The notes beneath the pieces are model-generated. The model saw nothing but the letters and a program-made list of their open reading frames with translations, did no database searches and had not been told where the DNA came from. The position numbers and the translations under genes were made by a program. From Ginglymostoma cirratum (taxonomy: Eukaryota), in the NCBI GenBank assembly GCA_024137785.1, contig JAHRHZ010000019.1, positions 26,096,327-26,160,326 on the forward strand: a stretch of 64,000 nucleotides of DNA. Reading direction: 5' to 3'. This document shows, piece after piece, positions 1 through 64,000 of the stretch. Positions within the stretch are counted from its first letter, which is position 1; each line of letters begins with the position of its first letter.

Positions 1-183
1 CCACCATAAAATACCATTCAAAATCGCTCAAAAATCACTCAAAAGCCTACCACAAAAGATAGCATACTTTGAATAAATGTTTAATTCATATCTAATAACG
101 AAATAAAAGTACATTTAACACCTTAACTTGTAAAAATGTCAAAATGACTTGATGGGAGAGGAGGTTTTGAGGCTGCTCTGTTG

Positions 184-987
184 TTAATGCAGGGGCTGAG
201 AATTGTCATCATCATCATCATCATCATCACCTTCAGGTGCAGTTGTCGTTGCAGGGTTAGAGCAAAAAATAATTAATCCAGAAGTGGATGGCTGTGGTTC
301 ATTGCCTTCTGAATGTTTCTTGGGGGTTGGCTTAAAAAAGACATTTTGCTACTTTGCCCTTTTTCTCCTTTCATGAAGAAGATGTTCATTGAGTGTCAAA
401 TAAAACCTTATTCCATGAACTGCTACCCTGCTGCATTCTGCTTTGTAATCATTGTCCTCTAAGAGCTGCAACTGCTTCTCAATTTCCCTCAGAATAGAAG
501 ACAAAATAAAAGTGGAAAGCTCTGGTGGTGCTGCATCCTGGACTTCATCTTCTTCATCTTCAGCTTCCACTTCCCCCTCAGCGACAAGTTGTTGTAGATC
601 AGCTGTAGGGAGGTCTTCACAGTGGGACTCAAGAAACTCTTCAACATCCTCACTCTCCATTTCTTCAAATCCAACTTGCTTTGCAAGATCAACACAATGT
701 TCTTTGATTCTTGGGAGCTCCTCTGACGGATCAAAGGTTTTAAAATCTTGACAAAAAATCTGGGAGAAGCTTCCGCCAAACTGCATGCAAACAGTCTTTA
801 CTGACATCACCCCAGGCCTCCACAATAATGTCAATTGCATTCTTGACGTTAAAGCTCTTCCAAACTTGAAGAACACTGTCCTTATCCCCCTCAGTGGCTG
901 CAATCAGCCTCTGAAATTTGCGTCTTAAATAATAAGTTTCAAACGCTGCTATTGCACCCTGGTCCATGGGTTGAAGGAGAGAGCTTG
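184..987 (-). mobile_element. Tigger/pogo-family (TIGD1-like) transposase 3' remnant, pseudogenised
   Basis: Minus-strand translation SLLQPMDQGAIAAFETYYLRR...VWKSFNVKNAIDIIVEAWGDV...VWRKLLPDF, the pogo DDE domain around the third Asp. Frameshift in the T-run near 753-758 into ORF 349..903 (DLAKQVGFEEMESEDVEEFLESH). In-frame TAG at 349-351, then ...EPQPSTSG...DDDDDDDD to TAA at 184-186. Confidence 0.85.
206..229. repeat. (TCA)8 microsatellite encoding the acidic Asp tail of the Tigger ORF
   Basis: tcatcatcatcatcatcatcatca seen directly. Confidence 0.9.
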
Positions 988-3929
988 GAATTGATGGAAT
1001 TGCACTATGGCCAACACAAGTTTGTGTTTTATAAATAGCATTCCCCTTTCATCAGTCACATTATAACCAATTAACACTGCCAGAACATGCGTCATAGCAG
1101 ATCCTCCTGACTTGTTCTTGTCATTCCAATGGTATTCAGGCTAGCACAAACTTTTAGTAGCATTAGTATTTCCACTGAAGTCAATGATTCTTGTCTTGTG
1201 CCACAGGAGTCCATGCAAGTTATTTTAATATGATTTTATCTGATCTGTCGCCCACTGTAGCCAAGATTTAGTTCCTGTAGTAGAGGACTCCACCAGTTAA
1301 GGAAATGGTGGGAGCCCTATATCGCTTCTGTGGAGGAGGGTTGACATGAATTTCGTGCACTCAAGCACTTAACTGGCAAGCACGGCCTTTCCACACTAAC
1401 AAAGACCCCAGAGAGCAAAAATACCACCTCTGACAGCTACCACAACTCAGAAACTGGCAGCTCTCCATCTAGTGTCACAGGGCAAACTGACTGCAGCTGG
1501 TAATGTTCTGAGGCCTACCAAGAGGATCAATGCCATACCCTTGGAGACAGGCAAGTGGAACAAGATGGGGTTCATGTATGAGTTGTACTGGTATTTGAAT
1601 TACAACGTCCAAAAAGATGGAAAAGAATGTGTAAACTGGCAAGATATTTCAAAGGAAAAATTTAATGAACCAAAAAAAAACTTAGCCAAGCAAGTGGTTT
1701 TAAATCAGAGGGAATAAATGTTGTGTATGATTCTGTGAGGCAAAAAAGCACCAGGATGTAGTGCTTATCATTACCTAGCATTTGTAAATGATCCAGATAA
1801 TAGAAGTCTTAAAAGCTCTGTGGTGTATAGAAAACTGGAACCAAGTATATAACTTCAAAATTATTAATTAAACAAAGTTATGGCTAAAGAAAATGGATTG
1901 GTGGACTATCATCTTTGTCATTAACATTTCAACAAAGGACAGATGGAATACTGAATCTTTTATTCTATAATCCTGAAAGCTATAATGCTGTATTAAGTCA
2001 AAAAACAACAATCTCATATTAAACAAATTTAACTCAAAGTGGATTAATAATTACATGAAAAACTGGGAAAAATGGACATTAACCTCTTTAACCTCCAGAA
2101 AGAAGATGGGAGTGAGTCATCACTGGAGTGACAACTTAAAAGACGCAGAAATGAGTTAAAAGTGGACCCAAAAGGCAAAGGGAGACCTAGAAAGAACATT
2201 GAAGTAGATGTCAAGGATAACAGTAGAATAATTCTTCCGGTGTTATAACAAGAAGACAGTCAAAGATGAATTGAAAGCCATTAAAAAAATTTGTGCAATC
2301 ATTCCAATTCAATATGGATTGTGGAAGGGATGGGTCATGTTTGATCAACCTCCTTGACTCCTTTAAGGAAGTATCTCCCATGAAAACTGTAAAAATGATA
2401 GAAAATAGCAAAACGTAAATTCCAAACAGCATTTAATGAAAGAAAGGCTATTGGTAAAACTCAGAGAGCACAGATTTTCAGCATTTCATCACGGGTGTGG
2501 TCAAAACCCATGTATCTAGAGCATGCAGAGATAGTAAGAATTGCCAATGCTGGAGTCAGAGATACCACATACGGAGCTGGGGGTACACAGCAGGCTAGGC
2601 AGCATCAGAGCATGCAGCAGTACTTTAACATCATTGGGAGCAAATCAAATTAGCAGCATATTGGCACCTGTGACAGAGGTAACTTCTTGGGGAGTTGGAG
2701 AAGAATTATTCACTCGACGCTTCAATCTGAAAATGATTCAAATGCTTCCATTTGGTTAGGTCTTTGCCACTGTTGAGGATAAGTGTGTTCATAAAACCTC
2801 CTCCTCCTTCTGCTAGTTACTTATTTATCCATCACCATTTAATGAGCCAATCCATTGATGGTGAAAGCATTGAGTGCTTCTTTTGCTTTCTGACATTCTG
2901 CGTGCAGCTGTCACAACTTTTAAATTATTCAACATCAGCAGAAAATGGATGCATCCATCGTCTTTGTTCTTATTGCTGGGATTTAATCTGGTGGTCCACA
3001 GATACCTCTCTGAATGCACAAAACTATATTGCTACAGTACTCAGTGCAATGCATAGAAGTAATCACAACTCAGTTGTGTGTGGTACTCTACAATCTCAGA
3101 ATAGCATTCTTGGTAAACCAGTACAAAAATGAAATGGACTGTGCTACAGCAAGACAGAAATCTTGTTAATTGTGAGTTGTTAGGTGGATTGGCATTTGAA
3201 AGTTTCAAAATTAAAATTGGCACTACGGTTTAATTTTAGCAGTCTTAAATCCCACACCAAATTAAGCAACTTTTTTTATTTCTGAAATAAATTGTTCATT
3301 TTCTCCCTTTATTACCTTTTTTGTTTACTGAAAGCATGATATCCATCCAGGGGACTGAGTATCATGCATGGTCATTTATCATCCTCTTCTGATATCCACA
3401 CATGCACCTTTTCCAACAAGGGGTCAATGGAGGACTGATAATTTTGCCATTCAGAGACTAGTGGTGGACTAAGCAAATTGTAGCTCCCTCCTGCCACTCC
3501 AACTGAGATCAATCTCTGGTGCATATAGCTCAATTATAAAATGCTTTTAACAATGAGACTCAACAAAGAGCTACCTTATGGAAACAGAATTTAAAATGCA
3601 GGTTCCATCTGTTAAAAGACATATGAAAACAAGATAAAACTTCTTCTCGGGAGAAATAAAGAAAACAAAGGTGCATCAGAGTTTTTAGCTCTGTAGCTTG
3701 ATACATATCCATGACTATCCTCAGGAATTAAATGAAAAGGTAGATCAATTGTTCATCTCTGCGAGAAAAGGGCAGAACCTTACATAAATGATTTTTGCGC
3801 ATAATTTAGTTTACTGTCAGATCACTTCAGTAAAATGTTTACCTCAAATTTTCATTTGATGACGTAGTCAATGATGATTCTCAGGATAGGTTTTCAATAA
3901 TGATGATTAAAGGGGTTATATTTTATTGT

Positions 3930-4110
3930 ATAGAAAATGTTGGAAATATTCAGCAGGTCATGTGTGGAGAGATGACCAGATTAGAATGTTATGTTAATGA
4001 CCTTTCAACATCACTCTCCTGTCTTTATGGATGCTGACAAAGATGTCAAATATTTCCAACATTTTCATTTTTTTCTAGATTTCCAGCATCCACAGTAATG
4101 GCTTTTGTAT
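3930..4110. mobile_element. Old Penelope-like short fold-back element
   Basis: aaaatgttggaaatatt (3934-3950) is inverted at aatatttccaacatttt (4049-4065). Ends in ttccagcatccacagta like the other Penelope-terminus copies. Confidence 0.5.
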
Positions 4111-4899
4111 TGTATTGTATTTGGAACTGTACCACCCTAATTGTTTTCATTGCTTTATGTGAGAGTATGATTGTGCACATGAGCTTACACTGATGCATGA
4201 GAATATGAATCCATCTATGGGTCAGGTTTTGTGGCCAGTAGTAAAGACACAATGTTTACTTTTAATGTTAAATAAAACTAACCACAAAGTTTTAAAGAAA
4301 GTCATGAGCAGGTTTCCTCTGTTCTGACATTAGTTTGAACTTGGCTGTTTCTATAGGGAATCTGTGATATCCAGCAGGCAATAGGCAGGCTAAACAATCA
4401 GCCAAATTGAAGAATTCTCACAGAAAGCCAAGTAGGAAGCAAAAAGCTAGTAATTATAAATCAGATTTAACTCATTATGCAGAAAATGAAATAAAGATTG
4501 GGATACGCGTATGGGATTAAAGGAGGAATTTAATTTTCAGAACACAAACTTAAGAAAAAATATAATTATATTGCTTCTTGTTTTAAAAATTTGCAATATT
4601 TGATTCTTCTGAGGGAATAATATTTCACGCTTGTAAAATTATTTTTTTTCATGGATGGAAAGATTATTCCACAGCAATTATGATTTAGTATGCCATTAAA
4701 AATTCAATTATTTCTAATTGAACACAGCTTAACTTTTTTGGCAGCCTGCTTTAATTTGATCTTTGCAGTGAAAATCATGTTTATTTAGTTTAAGTTCATG
4801 ACAATCAATGAGTTCAAAGTTGTTTTCAACTCTGAAGACTACAACAATACACCTTATAAAGGTAAAAGGGATTCTGATACTAATTTCCAGGTTTCTGTG

Positions 4900-5095
4900 C
4901 TTTTTTATTCACTCGTGGGATGTGAGCATCATTGGCTGGCCAGCATTTATTGCCTGTCCCTAATTGCCTTTGAAGTGAGCGGGCTTGCTAGGCCATTTCA
5001 GAGGGCAGTTAAGAGTCAACCACATTGCTGTGAGTCAGGAGTCACATGTAGTAGGCCAGACCAGGTGAGGAGGGCACATTGCCTTCCCTGAAGGA
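4900..5095 (-). mobile_element. 3' end fragment of an elasmobranch CR1-group LINE or derived SINE
   Basis: ttttattcactcgtgggatgtgagcatcattggctggccagcatttattgcc matches the terminus of the LINE at 43703-45250 and of the copy at 39195. Confidence 0.65.
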
Positions 5096-5685
5096 CAGTC
5101 GGTGCACATATAGGATTGCACAAAATTGCTGACAGCCATAACACTATCACTACCACAATTCTCAGCCTGTAAGTTAATAGCAATGTTTATGAGAGTGTGA
5201 TTGTATCTTTGAAGATTTGTTGGTTTTCAGTTAGTTTATTTTTTGACAACAGCACGAAGAGTTTGGGCCAGCCAGCTATTTAACATACCTCCTGCTTTAT
5301 TTTCAATTCACTTAATTTGATCGAAGATCCTAACCTCTCATTTCTTCCAGGTGTCAGTATTTTAATCATACATGTCAACTTTGTAATTGTAAATGTGAAA
5401 TTGGGATTTTACATTTGCAATCCTGTCAATGTACCTGAGACTGTGAATGTGTGCATGACTTTGTAATATGCAAATTCATGATATTTTTGGTTAAGTTCAG
5501 TGGATTGATTTTGCAAATATGTTTGCATTTGTATTGTATCGGTGATAGTCTGAATGTGTCATGATAGTGCATGTGCGGGTGATTTTAAGAAATAATGTTA
5601 CTGTATGTTAATATTTGATTTGGAGTATTGTTTTATAATTTTTCCTTTTAATTGTATTCTTATGTGAGTGTTATGTGATAGCATG

Positions 5686-5950
5686 GTCTGTGTGGAGTTT
5701 GCACATTCTCCTCGTGTCTCTGTATGTTTCCTCCCACAGTTCAAGGATGTGCAGTTTAGGTGGATTGGTCATGCTAAATTGCCCACAGTGTCCACGGATG
5801 TGCAGGCTAGGTGGGTTAGTCATGGGAAATGCAGTGTTACACGGATAGAGTGGGGGTGGGCTGCTGGTCTGGGTGGGATGCTGTTTAGAGGGTCAGTGTG
5901 GACTTGATGGGCTGAATGGCCTGCTTTCACACTGTGGGAATTCTATGATT
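5686..5950 (+). mobile_element. HE1 SINE, 5'-truncated
   Basis: tctgtgtggagtttgcacattctcc...tggattggtcatgctaaattgccc...ctgtgggaattctatgatt, same as the full-length copy at 41183. Confidence 0.9.
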
Positions 5951-6212
5951 CATTGCATCTGAGTTTCCATTGATATGCTTGCACACATGAATATATATTC
6001 AGGCTTGTGTTTGGATCTGAGTTTGCAGCTGTATAAGAGATTTTATGCATAGATTTCTGTTCGTATATGTGATTGTATTAACGTGTTTGTTTATTGTATT
6101 GATATAGTTATGAATTCTTTGTGGGTTTGTAATTATCAGTAAAATTACATGCATGACTTTTAGATCATATATGTGGCTAAATGTATGATTTTATGATCAC
6201 ACCATATTGCAT

Positions 6213-6355
6213 GAAACAAAGACAGAAGTTGCTGGAGAAACTCAGGTCTGGCAGTATCTGTGGAGAGGAAGCAGAGTCAACCTTTTAGATCCAGTGACCC
6301 TTCTTCAGAACTTTGAAGATTCAAATCTTCAGCATCTGCAGTTGTTATATTTTTA
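6213..6355. mobile_element. Penelope-like terminal fragment with degenerate hammerhead core
   Basis: acagaagttgctggagaaactcaggtctggcagtatctgtggagagg...gacccttcttcagaac. Reverse complement gives CTGAAGA-agggtcactggatct-AAAA. Confidence 0.6.
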
Positions 6356-7476
6356 GATTGTATGCATACATTTAAGTATTATCATGTATCTATGAGCACA
6401 TATATGATACTGAATGTATACATTGTGGTGACATATGATAATGTATATGTGTTTTGTGATCATATATCATCATGAATGCAGGCATACTCATGTATGATAT
6501 TGTATGTTTGAGCTTGTAACTGTGGTGTAAGAAATTGCAAGCATTAGCGTTATTGCTACGCACCAATGTATAATTGTGCACATGAATCTCTGTTGATTGT
6601 ATGTTATTGTGGAATTAAAATCAGGAAATACTCAGCAGACCAGTGTGGCAGGAGAGGCATTTTAAGTCGCTGAACGTTCATCAGGATATGAGTCCGGATG
6701 GTTGTGTCAGTTGCCGACGGTAAACATAGAAAGTAACTATATGTGGGATCTGAATGCATTCGGATGAGTTTGTTTCTGAATTGGTTTTCGTGTATTCGAC
6801 AGTCTGAAGACACGCGGTTATATTGTCCTAAAATAAATTTTCGTTAATGTGAATAAGTTTGTGTCAGCTAGGACTTTTACACTAGTTTTAATTGGAGTTT
6901 GATGTCTGACCGTGTTTGTAAGAGAGAAAACGGTGGATTTTACCCGTCTGATAGTATTCCAAAGCGGAGACCCTTTCCTCTAATCCGGTCGGTTTGACCT
7001 TAGGGCTTTGTAATTTTTTGCTGCTCCCCACTGAGAAAGCGAGGTCGCCCCTTCTGTCCGCGCTGTTTCTCCACACCACCTACCGGGAATAGGGGGAACA
7101 AATCAGGAAACAAGTTAAGAAACTGAGTGTTCCTGTAAATAATCTTTGACGTCTCAACAAAGACGCCATTGGATAAGAGTTTATTAGCAAGCCACCATGA
7201 AAACAGATGTCATGTTAGCTTTTCTTCGGGGGTAAAGTGACATCTCTCAGAATGAATCGGCGATTGTCTGGTGCTCACACAGTGAACACTCCGAGCCATT
7301 GTTCCTCTTTAAGGAAACTCACCCCCACAGAATCAGTCCCTTCGCACGCATTCCCACCAGCTCGACTAAACCAAGCCTGTAATCCCCTGATCCAGAGGCA
7401 CATTATGGCTGACAGTCGGTGCCACTTGTAACTGAGGCACTTTCCGAAGTTAGGGGGAAAAAAAATCACCGCTTAC

Positions 7477-7520
7477 CTTGTTCGAGTAAAGTTAGGGTTG
7501 GGAGGGCCGTTCGATGCGGA
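7477..7520 (-). other. Putative short non-coding first exon of an unidentified minus-strand gene
   Basis: Minus strand reads ...actcgaacAAG|GTAAGC, a near-consensus donor with the exon ending at 7477, about 65 nt downstream of a TTTAAAA TATA-like box. No ATG in the exon. TSS position is approximate. Confidence 0.55.
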
Positions 7521-7540
7521 CCGCTGCCGCAACAGGCTGA

Positions 7541-7595
7541 GCTTTTAAAGGCACTTCTCCCGAGCTAACCATGACAATATAGACCATATAAAGGG
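7541..7595 (-). promoter_or_regulatory. TATA-like box (CTTTAAAAGC, 7541-7550) and CArG-like SRF site (CCATATAAAGG, 7584-7594)
   Basis: Both motifs seen directly with core-promoter spacing. The CArG is one mismatch from CC(A/T)6GG. Confidence 0.5.
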
Positions 7596-10229
7596 TTCCG
7601 CAGCAAACCCACAGACAGCACAACTTTACAGGGGAACAGCAAAAGTGGCAGCTAATCTACATATCAAGGGCAAGGCTAGGATTCTGTCAAGACCGCGCTG
7701 GTTTTGTAAAATATATTTGATTCAGCACTGAAACAACATAGGGGCGTTCATGCCGACTGCCGAAATGGTGGAGATATGAATTAGAGTGAAAATGTCCCCT
7801 TAAAATGCCACTGAAATTAGTATCCTTTTGATTGAATTGCTTTTGGATATTTCATAAACCGAGACTAAACCCCAGTCCGATTTAAGATAAGTTGCAATAT
7901 TTAACCCTATAACACGCCACATTAAAAGCTTGTTTCGCTGCATTTGTTTGATGCGTCTTAAAAACAGTAACAGCAGGCAAATTGTGGTGAGCTGTCCATG
8001 GGGTTCCTTCTTCACGGCCGTATATTCTGATTCCTCTCGCTCTCTCTCACTTTCTCTCGCGCTGTGAATTAAACTAAATAGTTGTGTTCTCTTATCGCTT
8101 CCTCGTTTAGAGTTTCATTTCTGCAGACTGAGCGGGAAAGAAATTGCATGAAATATTTCAATGTCAGCGAGAAGGCACAGTCTGTGTGTCTCGACTGGAC
8201 ATGCGTCTCCAACTTACAATTAAAAGGGACGGGGCTGGACTGTATTCAGATTCACCTGCAATCAAGTAAATATAAATGTGAGCACCCACGTGAAATCCAA
8301 CTTTTATTTCAGTCGGGGACCCGACTCTTTTTCCTCCAAAGCTCGAGTGCATCAGATTTAGTCGAAATAGTGAAATGAGTGGGAGCCCTTTGACTCAAGA
8401 GGTTCTCCTGTCACTCTCTCTACCTAAAGCCAGTGAGAATTTTGATTCCCATTTCGCCTGTTCGTGGTCCTGAAATATATTGCAAGTGATCATGACCACG
8501 ATCACAGGTATTCCCCACGAAAGAAATTACTTGGACAGATGTTTCCGGTTTGTCCTAGGTTCCATCGACTGCTATTTCCTGCAGAAAGGGATCAGATTCA
8601 TTGATTACTAGTTTCCAATGGTTTTTCCCCCAACCGAAAACACCAGTCACTACGCCGTGTTCACGCGTGCAACCAGTAAAAGGCGAACTGCCAGTGAAAA
8701 GCCTTTCATGTGATCAATTTACATAGTCAGCTAACAAACATTGAAACATTACGGCAATTGCATTGATCTCTGACAATATCCTTTCTCTGACCACACAAGC
8801 ATATACACTGGTCACTTGTACCTGCTAATCTACTGTCACCCCTTTTTAACTGAATTCAGTAGGAAGATATATGGAAGACAGAGTTTTAGATTCGAGGACA
8901 TCTTTCAAATGGGAAAAGAATGACAAAGGTCAGGGGAGCGACTGACCTCATAACAGTGCTCAGTGAGGATTCCGAAATAAATTAATGTCATTCAAATGAG
9001 TATTTTCTTTTTTTCAATATGTGTTTGCAGCTTACAAAATCATAGATATTGCTGCTGTGGACCAGCGACTAAGAAACAGTGCGGATTCAGCTGGACAGTT
9101 TTTGAGCCGTGCTAACCCTGCACTGAGCGGTCAGACCCCGGTCGAAGCCAAGACTCCCAAATCAGGCTGCTTGTTAGACACAAAAAAACCCCAAGCTGTC
9201 TGCAGACGGTACAGATGTTCTTCAGATACTCATATAAAGTGATCAATACACAGTCCTGGCTGAACATGCAGCGTCATCGTTTTAAGTCGTGAGCAGAGCA
9301 AAATTCGACCTTAGAGGAGGATGATCATTTTGCGAACACTTTACAAAAAAAAAACAAGGGAAAGGTTTCCGCCTGACTCGGGATTGAATGCGCAACTGGG
9401 GTCCCAAGGAACTCCGTCCCCGCACCCAAGAGGCACACCAATCGCTTCTGACATCGACTACACAGCGAAACCTTTCCCTGAGTGTCTCAGACAAAGAATG
9501 CGGTGACCAGGTTCCACAATGATCTGAGGGTGGTTTCCACTCTCTCTCTGCCAGGAGAGCTAGGGGTGGATATTCGACAAAATGAAAGCACCTTCTCCCA
9601 CAGGGCCTCGAGGTGAAAAGGCACCCATCGCCGGCCATCTGATTAATAAAACTTTTAGCAATAAAATGCACCCTCCCCCACCCAGCCCCCACGATGCGAA
9701 CCGCACGAAGCCATTCGGCGAACGCCAGTGTTGTGACACTTGTAAACTGTTGTCCAGTTTCTCAATTCCGCAGCCTGATCTCACAGATATTCCCACCGCT
9801 TAGCCTGATGCACCAAACCGCCCACTGCTGTGCACTACTGGTAAACGTAGAATTTCTCTCATTTTCTACTCGGCCCAGTTGCATGGAGTTGGGGCCGGGG
9901 TAGGGGGGGGGAGGAGAGAGACTGTCTGAAGGAACCCATCTGCTCTTCTCCCTCGTGCAGAGTGTTTACAATTGATAATTTGCAACCCCCCTAAACAAGC
10001 ACATACCCACGGTCAGATAGAGGGGTGGTGGTAGCTTGTCACTTGTGCACACTCTGTTATAGTTAGATATAAAGTTTTTATGGGAGCCAGAGATAGTGCA
10101 AACTTGATTTGTTTGTTATACCTTGCCTTTTCCGCGAACTTAAACATGGAATAATAACGTTGAGAGCCTTTAAAGTAGTAAAAATTAGCTCAAATTGCCC
10201 CGCCTGAGTAGCTAGCACCGGCGGTACCG

Positions 10230-10248
10230 CAGCGCCACCCAGTGGCCA
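10230..10248 (-). promoter_or_regulatory. CTCF-binding motif
   Basis: Reverse complement TGGCCACTGGGTGGCGCTG vs consensus TGGCCACCAGGGGGCGCTA. Confidence 0.6.
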
Positions 10249-11956
10249 AGTACGAGCTATCCGAACTGTGCAGAAAGCCCGAAGCCTCGGCCAGCAGGAC
10301 CACTGCGCTCAAGAGCCAGTAAAGACAAGATTGCAGGGGTATTTGCCAAGGAATTTCAAAGTTCGTCCCACGCATTTCTGAGTATACAATGCCGACCTTT
10401 TTTTAAAAAAACATCGTCAGCAGCTCATATGCTGGGAAAAATAATTTTTTGGTTTAAGATTTCCAGTTGTTCTGAGTTAACGGCTGGAAACAATACCAAT
10501 TTACAATTCCTACAGGTTTAAGGAGCCAAATGTAATTACACGTAAACTCATATTTTACGATTTTCTTGAGAAGGCAAGCAAAGAAACCCCACACAAATGC
10601 AACGGATTTTAAATAATAAGTGGAAATCATCCTTTTCTGGCGCTCAGAAACATTTGCATCAATATTACGTTTTCTCTTTTTAACAGATCGAGCTTTATAA
10701 AATCTCAGTGTAACCGAGACTCTGATTATAGAACTCACTGCACAAAATACAACCACTTACTGCCCGATACGCGTTGCATGCCATATTTTAAACCGTTTTG
10801 CATCTTAACTTTAGAAATTAATGGTTCATTAGTTTTTGACGTACTTAACATTTTGTTCAGAAGCTGAACAGAGGATCAATCAATAGTAGAAAAGCTGAAT
10901 GCAATATCTGACGATAACAGCATTCACGGAAAACCAAATCTCATAAAACGTAGAAAGAATCTCATGGACTCATTCCTGAGCGATGACGTGGCCTTTCGGC
11001 CCATTGCATTCGATCTGGTTCCAGAAGAGCCGCTCATCTTTAAAAAGCCGTTCCCCGATTCAGTTCTTGAGGCCTGCATGCCACAGCGCTTCAAGTAGAT
11101 CTTCAAGTACAATTAAGTAACGCAACCCTCTTCTCCTTCTCTGAATGTTGTGCTCATTTCAAGGTTAAAAGTAAACAAGACTAAAACTCAAAGGTAAAGT
11201 CATAGTTTTACCAGACCATTGGGTTGATCTCACATTGGAAGAGACAGCTGGTGGTGGTTTAACCTGAGGGTCACCATGCCTCAGTCGAGGGGAGAGTTTG
11301 AGAAAGAGAATTCTTGATCTGAGCCACAAAACAGTGATAAAACAGTATATCTTATTTTCCATCTGGGCCACATTGCTATTTCATAATATGGAATGCGTTG
11401 ACAATGAACCACACTGCACTACTAGCCACCAAAACAGGAGAATTCAAATAAGCTGCCAGGACATGGAATGCAAATCCTGCTACAGCAGAGGAGAATGTAC
11501 ACCTTACCCTCTGCATAGAGAAAATATGTCTCCCACCAGAAAAGAAGAATGTGCATCTGCAGTCAGATCAGGAAAATACACACTTACCACAGCACATGTA
11601 AGATTTTGGGGTGCACTGCAATAGCAATTGTAAGTTATGGTTCAATTACAATTATAGACTAAGTTGAGTGAGCCAGTCCAAAGGTTACTAGTCCTGATTA
11701 GTTACTAACCCCAATCCAGGTACATGCTTTCAGCATTTTAGAGAATTCATCAAGGTGATTATACAAACAAAGGAATTTTTTAAAAATTTCAAAATATATT
11801 TTGAATATTTTTAATAATGATTTTCATTCATAAAAATCATCTTAAGTACACACAACTGTTGTAAATCAGTTCTGTACAGTATTTGCCCAAAAAGATTGGA
11901 ATTTTGATGTTTGTTGGACCTTCTCTACCATTGCAAAGTACAAGGGCATTTTCTTA

Positions 11957-12683
11957 AACAAGAACAGAAATTACTGGAAAGGCTTAGCAGGTCTGGTAAC
12001 AACTGTGGAAAGAAATCAGAGTTAATGTTTTGAATTCAGTGGTCCTTCCTCAGAACTGATTGGTAGCTAGGAAGATGTTGGTTTATATGCAGAAGATAGG
12101 GTGGGGGGAGGGGTTAAGAAGTAACTAATAGGTGGAGATAGAGCCCAGAGAGTAAAACAGTTGAACAGACAAAGAAGTAGATACCGATCAGTCTGGGAGA
12201 ATGAATAACTATTAGTGGCTGATGATGGAGTGGTGTGTAATACCAGACAATGTGATAACAAGGCCTGGTGTGTGGGGTTGGGGTAAGAGCATGGGAGAAG
12301 GTGCCTCAAGCCTTAAAATTGCTGAACTCAATATTGAGTCCAGAAGGCTGTTGAGTTCCCAAGTGCAAATGAGGTGTTGTTCTTCTAGCTTGTGCTGAGC
12401 TTCACTGAAGCACTGCAACAAGCCGAAGACAGAGATGTTGGCTAGGAAACACAGTGGTGCATTGACGTGGCAGGCAACTGGAAACTCAGGGTCTTTTTTG
12501 TGGAACATAGGTATTCTGTGAAGCAGTCACCCAGTCTATGCTTCATTCGCCAATGTAGAGGGGACCACATTGTGAGCAGCGAATGCAGTAGACTAGATTA
12601 AGTGAAGTGCAGGTAACATGCTGCTTCATTTGGAAGATGTGTTTGGGCCCTTGGATGCTGAGGAGGCCTGAAGTGAGCAGGTG
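11957..12683 (-). mobile_element. Penelope-like retroelement 3' fragment (GIY-YIG endonuclease plus terminal region)
   Basis: ORF 12543..12797 has TCTSLNLVYCIRCSQCGPLYIGE (GIY-YIG). ORF 12212..12508 has PVACHVN...FGLLQC...KLEEQHLI. Degenerate hammerhead core near 12020-12058. Confidence 0.85.
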
Positions 12684-12684
12684 A

Positions 12685-13057
12685 AACTTGGAAATTACAG
12701 AATACTGAAAGACTTGAAAAGAGTGGACATGGGGAAGAAGTTTCCACCAGCAGGAGAGACTAAGACACAAGGGCACAACCTCAGAGTGAAGGGACACCTC
12801 TTTAAAACTGAAAGGAGGTAGAATTTATTCAGCCAGAGGGTGGTGAATCTGTGGAATCCATTGCCACAGAGAGCTGTGGAGTACAAGTCATTGGGTTTAT
12901 TTAAGACAGAGATAGATAGGTTCTTTATTGGTAAGGAGACAATCATTACAGGGAAAATGCAGGACAATGAGGTTGAGAAACATATCAGACATGATCAAAT
13001 GGTGGAGCATAGCTGTTGGCTGAATGGCCTAGTTCTGCTTCTATATATTATGATTCT
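12685..13057 (+). mobile_element. CR1 LINE 3' end
   Basis: RVVNLWNPLPQRAVE..SLGLFKTEIDRFF, the CR1 ORF2 C-terminus, followed by a 3' UTR and tattatgattct tail. Confidence 0.9.
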
Positions 13058-14443
13058 AAGTGTCAAAAGCTTTAGTTACAACTCTATTACAGACACTTAC
13101 GTAGTTTGGGCTTCATCATGAACACACTTTGCACCTTTGTGCCAATGAACTGGTTAATTGTTTCACTTGGTTGCTTTCTCCGGGCATAAGGTTGAGTCTC
13201 TGGATTACAAAGTCTAATCTAACCTTCAACTGACGGTATGTAAGTTTAAAAATCTTTTCAGTGTCTTGTTGTCACTATTGGAGAAACCTAAAAAATTAAT
13301 CCTTCTCAAACCTTCATTTCCTGGACCAATGAGGATTTTGAATTCTTTCTTTTTTGGTTAGTCAATGTGGTAGAATTTGATCTTTATCTGAACAATTGGA
13401 ACTCTGCTATGAAGTCAGTAATTTGCCAATCCACGTTGAAAACATATACCTTATGTTTGTTGTATCCTTAATTTATTTGTAGAAATTTCTACACACCTGT
13501 GCTGAGCTGCCAACAGCTGAAATGTACTGGACTTTTTTATTTTATAAATGTGGCTACCGACAATCTTTTTTCTTACTGTGCTAGAAAATTGCTGCAACTA
13601 GATACAGTGTAGCAAATCAGTACTTGTTACTGACTATGGGTTGCAATCTCATTGATTTCAATGGGTTTTAAGATGTTTGCTATTCTTGCCAAAATTAGGA
13701 CACAAAATAGAGTCTCGTGCATCTTCCTTGCACTTCATTCCTCTTCCTGCAAATTAAAGTGGTGGGATTGAGTGGTGATTTGATGGAGGAGTGTGCTAAA
13801 AGCACTGAGACCACTCCTAGCATTTCTGCTCACTCTTTGGCTGGGGATTGCTATCAAAACAGTGTTGAGTTGTGTAACATGGAGTACTGTTGGATTTTTG
13901 TCATTGCATGTAAGTCACAGATCTGCTCATGTGGATAACAGTGATAGATCTACCAATTACAGCCTGGAAAACCTAAATGACTAATTTTGGCCTCCTGACC
14001 TTGAAGCTGTGTCAACAATGGATGGATACTATGCTTGGATTCAGGCACTTCTCTGCTTTTTTTTAAGTTATTGGGTCTGTTCCACCAAGCATATTAGCTC
14101 GCAAACTAATTGAGCATACTCCTACTAAATAGAGTATACACACAGATCATTCTTCTCCCATGGAGGTCGTTTTGCTACAAAATATGTTGATACACTTTTA
14201 TTCTGCATGTTGCTTGACTGTAGACTTTAGTCCTGGGCTCAGCATTGCTATTGTCACAGAGATGGTGAGTTGTGACTGGTAAGACTATGGTGACAATGAT
14301 GATGGCCTCTAGAGTTATAACGAGGTTTGGAATATTTCAAATAAGGAGTCTTCTTTGATTTCTATTCACTATTCTTCCAACACTGCACACTAGCTGTCAC
14401 CAATTCTACCAGCAGCGCCACAATGTGTCTTTGTGTTATTATG

Positions 14444-14643
14444 ATGTGGAGGTGCTGGTGTTGGGCTGGGATGGTGAAAGTCAGAAATCACATGACACCA
14501 GGTTATAGTGCAACGGGTTTATTTGAAAACACAAGCTTTCGGTGCCTCAATCTATCACCTGAAGGAGGACTGAGGCTCCAAAAACTTGTGTTTTCAAATA
14601 AACCCGTTGCACTATAACCTGGTGTCATGTGATTTCTGACTTT
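14444..14643. mobile_element. Penelope-derived fold-back mini-element with 59-bp perfect arms and 15-bp flanking direct repeat
   Basis: 14477-14535 is the exact reverse complement of 14585-14643. ctttgtgttattatg at 14429-14443 and 14640-14654. Confidence 0.85.
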
Positions 14644-14859
14644 GTGTTATTATGTTAGATCTTATAACATGAACACTCAGTTGGCATTATTAGAGAGAAC
14701 AAGTATCAGAAGGTTTATTTGCAAAACAAGCAAATCCACTACAACTCCATCACAGACATCTATACGGTCTGGATTCTATCACTTAAGAGGATTGGTTGAC
14801 TAATAACTTACTATCTTGATGTATTCCAAAACACAGTCCCAAATGAAATGAATGAAACC

Positions 14860-15460
14860 AAATGGGGCACCTGGTATCAAGCTAGGCACCAGAAATAACA
14901 ATGGCAAAAACAGTTCTGTTGACTCTGTAAAGACTACCTTCCTAACATCAAGGGGCAAGTGCCAAAATTAGGACAGCTGTCTTACAGATTAGTCAAATAA
15001 ACATTGCGGCTATCAGAGCAGGTCAGAAGCCAGGAATCCTGCACTGAGAAAATCACCTCCAGACTTCCCAATGCCTGGCTGCCTCTACAATGCACGAGTC
15101 AGGAGTTGCTTGGATGAGTGCAGAATACTTGATTGGCACCACATTCCCAAGAATTCCATCCCTCTAACATTGACATTCAGGCGTAGTATCTACAAGATAC
15201 ACTGTAGAAATTCACCAAGGATTCTTGATCAGCACCTTCCAAACACGTAACCACTTCCACCTTGAAGCACAAGAATAGCAGATACATGGGAACACTGCCA
15301 CCTGCAAATTTCCCTCCAAGCTACTTACCATCCTGACTTGGAAATATAAGAACAAAAGAACTAGGAGCAGGAGCAAATAATTCAACCCTTAAAGTCTGCT
15401 CTGCTATTTAATAAATGCCAGCCCAGCCAGAAATGCCCGCATCCAATGAATGCATTAAAA
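14860..15460 (+). mobile_element. Internally deleted CR1-group LINE (same family as 43703-45250)
   Basis: cagcaccttccaaacacgtaaccacttccac...ttaccatcctgacttggaaatat and the terminus gcccagccagaaatgcccgcatccaatgaatg are reverse complements of the 43703-44050 sequence. Confidence 0.75.
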
Positions 15461-16148
15461 ACATGTTTAGGTTGCTGATGGTCTGGTACACTGGTCCATG
15501 TGTACAGGTTACAGGGCACGTACATTTTTGTGCATGTGGTTATTCTCTGGGAAATATCAAGGCAAACCCCCTCAGAAGCTTCTTGTGATAGCAGCTAGAT
15601 CAGCATTTCAGGTACCACACTGGATGCACAACAAGGTCTTTTCTAGAAATGGAAGGGCTGAGCTATTAACCAGTTGGGTGGATATCAACTCTCACTGCAT
15701 CCAAAATACTGCTCAAACTGAAAGTAGCTGTTTGACAAACATAAAGTCCAGGCAGGAAACCTACTTTGATTGGCTGAAACCATGTGGCTTCAACGAAAAA
15801 CCTTGTGATAAAATATTGTTCCAGTGTCCAAAGTGACCATTTTTCTTAAAGAAAAGAAACAATTCAGGCATTCACAGAATGTGAAATAAATCTGTTATCC
15901 CACAACTTTTCAGAATACAAGTCCTCAAAAAAGAAATCTGAAGCCTTTTTTAAATAAAGTTTAAAAATGAATACTTGCAGATCAGAATGAGTGTTTGCAC
16001 CACAGTGAACTGTAAGAAATTGGATGTGCATTAATGATACCTTTTGGAAGATGTGTAGAATTGATATGCATACTATGAGGCAACTTCAGCAGAAAAACGT
16101 TTTCTTTCTCTGTATGAAAAAATGTATATAAGCAATCCTGGAAGCATT

Positions 16149-16248
16149 TGAAAAAGGGTCACTCAACCCGAAAAGTTAATGCTGATTTCTCTCCACAGAT
16201 GCTGCCAGACTTGCTAAGCTTTTCCAGCAATTTCTGTTCTTGTTTCTG
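16149..16248 (+). mobile_element. Penelope-like terminal fragment
   Basis: gaaaaagggtcactcaacccgaaaagttaa (hammerhead helix II-GAAA remnant) then ctctccacagatgctgccagacttgctaagcttttccagcaa, as at 62300-62390. Confidence 0.7.
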
Positions 16249-17269
16249 GAAACATTTAGGTCACCTAGGTTAGGTTACTATGTTGACATGGAGGAAGAGC
16301 CAGAAGAGAGTCTCCTTTCAGTCCAGCTAGGGAGTAGGATGCCACCTTCATGAGCTATTGAGCTCAACACACTCTGTGCCAATTGTCATTTGTCCTCTGC
16401 TTTCAGTGAAGTGCCCTCAATTGTCATATATTGATTGTATAGTTTTACTGTTTCTTTATCTAATCCACCAGAACTACAGTACTGCTTTTTAAAAAATTTA
16501 ATCAACAACGTTAAAATGAGTTACAAATATTCAACTTCCTCTTTTTAGGTAACTGATTTCTCCTAATCTGAGACTTTACACCAGGAGCCACAGCTACCAT
16601 AGTGAAATCTAAAACGATAGAATTATTTGAGTCTAATGTCGTAGCACCACTAATGTTGCAAAACCAGAAATAAGATGATTAAAGATCATTTAAAAGCCTA
16701 AACAGATGGAGGTTAACAAATTAGATTGAAAAAAGATGATTGAGGCCATTATAAGATTGGGAGTTTCATAATTTAAACTATGGTTCAGACAAAAATAATC
16801 TATTAAGGCTACATGAACTAGGTTTTATTTGAGGAAGTCATTGAAAGAGATAAGCATTGTTTATTTGCCCGTGAAAGGCAGGAAATATTCCATTTTGCCA
16901 CAAGACCAGGAAACTTCCATTTTGCCTGCAGAATGTGGGAACCTTTTATTTTGGCTGCATTAGACATGCAGCTTTCATTTTGACCCTATTGAGCAGTACA
17001 GAAATTTGGCACTCTTATATTACACAGGCTAAAAGTCTTCTAAGGCACGGAAAATGAAACAATATTTCTATTTGGACGAATCAAAGTCTATTTGGCAAAG
17101 ATAATGAAACAGCATTGCTATACAGCAGGCTTAAACACTTCCTTCAAAACAACCAGAATAAAGCAGCATTGAGATACTACAAAACTGAAAAGTTTTAAAC
17201 AAAGCATACATTATCAGTTAAGAAGAAATGGCGGGAAAAATAATACTGTCTAACAGATTTTCTTTCAGC

Positions 17270-17487
17270 AGAATTCACTGCCACAGAAGGCTGTGGAGGT
17301 CAGGTCATTGAGTACATTTAAGACTGATATAGATAGGTTCTTGATTATTAAGGGGATCAAGGGTTACGGAGAGAAAGTGGGAGAATGTGGTTGAGGAACT
17401 TATCAGCCATGTTTGAATGGCGGAGCAGACCCAATGGGCCAAATGGCCTAATTTCTACTCCTATGTCTTATGGCTTTATGGACTTAT
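17270..17487 (+). mobile_element. CR1 LINE 3' end
   Basis: gaattcactgccacagaaggctgtggagg...cctatgtcttatggctttatgg, similar to 35530-35735. Confidence 0.9.
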
Positions 17488-17749
17488 GTTAGACGGAATG
17501 AAACATTTGATTGGACACCTTGGAGAAAATAGTTCTTAAGATGCAGAATATCTTCTAAGCTAAATATTAAATCACAAGCTGAACAAATAGGTACACAATT
17601 ATATTCCAAAGGTTCCACAGCTGATAATGCTAAAGCCTATCAAAACAAAAAAAAAAGCACAAACAGATCAGTGGAAAACTGTGATATGGAGTTTTGAAAT
17701 CAGCGAGCATTACAGACATTCTCTCCAATGCATCCATGCCCTTCTGGTA

Positions 17750-18250
17750 GTGTGTCAACAAGATCTGCACAGAATATTCCCAATGTGACCTAACTATGGT
17801 TTATGCAGTTGTAACATAACTTGCCAATTTTTATATTTGATGATGGCAAGCGTGTTAAATACCTTCTTGACCACCTTATCCACAAGTTGCTACCATTAGG
17901 GATCTGTGCATCTATTTGCCCAGATCTCTCTGTATGTCAATGCTCCTAAGGGTTCTGCCATTTATTGTATAATTTACATTTGAATTTGATCTTCCAAAAT
18001 GTGTCACCTCAAATTTGTCTGAATTAAACCCATGTGCCATTTCTCTGCCCTAATCTACAATCTATCTATATTCTTTGACAATCCTCATTATCTGCAACTC
18101 TGCCAATTTTGGTGTCATCCACAATTAATTAATCAGACCACCTACATTTTCCTCCAGATCATTTATATATAGTGCAAACAACAAAGGTCCCAGCATTGAA
18201 CCCTGTGGAATCAGATCTCCATTCTGAAAAGTACACTTCCACTGCTACTC
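17750..18250 (-). mobile_element. Degenerate CR1 RT fragment
   Basis: ccaattttggtgtcatccac (antisense of the FADDTK motif) and acaaaggtcccagcattgaaccctgtgga (antisense of PQGSVLGP). Confidence 0.75.
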
Positions 18251-19864
18251 TCTATTTTTCACATAAAATGGATGTGTTGCATAATTTCAACACGATTTCT
18301 TCCACACCCATGAAAATCAATTTGATCCCTGATTACCTTCAATTAAATACTATAATTAGGCCATACATACCAGTTGTGAGATTTATTAAATAGTAAGAAT
18401 TATACCTCATGAAGATAACTCCTGTAGGGATCTTCCTAATTTTAAAATCCATTTGATTGCGTGAAAGGTTATAAGTAACACATAGCCTTGAAAAGTCAGG
18501 GTTGTGCTGCAATTCTGTTAATTTTGTGGAGAGAAATAAGAAATGATCTATTTTAAATTTTTACTTTTTCAACCTATGAATGACTGCAAGAGAAAAGAGG
18601 AAGAAGTGCACAAATGAACATGGAGGACACAGGAGAATTCATGCAATACATATGAGTTTCTTCTCTCGCACTACCACATAAAGGTTGGGAACAGCTGAAA
18701 ATTTAATTCAAGAGAGGCTATCACTTTGATTTTTATTCTTTTTTCCAAGCTGATCTCTTGTGGCATTATTCATGGTAAATTGGATGAAATAGTTTTTATA
18801 TGTCGAGATTTAGATCCTTTCCATGTTGGCTTATTTCGTTCTTTGGTTCTCCTTTTACCTGCTACATTTCCTCATAAGATAATGCCCTCACCACTACTTC
18901 TCCTCACATTACCATTACGTGGTTCTTTTCCACTAACAGTGGCCAACCCCACCTGTCATCCTGCAATAGTTATTATCTGTTTTGTGACAGCCTTTTGCTC
19001 TCCATTATGAATCCCTAGTGCCCTGTGCACCTTGATCTTTCTCACAACAGTGTAGCCTTTAGATGGTAAAAGCATGCTTCTTCAATTTATTTCAAGATTT
19101 GAAAATCCAGGTTCGACTTTGTTGAAGTTTCCATTTGTCATTGATTAGCAATATTTATATTAGTTAATGCTAAATATTAGTAAACTATCATAGATATGAT
19201 CACTTAAATAGGAATAATAAATGCTTGTTTCCTACTCCAGCGCCAATCAAATATATAAGTCACACCAAAGAAAATTACTAAGATAATTAATTGCATGATT
19301 TGGGACTTCTGTTTGTGTCAATTATATGAGAGGATTTCCCAATATTCAGTTTAGTTGTATGTGGAGTATAAGACAAAGACAAATTAAAACTGTTATTTTG
19401 TGTCTCGGATTCTGGAGGAAACAATTAAATCTAAAAACAAATGCCCATAAGTGATCCATGGATAATGATTCAATTTAAAGTGTAATAACAAATTTGCTGT
19501 CATTTTGATGTAAGTTATATTTAATTGATTAATGATGCAGTTGATTATAACTGAAGTAGCGTAGGCCGACCTTTACAGATTAACAGTGACTTGTGATAAC
19601 AGCCTATCACTGAAAAAAATATTGACACTAAGAGAGAGAAATGGATTGATTATAAAAGAGACATTTTGAGTGACAAGATTAAAAGTGGCCTGTAAGTGCA
19701 GCTGAACCTGTCATCTCTCAAATTTCATCTAATTCATTCATAAGAGCTGATTTTCTCTGTTTTTCACTGCTGTTAGTAGACTGATAATGGCCTCAAAGTA
19801 GGGTACATAGACTTACTGACGACGATTGTTGAAGTTGAAAAGGGCCTACTGCCAGGTGACCAAA

Positions 19865-20219
19865 GCAGCATGGGTGGCTCAGTGGTTAGCACTGCTGCAT
19901 CACAGCAGTTGACAGCAGGACCGGGGTTGAATTCCAGTCACAGGTATCTGTCTGTGGAGTTTGCACGTTCTCCCCATGATTGCATGGGTGTCTCTGGGTG
20001 CTGCAGTTTCCTCCCACAGTCCAAAGATCTGTAGGTTAGGTGGATTGGCCATGCTACATTGCTGTACAGTGCCCAGGGATGTGTAGGCTAGGTGGGCTAG
20101 CCATGGGAATTGCAGGGATAGGGTAGGGAATCGGGTCTGGATGGGATGCTCTTCGGAGGGTTGGTCTGGATTCAATGGGCCGAATGGCCTGCTTCCGCAT
20201 TGTACGGATTCTATGGTTC
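19865..20219 (+). mobile_element. HE1 SINE, near full length
   Basis: tRNA-derived head ggtggctcagtggttagcactgctgc, HE1 body, tail ggattctatggttc. Confidence 0.92.
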
Positions 20220-23200
20220 CAAAGCAGCTGTCTGCTTAACATAAAGACTCATCTTAATTTGAGAATAGTGAAAGGGGAGGTCTGCCAGCAGAAACAAAAT
20301 CCCAAATTCTTCCTTAGTTGAGAAGCTGCCAAGGCTGTTCATGGGTGTTGGAATCCAAGTGTCTCAATGAATGTGTCAAACTGTTAATATGGACTCGGGA
20401 GACCCCAGTACCTATAAAAGTTATCTGAATAGTTGCCATCTTACAACACTATTTAACTCTATTGCTGGCAGTTGCTCCGGCCCAATGTTGACACCTTGAT
20501 CTGAAAGGCTGCATCAGGATGTCTGATTAGTGTTGCGCAGCTCACCAATAAAATTTAATTAATGCATGGGCTTGCAAATCCCCTGGAGTCTTTTCACTGC
20601 TGCAAGGGGCAGCTGTCCACTTGTCAGTCATTCAGAAGTCAAAATCAATGCCACAGTCCTTAACATGGGATCTGGGTGGATTATCCATATTAATAGTAGT
20701 CTTGTATCAGCACAAATTTGAAAATCACATCGTCTGTGTAACTTTCAGATACACCCTCATGCTGTCACTTCAGGCAACATGTCTGAATGTGGAAACATAA
20801 CTATTTCATCACCATATTTCCCTTCCATTCGCCTTGACTTTTCAGCCCATAGTCAACAGAGAGAACTTGATGCAAATTGGTACAAGGGAAGAGAGAATTT
20901 GAACATTAAAGACTAACCTATCACCCCACCCCCTCCAAATTTTATCTTCACTCCATGCGCCTCACTTGCTTTCACTAAGATAAAGGAAATTATGTAGACC
21001 TCTAGACTTGAACTTGTTCAAGCTTGATGTCAATGTTATTCCATTATTAGCTAATATACTCCTATAAATAACTTCTTTAAGATGGCACCAAAGCTTTTTA
21101 ACCATCCATCATCTGACCCCTTACTTGCCCCCAGCATCCTTCGTTCCTAAGACAGAGTGCTTCACTGCAACGGTGTTTTAAGTGTGATGATATTTAGCAC
21201 ATCTTGACAACAGCAACCCTGCGTGGCTGAATGACAGTCACGGCTGGGATTTGAACCCAAGTCATGGTTGGCAGTCCAATGTTCTACTGCTAGGATTACC
21301 TTTCCGCGTAGTCCCATCCACTTAACGAGAGAATTAACTTTCTTTGCTCATGGGTAATAAATTTTACGTGAAACTACTTTATGCTGAAAAAGTTATTAGA
21401 TATGATGATACTGATGGATGTTTTCTGCAGCATTTTAACAAAAGTTGCACTCAGGAGGCATGTGCTATAAAATTGCTGTATTTGTAAAGAAACCACTTCT
21501 ATTCCACCAATTCACTTCACAATCTGCATGTAGTTACAGGATTCCAAACATTTAAGCCATATCAAATTTCCTACTTTATTTAGATTCAAGTTGAAACAGC
21601 ACTCTGACAATTCAAGTCTAAATATCTGAAACAAGAGTCCCTTTCTCATAAATCGAATAAGTTCAAAACATAAAACAACAAGGGCTCAATTTGACTAACT
21701 TGCAACCATTGACTGTGACACAGGCAGCATATAAACTTTGTTGTTTTCAATGATTTCAGCATTCAACTGTGCTGTGAATTTGTTGGACACTCGAACAGGA
21801 GCACAACATTGTGTGTGGTTTGCCCCACTTAAAGTTAGATTTCACTTTTTAAAGATAACTTGCTCTTTTAAAGAAAACTTGTACTGAGGCTCATAAAGAA
21901 GCTGACAATCCTGAGGGAGATGAATTTGACCTGGGAATGACAGGAGAATACCACAGCCATAGAGAGAGCACGTTTCAATCCTTTTAGATGCTGCCAAGGA
22001 GGACGTGATAGCGCAAAGCTGGAGAGATACCCTGTATCCAGACAGAGTCATAAGGCCCTCCAGAAGAAAGTGCAGAATGTAAAGGGAATAAATAACTATT
22101 GATATTAACTGCAAGAATCAAGTCCAAGGATCTGGATGCAATGTCACTAAAACCTCATTAATCTTACATGATTGGGTTAGTGAATGTACCTTCAAATGCT
22201 ATATCTTATCAACTGGACTACTAAGCCCAGACAGTGCTCAATTCATCACAGCCTCACCTTTAACTTGTCAACAACCTCACAATCAGGACTCATACTTAGC
22301 ATTTACTAGCCAAACCAGACCTTCACACACAAACTTGACAACTACATCAACCAAACAAACTGTATGATCCTCATTGAAGCACATTCCTCTTTCTTGCAGT
22401 ACAAGGTAGAACACAATTAATGCAGTCAGTGGTATTACTGCAAAATGTATATCCTAATTTCCATGAAGGAGGTTATGCTGGATATTATTGAGACGCCCAT
22501 TGCTAAGGCCATCTCGAGTGGAAACACGGAAACAATTGAAGATAACAGTATCCTTATATCTAATATCCGTCTACCCTCCTCATACCATGCTCTCAAGTGA
22601 TTTACTGATTGCAGATGGCATAAACAAGTTTTACCTGACCACTCCCTTATCCTGCACTACAACCTTGACATGTGCCTTTCTCCTTTTAGATAGTCAAGAA
22701 GTGCAAAATGGTCAGATAGTGGAAGAACCACAAGAAGAGATGAGAAAACTATTGCTCCATCAAGTGGATTTATGCCACTCACATATTGACACGGATAGAG
22801 GCAAGGTCTGCAATGTGGAGAGAATGTAGTCTATCAACAATAAAGAGGCATTGTTAATGCAGGTGATAGCTTCCCAAAGGGTCAGATCCCTGATTCATTA
22901 TGCTACAGAAGACTCAGATGAGCACTTTAATGGGGTAGCAGACACAAAAAGTCTGAAGGTTATGCTCAATAAAATGATTGTTGCATCTGAAAGTCTGCCA
23001 GAAAACATTTGTTCATTTTCAAGAAGCATGCAATTTGGCATAGGGTTTTGCGCAGAACATGGAAAGTATGAGCGGTGGCCAGTTCCATTCAGCTACGGTG
23101 AATCTAACTGTCAAGTACAAAATGGTGGCTGACATCTCACTTTCAATTATAGCACAAACAGCTGCTTCCAGAAGTCTGAAAGCTGCAAGAGGGTTCAGAT

Positions 23201-24399
23201 TTCTATTGTGCTAGGTCAGCTTGTTGTAATCATGGTCAGACTTCACTCATGTGACAGTGAAATGTAAACTGAATTGTTGCAAATATCTCCAGTTGAAGTC
23301 TGGATAGCAGTAGGTACGTCAAGGTTAATTGCCAGATTCATCCTTTCAGGCACTGGAACTACTGCATTCCCCTTTTTTCTAAGTTGCAGTTTGCGGCAGA
23401 TCAGGACTCAGACAGAATGCCCTTACTGAAATGCAGATATTGAAGGCATGGAAGAGAATCTTCCAAGGCACTGACCAAAGTGGGCAATGGGTAAAAAAAT
23501 TTAGGAGAATTGGATGAGATCAGCAGTGAGGAGCCTCCCATTGTCAAGCGCAATAAGCCCCATTTTCCAATCAAGCTTTGAACATTGACACACATTTTTC
23601 GCTAGTGAACAGCAAAAAGTCGATTGTATGTATTAACATTTATTTTCAAGTGTCAACATTCTCATTGTTACGTCATCTCACCTCATTGACCTGAGGTTTC
23701 CGATTCTCCAACTTTACAGGTAGAAACTACAGAGCAGCAATGCTTAATGTGAAAGGTAGAAAACAATAGCTCGGTAAATCCAGGCCATTGCTTGCTCCTC
23801 TGACTCTCTATCGGTCATAAACACTTTTGAGCATGTTGCATGGGCAGTGACCACATTATGCCCCTATCCAGCAGGACCTCCATGTCCCTATTAGCAAAGC
23901 ATAGTCCTATTACCCTCTGACCACAGTCTTGGGCAAGTGAAATTAACCGTGCAGGGCAGCTATGGACTCCCTGCACTTAATTGGGTGCATGGCTGGGCTT
24001 TAAAGATGGAACCAGCATGAGAACTCCCAGGTGGTTCTGGCAGTAGCCAATACTTCCCCTGTAGCAAGTGGGAGAATACAAAAAGCAGGTTGCAATAGGG
24101 GAATGGAACATCGTTATTAAATGAATTCAGGAAGATAGAATAAAAAACCTCACTAGGGCTCATAGGGGGAAATTTTATATGAAATGTGCCAAAGCTGACA
24201 CTTCGCCAGTTTCTGGTAAGATTCAACTCATTTATCCACTGAGGGTCAGACAAGACAATTGCTCCCTGAACACCATGGCCTTCTCATTCTCACCTTCCCA
24301 GCAGTTTGTTCTGCTCTACATGGCATCTAAAGTGTGGGAAAAGGTAAAAGAAGAATCATAGAATGGAAGAGCTAGGACATAAGTGAAAATTCATAGAAA

Positions 24400-24712
24400 A
24401 TTTGACAGGACAGATACGAAGAGACCCAATTGGAGAGTCTATTATTAAGGATTATAGTTTCACAGCAAGGAAATGATGAGTTATGCTGAAATGATGAGAA
24501 ACTTCTTCATTCAAAAGGTTGTAAAACTTTGGAATCTTGACCACAAACAGCTTTGGCTGCTCAGTTGAAAAGTAGATGCAGGGTGAGATTGATAAATTTT
24601 TGAGCACAAATGAAATTAGCGAATATGACTTAGGGTGAAAATTGGCATCAGGGTTGGAATTCTGCCATTTTATGGCAGATAGGCTCAAGAAGCACATAGA
24701 CTAGTCCTGCTT
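24400..24712 (+). mobile_element. Old CR1 3' fragment
   Basis: gatgagaaacttcttcattcaaaaggttgtaaaactttggaatc...gagattgataaatttt resembles the CR1 C-terminus. Confidence 0.6.
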
Positions 24713-24724
24713 CAAATCATTATT

Positions 24725-24931
24725 ATCACCAAGTCACCCTTTTTTTACACATGGAGAGTCCTTAATACTGATCCAGCTTCCTTGGAATGATCTCTCAGAG
24801 TGAACAGAAGCTCTGACACTCCTGTTTATATTTGTCAGCCAGGACTCCCTGATTGGACCAGGTTAACAGCCTCAATCAGGGAACTGATATTCCATGAGGT
24901 CCACCTGGCTGACCTTGTTACAATCACTACA
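24725..24931 (-). mobile_element. Solo LTR (probably Ty3/gypsy), 3'-truncated
   Basis: Minus strand begins TGTAGTGATTGTAA and contains CCAAT and TATAAA. Homologous along its length to 37905-38140. Confidence 0.7.
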
Positions 24932-25081
24932 GTTTGAATCGAAGAGAAGAATATCAAAGCAATCAGAATGGCTTAGCCAAGAAAGAGGTTGATACCTTAA
25001 CAGAGATGGGGAAGAGATGTGAGAAAAACTGTAAAAATAAAACAAATTGCTTTAATAATGGTCAAGAAAGCATTCACATAG

Positions 25082-25713
25082 CTGAGATAAAAGGTACTGC
25101 AGATGCTGGAGAATCCGAGATAACAAGGTGTGGGGCTGAAGGAACACAGCAGGCCAAGCAGCATCTTGGAGCAGGAAAGCTTGACGTTTTGGGCCTATAC
25201 CCTTCATCAGAAATGGGGGAGGGGAAGAGGGTTCTGAAATAAGTAGGGAGAGAGGGGGAGGCGGATAGAAGATGGATAGAGGAGAAGATAGGTGGAGAGG
25301 AGGCAGACAAGTCAAAGAGGCGGGGATGGAGCCAGTAAAGGTGAGTGTAGGTGGGGGGGTAGGGAGGAGATAGGTCAGTCCAGGGAGGACAGACAGGTCA
25401 AGGGGGCGGGATGAGGTTAGTAGATAGGAGATGGGGGTGGGGCTTGAGGTGGGGGAAGGGGATAAGTGAGAGGAAGAACAGGTTAGGGAGGCGGGGACGA
25501 GCTGGGCTGGTTTTGGGATGTGGTTGGTGGAGGGGAGATTTTGAAGCTTGTGAGATCCACATTGATACCATTGGGCTGCAGGGTTCCCAGGCTGAATATG
25601 ATTTGCTGTTCTTGCAACCTTCGGGTGGCATCATTGTGGCATTGCAGGAGGCCCAGGATGGACATGTCGTCTGAGGAATGGGAGGGGGAGTTGAAATGGT
25701 TCGCGACTGGAAG
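25082..25713 (-). mobile_element. Penelope-like retroelement 3' fragment
   Basis: ORF 25483..25737 PVANHFNSPSHSSDDMSILGLLQCHNDATRRLQEQQIIFSLGTLQPNGINVD (GIY-YIG C-terminal half), pyrimidine-rich 3' region, hammerhead core at 25182-25211. Confidence 0.88.
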
Positions 25714-26988
25714 GTATCCACTTTGACTGCAGACCATTTACGGTCAATGAATTACAGGCTGTTTATAAAATATGTTTTAACCTTAAATAGCTTTGATTAA
25801 TTCTACTGTTTTAGCAGAATACAATTCAAATTTTTTGGCTGATTTTTCAATAGTTCATTTTTTCTTCCACTATCAACACTGTCAATAAGCTTCAGCTTCA
25901 TTTACACAGCATTACCGTTAAAAATAATCTATGTATTATGCCTCGGAATGATTTATCAAATTTGCTTCTTTAACGTGTATATCAAGCTCGTGCTTTAAAA
26001 GCTGATAGGTTGGAGGAGGAAAGAACAATTGAGGGAGACGAGTAGTTGAACAATTTTAAATCCCTAAGAACTCAATTGATTAGTAAAAATGCAATGAGCG
26101 CAGGAGCACGAACAATAGAAGATAGAGAATTAGAAGAAGAAAGGAACAATGATTATTGTAGCAGTGGTAAAAGCAAGAAATATTTTAATTGGAAAGGAAT
26201 AGGCAACAGATGAAATGTGAATTGGCTGCAAAATGATCATTACCTCATGTCTGACTTATTGGTGAGGGAACTTTGAAGTCTTGCACTATATTGCATGCTA
26301 TTTGATTACAGATTATATATACATGGTTGGTGTACTGTAATAAGTGGCTCACTCAGAACCCATCTTTAGGACAATTGACTGGAAGAGATGGCCAGCTGTC
26401 CTTTGTATAATGGAAAAAGCTAATTTATTTTTAATGACTTTTTTGACACAGCTCATTTGGTTTGCAAATGTGAATTACATTAATTAATTTAACTGCGGAT
26501 GTAAAAAGTGAGATAGTTTTCACAAAGGAAATGCATTATTCAGACAACACAGCTACAACTCCTTGCCATAGTCTACTGCGTATGTTGTTCTTGGATATCT
26601 AGTTCAACTTATTCATATGTAAGTTGCCTACATAAAAATCTGTTTGATGGAACATTTTCTGAATTTTCAGTCCAGTTGCTATAACTGCTGTGCAGTTTTG
26701 CTAGTCTGTAGACAAGTGATTTATACTTGCTGGCGGTAAGCAATGAATTGTGCCTTTGTTTCTCTGGTTGCTTAATGTGATCATTAAATCTTTTCTTCTC
26801 TCTGCCCCTTCCAGAAATTAGATAGGAACATAGGATTTAGGAGTGGATATAGCTCATTTAGTGCTTTTAGTATGGCCCGTCATTCAACAAGGGCATGGCT
26901 GATCTGCTTGTGGTCTTGACTCCACTCACGTTTCTTCTTGTCATTCAACTTTACCAATTTGCCTTGGCACTTGTTGACCACTGAGGGA

Positions 26989-27433
26989 TGAAGGAGTAAG
27001 TAAAGTGATTAGCTTACTGAAGGAATAAGTAAAGTGATTTACTGAAGGAGAAAGTAAAGACATTAACTTTTAAAGACATTAACTTACTGAAGGAGGAAGT
27101 AAAGAGATCAACAACACAAAGGACCTCTAGATCGAACTTTACACAATCAAGATGAAACATCCGCTGAAACAACAAATCCTGTCCCAACAACAATAGAAGC
27201 GCTAACCATCACCCGCTTTGCAAGACGCCGGAAACAGATTAAAGAACTGTGTACATGACTTGAGGGGGGGTTGGCGCGAGACAGCAAATGTACATAACCT
27301 TTGAAATAGTCTATAATAGCTGAGAAGTTTGGTGAGGCCCCTTTGAGGTCCCTGCTTCTCTCAAAAGCTTTTGTTAATAAAACTGTGTCTGACTCGCTAC
27401 AGAATTGTACTTGGTAATATTTTACCTACAACA
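26989..27433 (+). repeat. ERV 5' LTR (445 bp)
   Basis: TG...CA termini, tandem actgaagga(g/a)(t/a/g)aagtaaag units in U3, TATAAT 27312-27317, AATAAA 27376-27381. Confidence 0.95.
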
Positions 27434-27436
27434 AAT

Positions 27437-27454
27437 TGGCGTAGTCGGCAGGAT
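27437..27454 (+). promoter_or_regulatory. Primer-binding site, tRNA-Ser
   Basis: TGGCGTAGTCGGCAGGAT is complementary to the vertebrate tRNA-Ser 3' end ATCCTGCCGACTACGCCA. It lies 3 nt after the LTR. Confidence 0.92.
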
Positions 27455-27850
27455 CCTGTTTACAGTCCGGGCAGAGTGGCCACAGCCCGGATACCGGGAC
27501 AGGATACCGAACACAAAGTTAAGTGAGTTGGGTCACAGTATTCAATGATCTGTTAAGTATGGATGTGACACTGCCTGCCGTTTGAGTTGAGCAAAATCGG
27601 ACAAGGTGGTACCCGTCTCTAACACGTAGCCTGAACTGGTTGTTAAGAGGGGAAACCCCACCTCCCCACGCAAAGGTCAGGACCCTAAATTGGGTGTAGA
27701 GACTGGAGAAGAGGTACCTGGGATGTGATGCTCAAACTGAAGGTGAGAATGTAATGTTGTGAAACCGCCTAGAGAAATTGAAATAAGCGGGATACGGGGA
27801 CTTGATCACTCCCACAATAGGTATTGCCTGACTCCGATAGAAACAACCCC

Positions 27851-28037
27851 AAGTGAGACGCGGCCAGTGGAAAAACACAAGTAGTCGTGGCTGGTGGGTT
27901 AAACGCAGTCGAGAAATCGGGGGAGATCGAACGACCCCGAGTGAGATCGAACGACCCTGAGTGAGACGCGGCCAGTGGGAAAACACGTAGGACGTGGCCG
28001 GTGGGTTAAACACAGTCGAGAGATCGGGGGAGATCGT
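27851..28037 (+). repeat. Tandem duplication in ERV leader (two ~85-bp units plus a short gagatcgaacgaccc repeat)
   Basis: gtgagacgcggccagtgg...gggttaaac.cagtcgaga.atcggggg.gatcg occurs at ~27853 and ~27961. Confidence 0.9.
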
Positions 28038-28059
28038 GAGTATAAACCTATCCTTTATC

Positions 28060-28709
28060 ATGGCATGGAAGGAAGATCAATGGGGACCCCCGGGGTCTCT
28101 CATTAATCAATATATGACAAATAGACATTCACTTATTAAACAGATGAAAAAGGGGGGATGGGATCCGTCCCAGGCCCTAGAACAACAACGAGTCTGGCAT
28201 TCAGGTCAAAAGAATGATAAGACTAAGAAAACTGCAGTGCTTTTAGTACATCAATTGGCCGGCCTTATAGGGCAGACATTAGAGTCCACGAAGAGGTGGA
28301 CGGAGGAAATAAAAAGGATACTAGGATCACGAATTAGGGAACTAGAGAAAAGGAACCACTTCTTAGCAGAGGGTCAGTGGGGGCCTTTGCCACCATACCA
28401 TCCCAGGGAAGGGCCCACTGCCACAGAGGACAGTCTGAGTGAGGAAGTTAACCACGCCCCCAGTAACCCAGGGCAGGACCCTGGCAGTCCCAACCGCTAG
28501 ATATCAGCCCTTCACACCAGGAGAAAGAGCCCCCACTTGAATAAAACAAGAAAACTTAGGTGCCGTGACAAAGATAAAACCGAAAGACGGGGCAAGACGG
28601 GGCACTTTGCCAAGGAATGTAGAGCCCCAAAACAGAACAAAGGGTGGTCTGGAGTTGGGAAAAACATGGTAAACCAACAACTGCAACTTCTCAAAGGGAG
28701 ATGGACTGA
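28060..28709 (+). pseudogene. gag: ERV gag remnants: N-terminal ORF (28060-28500) and NC zinc-knuckle remnant
   Basis: MAWKEDQWGPPGS...IRELEKRN...GPLPPYHP (late-domain-like), then GKTGHFAKECRAPK (second half of a CCHC knuckle) and a TGA-C at 28707 in frame with the protease. Confidence 0.8.
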
Positions 28710-28799
28710 CGTCCGGCAGCCCCCACGGCCATGGGTAATAAGGAAGGTAGGATTTACGTGTCTGCACGAGTAGGGGGCAGACAATGTGAGATGCTGGTT
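28710..28799 (+). pseudogene. pro: Retroviral aspartic protease N-terminal stub
   Basis: After TGA: RPAAPTAMGNKEGRIYVSARVGGRQCEMLV, the beta-strand pattern that normally leads into DTGA. It breaks off there. Confidence 0.7.
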
Positions 28800-28906
28800 G
28801 TTGGGACAGGATTTGTTGTTTCAGTGGATGTTTCATCTTGATTGTGTAAAGTTCGATCTAGAGGCCCTTTGTGTTGTTGATCTCTTTACTTCCTCCTTCA
28901 GTAAGT
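28797..28906 (-). repeat. Inverted 110-bp copy of the element's own U3
   Basis: Reverse complement of 27082-27191 with 2 mismatches by manual comparison. Confidence 0.95.
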
Positions 28907-28907
28907 A

Positions 28908-30499
28908 GCTACGCTGTTCGTAGCTACCCCTGGGTGGACCCCCTTTGACCTATATACGACAAATGTGTTAGATGCACCCTGTGTGGGCCAAACCGGTACG
29001 TACCATCGCGGAATACAGGGCTGCTGCGTTGAGCTGATTAACTCCGACGACAAGAGGGGTGGCCGGGTCATTTTGTCCCGCGACAGGGATGACGATGAAT
29101 CCAATGACCCCGGCTGTTTAGGCACCCGGGGACATAACGGCACGACTTGCTCCAACCCGCTCAGTTACCCATTATGCTTCTCGGGACAGGGCTGGGGGTG
29201 CGCATACGCCCTAGTCCCCAAGAATGCCTCTTGTGTGCAGACACAATGCTCTCATCAGCACTGCCAAGTTAACAAAGGCATGTTTACGTGCACTTGCAAT
29301 GAGCAACAGTATCTCAATGTTACTGCTGGTAGGCAGTTTATCTGTGGTCAGTGTAATGGCACACAGGTCTCCTCCTATGGCGATGGAACTGGGACATGGA
29401 GGTATCCGTTTGACTCCTACCAGTCCGGCTTCAGTGGGAGCTCTCATCCCTCGTCCTCCGTCGATGGGGGTGGGCCCTACCCATCCGACTGGTATGTTCA
29501 GCAGTATACAAAACAGAACGGATCCACAGTCACATGCTATCGAGCCAAGAAAGGCTTTGTGCTCCTCCTCAATGGGACCTTCACAACAGCCACACCAACC
29601 CTCCCAGTCCTGTCATAGAATCCCTACAGTGTGGAAACAGGCCCTTCGGCCCAACAAGTCCACACCGAACCTCAGAGAATCCCACCCAGACCCAGCCCCC
29701 CAACTACCCACCTAACCCACACCTCCCTGAACACTACAGGCAATTTAACATGGCCAATCCACCTAACCTGCACATCTTTGGACTGTGGGAGGAAACCGGA
29801 GCACCTGGAGGAAACCCACACAGACACGGGGAGAATGTGCAAACTCCACACAGACAGATGCCCGAGGCTGGAATCAAACCCGGGTCCCTGGTGCTGTGAG
29901 GCAGCAGTGCTAACCACTGAGCCACCGTGTCCTCTTTGCAGTGGGGACAATAGGACCACTTACCGTCCCATGCCCCCAGAGACGACACACCCGTAGGAAG
30001 ATAGTGACCCGAGCCATTAGTGAAAAATTCTGTGCAGACTGGAAGGACCCGGTAACACTGGGGTCCTCACTTGGCTACGGGTTCTTTGGGGCCCTGTCTC
30101 TGGGGGGAGCAGCGGGAGTCATTAGTGCCAAAAATAGAACTACTTTGTTAGCGGACTGACCATCCTGGGAAATAGCATAGCAAAGGGGTTGGATGCTATA
30201 AACCGAGAGCTTGCCGAGTTAAGACTCTATGCGCGGCAGACCTGGTATGCCGTCGATTACCAGTTAGCCCAGCAGGGTAGAGTGTGCACGATAGTAGGGG
30301 ACAAGTGTATAATACATGTTACGGATGAATCCTATAACATCACCCAAGCCATTGATGATATAAGAAAGAGCTGGATGACTTCAGGCAAGGGGACGGTTGG
30401 CTCAAATGGCTCCTAGGTGGATCTTGGGGGACATACCTGCTGCATGCTTTGATTATATTGATTATAATTGTTATTGCTTGCTGTGTTGTTAATCTTTAA
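28908..30499 (+). pseudogene. env: ERV env pseudogene (Cys-rich SU lacking N-terminus; TM with ISD and membrane anchor)
   Basis: ORF 28965..29618 rejoins ORF 29941..30159 in frame once the SINE is removed (LPVLFAVGTIG). Basic cleavage region RRHTRRKIVTR. After a frameshift near 30140: GLTILGNSIAKGLDAINRELAELRLYARQTWYAVDYQLAQQGRVCTIVGDKCI. After a second frameshift near 30367: WLKWLLGGSWGTYLLHALIILIIIVIACC. Confidence 0.9.
29612..29928 (-). mobile_element. HE1 SINE inserted in env
   Basis: Near-full-length antisense HE1 flanked by GTCCT at 29607-29611 and 29929-29933. Confidence 0.95.
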
Positions 30500-30652
30500 T
30501 TTGTGCTGTAAAATCTTAACTGCAAGAATTATGCTGGGTGCAAGTGTCCATGCCGACGAGACTGTTGCGCGCCCCTTGATGGGTGGCTTAGGGACATTCG
30601 AACAATGGCTGGAAGTGGCCTAGAGGCCATGAGTATTCACGACTCTGACCAC

Positions 30653-30662
30653 AAGGGGGGAC
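30653..30662 (+). promoter_or_regulatory. Polypurine tract
   Basis: aaggggggac immediately before the TG of the 3' LTR. Confidence 0.85.
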
Positions 30663-31110
30663 TGAAGGAGTAAGTAAAGTGATTAACTTACTGAAGGAAT
30701 AAGTAAAGTGATTTACTGAAGGAGGAAGTAAAGACATTAACTTTTAAAGACATTAACTTACTGAAGGAATAAGTAAAGAGATCAACAACACAAAGGACCT
30801 CTAGATCGAACTTTACACAATCAAGATGAAACATCCGCTGAAACAACAAATCCTGTCCCAACAACAATAGAAGCGTTAACCATCACCCGCTTTGCAAGAC
30901 GCCGGAAACAGATTAAAGAACTGTGTACATGACTTGAGGCGGGGGGGTTGGCACGTGACAGCAAATGTATATAACCTTTGAAATCGTCTGTAATAGCTGA
31001 GAAGTTTGGTGAGGCCCCTTTGAGGTCCCTGCTTCTCCCAGAAGCTTCTGTTAATAAAACTGTGTCTGACTCACTACAGAATTGTACTTGGTAATATTTT
31101 ACCTACAATA
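30663..31110 (+). repeat. ERV 3' LTR (448 bp)
   Basis: About 15 substitutions and one 3-bp indel vs the 5' LTR by manual count. Terminal CA has mutated to TA. Confidence 0.95.
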
Positions 31111-32604
31111 GGGACTTCCTCTCAATTCTGAAAATGCTCCACCCGCATTTCTGCAGTTACATCTGAAAACTTTGAGGTCCCCTATAACTCTCTTGTCCTC
31201 TGTCACCTTAGTAGAGCTCCATGAATTTGCTCCCCTGATTTAATCATAAAAATGCACCTCATCTATTAGTTGTTGCAAACCAGTAAGAACCTAATTTTCC
31301 ATTTCCTAGATGATGAGTTATTGACAGAGTACACTTTTCATTCAAAGCTCACTACAACCAAGCAAATCAGGAGTTAGGGCAACCTGGAAATTGTAGTGTT
31401 TTCTTGCTGCTTCCCCTAGATGACCCTTACTATCACACTGGCCACCTCTTGTTGGTTTGCTGCTAGAAAACTAAAACCATAGTTTCTGCTCTACTTCCTT
31501 AATAGTTTTCATCAATAATTTCTGGTACTAATTTGATATTTTGACCTGAGATTTGATTATAGGGTGACTATTGCATATTTTATTGCTTTCAAGGTACTGT
31601 GTTGTGGGGGTTCCACAAAGGTCAGAAATACACAAAGGTCAAATGCAATCATAAAATGGGTATGCCTTCAGCAGCTCATGTAAGGTACAGCCGTTTATTG
31701 GTAGTGCTATGCTTCTGAAAGTATTGGCTGCATATTATTATTATTATATAACTAATGCTAAGGTCAGAGTTGCTGATGTCTATTTTCAGTATTATAAACA
31801 CAAGCCTGGGTGTTGTAAAAGGGTGTACCAAGTGCTAAATTCATCTTGATATGTCAATAAGTCCCTCATTGTTATTACGACTATTAATGGGTAACAATTG
31901 TTTCAGGAATACAGGTTTTTGCTGACAATTATTCCTGTTGTTCCATCAATAAGATGATTCTTTTTTTAAAAAATCTAAAACCCATGCTCTGAATAAAATA
32001 CATCTCAGTTAGTGGAGAGAATACAAATCAGACTGACCTGCAGTGCATTCCTAACATTTTTTCTATTTTTAATTCAAACTTCCAATACACACAGTTTTCT
32101 TTTCACTAAAGCTTATTAATTCAAAGTGTGGAAGACAGTAGAGTGCTTCAATCAGCTCCGGCTTCCACACTCCAGAATGCAATCAACATGTTTCTGCATC
32201 ATAGCTAATAGTTTATTAAGAAGCTATTTTCCATTGTGGCAGTTGTAAAATGTAATCCTTAATAAGGTGAGCGGATTACAGCATTTGCCAGTCAATCTGA
32301 CTGAGTTCTGTAAAGTGAACCTGTTACCATAGTACTGAATGCAGTCAGTTTGTACAACTCAGTTGGTTCAACAACACCAGTCTTGTGTGTGGTGCAGTTC
32401 TGATGAAAACAGTTAAGTGGCATTAATGCGTGGGCTAGCAATGTCAAAAGCTGAGAGATTAGCATTTCTATGACCAGAATAGAATGGTGAGTGCTAATCA
32501 TGGCAACTTCAACATTGGTGCTGTTCTGTATCCTGGAGAAAAGAGTGAAAACCCATTCTGTGAAGGCTGAGCTGCAAAATTACTTAGATACATAGGTGAA
32601 TGAT

Positions 32605-32712
32605 ATACTGCAGATGCTTGAAGTCTGACATAAAGGCAGAAAATCCTGGAGCAAATCAGTAGGTCTGGCAGCATTGACAGAGAGAGAAAAAGTGCTCATG
32701 TTTCAAGCCTGA
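32605..32712. mobile_element. Old Penelope-like terminal fragment
   Basis: tactgcagatgcttgaagtctg...cagtaggtctggcagcattgacagagagag resembles the 11957 and 25082 termini. Confidence 0.55.
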
Positions 32713-32732
32713 TATGACTGAAAAGCTCAATA

Positions 32733-33075
32733 TCATAGAATCATAGAATCCCTACAGTGTGGAAATAGGCCATTCAGCCCATTGAGTCCACACCGACCCT
32801 CTAAACAGTATTCCACTGAGACCCATCTCCCATCCTATCGCTGTAACCCTGCATTTGCATGGCTAATCAACATAGCCCGTACGTCCCTGGACACTGGGAA
32901 ATTTAGCATGGCCAATCCACCTAACCTGAACATTTTTGGATTGTGGGAGGAAACCAGAGCACCCGAAGGAAACCCACACAGACACGGGAAGAATGTGAAA
33001 ACCCCACACAGTGATCCAAGTGTGGAATCAAACCAGGGTCTCTGTCACAGTGAGGCAGTACTGCTAACCACTGAG
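32733..33075 (-). mobile_element. HE1 SINE
   Basis: tcatagaatcatagaatccctacagtgtggaaa tail through ctgctaaccactgag head. Confidence 0.92.
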
Positions 33076-34393
33076 ATGACTCTAAATTCTTCACCCCTAG
33101 GTATTGCACCAAAGCTTATAGAGAAAGTGCTACATTAAACCCACCGGATGAAAATCAAGAGAAGTGAATACTCCAGTCAACTTTCAAAACAGAACATCTG
33201 CTGAACTAATGTATTTGTGAGTCTTGGAGCTCAGCCAAGCATTCATTATTACCAACCATGGATAATCCAGGTATCTTGCTATTGTTTCTACTGAAATAGT
33301 TCCCAGATAGAGATCATGAACATGGCAGGGAATATCTGGAGGGCCATTTGTGTGGTGTGGTGAGAATGAAGGGCTTTGGAAATGGAGGGGGGAAGGAGTT
33401 GAGGGGGCTAATTAATTTTAAAACAACTAACAAACTGTCACAGAGAACTAAGTTGGATCTGCTAACAAGCCCACTTCAGCACTCATCTGTCCCAACTGCC
33501 ATCCACAATCTACTACTGAGATTGGTGGATCTAACTTATCTGACAGCCATCTCCCCAAAGAAAAGATTTTATTTAACAGAACTCTTTAAAGTGAAGTTGA
33601 TCTTCTGAGTCAGGAAAGTTCATGATTCATTGTCAGTTGTGAAAATCATACTAAATGAGTCTGATAACCCTGCAGAATAAAGTACAGGGTAGTAAATGGT
33701 CAGACACAGAGTGGAAGATGAGACGACACCTGATCTGTATAAGTGAATATAAAATGATGGCTTGGGGCTAATATCTGCCTAGCTAAAGAATAAGACAATC
33801 AATTCTACTCTGTTCAATAGAAAAAAAATGATATATCATCATTTGGAACTGTAAATTACTGCTTAAATACCATAATTTGTTATTTGCTACAATGTTATAA
33901 GAAAAGAGATTTATCACGGTTAGTATCAGCTCAAATTCTTTGTAATTCTAAGAAAGGGTGGGCATTCCTTGGTTTAAGTTCTTGAAGTAGTTTAAAGTCG
34001 AAGACATGACAATTGAAGAAGGTTGAAACACTATTCTGCCTACAACTATAACATATCATTGGTGAAGCAGTGGGAAAAGCTGTTTTTAGATGGTGCGTGT
34101 GCAGAATGAAATTTGGTCGGCAACAAGTAACTGATTGGTTTGTGCAATTGTGATAAGTTGTGGATGCTAAAGATCGTCAGCTGAATGACAACTCTCTGAA
34201 AATAATACCCCTTTCTCCCTCAACAGCCTTTAGGAGATCCTCTACAGAGGCATAACTGAAACATATGTGAGCAGTTCTGTTCTCTCTGTTATAGGAAGGA
34301 TAATACTAAACTGGCAAGGGTTCAGCAAAGGTTTACCAGGATGTTGCCGGGAGTGGAAGGTTTGAGATTTTAAAATAGATGGGAAATGGTGGT

Positions 34394-34550
34394 GTTAAAA
34401 TTGTATCAGAGATAAAAGGTACTGCAGATGCTGGAGAATCCGAGATAACAAGCGTGGGGCTAGATGAACACAACAGGTCAAGCAGCGTCATAGGAGCAGG
34501 AAAGATGCTGCTTGACCTGCTGTGTTCATCCAGCCCCACGCTTGTTATCT
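34394..34550. mobile_element. Penelope-derived fold-back mini-element with 14-bp TSD
   Basis: Arms 34443-34489 / 34504-34550 (3 mismatches in 47). tgggaaatggtggt at 34380-34393 and 34550-34563. Confidence 0.88.
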
Positions 34551-34758
34551 GGGAAATGGTGGTACTTTTCTCACTGGACCTTAGGAGTTTAGGGTGTGAT
34601 CTTCTTGAGGTTTCTCAAATCATGAGGAGCCTAAATAAGGTGAATGACAACAATCTTTTCCCTAAGGTGGGGGAATTCAAAACTAGGGGGCATATTTTTA
34701 AGATGAGAGGAGAAAGATTTAGAAAGGATGTGAGGGGCAACATTTTTACACAAAGAGT

Positions 34759-35735
34759 AGTTCCATAAGGGTCAGTGTTGGGACCACAACTTTTCACTTT
34801 ATACATTGAAGATCTAGATAAAGGAACTGAGGGTATTCTGGCTAAGTTTGCAGATGATGCAAAGGTAGGTGGAGGGACAGGTAGTATTGAGGAGGTGGGA
34901 AAGCTGCAGAAGGACTTAGACAGGTTAGGAGAGTGGGCAAGGAAGTGGCAGATGGAATACAACGTGAGAAAGTGTGACGTCATGCACTTTGGTAAGAAGA
35001 ATAAAGGCAAAAACTATTTTCTAAATGGGGAGAAAATTCAGAAATCTGAAGTGCAGAAGGACTTGGGAGTCCTAGTCCAGGATTCTCTTAAAGTTTACTT
35101 GCAGATTGAGTCAGTAGTTAGGAAGGTAAATGCAGTGCTGGCATTTATTTCAAGAGGACTAGAATGTAAAAACAGGTATGTAATTCTGAGGCTCTATAAG
35201 GCTCTGGTCAGACCATATTTAGAACATTGTGAGCAATTTTGGGCCCCATTCTTCAGGGTGGATGTACTGGCCCTGGAGTGGGTCCATGAGATTCATGAGA
35301 AGGATTCTAGGAATGAAAGGCTTAACATATGAGGAAGGTTTGAGGACTCTATATCTATAACTGATGGAGTTTAGAAGGATGCAGAATACTAAAAGGCCTG
35401 GATACAGTTGGGAAGATGTTTCCATCAGCAGGAAAGACTAGGGCCTGAGGGCACAGCCTTAGAGTAAAAGGAAGACCCTTTAGAATAGAGGTGAGGAGAA
35501 CCTTCTTCAGCCAGAGAGTGGTGAATGTATGGAATTCATTGCTACAGAAGGCTGTGGAGGTCAAGTCATTGAGTACATTTAAGACAGAGATTGATAGGTT
35601 CTTGATTATTGAGAGGATCAAAGGTTATGGGGGAAGGCGGGAGAATTGGGTTGAGAAACTTATCAGCCATGATTGAATGGCAGAGCAGACTCAATGGGCT
35701 AAAAGGCCTAATTTCTGCTCCTATGTCTTGTGACA
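34759..35735 (+). mobile_element. CR1 LINE, 5'-truncated RT to 3' tail (nested)
   Basis: ORF 34775..35332 LGPQLFTLYIEDLD...AKFADDAK...WQMEYNVRKC...KDLGVLV...LYKALVRPYLE, then CR1 C-terminus and tail. Confidence 0.93.
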
Positions 35736-36140
35736 CTTATGGTTTGTGTGTGGAATGAACTGCCAGAGAAAGTGGTAGATGCATGTATAGTTATAACGTT
35801 TAAAAGAAATTTGAATAAATTCATGAATAGGAAAGTTTTGAAGGGATATGGACCAAGCACAGGTAGATGGGTTGAGTTTAGTTTGTGAACATGATTAGCG
35901 TGGACTGGTTGTACTGAAGGATCTGTTTCCATGCTGTATGATTCTATGACTTTATGATTATGACTCTATATTTAGGGTTGGTGGGGTGATGAACTCAAGT
36001 TTGCTCATGTTCCTAGCTTTAAGAGAGTGAAGAACCTTTCAAGTGCCTTTTAAATACAACAACTGGAAGTTGGAAACCAGAAGGCAGTGAGCATGAATTT
36101 CAGGCAATACTGGAAACTTTGCTACAACAGCTGTTATTTT

Positions 36141-36258
36141 TATATCAGAGATAATAGGAAATGCAGATGCTGGAGAATCTGAGATAACAAGGTGTGGAGC
36201 TGGATGAACACAGCAGGCCAAGCAGCATCATAGGAGCAGGAAAGCTTGACGTTTCGGG
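36141..36258 (-). mobile_element. Penelope-like terminal fragment
   Basis: Near-identical to 25082-25190. Ends at gacgtttcggg. Confidence 0.85.
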
Positions 36259-36934
36259 ATGAATGTTTGTCTGGATTCCAAATATTATCAATGATTTTAG
36301 CCCAGCAGCTGATCTATTTATCCAAGAATGGCTGAAAACTTTAAGAGGCTCTAATCAAAGGGTATGCATTTGATGTGGCTTTTTGTTTGTTTCCAAATCT
36401 AATAAGCACTTAAAGGTTTGTAAAGTTTTTTGCACTGGTGTATTTTTCCCCCAATATTGATGTGTTTGCCTTCAGGGATTTATTGAATTATTGAAGATTT
36501 AGTTTCTTTTTTCTAATCATTTAAATATCTTTCCCATCACCATTGTGTTGCTCCTGAGGATTTAATATCAAGGTTTTGGGTAAGTAGTGTTATACAACTT
36601 CAAATTGCTTGGTTCTGATTGGAGGCTGAGGATTCCAATTCCTGAAGGCCCAAGTATTCCAGTACATGTGTGGAGTGGAATAATATCACAGGCTGTATCA
36701 GTGTCATTCAAACTTCTGTTTTTATCGATGAAGGAAATGCACATTTAAAAGAAACAATGCACCTGCATGATTGAGTGGCACAATAAACATTAGTACCTGG
36801 TATGGCATCATAAAAGGGGAGTGCCATGACACCGAGGAGAAACACCGCTGGCAGAAGTGACCTCCAAGAAAATATTCCAGAAAAGGAACTCTGGAAGTAG
36901 AGCAGAGGAAGCGGTCCAATTACAAAAATGGTGC

Positions 36935-37031
36935 TAGATAACAAGGTGTGGAGCTGGATGAACACAGCAGGCCAAACAGCATCATAGGAGCAGGAAAGCT
37001 TGACGTTTCGGGCCTAGACCCTTCATCAGAA
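36935..37031 (-). mobile_element. Penelope-like terminal fragment carrying an intact minimal hammerhead core
   Basis: Same family as 36141. Reverse complement TTCTGATGAAGGGTCTAGGCCCGAAACGTCAAG. Confidence 0.85.
36999..37031 (-). ncRNA. Minimal type I hammerhead ribozyme motif
   Basis: CUGAUGA, helix II (GGGUC/GGCCC with UA loop), GAAA, self-complementary ACGU helix III, GUC cleavage triplet. Helix I is only 2-3 bp here, so activity is uncertain. Confidence 0.65.
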
Positions 37032-37904
37032 TTCTCTTTGGAGGCCGGTGGGGCTCAGAGAAGTCCTGGGAGCTGTTAGGTACAGATAAAATTTGGGAAC
37101 AAGGCTTAGGAGGAGCCAGAAAGCTATTCAATGTAATTGGGACTCAAAAGAAGCTATCAAAAGCTGGGAAGGGAATTGAACGTTGCTGGCTCCATGCAAT
37201 GATGTTCTCCTCAGTATGTCTAATGAACTGGGATTATGCCCAAGAATCAGTGATCGGGAATATCGGGTGACACAATCTCAGATGAACAGATTGAGCCACT
37301 GGGAGGTGAACAAGTGGACTGGAGTGGCGTCTGAGAGAAATTTGAGGCTGAATACTTGTCCATAAAGAATTGCAATCCATCAAGTGGAAGACAGAGTGTT
37401 AACAAACTTACTTTGTAACTCACAGTGATTCCAGTTGCTGGGTGACTCTGAAAAATCCAGAAGATCTTTCTTTATTACATCTGACATTTGATGTCCAATT
37501 AGGCATTTCTGACTACCGATTTCAGTTATTTCAGATTCACCTAATGTTAATTCTGGATATTACTGTATAAAATAGACATTGCACATTGTTTATCTTCCTG
37601 ACTTTGTGTAATCACATTTCTGTTGTATGTTTTGAAACCACAGGATCTTGTGGTTCTATTTTCTTAGGGTGAGAAATTTTGTCTGCTTGTAAACAAAATG
37701 TTATTGGTCTCTAACCAGATCATAACCAAATTTAGGGGTCTAGCCTGGAATTACAGCAACAGCTGTGGAGAATACATGGGAATTGTTGCCGTATGGCAGT
37801 GTAGTGTGGCATCCGTCATATGGGACATTAAATGGAATATGGATTTGGTAGGGATAAGAGGGCATGGAATGGCATTGGAAATCTGTGGGTGCTCATGTGA
37901 CACA

Positions 37905-38140
37905 TGAAATAACTCCATTGAGGCCAGTATTCCGTCAGCAAGTCATCCTTTATTTACACATGGAGAGTCCTTGACACTGATCCAGCTCCCTCAGAGCCAG
38001 CTCTCAGAGTGACCAGAATCTCTGACACTTTTGTTTATATCTGTCAGCAAGGGCTCTATGTTTGGATGATATTAACAGCCCCAATCAGGGAACTCGTACT
38101 CTATGAGGTCTACCTGGCTGACCTCATTACAATCACTACA
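37905..38140 (-). mobile_element. Solo LTR, 236 bp (probably Ty3/gypsy)
   Basis: Minus strand TGTAGTG...TTATTTCA termini with TATAAA and AATAAA inside. Second copy at 24725-24931. No clear TSD. Confidence 0.75.
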
Positions 38141-39194
38141 AAGTGGGACACCTGAAGAGGCATGTTGGGGCATGGGGGTGGTTAGGTGGTAAGTTCAGGC
38201 TGAGAGGAAATGGAGGTAACACAGATGATAAAGGGTCGCATAAGAAATCTGAGGGGGAATGAGTGGTATGAGGGTGCATGGGGTGAGGGGTCATGGAGGT
38301 GATATGAACATTCTGAGGGGAGCATGGGCTTGCAGCGGCCATCTCAAGATATGGGGTGGCATGCTTGATGGTTAGGGGGTGAGGTTCAATGACCTTTAAA
38401 TAATGTTTGGAATTGCCTGCTGTGTAGGAGAACCAGGACGGGCCTTCTAATGTGTTTGCCTCCACACTTCTCATGCAGTCCATTGCAGTTTATAAAACAC
38501 ACTGTTAGAAGATAAATCACCTGCATAAAATCACATAAAGATTGGGAGCACATGATGCAAAAATGTGAAGGTTGGGTTTTCCCAGGGTCAGTCAAAAACC
38601 AAGGTCCAAAACTCTGCGGTCTAATGAGAAAAAAGAGCGCTGAATTGGATGCATTATTATGTATTGGCTAAATGCATGAAAATAGGCCAAGCTTCTTAAT
38701 TTATAATTATCTAGAGACCATCTAATCATTTTCAATGACTGCCATTGACCTTTGAGATTTACCTTAGCAAACAGAAGAGTTCAGTTTCATATCACAAATT
38801 AAGACAGCAATTCTAACCAGTACCAGGCTAATGTATTCACCTAGACTGTATGCTCAAGCTTTTGAGTGATGCTTGAACACACAACCTTCTTGATCATACA
38901 CAAGAATACAACCTACTGAACTGAACTGACAGAGCCAAAATTTTCAAAGGACTACAGGGTCAGGACATAGTGCAGGCAGGATTTAAAAATCACAATTCCA
39001 GATGTTGCCTGATGCCTCTAGGAGAGATTTGAATTTACAAAGGACCAGTGGAGAATGACCTGGTGGGGGGTGGAGGTGGAGGGGGTGGGTGGGGATTGTT
39101 GTTGGTAATGGGACAGGAAATAGGGAAGACTTTAGTTGCCACATAATGGCTCCTTAAAGTACTCGTTAATATGTCAACTAATTGTCCAATGCAT

Positions 39195-39520
39195 TTATTG
39201 CATTCTTTCACGGGATGTGGGTACTGCTAGTAGATAAATATTTGTTGTCCATCATTAATTGCCCTTGAATTGGTAAGATTAGCTAGGCTGCTTCAGAAGA
39301 CATTTAAGTGTAAACCACAGAAAGGACAGGTTGGGTGAAGGTAGCAGATTTAGTAAGGATATTAGTGAATCTGAATTTTTTCACAACAGGTTGTCATTGT
39401 TACCACTACTGAGACAAGCTTCTTTTCCATATTCATTAATTGAATTGAAATTCCACTGCATTTGAGCCCATATCCCAAGAACGTTCGCCCAGGCCTCTGG
39501 ATTATGACACCACAGTCTCT
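39195..39520 (-). mobile_element. Degenerate repeat related to 4900-5095
   Basis: attctttcacgggatgtgggtactgctag...ttaattgcccttgaattgg shared with that family. Confidence 0.55.
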
Positions 39521-41182
39521 CTTAACTTTCATCGCTTTTCCCAATGAACTCAAAGTTACCTGTGCACATCAGTGTCCGGTGTCTAAAACTGTCCAATTCA
39601 TTGTGGGACCCAAATAAATTTCTTCTCAGCTATCTTGGAAATAATTCGGTGGAGCCAACATCTGATGGCACATCTGATGGCCTTGTCATAAAAGGTCACT
39701 ATCCACTGCACTCCACCTCAATGGCCACCACGGGAGCTGTCTGCTCTTATCAGCAAAACAGAGACTCCTAACATGACTATTCTGTGCCTTTGCCACTGAT
39801 GCCAGCTAGGCATCTCCTGCCTCTTGGAGACAGCGAACCACTGTATTATGGCATCAAACACTCCTCCCTTTGGGCAATTTACAATCAAATGTTGTTTTGC
39901 AAGAGGTGCACAACCCCAGACATGGGATTGGAATCTGGAATTCATCCAGTTATCAGGCAGCAAAGCATATTGTGTAATCCACACCATTCCATTCTTTTAC
40001 CGTACATATACTCATTTGGATATCTTTGAGTGCTCTTCTTTTTCTGGATGTACTTGTAGGAAATTTATCACAACATTTTAAGTTAGATGAATATATTAGA
40101 TCTCTAACTTCTGTAATACTCAGTGTCACACAGGTTTACAGAGAGATGAACGATAAGAATAGCAATATTTTAGTCATTGGATAATTTACTTGCAAGGCCT
40201 TCAGTTTTAGAATTCTTTCATTTGCATAGTTTACATGTTGTTGTACTGTTGCTTAAACAAACAACTTCAGAAATTGGGAAGCATTTGCACTCAGACTAAC
40301 AGTGCATGGATACTTGCCATACTTTAAAAATGAAAGATTAGATGACAGGAACAATTTAGGCTGAAACTTATATGGTCAGGTTCATATAAAGTGGATATAG
40401 AAAAGTCATACCTGCAACCTTAGGACATATTTATTCATGTTTATTTCATATCATACTGATTGCAGCAACTTTTGTCAATCAGACTATCACCAGACCGAAC
40501 ACCTCAGGCATTCAACTGCTTGAAGTTGGCAGTGGTGAGTAAGTGTTAGGTGTGTTAATGAAGTGGCTGTGGGGAGATTTGTTAACCATCTTAGCTATAT
40601 CTATGGATAAAGTCTAAATAGAAATGAGTTTCTTATAGTGGAGAATTACATCAGGCCACCTTTTGTGGAAAAAAACTAATACAAAACATTTTTGTGAATA
40701 AGTGGAAAAAGTTAATAGAACAGTATTAGTTCAAATTTATACTGATCTCTACAATAAATCACAGAATTTGTTTATAATCACACCCACTACCACAGAGAGT
40801 AGTGGAGACATGGAAACATGTCAATGCAAACAAGAGATCCAATGGTGTTAATAGCTGTGATTCACGTTTACGTGACTGATGATGTAGAGAACAACAAAAT
40901 AAAATTATAGAAAATGACAATGGACTAGGGAATAATGAAACTGAGCTCATGGAGCATGGTTTTTAACTGTGGTAAGGTGAAATTGTCATTAAGCTCTCAG
41001 TGAATCAGAGAAGCTGGGATGCCCGAATGATGTCAAACACATCCCAAAGAATGGACTTGCAGTTGTCTGAATTCATCAAGCATTTATTATGCATGTCACA
41101 AGATTGTACCAGTAGTTTTTAATCTATAAACTGTAATTTCAACCACTAACATTACCAGTTTCTCTAAAAATGCCCTCATATT

Positions 41183-41498
41183 GGGGCGGCACAGTGGCTC
41201 AGTGGTTAGCACTGCTGCCTCACAGTGCCAGGGACCTGGGTTCAATTCGCAGCCTCAGGTGACTGTCTGTGTGGAGTTTGCACATTCTCCACATGTCTGC
41301 ATGGGATTCCTCTGGGTGCTCCAGTTTCCTCCCACAGTCCAAAGATGTGCAGGCTAGGTGGATTGGCCACGCTAAATTGCCCATAGTGTTCAGGGGTGTG
41401 TGGGTTATAGGGGGGACGGGTCTGGGTGGGATGCTCCAAGGGTCAGTGTGGACTTGTTCGGCTGAAGGGCCTGTTTCCACACTGTAGGGATTCTAATG
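41183..41498 (+). mobile_element. HE1 SINE, full length
   Basis: ggggcggcacagtggctcagtggttagc (A box), gggttcaattc (B box), HER1-like tail. Possible TSD ATATT (41178-41182 / 41499-41503). Confidence 0.95.
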
Positions 41499-42779
41499 AT
41501 ATTTTTATTGGGCAAGAACATGAAACAGATCAAAGTAATAAAAAAAGCCATTTATGATGTCTTTACATCAATATTGCCTATCAGATTGTATGCATTGACC
41601 AAAAATGTGCAAATGCTCTCTGCATGTGGTAAAGGAGCAGGAAACATTTATTAAAGGTCTTCAATGGATTAGGGACAAGAAAATCAGCCTGACAACATTA
41701 TTGATCACATATAGATAATATGGAATTACCATATTTTCACAGGCCACTGATTAGTGTGAAATAACAAATGGATATCATTGTTTTAAGATAAACTACATAT
41801 CACGTAATAGTACCATAAACATGCGATGGAGGACAATTTTCGCAGTAATTCTCTTGTCTGTCCGCCGTAATAAGAAAAGGCCATTTGTTGAAGAAGAAAG
41901 CAATGCATGCATTTATAAAACACTTCTCACAATCTCAGGGTGTCCTTAAGCACCCTACAGCCAGTCATGTACTTCTCTGAAGTGTAGTTACTATTGTAAT
42001 TCAGGAAACGTCGTTAGATGGGTAATGGTTCCCGCATCACAATTGTACCAGGCTGACATATTATTGTGACATATATATGCCTCAAATAAACTACAAAGCA
42101 TTATCACTGTAAAATAAATGATGCCCTGCATATTAATATTTGACATTATGAAGACTTGAAATAATAGTTATTACTTTATTCACCGTTGATTATTTCATAA
42201 CAATCACATCATTGCGATTTTCCTTAAGCAGCATGATGAGTTATGTGTAATAGATTAGCTTGTAATTTCAGCATTTTGCATTCAGAAATGAACAAGCTGT
42301 TATGGACGAGAGTGGATGAAAAGGTTACAGCTCAACCACTTAGGAGATTCATCACAATTTTTATGATCTATTGAAATTAGATGGACATATTTCAGAAAAG
42401 GATAATATTTGCCTGAACTCTTTGACTGTATATGCAGCAAGTATTATATTTTGCTACTCTGGAGGGCCATATGCAGTGCAGTAAATTATTGCAGTTATCC
42501 TCAAGCTATTTTTTGTTGAAAGACCCCTTTCACTTAATACCCCCCATCTCAGTTCTAATAATACGTAATACTCATAATGTGAAAATGATGCAGTGTATTT
42601 TAATGATGCTTTTCAGGAAACAGGTATTTAGTCACAGATACCAGTGATAGGGGCATGTCTGGTCCTCAATGGAGAGTTTGTCTATGCCTATCTACTCCCT
42701 TCCTTGTTGAGACAGCTAATCCACTCTGCAGTACACATGCGGGTCATGCTCCATTCATGTCACCTAGCTTTCATTTCAC

Positions 42780-42851
42780 ATTATTTCACAGACTTTATGG
42801 AAAATCACTACAGACCCCTAAGAAAACGTGGATTCCAGTTTGAGAACCACT
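42780..42851. mobile_element. Possible hAT-Charlie terminal remnant
   Basis: cagacccc...cagtttgagaaccact resembles the reverse complement of the CAGTGGTTCTCAAAC TIR. No partner TIR found. Confidence 0.35.
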
Positions 42852-43545
42852 AACCGATTATGAACCAAGATGAGTCAGGTCAGCAAAATTACCTTTTGTT
42901 TGCCTCATATTCTCCTGAAATCCATTTCAGTCAGTTCCACACTGAAAGACATCCTTTGTGAAAATATAATTGACCAGTTTCTGAACAGAAATCAATACTC
43001 ATCAGTGGGAAAATTCATTAAAAACGTTATTAGACTAAAATAACAATTAACACACATTAACTGTTGCAGAAAGTGCAAGTTTTGCTGGCAGAATCCAGAT
43101 TAGAGGTATGGGTAAAGAAGCTATTCCTACTTCTCTCCTTCTCACAATTTCCACCTGCTTTCATAGCCACTTACATGGCTATTGGTTTCACTGTATAATA
43201 CAAGAGAGTTAATGTACATAAATATTTTATCCATTGGAAATCACAATATTATTTGGCCCTGATGTTATGTTATTAGGCTCTAATTTTTTTGCAGAAATAG
43301 CAATAATAAAGTTGAATTAGCTTATGGAAGGCCCTACCCCTAAATTTATTAGGTTACTGGTGCATAGAAATTTGTCCAATTTTGTTTGCAGTAAATTTGG
43401 TGAGTATGAAACGTATAGTTAGTAGCTTTTAGAAGCTTTCCATTAAAGGATGAAAAAGGGGGACTAATCCATTATTGTTACTGCTGATATAGGAAAGAAG
43501 CTGAATATTCATAGTGCATAGGCAACATTGCACTGTCTATGGGCC

Positions 43546-43562
43546 TGCAGTAGGTGGCAGTC
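43546..43562 (+). promoter_or_regulatory. CTCF-like motif
   Basis: tGCAGTAGGTGGCAGtc, one core mismatch to CCAGTAGGTGGCAG. Confidence 0.4.
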
Positions 43563-43702
43563 TTAATCAACACTCAGTCACAGAGAGGATTAAAGAGTCA
43601 ATAAGACTTTCCAACTAGTCATAAATTCATAACAAATTCCTGATTATCTGATATAAAAAGCATGCAAGAAGATTAATAAATCCAGAAATTTTTCTCAAGC
43701 TT

Positions 43703-45250
43703 TTTTTTCATTTATTCGTGGGGTATAGGCATTGTTGGCTGGCCAGCATTTGTTGCCTAGCTCTCGTTGCCCTTCAGAAGGTAGTGGTGAGCTGCCTTCT
43801 TGAACCACTGCAGTCCACATGCTGTAGATTGATCTACAATGTCCTTAGGTAGGGAAATCCAGGATTTTAACCCACTGACACTGAAAGAAAGGCAATATAT
43901 TTCCATGTCAGGATGGTGAGTGGCTTGGAGGGGAGCTTGCAGGTTGTGGTTCCTGTTCCCAGGAATCTCCTGCCCTTGTCCTTCTAAATGGAAGTTGTCA
44001 TGGGTTTGGAAGATGTTGCCGAAGCAGCCTTGAAGAATTTCTTCAGTGCATCTTGCAGATAGCATATAGCGCTGCTGCTGAACATTTTTGATGGAGGAAG
44101 TGAATGTGTGTGGATGTAGTGCCAATCAAGCAGGCTGCTTTGTCCTAGAAGGTGTCAAGCTTCTTGAGTGTTGTTGGAGCTACACTCATCCAGGCAAGTG
44201 GGGAGCATTCCATCACACTCCTGACATGTGCCTTATAGATGGTGGACAGGCTTTGGGAAGTCAGCAGTTGAGTTATTCACTGCAGTATTCCTAGCCTATG
44301 ACCTGCTCTTATACACATTGTATTTATGTGGTCAGTCAATAGTAACCCCAAGGATGTTAATAGTAGAGGATTCAGTGATGCTAACACCATTAAATATCAA
44401 GGACCAGTGGTTAGAATGTCTCTTATTGGAAATGGTCATTGCTTAACATTTTTGTCACGCAAATATCACATCCACTTGTTAGCCCAAGCCTAGATATTGT
44501 CCAGATGTTGTTGCATTTGTACAAAGACTGCTTCAGTTTCTGAGGAATTGTGAAAGGTGCCATCGTTGGCAAACCTCCCCACTTCTGACATTATTATGGA
44601 GGGAAGGTCATTGATGAAGTAGCTGAAAATGTTTGGGATTAGGACAATATCCTGAGAAACTGTTACATAGATGTCCTGGAGTTGAGATGACCGACCTCCA
44701 ACAAACACTACCATTTTCCTATCTGTCAAGTACGAATCCAACCAGTGGACAGTTTGCCACTTGATACCCATTGATTCTAGTTTTGCTGGGGCTCCTTGGT
44801 GCCACATTTGGTTGAATGTGACCTTGATATAAGGGCTGTTACTCTCACCTTGCCTCTGGAATTCAGTTCTTTTGTCCATGTTTGAACCAAGGCTGTAATG
44901 AGGTCAGGAGCTGAGTGGCCCTGGCGGAACCCAACAGGGCATCACTGAGCAGGTTATTGCTGAGCAGGCGCTGCTTGATAGCACTTCGTTGACACTTTCC
45001 ATCATTTTATCGATGATCAAAAGTATACCTAGACCTGTCTATCACTTGCTGTTTATGCTGTTTGTCATGTAACTAGGCCTATTTGTTAGCTTCACCAGAT
45101 TGACACGACATTTTAAGATCTGCCTGGTGCTGCTCCAGACATGCCCCCCTGCACTCTTCATTGAACCAGGGTTGATCCCCTGGCTAATGACTGAGTCAGG
45201 TACATGCTAATTCATGAGGTGCAGATTGTATTGGAGTACAATTCTGATAT
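43703..45250 (-). mobile_element. CR1-group LINE RT and 3' end, degenerate
   Basis: ORF 44490..44879 WHQGAPAKLESMGI...WLDSYLTDRKMVVFVGGRSS...FINDLPSIIMSEVGRFAND (RT domains 3-5). ORF 43757..44125 ends GLQWFKKAAHHYLLKG. Confidence 0.9.
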
Positions 45251-47929
45251 TCCTAGTCTTTAAAGGGGAGGTTTCAATTGTAGTACAAAGGTAAATTCCT
45301 TTTGTCCAAAGATGGGCAACAACTGATTTCTTGTACACTAAACAATTCTGCAGGACTGTATCAGAGGAAGGTACTGAAACTCATACTCTGGTAAAGACAA
45401 ATCGTATAGAGGGATGTCAACAAGCATCTTATTCATCAGAACAAGGTCTTCTATGTCTGCAAATGAGGTACTAATTTGTGAGTATCTGAATCACGGTGAA
45501 TGGTAAGCCTACTCCTCAGTTTTTCACATATTCTCAAGGACCCCAGTAACCGTAACTTGCATGCTTTGAGATACCCTACTAAAACCAGCACATACTACCT
45601 GCAGAACGTTGTATGTCCTATTCATCTGCTACATTAATACAGTTCAAAGATTTCCATTTGAAAACAATGTTTGCTTTATAATGTCATGCATTGTTAACTG
45701 TCCATGCCTTTATTTCCTGTGGTTTCATGAAACCTTGATGGTCTGATTCTGATTAATTGTGATGAATTTTACAAGGTGAATTACAAGCCTTTTATTATTT
45801 CATCTTTCTCAGTAATAATTTATATGAATAGCTATAAACTCCTGAAGGCATTCCTTCATGACCAGAGTTAATCAATTCTCATGAGGATTCGGGGTACTGC
45901 AACAATTAGCATGAATATTGGTGGTCCAGCATCTTTTTGGGTTTTATGTGATTTCACCAAACAGCTCTAACCAGAAGCTATGAAATGTGCAACAGTTGTG
46001 GAGTAATGACTTAACAGCATATGTCTAAGAGATCATGATAATAACAATGATGTAAGGTCACACAACTAGATAGGGAGCATGTCAAAAGTGACCTCAAAGA
46101 GGAAGCATTCTGAGCTTGTTTGGAACTCTGACTGTATTTATACAATGTCTCTAAATAAAGTTTCTTGTTTGTAATAAACACAAACTATAGCAGGGTCATT
46201 TGAATGACAATCAGGCTCCTTATCACACTGATGACAAGATGAATCAAGATTTGTTCCTGTTCAACCACCTCCTTTCCTTTTTGCTCTGCAGCTGTTGAAT
46301 TTCTTCGGATCGAGCACCAGGACTTGTTGTATCCAAATTATGGTCAAAAATGTAAATCTACCATGTAACACAGGTTGGAGTTCAACTAGAGCATTATATT
46401 CTGGAGAAGTCCAAAACAAGAATTCAAACATGTTAAATAAATACGACTGAAGCCAATAAAGAACTCAGGAGAAACTTCTTTGTCAAGAGAATAGTTAAGA
46501 ATGTGGAATTTGCTACCATATTGAAGAATTGAGGCAAATAGCATAGAGATATTCCAGAGGAATGGTCAAATGATGAAGAACGAGAAAATAACTCAAATTT
46601 TCTAATTCGTGTCAGAAATCCTCTTTCTGACATTGATCACACAAAAACATTGCACACTTACCTTATCCAATTTTTCTGGCCAATCTTCAGATGGAGCGTC
46701 CTGTTGAAGTCAGTCAGCAATGCAGCAATGAAAACATTGGCCATCAGGTAAGGAAATCCATGCAGAAGCCATGTCACTTTTTACAGCACTAGCTGCCAGA
46801 TTCTGGTAAGTGTTCATACGCACACTGAAAAGATATTCAACATTAAAACAATTTTAAAGTGTGTTAATGAATGAATGTGGCTGAGTGAATTACCTTATGA
46901 GTAAATGGGTAAATGGGTGAATAGGTAGGTGTGTGAGTGGATAGGGTGGATGAGGAGGTCAGTGCGATGGGTGAGCTACATGTGTTTGACAGTAGAATAG
47001 ATGGGATAAGTGCATTGGAGGGTAAGATGAGTGAAGAAAAGAGGTAAGGTTGGTGTGGGAAGTGGGGATGGAGGTAGGATGGCATATGTATGGATGACAA
47101 CAGTCTAGGTTGAAAGGTGAGAAGGATAGCAATGTGATAGGTGGATAAGGTGGCAACTGGCCCAAGTGGGTGAATTGAGTAGTCAAGGTTCAGATTGGGT
47201 CAAAGAGAATCAAGAGGTGTAAGGGTACATGCAGTCAGTTGTACAGTTACCCAAGAGTTAGTCTAGGATATGTCTATCTAATATTTCCTGAGTATCTACC
47301 AGGTTGGCAGATCTGGCCTGTCTAAAGTCTCTGGCTTTTACTCAGAGACATCTTTTCACAGTGGAACAGTAGAATAGGCTATTCAATCTTTCTGGGCAAT
47401 TCCCACAGAGGCAGTTCACCAGATGTCTGAGGTCAATATGCATCATTGGTCATACATCGGGTCTCTGACCATTCAGAGACTGAAAGATCTGTGCAATAAG
47501 ATATGCTGCTCAGTTTAACTGAAATAGTGGGACAAAGCCTGTCTGGAGCATTAGAGACAGGCAAACTGGGTTAAATAGTTTGTCCCTGTGCTCTAAATTC
47601 TATGCAATTCTAATCAATTCAGCATAAACTCTGTCATTGTCTGAAAGTTAGATGATCATTTTTGAATTAGTAGGAGGTTGCTGAGGGACATTAAACAAAT
47701 GCCAAGGTTTGCCACTCAAGGTGCTCCTCTGCAGTTAGCAGTTTTCTTACTGGCTTGGCAGGCATGGATTCTGAGATTAGTCATAGTCTCCTCAAAACCA
47801 TCCTCCTAGCATTTCACCTTTTTCAAAAAAAGGTGGCATTATGGACAATTACACTAGGAAGGTACTTCAATAACTTCTTGGATGGTCGTCACTGAATCAT
47901 ATCTATTTTCCACACAAACTGTTCGGCGA

Positions 47930-48157
47930 TTTCCTGCACACCTTTGAAACAGGTGGGACTTGAACCCAGGTCTCCTAATCCAGAGGTAGGGACACAGCCA
48001 CAGCTTTTTTAGTTGTTGACTCATTTTTAAAAATTTAATCTATTTTTCTAATCACCCTGTTCAGAGATGTTATCACACAACGCTGGAGCAGCTGGGACTT
48101 GAATGTGGGCCTTTCAGTAGCAAGGTAGGGACACTATCACCGCACCACAAGAGCCCT
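47930..48157 (-). mobile_element. Two adjacent copies of a short tRNA-derived SINE head
   Basis: gggacttgaa...ggtagggacac occurs twice (47955-47995, 48093-48134). Reverse complement begins gggctcttgtggtgcggtgatagtgtccctacc with A/B-box-like motifs. Confidence 0.6.
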
Positions 48158-48305
48158 TTTAGTCATTATATCAATTTGGCATTGCCATACACATAACACC
48201 TGCACATTAATTGATTACAAGTCCTTTACACTCACTTAGTTCATTGGACTTACATGAAAAGATCTGATGGTACATATTTTGATTGCTTTTGGAGGAATGA
48301 TATTA

Positions 48306-48515
48306 TCCAAAGATATGCAGTTTAGGTAGACTGGCCATGCTAAATTGGCCATAATGTCCAGGAATATGTAGGTTAAGTAGATTAGCCATAGGGAATGCAG
48401 GATTGCAGGGATAGGGTAGGAGGTGGGTCTGGGAGGGATGTTCTTTGGAGGGTCAGTGTGACTTGATGGGTCAAATGGCCTGCTTCCACACTATAGAGAT
48501 TCTATGATTCTGTGA
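48306..48515 (+). mobile_element. HE1 SINE, 5'-truncated
   Basis: tccaaagatatgcagtttagg...gattctatgattctgtga. Confidence 0.88.
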
Positions 48516-50694
48516 CTTCACACAGTATTCCCTGTTCAGCTGATGGATACTTCCTGTAGGTAAAGTAATTAAAGATTTGCCTCTTAGAAACATAAGTATA
48601 CAAAACTGCTGATTGCTCAATGTGGCAAATGTCCCTGCAGGTGTTTGCGGAGCTCAGATAACATAGGATATTCAGACTGTGGTAATATCAACTGTAAAAC
48701 ATTGTGTGGAAGATGGGCCATTCTGGCACCTTCTGTTTTGTGAAACAAAATTGACATAAGTATGATTCTGCTGACACATTCGGTACATGTGGAAAGATCT
48801 ATCCATTCAGATTGCTGAGCAGAATGCATGCCAACAAATCCTTAATGTGTCAATGCCTTTTTTGAATTTTTTATATCTACCTGAACAAAAAGATAGGAAC
48901 ATTACTTATCTTCCTATCTGCAAGACAACATTCTGATAATGCAGCAACTTTCATTACTACACTTTTATTCCACTGAAATGTCAGCCTAAATTTTATACTC
49001 ATAACCTTCTGATTCAAAGCTAAGCAGATACTTTACATCTCAGAGGGTCACTCAGAGAAGTATACGCTTAAAAACATACTTTTTAACAGCTTATAAACAG
49101 AACTTGCCTTAAAATTCTTGATGTCACTCAAAAATATTTTATAACCAATAATACAGGGAAGGAAAGCAGCCCATTTGTACTGAGCAACATTGCACAAACA
49201 ATAGAATAATAACTAGGCAATGCTGTTTTTTAAGGGATAACTATCAAATATTTCCAGACAGAACCCTTCACTTCTTCAAATACTGCCATAGAATTTTTAT
49301 ATTCACCAGAGAGGTCAGGATCTCTGCTTAAAGTTTAATTCAAATCCAACAGTGTGGCACTCCTTCAATATTACATAAGAAGTAATGTAAATTGTATTCT
49401 CAAGTTTCTGGAGTGGGTTTTTAACCTACAATTTTGATCAGAGGCACAAGTGTTAATCTGGCTGGTTCAGTGATAGAGGTCCCAGCAGAAACATTCCAGC
49501 GCTAAAATTAAGAAAGAAGAGAGAATAAATGTTCAGAGTTCTGTGATTTGAAACTAACTGCATAAATACGAAGTGACATGCCTTTTCTTTTCATGTATCT
49601 GTTGACGTGTGGAGCCCAGACAAAGGGCTCCATCTGTAGTGCACCAGGACTATTGGGATTTCTGCCAGGCAGCATTTCTGTGTTCTCCTTCATTAATGCT
49701 CCTTTCCATTCACCCATAATAGAGGTGCTTCTCATAGCAAACATGATGTCAAGTGTTTGCTCAAAAGAAGAACGAGGGGCTGATTGGTTCATCTGGCCAA
49801 GATTCCCTCCTGGGAGCCATCAGGATCCTGTTGCATTGATGCTTAACACCAGAGTTACCTTCACAGCAATGGGAGGACTGAAACCAGTCTTTGATGTTTT
49901 TTGTGAACCAGCCAGCAGCCAGTGGTATAACTTGAAAAGGGTACAGAGAGAGACCATATGCTTGATATTCAAAGATAAAATAAAGGGCTGGCTATATATA
50001 CAGGAGAGTTAATCAGACCACCAAATAGTGGAAAGAAATCAAAGAAGAAATCTGCAGTCTTAGTAGGTCATTGAATAGGAGCAACTAAATTATTGTTCTG
50101 AGAGATTTTAGTTATCCACTTATAAGTTGGGAAAGATGCAAGCAAATGGAGATAAGGGAATTTAATTTCTCAAATGTGTAGATGATTCCTTCATCATGTA
50201 CCATGCTAGTAGGTTTATACATAATCTTGTTATGAGCAACAAAATAGATTTGTGCTAAATGTGAGTGAATAGCTTGGGAGTGGTGGCAATAATATACAAT
50301 TCATGATCCAAGTGGAGAGAGGAAAAATTTCAGGATAGGGATTACATTAGGGTGTATTCTGAAAAGGTGAGAAGCAAACTGACTGAGGAGAGGTGGCAGG
50401 AAAAGTTGACATGGAGAGAGTAATGTGGGATGTATTATTGCTAAATATTACAAAGGTTCAGGATAAGTATATATCATTTAAAAAAAGGAAACAACATGTT
50501 ATTTTAGTTTGTGATAGATAAATAGGCAACAAATCATTTAAAATTGAAGAATTGGGCATATGTAGAAATACGTAGCATATGGACATGCTCATAAGAACAA
50601 TAATGAAAACATCACTGAAAATAAAAAGTTAATAGAAGAGATTAAGGAAACCTAAGACGTAGCACAAGGAAAACATCTGAAATGTTACAATGAG

Positions 50695-51080
50695 AGGGGT
50701 GTTCTGATTGAAATTTACAGAATACTGAGAGGCCTGAACAGAGTGGATGGGGAGAAAATGTTTCCACCAGCAGGGCAGTCTAGGACCCAAGGGCACAGCC
50801 TCAGAGTGAAGGGATGACCCTTTAGAACTGAGATGAGGAGAAATTTCTTCAGCCAGTGGGTGGTGAATCTGTGGAACTCATTGCCACAGGAGGCTGTGAA
50901 AGTCAAGTCATTGAATTTATTTAAGACAGAGATAGGTAGGTTCTTGATTAATAAGAGGATCAAGAGCTGCAGGGAGAAGGTAGGAGAATGGGGTTGAGAA
51001 ACAGATCACCTATGATCAAATAGCGCAGAAGACTTGATGGACTGAATGGCTTAATTCTGCTCCTGTATCTTATGGCCTAA
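50695..51080 (+). mobile_element. CR1 LINE 3' end
   Basis: Highly similar to 12685-13057 and 35380-35735. Confidence 0.9.
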
Positions 51081-51379
51081 TGAACAGTAGGGTACACTAC
51101 AACCATAATTGTTGGAGCAAAGAGGTAGGGATGATAACGGGACAGGTTTGCAAGTTTTTAGAGGAAGATCAAACAAGTTTAGATTGATCTTTACTAATCA
51201 GCTGTGAGTAGGACTTAACGTGAGCTTTCAGTGCATTTATTCATCAGATATCAATGTGATCTTACATCACACATCCAATCATATGAATTATCAGTGTGGT
51301 ATTACACTATACCCACAGGCAGTTATATCACCTCCTAGAGTAATCTTTCGGTTGAGAATGAATCACAAAAGCAAGTTTA

Positions 51380-52330
51380 CGATGCATCCCGGCTAAGTTC
51401 TTCAAAAGAGACCCAGACCAATTACAAGAGAATGAGAAAAAAATGAGGTAGAAAATAAGGCTAGCAAAGAGACCATGTGAAAATAGAATAGTAGTTAAGA
51501 TAAAGGGGCCCGAAGAATCTTCTACCGTCATCTAAATAATAATTGGGTTAGAAGAGACAGGATAAGTCATAATAGAGACAAAGACAGTGATATAATCTTC
51601 GAGGTGAAATGCAAGGCTAAAACATTTAATGAGTACTAAGGAAGTGAGAGCTGACAAAATATTGTTTGAGACGGAAATGGGTGAGAAAATGGATGGGATA
51701 AAACTGATATACAGAATGTTCTGGAAAGGCTGGCTATGTTTAGAGTGGATAGATCCCCTACTCCATCCGGGCTGCTTCAGATTTTGCTAAAGGACATGGA
51801 GGTGGAGCTAGTGGAAGGGTTTTCCATAATTGTCTAATCTGCCCCAGACACTGGGAAGGTGCCAGATATTTCTTCATCAAGAAAGCATGTAAGGATATTC
51901 CTCGTAACTGGTCAGTTTAACATCAATAGTGGATAAGTTTTTAGAACAGTAATATAGGAAAAAGAATTAACTGGCACTTGGAGAAGCTCGAGTTAATTAA
52001 GGAGAGACAGTATTGATTTGTAAAAGACAGCTCTTACTTGAGCAATCTAGTTAAATGTTTTGCTAAAATAACAGGTGATAGATGAAGGTAATGCAGTTGA
52101 TGTTATCCATATGAATTTTATGCAAACCTTTGATAGGAGTACTGCCTAAAAGTCTATTTAAGAAATTGAAGCTCAGACAATATGAGGGTCAGTGTCAGTT
52201 TGGATAAAATATTAAGAAAATGATGAATTGTGGTAAAGTGTCATTATTCAGATGGAGGAATGGTGGATAGTAGAGTTCCTCAAGGGCTGGTGTTAGGTCC
52301 ATTGCTTTTTCAAGTTTACAAATGATGCCA
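51380..52330 (+). mobile_element. Old CR1 ORF2 fragment (probably continuous with 50150-50690)
   Basis: ctggtcagtttaacatcaatagtggataag (PVSLTS), gatagatgaaggtaatgcagttgatgtt (DEGNAVDV), gttcctcaagggctggtgttaggtcca (VPQG.VLGP). Confidence 0.75.
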
Positions 52331-52841
52331 TTAAAGGGTGGACTTCCTGCCTGGAGGCCAAAGGTGGCCACTACACTTCTACAATGTGTGGGTGGAAGAC
52401 TCACCATTTGGGAAGGCTGTTGAGCAAATATTATTAGATATTCCTGCGGCCTATTAGGGGTTCCCTATTGACAACCATTCTATTCCCAGATCCAGAGTTG
52501 GGAAGGTAAGTCCACAGTCATATCAGCAGACATATCACTGCTGTTGCATTTAACCCTTCCACCTCTCACCAGTGACCCCATCCCTAACTCCTATCATGAC
52601 CACTCTTACCTTTGGCTTGAGATCTATGGCTGACACGTCCCATTGGTCTGAATGTAGTTTCAGCAGTGTCCACAGGGGACTTAATTGAGTGGGAGCCCAG
52701 TTCTATCCAAATTAATGCATGGTTACCTGGTAATTGCATTGTGCCTCTTGGAGAGAAACATCACAGTGTTCCTGTAACCAATGGACGGGTCTCCTGCGGA
52801 CTCATTAAATTCTGTCCAATGACATAGATTTAAATAATGTG

Positions 52842-53157
52842 TGGGGGTGGCATAGTGTCTCAGTGGTTTTTACTGCTGCGTCACAATGCCAGGGGCCTCA
52901 GTTCAATTCCAGCCTTGGGCAACTGTCTGTGTAGTGTGTGCACATTCTTCCTGTGTCCGCGTGGGTTTCCTCTAAATGCTCTGGTTTCCTCCCACAGTCC
53001 AAAGATGTGCAGGTTATGTGGATTGGCCATGCTAAACTGCCCATAGTATCTAGGGATATGCAGGCTAGGTGGATTAGCCATGGGAAATGCAAGGTTACAG
53101 GATAGAGTAGCGGGATGGGTCTGGGTAGGATGCTCTTCAGAGGATCAGTGTGGATGT
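52842..53157 (+). mobile_element. HE1 SINE
   Basis: gggggtggcatagtgtctcagtgg head and HE1 body. Tail missing. Confidence 0.9.
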
Positions 53158-54137
53158 GTGGATGTTCTTTTTCGTTGAGAGTGGTAAAAATCTAGAATTT
53201 CTGCCTGATTGTAGTGGAAGCTAAGGTGATGAATGATTTCAAAAAGAAATTGGATAGTCACCTGAGGGAAATAAACTTGCAGAGCTGTGGGAAGAAGGCA
53301 GGGTAATGAGACAGACTGGATTTCTACAGAGAGGGGGCATGGATACAAAGGCTGAATGGTCTCCTTAGCTGAAATTACACAATGACGAATTATTCAGGTG
53401 AACAAGCTCAGCCAGTACAAAGATTTAAAGCACACTATTAGCATTATTCTGTATGACATACTAATTATCTAGCCCACTGAGCTAAGCAAATGCTCCAATG
53501 AGATAGCACTGATTTTAGATTGCAGTCATGGTTTTATCAGCTATCAGTGTTATCTGATAGTATATCCACAGTTATATTGAACATCTGTGTGATTATTAAG
53601 TATTATTAGTATCTTAAAGAAATATTATCTGTTAAATAACAGTATGAACTGACAGTACTTAGTGCTTACATCAAATGTTCTAGATCCAGTGTAAATCTTA
53701 GATTCAGATGCCAACATAATGTCAGTTCAATTGGTCTTAAGTTAAAATGCGTAACAATTTTACAGTGTTTTGAAAAGAAACTTGAGACGTTCCATTATAA
53801 TGCATAAGAAAGTGCATTCTTACAATGTGCTCAAGGTTATTTATCAGCATGACTTAATGGTGCCCACATAGATCATATATTAATGGATGCTAGCAGGCAC
53901 ATGCATGGAAAAAAAGTCTGCATTTTCTGTACATGTAAACAAGCTTTGGGATTAATTACAGTTGTGACCTTACTAAATTCCTATGGATTTTAATTTTAAA
54001 ACAGGTATGGAGTGCAGTTAGACAGCACTCTCAGATAATATGTGTGTAATAAATTGTTTAAGAAGTATTATTCATCATAGGACAATGGAAACCACAGTTC
54101 TCCAGGAAAAGAAGGTCTCTATGTAATAAAGCTATTT

Positions 54138-54155
54138 CGCCACAAGATGGTAGTA
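54138..54155 (+). promoter_or_regulatory. CTCF-like motif
   Basis: cgCCACAAGATGGTAGta vs CCAC(C/A)AGATGGCAG, in non-repeat sequence. Confidence 0.45.
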
Positions 54156-55002
54156 AATGTGTGCGGTGAACATATTTATTATTTATGAACATTGATAGGG
54201 GGAGGTTTTACTTGACCTTAATTTCAGGAAGCATGAAGGAAGTTGCCAATTTGGATTCTCCAGCAGACTGGGATATTTTAACTCCATAATGCGTCAGGGA
54301 CAGCAAAAGAACACACAAGAACACAGGAATTAAGAGCGAGAGTAGGTCATTCAATCCCTTGAGTTTGTGCCCCTATTCATTAAGATCATCACTGTAATTC
54401 TTGACTCTCTTGATGATCACTGATCGGTTTCCCACTAAAAGTGGTCCAAGCAGAGCAGGCCTGATTGAAGTGACAATTAGGAAAGGGGGACGCTGAAGAT
54501 TGGAGTTGGGAAGGGAAAGATCAATTAGAGTGGGATTGATTGAAGGGGTAGATGGCCAAAGTCCTTGGTGGGGGAGGGACGGCTAGACAGCCTTGGTATC
54601 AGAGTCATACCGACTGTTTACTGTATGGAAAGAGGCCCTTTGGTCCAATGCGTCCATGCTGCTCATCAAACATTCATGGTGACCAGTAGATCAGAGGACT
54701 TAAAAGAGAGCCAAGCACCTTAGGGTGGAAGATTGGATGTCTAGTTATGGGATTGGAGCCCTTGGGACAAGGTTTGGTGGGGCTGATCAATAATTTAAGC
54801 TCTTCCACCGTGCACCGAGATCAATTACATGTGAATGTACTTAATATCCTGAATTGACCAAGCCGTCACCTTAATGAAACTACTAGACTCCCTGAAGTTT
54901 AGGAAATCTAGTTGGCAATTAAAGCTTAAAAATCGAAAAAGCAATAAGCTCATTGTCTCATAATTATATAATGTTCCAATCCACTTCCCAGGAGTGGGTC
55001 AG

Positions 55003-56420
55003 TCATAGAGTTATAGAGTCATAAAGATGGACAGCATGGAAACAGATCCTTCGGGCCAACTCGTCCATGCCAACCAGATATCCTAAATAAACCTAGTCCC
55101 ATTTGCCAGCATTTGGCCCATATCCATCTAACCCCTTCCTATTCATATACCCATTTGGATGCCTTTTAAATGTTGTAATTGTACGAGTCTCCACAACTTC
55201 CTCCAGCAGCTCATTCCATTCACACAGCACCCTCTGCGTGAAAACATTGCCCCTTAGGTCCCTTTTAAATCTTTTCCCTCTCACCTTAAATCTATGGTGT
55301 GGAGGTGACAATGTTGGGACTAGGGCGAACAAAGTCAGAAATCACACAACACCAGGTTATAGTCCAACAGATTTATTTGAAAACACAAGCTTTGAAGCCT
55401 CAGTGACTGAGGGTCCAAAAGCTCATGTTTTCAGATAAACCTGTTGGACAATAACCGGGTGTCATGTGATTTCTAACCTTAAACCTAAGCTCTCTAGTTT
55501 TGGATTCCCCTACCCTGGGGAAAAGACCTTGTCTATATACCCTATCTATGCCCCTCGTGATTTTATAAACCCCTATAGGATCACCCCTCAGCCTCTGGCA
55601 TTCCAGAGAAAATAGCCCCAGCCTATTCAGCCTCTCCCTATAGCTCAAACCCTCCAACCCTGGAAACAGACTCGTAAATCTTTTCTGAACCCTTTCAAGT
55701 TTCACAACATCCTTCCTACAGCAGGAGGCCAGAACTGCATGCAGTATTCCAACAGTGGCCTAACCAATGTCCTGTACATCCACAACTTGACCTTCTAACT
55801 CCGATACTCAATGCGCTGATCAATAAAGTCAAACATACCAAATGTCTTCTTCGCTATCCTATCGACCTGCAACTCCACTTTCTAGGAACTATGATCCTGC
55901 ACTCCAAGGTCTCTTTGTTCAGCAATACTCTCCAGAACCTCACCATAAAGTATGTAAGTCCTGTCCTGATGTGCCTTTCCCAAAATGCAGAACCTCACAT
56001 TAATCTATATTAAACTTCATCTGTCACTCCTCGGCCCATTAGCCCATCTAACCAAGATCTGTTATACTCTGAGGTAACCTTCTTCACTGTCAACTACACC
56101 TCCAATTTTGGTGTCATCTACAAACTTACTAACCATGCCTGCCATGATCACATCCAAATCATGTATATAAATGGTGAAAAACAGTGAACCAAGCACCAAT
56201 CCTTGTGGCACACCACTGGTCACAGGCCTCTAAGCAACCCTCCACCACCGTCCTCTGTCTTCTACCTTTGAACCAGTTCTGTATCCAAATGGCTAGCTCT
56301 CCCTGTATTCCAGGTGCTCTAACCTTGCTAACCAGTCTACCATGAGGAACCTTGTCGAACACCTTACTGAAGTCCATATAGATCACATCTGCCACTCTGC
56401 CATCATCAATCCTCTTAATT
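55003..56420 (-). mobile_element. HER1 (CR1) LINE, 5'-truncated
   Basis: ORFs 56159..56395 DVIYMDFSKVFDKVPHGRL, 55400..55705 LERVQKRFT...LSYRERLNRLGLFSLE and 55093..55332 DLRGNVFTQRV. Tail tcatagagttatagagtcata. Confidence 0.93.
55295..55475. mobile_element. Fold-back mini-element (same family as 14444) nested in HER1
   Basis: Imperfect inverted arms agaaatcacacaacaccaggttatagtccaacag / ctgttggacaataaccgggtgtcatgtgatttct. Flanks accttaaatcta (55283-55294) / accttaaaccta (55476-55487). Confidence 0.85.
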
Positions 56421-59400
56421 TCTCAATCACCACTCACTTCCTGGTTAACTTTAATGCCAGCGATGGGTTTGTATCATTTGGAAATTGAAGATCTCAGATT
56501 TTAACCTCTGCCTGACCATAAGCTTCTTTAAGTTAAAATTTCCTTCAATGAGGCATTATGCTTTAATTTAATTTTTCATTAATTACAGATAACTTTTTTT
56601 TGATCACTTAATCTGAGGAGCGTCTTACATAAGCTTGGGAAACACCAATAGCAATACCATCATGTAGAAACTTAAAACTTTTAAACTAAATTCGCCTGTT
56701 TATCTTAAACTAGCTGAGGCCTCTACTAAAATAGTTGAGTATTGTATCTACAGCTAAGCCAAGTCTGCATACCACCATGTTGTAGCTTCGCTGCCACTAT
56801 CCTCTTGAAGTGTAGGGATCTACAATGTGGTAGAGGAAGAACACATACTGATCTAATTAAAAGAAGTGCTTGCACTGTGCAGGAAGAAGCAACAAATTAC
56901 AGGTTCCATGGGTATGACAGACATTGTTACAGAGCCTATGTGGATAACCTGGAGGTTCAGTCTAACTTCTCTGAGATCCTAAGCTGTTCTGCTGAGAAGT
57001 CCATATGACATCACTAAAATGGCTAGCGCTAATAGCAATGTCAAAACTGTGAATACCATAATTGATGAGATTATAACCACATGCAGAATCTAGTCATTAT
57101 AATACAAAATTTCATATCACTTCCTTTAAAGAAATATTTACATTTCTGAGTGGATTTCTGATTGAAATTCTTGTGTTGAGAATATCAATGTCCATAATAT
57201 TGAAAGCTGTTGACACTGAAGGATTAGAATTAGTGATGCTACGGTGAAAATGGCAAGATCCTAAAAACCATGGTTAAGTAGCTTAAGGGATGGAGATAGT
57301 TGAAGGCGTCTCATTGGTCTGATGAAATTACTGGGGCATGTAGACAATTGTCTCCCAGTGCAAGTATTGATCAGTTTTACCAAATGACATCTCTTGTCTA
57401 AAGACTTGCAAGAACACGAATCAGGACAAATCCAATGAAAAATAGCAATGATTTTTGTTGTAATCTTATTCTGAAAGTGTTCTATGTAAGGCATTTTTTA
57501 CATGATACAGTTCTGAGGCCATCGATGTGCTGATGGCATGACCCTTTGTGAAACAAAATAAAAGTATTCAGTATTAAGATGAAATGCTTGTCACAATTAT
57601 GTCATCATTTTGGAACCGCCATTTAAAAGACCACAGTGCTTTGGAACAAATGACTTTCCCAGGTCTAATTTCAAGTTAGCTAGGCTCAGTTGGCACAGTA
57701 ATGTGCTGGAAACGCTGCCACAAAGCCCCCTGGCATATTAGCTCTAGAAAGGTAGGTAAATAGATTGACTACAGATAGGCTGGTTATATTAGAGATAGAT
57801 AAAAGGCAGATGGGTGGTCATTTTTACAATACTTTAATGATGCAATGATTCAAGTTGTGACTACCATTGCCTAATAACCTTAATTATTTTGGTTGTAGTG
57901 ACAGAAGACATACATTTTTCACTGTTCATTGACAATTTAATAGAGTGGACTGGTATATTCCTGAAGTAAACATTTCAGGAGTACGATAATATGGAGTCTG
58001 ACGACTTGTGAGTTATCACTTTGTTGAGTGCTGCCAGAATGAATGACCCTTGACCTTGGGTGTCAGAAATAAAGACTGCTTCTGAGGTACTTACTGAGCT
58101 AAGGCCAAGCTATTGAAATACCGGTTAGTGAATGTAGCCAAAGGGTAAGGCATAATGAAATATTGACTGAATTTGTCTGGCCATAATTCTCTAATTTTAG
58201 TGAAGGATTAGAAAAGTAACCTTGAGTGTGCAATAACAACCTCAGCCTTTTGGCTTTAGGCCCAAAGCATACTCTCAATCACCTCTGTAACTCTCAGGGC
58301 ATCAACACAGCAGCCAACTGTCAGTTCATCTTGCCTGGCTGCTAGATAAAATGAAAATAATGTCCAGCTGTCAAGGATATTATCAGGGCAAATGAAACTT
58401 TATCCCCATGCAAGGTGACATAGGTCACATCATTACCCACCACCTTATATTTAACATGCACAGGTGGAACACTCAGAATGCACAGATGACTAAAGGCGGC
58501 ACAGACTAATGGGATCTGTAGTTTTTCAGGTAAAACCTTTGCAATCTGATGTGCAAAATTTCAAAATAAATTATATTTCAGTCATTAGACATTTCTATTA
58601 TTCATTAAGCAATTTTATTCATTCACAGTAATTATTAAAATCACCATAATTTATGCACCATTTATTGCCTAGCTCTAACTGACTTTAAGTTTCCTACTTG
58701 AATAGAACTGAGGCCAGTTAGGAGTCAACCACCCACTACAGATCAGATGAGGGAAGGAAGACAGATTTCCTTCCCTAAAGATCATGAGTAAATAAGGCAG
58801 GTTTTTACAACAATCTGATAGTTACATGTGACTAAATTATACAAGGCTCTGTGATCCCTTCTCTATGGCTGAAAATCACACAATGCGGAGAAGCTTACTG
58901 GAGGAAGAATAGCTACCCTGCAATCACTAAACTTAAGCTAGAGACAGGATTTACATCCTTCAGGGATAGGAAGTCCCACCTCAAAATGTTGCTAGTCAGA
59001 GGCCAGCAGCTATCAAGTACCTAGTGCTGCAGTCTGACATTGAGACAATGTTCAGCCATGGATTAGATCTTTGGAAGAGTTTCAGGGTCAGAGGAGCAGG
59101 TGGGGACTAGGATTTGAGAGGTCCAGAGAGTGGAGGAACAGTGGAAGGTGATGTCATATTTTGGGGATCAGGTCATCACTTCGGCTAGAGGATCAGTTAC
59201 GCAAGTTACCCCTCTCCATCAACAGCCCCTGCAGGAAAACCCTGCTAGTCTTGTTGTTGGCATGGAGTACTCTCACTGCCAGTTGAATCCCAACTACCCC
59301 ACTGGTGGGCAGCTGTCCGACACCATCTCCACTGCTGGTGAAATTGTGATGCAGCAGGCAGGCTACCAGTCACATCAAGCATGCCAATGCCCCACCTGTC

Positions 59401-59484
59401 CACCTGGAACCCAACAGTGGGAGAGCATTAAATCCAACCCAGTGTCACTACAGAATCATAGGTTAGTCAAGTATGGAAAGAAGC

Positions 59485-60625
59485 CATTGTGATGTTGATT
59501 GTGTGGGAATTCAGAGATGGTAATGCCATTGAATATAACGGAGCAACAGTTAGACTCTGTTTTATTGAAGATTATCATTGGCTTCTATTGTGTAACGTGA
59601 ATGTTGCTTACCACTTGTCAGCCCAAGCCCAAGTACTGTCCAGGTCTTTGATTTGATTTGATTTATTGTTGCATGTACAGGTGGTATGAGCATTACAGGC
59701 AGATCATAGTAAGCAAAGGAAGTATAGATCAAAGAGACTTAGAGGTATACAGGTTATACTGCACAGAGTGTGAGCTAGACAAGATCAATGTTAGCAAGAC
59801 CAGTGTTATTTGAGACTAGATGATCAATCAGATGATGGCCAGGGAGAAGCTGTTCCTGAACCTGCTGATGCATGTGTTCAGACTTCTGTATCTTCTGACA
59901 GAAGAAGTTGTAGGAGATCATTACTGGGGTGCAATGGGTCTTTGATGATATCGGCAGCCCTTCTGCAGCAGCAAACCATGTACATGGAACCCATGGATGG
60001 AATGGTGGCTTCCGTGATTTTTTGGGCTGCGCACACCACTTTCTGTAGTTTCTTATGGTCCTGGGCAGAGCAGTTGTCATACACCCGGACAGTATGCTTT
60101 CAGCGATGCATCTGGAGATGTTTGTGAGGGACCTTGTGGCCATGCCAAATTTCCTGAGCTACCTGAGGAGGAAGAGGCGCTGTTGTGCCTTCTTGACTGT
60201 CACATCGACGGTCTTGTTGCATTTGGACATGGACCACTTCAGTAACTGGGGAGCCACAAATGGTGCTGAACATTATGCAATCATAAGCAAACATCCCTGC
60301 TTCTGTCCTTATGATGAAGGGAAGGTCATTGATGAAGTAGCTAAGTGGTTAGAGTTAAGACACTACCCTGAGGGACTCCTGCAGAGGTATTCTAGGGCTC
60401 AGATGACTTCAACAACCACAGTTTGTGCCAGGTATGATTCCAATCAGTGGACTGTTTTCCTACTGATTCTCATTGACTCCAGTTTTGCTCAGGCTCCTTG
60501 ATGCTATACCTGGTCAAATGTGGCCTTGGTATCAAAGGAAATCACTTGCACCTCACCCCTGGAATTCAGCCGTGTGTTCAAGCTAAAGCTGTAATGAAGT
60601 CAGACACTGAGTGGCCCTGGCTGCA
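59485..60625 (-). mobile_element. CR1-group LINE fragment (43703 family) split by a nested insertion
   Basis: ccacttgtcagcccaagcc...tgtccaggtct at 59610-59648 resumes as gtcttgttgcatttggac at 60211, colinear with 44472-44525. Confidence 0.8.
59649..60210 (-). mobile_element. Rex1/Babar-like LINE 3' fragment (nested)
   Basis: RCIAESILSGCMT...NCSAQDHKKLQKVVCAAQKIT...IIKDPLHP, typical of the Rex1-type ORF C-terminus. (TCAAA)n-type tail at 59649-59665. Confidence 0.75.
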
Positions 60626-62229
60626 GCTTGAACCCCTTTCAATTTACGGTGATATTACTTGTAGACCTACCTACTTTACAGAAATCAAATTGCTGCATCA
60701 TTGATATTTCAATGACCTTGCCTTGTTTAACTGGCAATCCTCCATTTTGTGTAGAGAATTTGACAAGTAAGCATTCTAGTTGTACAGTGTATTAGAATGT
60801 TTGACTGCTGCACTGCAGTATGATAGCTCTGGGGTCCTTTCTTTCTGTTTTACCCTTCTAAAGAGATTTCAACCTCAGCCAGAGAGGACATCTGAAGACA
60901 GTAGATACAAACAGCTTTTCTGGTGAGATAGGAGGAAAATGAGAGGGTAAACCAATCCATGTTGCACTTGTGTGAACTCCTTTTGACTGATGTAAGTACA
61001 TGATTGGCAGAGGGCTAAATGCCTATCCCCTCAGTGTAGAATGGTGTGTGATACAGCGCGGATGGAAAGGAAAGTTTGCAAGATGAACTCAAGGTGTCAA
61101 ATGGAGGTCACTCTTTAGTTCCGGTAATGTGAGAAAGGTTGTGTAATGACTTTTGAAATATGAGCGGAACTGATATCCACGACTACTTTGACATCGCTCA
61201 AGGCAAAAATAGTATTACTGTCAAAGCCAATGACATGTAACAAAATTACACTCAGGATTGAATCTTTGGAGAAAAATGAACTTTGCTTGTAATCTCTTCA
61301 GAAAAGAATCTTTCGGTGAAGAAGAGACTAGGCTGATGTGATATTTTGTTGAATATCTGCTTTACTAGATTACCTGCTTTAATTTGAATGAATAAATGAA
61401 ACATTTTATTGAAATGTACTTTTACTGATACATATCTGAAATTTACTCATCTCTGACAGAAAGATAAAGACTAAATTGACAACCCCCTGAAAATGGGTGT
61501 GAGGCTTATGATGTGCGATTACCTTCTCACATTCAATATTTAAACTGCCTGCCTAAGACCATGGCTGTAGTGTTCAGCCCACCCTAACCATCCTATTGAG
61601 TAGCTGCCTCTCAGTCAAACAGTCCAGACTTCAGCCCAGACTGAGATGGTACACCTGTAGGCTGGTCTTCTAGGCTAGAGCTCCTCAAGTTTACCCTTGA
61701 AGGCGATACGCATTCTCTTCCATTGAAAGCAGCCTTCCATTAGCATGGATGTAACTCTGATGTAGTTCTCTATAGGATAATTATGGCAGGCAAAAGGACT
61801 TAAGAGACACGCACTACCAGAATGCACAAGGGCAAATCTGCTGTGTTGTGTGCAATATGGCCTATGCGATAACTTTGCTTTGAAATGTTTATATTCTTCC
61901 TTATTTTAGCATGATGTTCAAGCAGACACTGTGAATGTCTGTCACAGACGGGAAGTAAAACTTTGGACTATTGATGAATGGCAAATGGTTAGTTCCAGTT
62001 ACTGGTGTCACAGACAAATCATCCAGTCAAAGACACCACAGCCCCACAAAATTGTCATCCAAATTGCATTTCCCTTCCCCTTCATCTTTTCCTCTTCCTG
62101 CTCCTTAGATACTCTTGCTGCACACCTGTCATAGCTACATGCTGACAATTTTGCGTAGCATGCAGCAGACCAACACAAATCTTGACATTCATTTAAACAA
62201 GTACTATGGGCCTCTTGCATACCAACAAC

Positions 62230-62428
62230 AAAAACAAAGTTGCTGGAAAAGTTCATCTGTGAAGGAAAAAACAGAGTTAACGTTTTGTTGCCGTTCTGAG
62301 GAACGGTGCCTGGACCCGAAACATTATCTCTGTTTTTTCCTTCACAGATGCTGCCAGACCTGCTGACCTTTTCCAGCAACTTTGTTTTTATTCCTGATTT
62401 ACAGCATCTGCAATCCTTTCAGTTTTTG
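62230..62428. mobile_element. Penelope-derived fold-back element with hammerhead core in the loop
   Basis: Arm pairs 62230-62251/62368-62389 and 62254-62276/62328-62350. Loop gttCTGAGGAacggtgcctggacccGAAAcatt. Confidence 0.85.
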
Positions 62429-62449
62429 TCTCTCTTGCATACCCAGCCA

Positions 62450-63150
62450 GGCAATGGAAGTATTGTGTCAGCACTATCAATGGTCTTCTTGAACATATTT
62501 TGTGCGACATCATGGTTGTCATTGTGTGTATAGAGTCTACATGTGCAAAAATTATTGACTGGGGTCATTGTCTATTTTTGAAATTGGATAACCTTTCTTA
62601 CTGAGCATCCACCATTTGATTTTGTGCGCTGGCTCGAATGTAGATGATTCAACTGCTGTAGATGAAAGCATCATGACTGCTGACATAATATCGAGTAGGA
62701 TTCTTCACAAATGGTCACATATCAGCTGGATATTGAGCGACTGGAATCCCTTTCAGGTTTGGTTGATCTCAGAGTTGACACGTAGCACCTGCCAACTGAC
62801 GTGTGCATAGGCAATGGTAGCCTGCAGATGGAGAAACTTGACTGCCCACTCTATGTGCTGTTCTCTGGCAAGAGAGAATGAATATTAGTTAGCTTTCTTT
62901 GAATGGGGAGCTTCAGTGATCTCTCTAACACATTGGATGATACTGAACAGTGAAATGTTGCAAATATTCCGTTTCCAACCTGGAAGGGACTCAACATATA
63001 GAAGTTCATGGCTACAGTCATTGACAAAGTTATCCTTGCTTTGATATGTGATTGCAGCTATGGCTGCAATTGGTGGCAGATATCAGTGAAGAAATCCTTA
63101 ATGAAGCAGAGACAGCTTACACACTAAAATTAACGTAAAGTACTATAGAT
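62450..63150 (-). mobile_element. PIF/Harbinger (HARBI1-like) transposase remnant
   Basis: Minus-strand translation MTVAMNFY...FQ...ICNIS...CVREITEA (~63020-62910) and KGFQSLNIQLICDH...SSHDAFI (~62753-62660), with stops and frameshifts. Confidence 0.7.
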
Positions 63151-64000
63151 ACTGGTGATAAGAAATACAAACAGAAAGTGTTGGGCAAATGAGATCTGTT
63201 GACTATCTCCAGCACTTTCTGTTTGTATTACACCTCTCATATCAATCCTCGCTATGATTCAGTTGAAGAATTTATCCCTGAACATCCTAGGCAAATGTGG
63301 CTTCTTGCTGAGAACTCGTCTCCCTCTTCCACTTCCACTTCCAGCAGTTGGACCTGCTGTATGTCACCTCTGCTCATTCTCCTTGTAATGCTGTAGCCAA
63401 GAATGATGCATGCTGCTGCATCCATGTCTGGAAGAAAGTAGGTTGTGTACTTTGAAGTCAGGCAAAAGTCCTTCATTATTTGCCACACCTCTCATTGTAG
63501 ACTGCAGCATCTCTAAAGAACTTCAGCGAGCACAAAACATGTGTATAATTCCAGCAGCAGTCAGTATAAATCAATCAGTAACTAACAAATAATGTTGCTG
63601 ATGATCCCTTTAAATAACTTTGGTTCCGGTTCCTTCCTGCTGTTGGACCCATGTTCAGCCTTATGTAACTGAGAGGTGACATTTGCCGCTGCCTTAAGCT
63701 TCAAACTGACAAGACTTATGTCACATCAGTCTTAGGCAATGATTGACTTCATGAGTTGTATACACTGCATACAACTGATTCACCGTAAGCACAATAACTC
63801 CCTCAACCTATTTGCTTATGAGGCAAATCACAGCAGATACGTGTGTGTAAACTGCAGATGCCATTTTGGATCTCTAACTGCACTTGTGGTGCCCAAAATG
63901 GATTGAACCTTTGTATCAGTTAACAGCATATATCAAATCTTATGGCATGAAAATGTAACACATTGATCAGAATTTTGTAGTCAGTGTTAAAGAAATAGCA

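Follow-up and report, generated by a model that had tools for sequence, protein, structure and literature searches.

Background

Single-cycle retroviral vectors are said, in work of Pulsinelli and Temin from 1991 and of Parthasarathi et al. from 1995, to yield deletions which are bridged by a short sequence derived from the element, with little or no homology at the junctions. These deletion-with-insertion products would resemble the locus described below in that the deletion is bridged by the element's own sequence. A further description of vector deletions and of a U3 translocation does so, in its accessible part, without an inverted patch (PMC2645402). The standard order of reverse transcription is taken from PMC12789967. 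HIV-1 reverse transcriptase can switch templates on three or fewer bases of homology (PMC12115494), and for plant retrotransposons template switching has been proposed as a source of complex insertions (PMC1950507). Among sequenced HIV-1 proviruses, deletions of more than 2 kb accounted for 51.3%, and an inversion plus a deletion for 1.3% (PMC9278108); "inversion" is a standard provirus category (PMC11880387).

Two further groups of systems are related by the shape of the scar or by the RNA that might result. Snap-back SD-MMEJ, a mode of chromosomal end joining, is recognized by a repeat motif of at least 4 bp, located within 30 bp, and by a primer plus microhomology of at least 1 bp (PMC5728401). 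Maize Mu killer is a derivative of a DNA transposon for which a hairpin transcript, small RNAs and heritable silencing were demonstrated (10.1101/2020.01.09.900282). Antisense LTRs of the SPARCS-like kind are regarded as a potential source of dsRNA (10.64898/2026.04.29.721355).

The locus analyzed here lies in a window of 64,000 nucleotides; "the window" denotes this whole 64-kb stretch of DNA. The class to which the locus belongs is already known: it is a defective provirus with a deletion plus an inversion, having both internal reverse complementarity and a large internal deletion. With the HIV-1 proviruses of this class (PMC9278108, PMC11880387) it shares the LTRs, a target duplication, the loss of several kb and an inverted internal segment. 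In contrast to these, the inverted piece duplicates U3 and is complementary to a retained part of the transcript, and the copy is germline and old. As in snap-back SD-MMEJ (PMC5728401), a short inverted motif, lying within 30 nt, supplies primer, filler and microhomology; here, however, a second template of 110 nt was used in addition, which is more than 1.6 kb away. Like Mu killer (10.1101/2020.01.09.900282), the locus is a rearranged copy whose transcript would fold over part of the element including its terminal repeat, whereas the duplex of the provirus is short, is separated by a 1.85-kb loop and is known from sequence and a predicted fold. The SPARCS-like antisense LTRs (10.64898/2026.04.29.721355) are similar as potential dsRNA sources. 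They require that whole LTRs within host transcripts be transcribed in both directions, whereas both arms of our locus would be part of one proviral RNA. A literature search, in which older and subscription papers were thinly covered, returned no description of an endogenous retrovirus with an internal inverted U3 patch, nor of exactly this self-templated double fold-back made by a retroviral enzyme; the search on long templated insertions returned nothing.

Results

Anatomy of the provirus

The element is an integrated LTR provirus, old and defective. It comprises 4,122 bp, of which 3,229 bp are internal (including a 317-bp SINE-like repeat), and it is the only copy within the 64-kb window. 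Two direct LTRs are flanked by identical copies of the four-base target-site duplication GGGA (26985..26988 and 31111..31114, plus strand). The 5' LTR (26989..27433, plus strand, 445 bp) begins with TG and ends with CA, and contains a TATA-like motif at 27312 and an AATAAA at 27376. The 3' LTR (30663..31110, plus strand, 448 bp) differs from it by 15 substitutions and one 3-nt indel over 445 bp, i.e. 3.4%; its terminal CA has been mutated to TA. A primer-binding site (27437..27454, plus strand) begins with TGG three bases past the 5' LTR, and we take it to match serine tRNA. As ARAGORN found no tRNA within the window, there is nothing local to compare it with. A polypurine tract (30653..30661, plus strand) precedes the 3' LTR. 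Rfam gave no match in the window at the gathering threshold, and a crude splice-site scan of both strands for a host gene revealed no convincing exon chain.

Four tandem units open U3 in both LTRs (26989-27110 and 30663-30785); in the 5' LTR they begin at positions 1, 30, 55 and 100. In units 3 and 4 the differences between the LTRs make each unit look like its neighbour, which suggests an exchange between tandem U3 units. The leader contains an 89-nt direct repeat of 88% identity (27842-27929 and 27950-28036), with a 20-nt tandem pair between its copies; part of this repeat is presumably similar to the 5' end of serine tRNA. Donor-like splice sites are found in the leader at 27523, 27740 and 28036.

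Downstream of the leader, gag is followed by env, both related to retroviral proteins and both with Pfam scores below the curated cut-offs. The gag remnant (28060..28706, plus strand) consists of a matrix-like N-terminal part and a damaged zinc knuckle (zf-CCHC, E 0.018, below the cut-off of the profile); its frame is interrupted by stops at 28498-28500 and 28707-28709. It is 47% identical to residues 1-157 of P0004, a zinc-knuckle protein of 444 aa. Because the match is confined to these first 157 of 444 residues and the zinc knuckle follows only about 30 codons further on, a capsid-sized region is absent near 28520. An X5 contig of organism A covers 28404-28563 and thus crosses this break; therefore, the short-gag, capsid-less lineage is not private to the provirus locus. 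Upstream of 28520, other contigs of X5 and X7 have a different sequence; both gag forms are therefore present in relatives. In the zinc-knuckle region at 28586-28590 relatives are longer by 5-7 letters, and at 28643-28654 they carry 46-56 other letters; judged from these alignments, both sites are apparent further small losses in this provirus copy.

The frame after the gag stop (28710..28798, plus strand) encodes about 30 aa, reads ...M-L-V and then enters the insert described below. It is a putative protease stub, named so by its position and by a presumed motif resemblance. Compared with Pfam, these 30 residues gave no match, and none of the 25 candidates of a protein search was relevant as a retropepsin. 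Matches to two unrelated bacterial repeat proteins and to three lectin repeats were dismissed as chance.

The env remnant (28912..30620, plus strand) is interrupted by a SINE, and its transmembrane part is spread across three frames. Its identity to three full-length proteins is 59, 51 and 41%; two of these relatives are named as originating from Pristiophorus japonicus and Rhincodon typus, and the relatives have weak scores to TLV_coat and GP2-like HR1-HR2, below the cut-offs. These two names point to a shark as the likely host. Compared with all three, 46-48 residues are missing at the N-terminus. Residues 2-3 of the env frame are unlike any of them; identity restarts at residue 4. A 19-residue acidic/basic stretch (29040-29110) is missing from the three distant relatives and is native to the lineage, because an X1 contig covers this region. 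The SINE-like repeat (29612..29928, 317 bp) is flanked by a 5-bp duplication, GTCCT, and has five further copies in the window, with identities of 69-86%. Copies in opposite orientation (41190-41495, 86%; 52855-53072, 82%) form inverted pairs which are longer but less perfect than the one described below. Elsewhere in the window, open frames at 349-903 (minus strand), 34615-35332 and 44490-44903 (minus strand) resemble, on visual inspection, decayed fragments of transposase and of LINE reverse transcriptase.

The antisense U3 insert and its junctions

The gag and env remnants are separated by an antisense copy of U3 of 110 bp (28797..28906, minus strand), which bridges a deletion that begins directly behind gag and reaches about codon 50 of env. 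Compared base by base, the insert is identical at 108 of 110 positions to the reverse complement of 27082..27191 (plus strand, LTR positions 94-203), as the initial annotation had stated; within the window, blastn gave an E-value of 1e-49. The match ends abruptly on both sides, with 2-nt overlaps at 28797-28798 and 28905-28906. The window contains 17 inverted pairs of at least 80 bp, among which the pairs of insert and U3 have the two highest identities; the next one reaches 86%. Two changes are private to the insert, namely at 28825 (of CpG type) and at 28865, a position with the LTR base in every listed contig of the four runs compared below. At a 2-nt site where the two LTRs differ, the insert has the form of the 5' LTR. 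Here the 3' LTR has the sequence of a neighbouring U3 unit, likely through a later change.

On the left side, the stub and the insert overlap by 2 nt (28797-28798), a length which is derived from the end point of the relatives and from which the true parent could differ. On the right side, the U3 match stops at 28906 and env restarts at 28912. The filler of 5 nt in between (28907-28911) occurs neither in U3 nor in the env of the relatives. It is part of an inverted env copy of 9 bp: the stretch 28905-28913 matches the reverse complement of env 28919-28927 at every base, giving a junction hairpin (28905..28927) with a loop of 5 nt. The distal end of this inverted repeat is 15 nt away, and the overlaps are 2 and 2 nt; hence, the 2-nt overlap is common to all three joins. 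Perfect inverted repeats of 9 bp within 30 nt occur at 20 of 63,940 window positions, and one of them sits on the junction. The self-complementarity of the core GTAGCTAC allows a second reading of the filler, as a direct duplication of 8 nt, a pattern found at 177 of the 63,940 positions. With its 9-bp motif and overlaps of 2 and 2 nt, the right junction conforms to what defines SD-MMEJ; this describes the shape of the scar and not the identity of the enzyme.

These junctions agree in part with what had been read from the sequence before. The frame behind gag that ends in M-L-V and then runs into the insert is evident from the reading frames. The join to an N-terminally truncated env holds with respect to the truncation, which is seen against three of three relatives; the join is not direct, as the filler intervenes. 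A 4-nt microhomology "gttg" proposed for the left junction had to be shortened to 2 nt, as in three of four runs the relatives' contigs part from the window after 28798.

Contigs of relatives

Eight sequencing runs, none of RNA among those listed, share 5-9% of the words of 28040-29600. Four of these, representing two organisms and four studies, were compared with this region at 82% likeness. The 283 contigs aligned are mostly 90-99% alike and belong to other organisms or strains, not to the source sample. The statements made here refer to the 32 of 289 pieces and 24 of 100 loose ends that were listed; such contigs indicate presence, not absence. Listed contigs of the stub follow the window to 28798 and continue with 130, 132 and 610 other letters (X1, X5 and X7), and a listed stub piece of X6 stops at 28795, which is its own end. 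On the env side, listed matches begin at 28912 (X1, preceded by 249 other letters) and at 28915 (X5, preceded by 184). Because relatives carry other, longer sequence at these points, the family exists in a form that is not rearranged at the two junctions. Where contigs cover the insert, they show loose ends at 28797 and at 28904 or 28906 in all four runs, as is expected of ordinary LTRs. Among the 32 of 289 pieces listed, none extends across a junction by 31 letters on each side. Collections that are not expected to hold shark DNA gave no related locus among 90 metagenome-contig and 14 viral-contig candidates, and metagenome contigs, likewise not expected to hold shark DNA, gave no match to a 24-nt pattern of the left junction.

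Age of the provirus and of the insert

CmiERV (PMC4422223) resembles our provirus in its shark-type host, as judged here from the names of two env relatives, and in LTR divergence (0.033 and 0.024, compared with 0.034). The lineage of CmiERV was assigned by Pol, which is absent from this copy; placement in an epsilon-like or class I lineage likewise goes by the phylogeny of reverse transcriptase. For the elephant-shark provirus with a divergence of 0.033, an age of 75 million years was given, assuming a rate of 2.2e-10 per site and year; with the mammalian rate cited in the same paper, the age would be a tenth of this (PMC4422223). By analogy, our provirus would be millions of years old, an estimate which is uncalibrated.

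If the insert were as old as the LTR pair, 1.85 private changes would be expected, and 2 are seen. The probability of two or more such changes is 0.55 for an insert of full age, 0.24 for half, 0.079 for a quarter and 0.015 for a tenth of this age. An earlier dating of the rearrangement to about the time of integration thus finds loose support, and the timing weakly favors reverse transcription. The private changes may also come from another LTR of the family that served as template.

Predicted folding of the transcript

A transcript running from LTR to LTR would hold both arms, because the U3 arm lies upstream of the TATA-like motif and of AATAAA. The candidate pairing partner of the insert in such an RNA is the U3 arm of the 3' LTR (30756..30865, plus strand), which is complementary to it at 106 of 110 positions across a loop of 1,849 nt. 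In the minimum-energy fold of an assumed transcript of 3,741 nt, 107 of the 110 insert bases pair with this arm. The longest unbroken helix of the predicted fold measures 68 bp, compared with 10 bp for the longest unrelated helix. As a prediction, therefore, the long intramolecular duplex that characterizes hairpin silencers is present, in agreement with the fold-back of about 110 bp previously proposed for this locus. One G-U wobble is present in the paired arms; compensatory changes are absent.

Just upstream of the env remnant, the antisense U3 ends with a pyrimidine tract plus CAG (28880-28901, plus strand), which looks like a splice acceptor. By a crude score, this site ranks sixth among 4,565 plus-strand AGs. 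Splicing into it would remove the antisense arm from the RNA.

Discussion

Origin of the rearrangement

On balance, we consider it probable, if by no means assured, that the locus is an old defective provirus in which two inverted copies of proviral sequence fill a deletion from pol to env, that they were likely made during a single faulty reverse transcription shortly before integration, and that the copy likely has no function. The following course of events would account for the junctions. The minus strand would have copied U3 and env as far as 28912. A 2-nt match would then have allowed it to fold back and to serve as its own template for 7 nt, forming the hairpin. A jump on a second 2-nt match would have brought it to its own U3 stretch, at position 94, of which 110 nt would have been copied. 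A final jump, again on a 2-nt match, would have led back to the RNA behind gag, i.e. to the stub. One pass of the minus strand explains all three joins, because the inverted templates are minus-sense DNA already made at that time and the last template is the RNA still ahead. A reverse-transcription accident, which the initial annotation had considered as a fallback reading, is thus the better supported one: the three 2-nt joins fit one minus-sense strand. The accident was presumably a one-off. The fold-back RNA over 110 bp would be a by-product, provided that the copy is transcribed from LTR to LTR.

Autointegration, which can also invert internal sequence, was rejected as a candidate. LTR termini are expected at the junctions of such inversions; the insert comprises LTR positions 94-203, and neither LTR terminus is found at the junctions.

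The strongest competitor, which we regard as unlikely and nevertheless take seriously, assumes that the provirus integrated with pol and that a later germline break was mended by synthesis-dependent end joining or by a replication template switch. The 3' end on the env side would snap back, invade an LTR 1.6-1.85 kb off, copy 110 nt and anneal to the gag-side end. The resected env-side end has the same strand polarity as in the reverse-transcription model, and the right junction conforms to the three characteristics of SD-MMEJ given in PMC5728401; consequently, junction anatomy cannot separate reverse transcription from chromosomal snap-back end joining. Moreover, a break could have occurred at this locus at any time over millions of years. 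The templates of PMC5728401 are, however, located at most 30 nt from the break, whereas a 110-nt template more than 1.6 kb off needs an extra, longer invasion. With its two private changes, the insert is not young either. The agreement of the insert with the 5' LTR at the 2-nt site would fit the 5' LTR as a chromosomal template, but it is also explained by the later change of the 3' LTR toward the neighbouring U3 unit.

Reverse transcription just before integration has also to be weighed against an earlier origin, in which the rearranged form is older and spread by copying in trans, as a non-autonomous family, so that this locus is one of many. This we judge improbable. The copy has its LTRs, a primer-binding site and a polypurine tract, capsid-less gag exists outside the locus (X5 contig, 28404-28563), and the private changes of the insert could predate integration. 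The stub contigs, however, pass 28798 into other sequence in three of four runs, which indicates that the shared lineage is unrearranged there. In addition, propagation would be expected to suffer from a long duplex within the genomic RNA. This expectation is by analogy only: dsRNA from convergent transcription reduces the titres of retroviral vectors, in a different geometry (PMC13148933).

A possible role of the fold-back RNA

According to a further and quite doubtful explanation, the locus was kept for its fold-back RNA, from which small RNAs or an antisense signal would silence the LTR family, making it a vertebrate counterpart of Mu killer. The features that speak for it are the predicted duplex with its 68-bp unbroken helix, the insert and U3 being the most perfect inverted pair in the window, and the strong acceptor-like site that ends the antisense arm. 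U3 is, moreover, located at the 3' end of every transcript of the family. On the other hand, there is no sign of selection on pairing: 4 of 110 arm positions are mismatched, compared with 13 of 335 in the remainder of the two LTRs (Fisher p = 1.0, a test of low power). The arms have thus drifted at the background rate, and nothing in the present analysis supports a self-silencing or defective-interfering function, as had been proposed for this provirus. Furthermore, the arms are 1,849 nt apart, and precedents of hairpin silencers among the sources consulted come mostly from plants. It would be a long shot to conclude that one reverse-transcription error has created a vertebrate "killer" allele which silences its own family, with a junction recording an enzyme that copied its own nascent DNA twice running.

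Finally, it is hardly credible that the junctions are a chimera of assembly or reads, as the insert differs at two sites from both LTRs, which a chimera would copy exactly, the window contains no N, and the three joins have a coherent templated structure.

Conclusion

If the joins arose in reverse transcription, as we think probable, the locus preserves, as a clean fossil, a template switch in three steps, which can be read base by base, in a little-studied lineage of fish retroviruses. It would illustrate that an ordinary replication error can make a self-complementary proviral RNA in a single step. If the locus were transcribed and processed in the germline, this would be a simple route by which a new retroviral invader may supply the trigger of its own silencing in a vertebrate.
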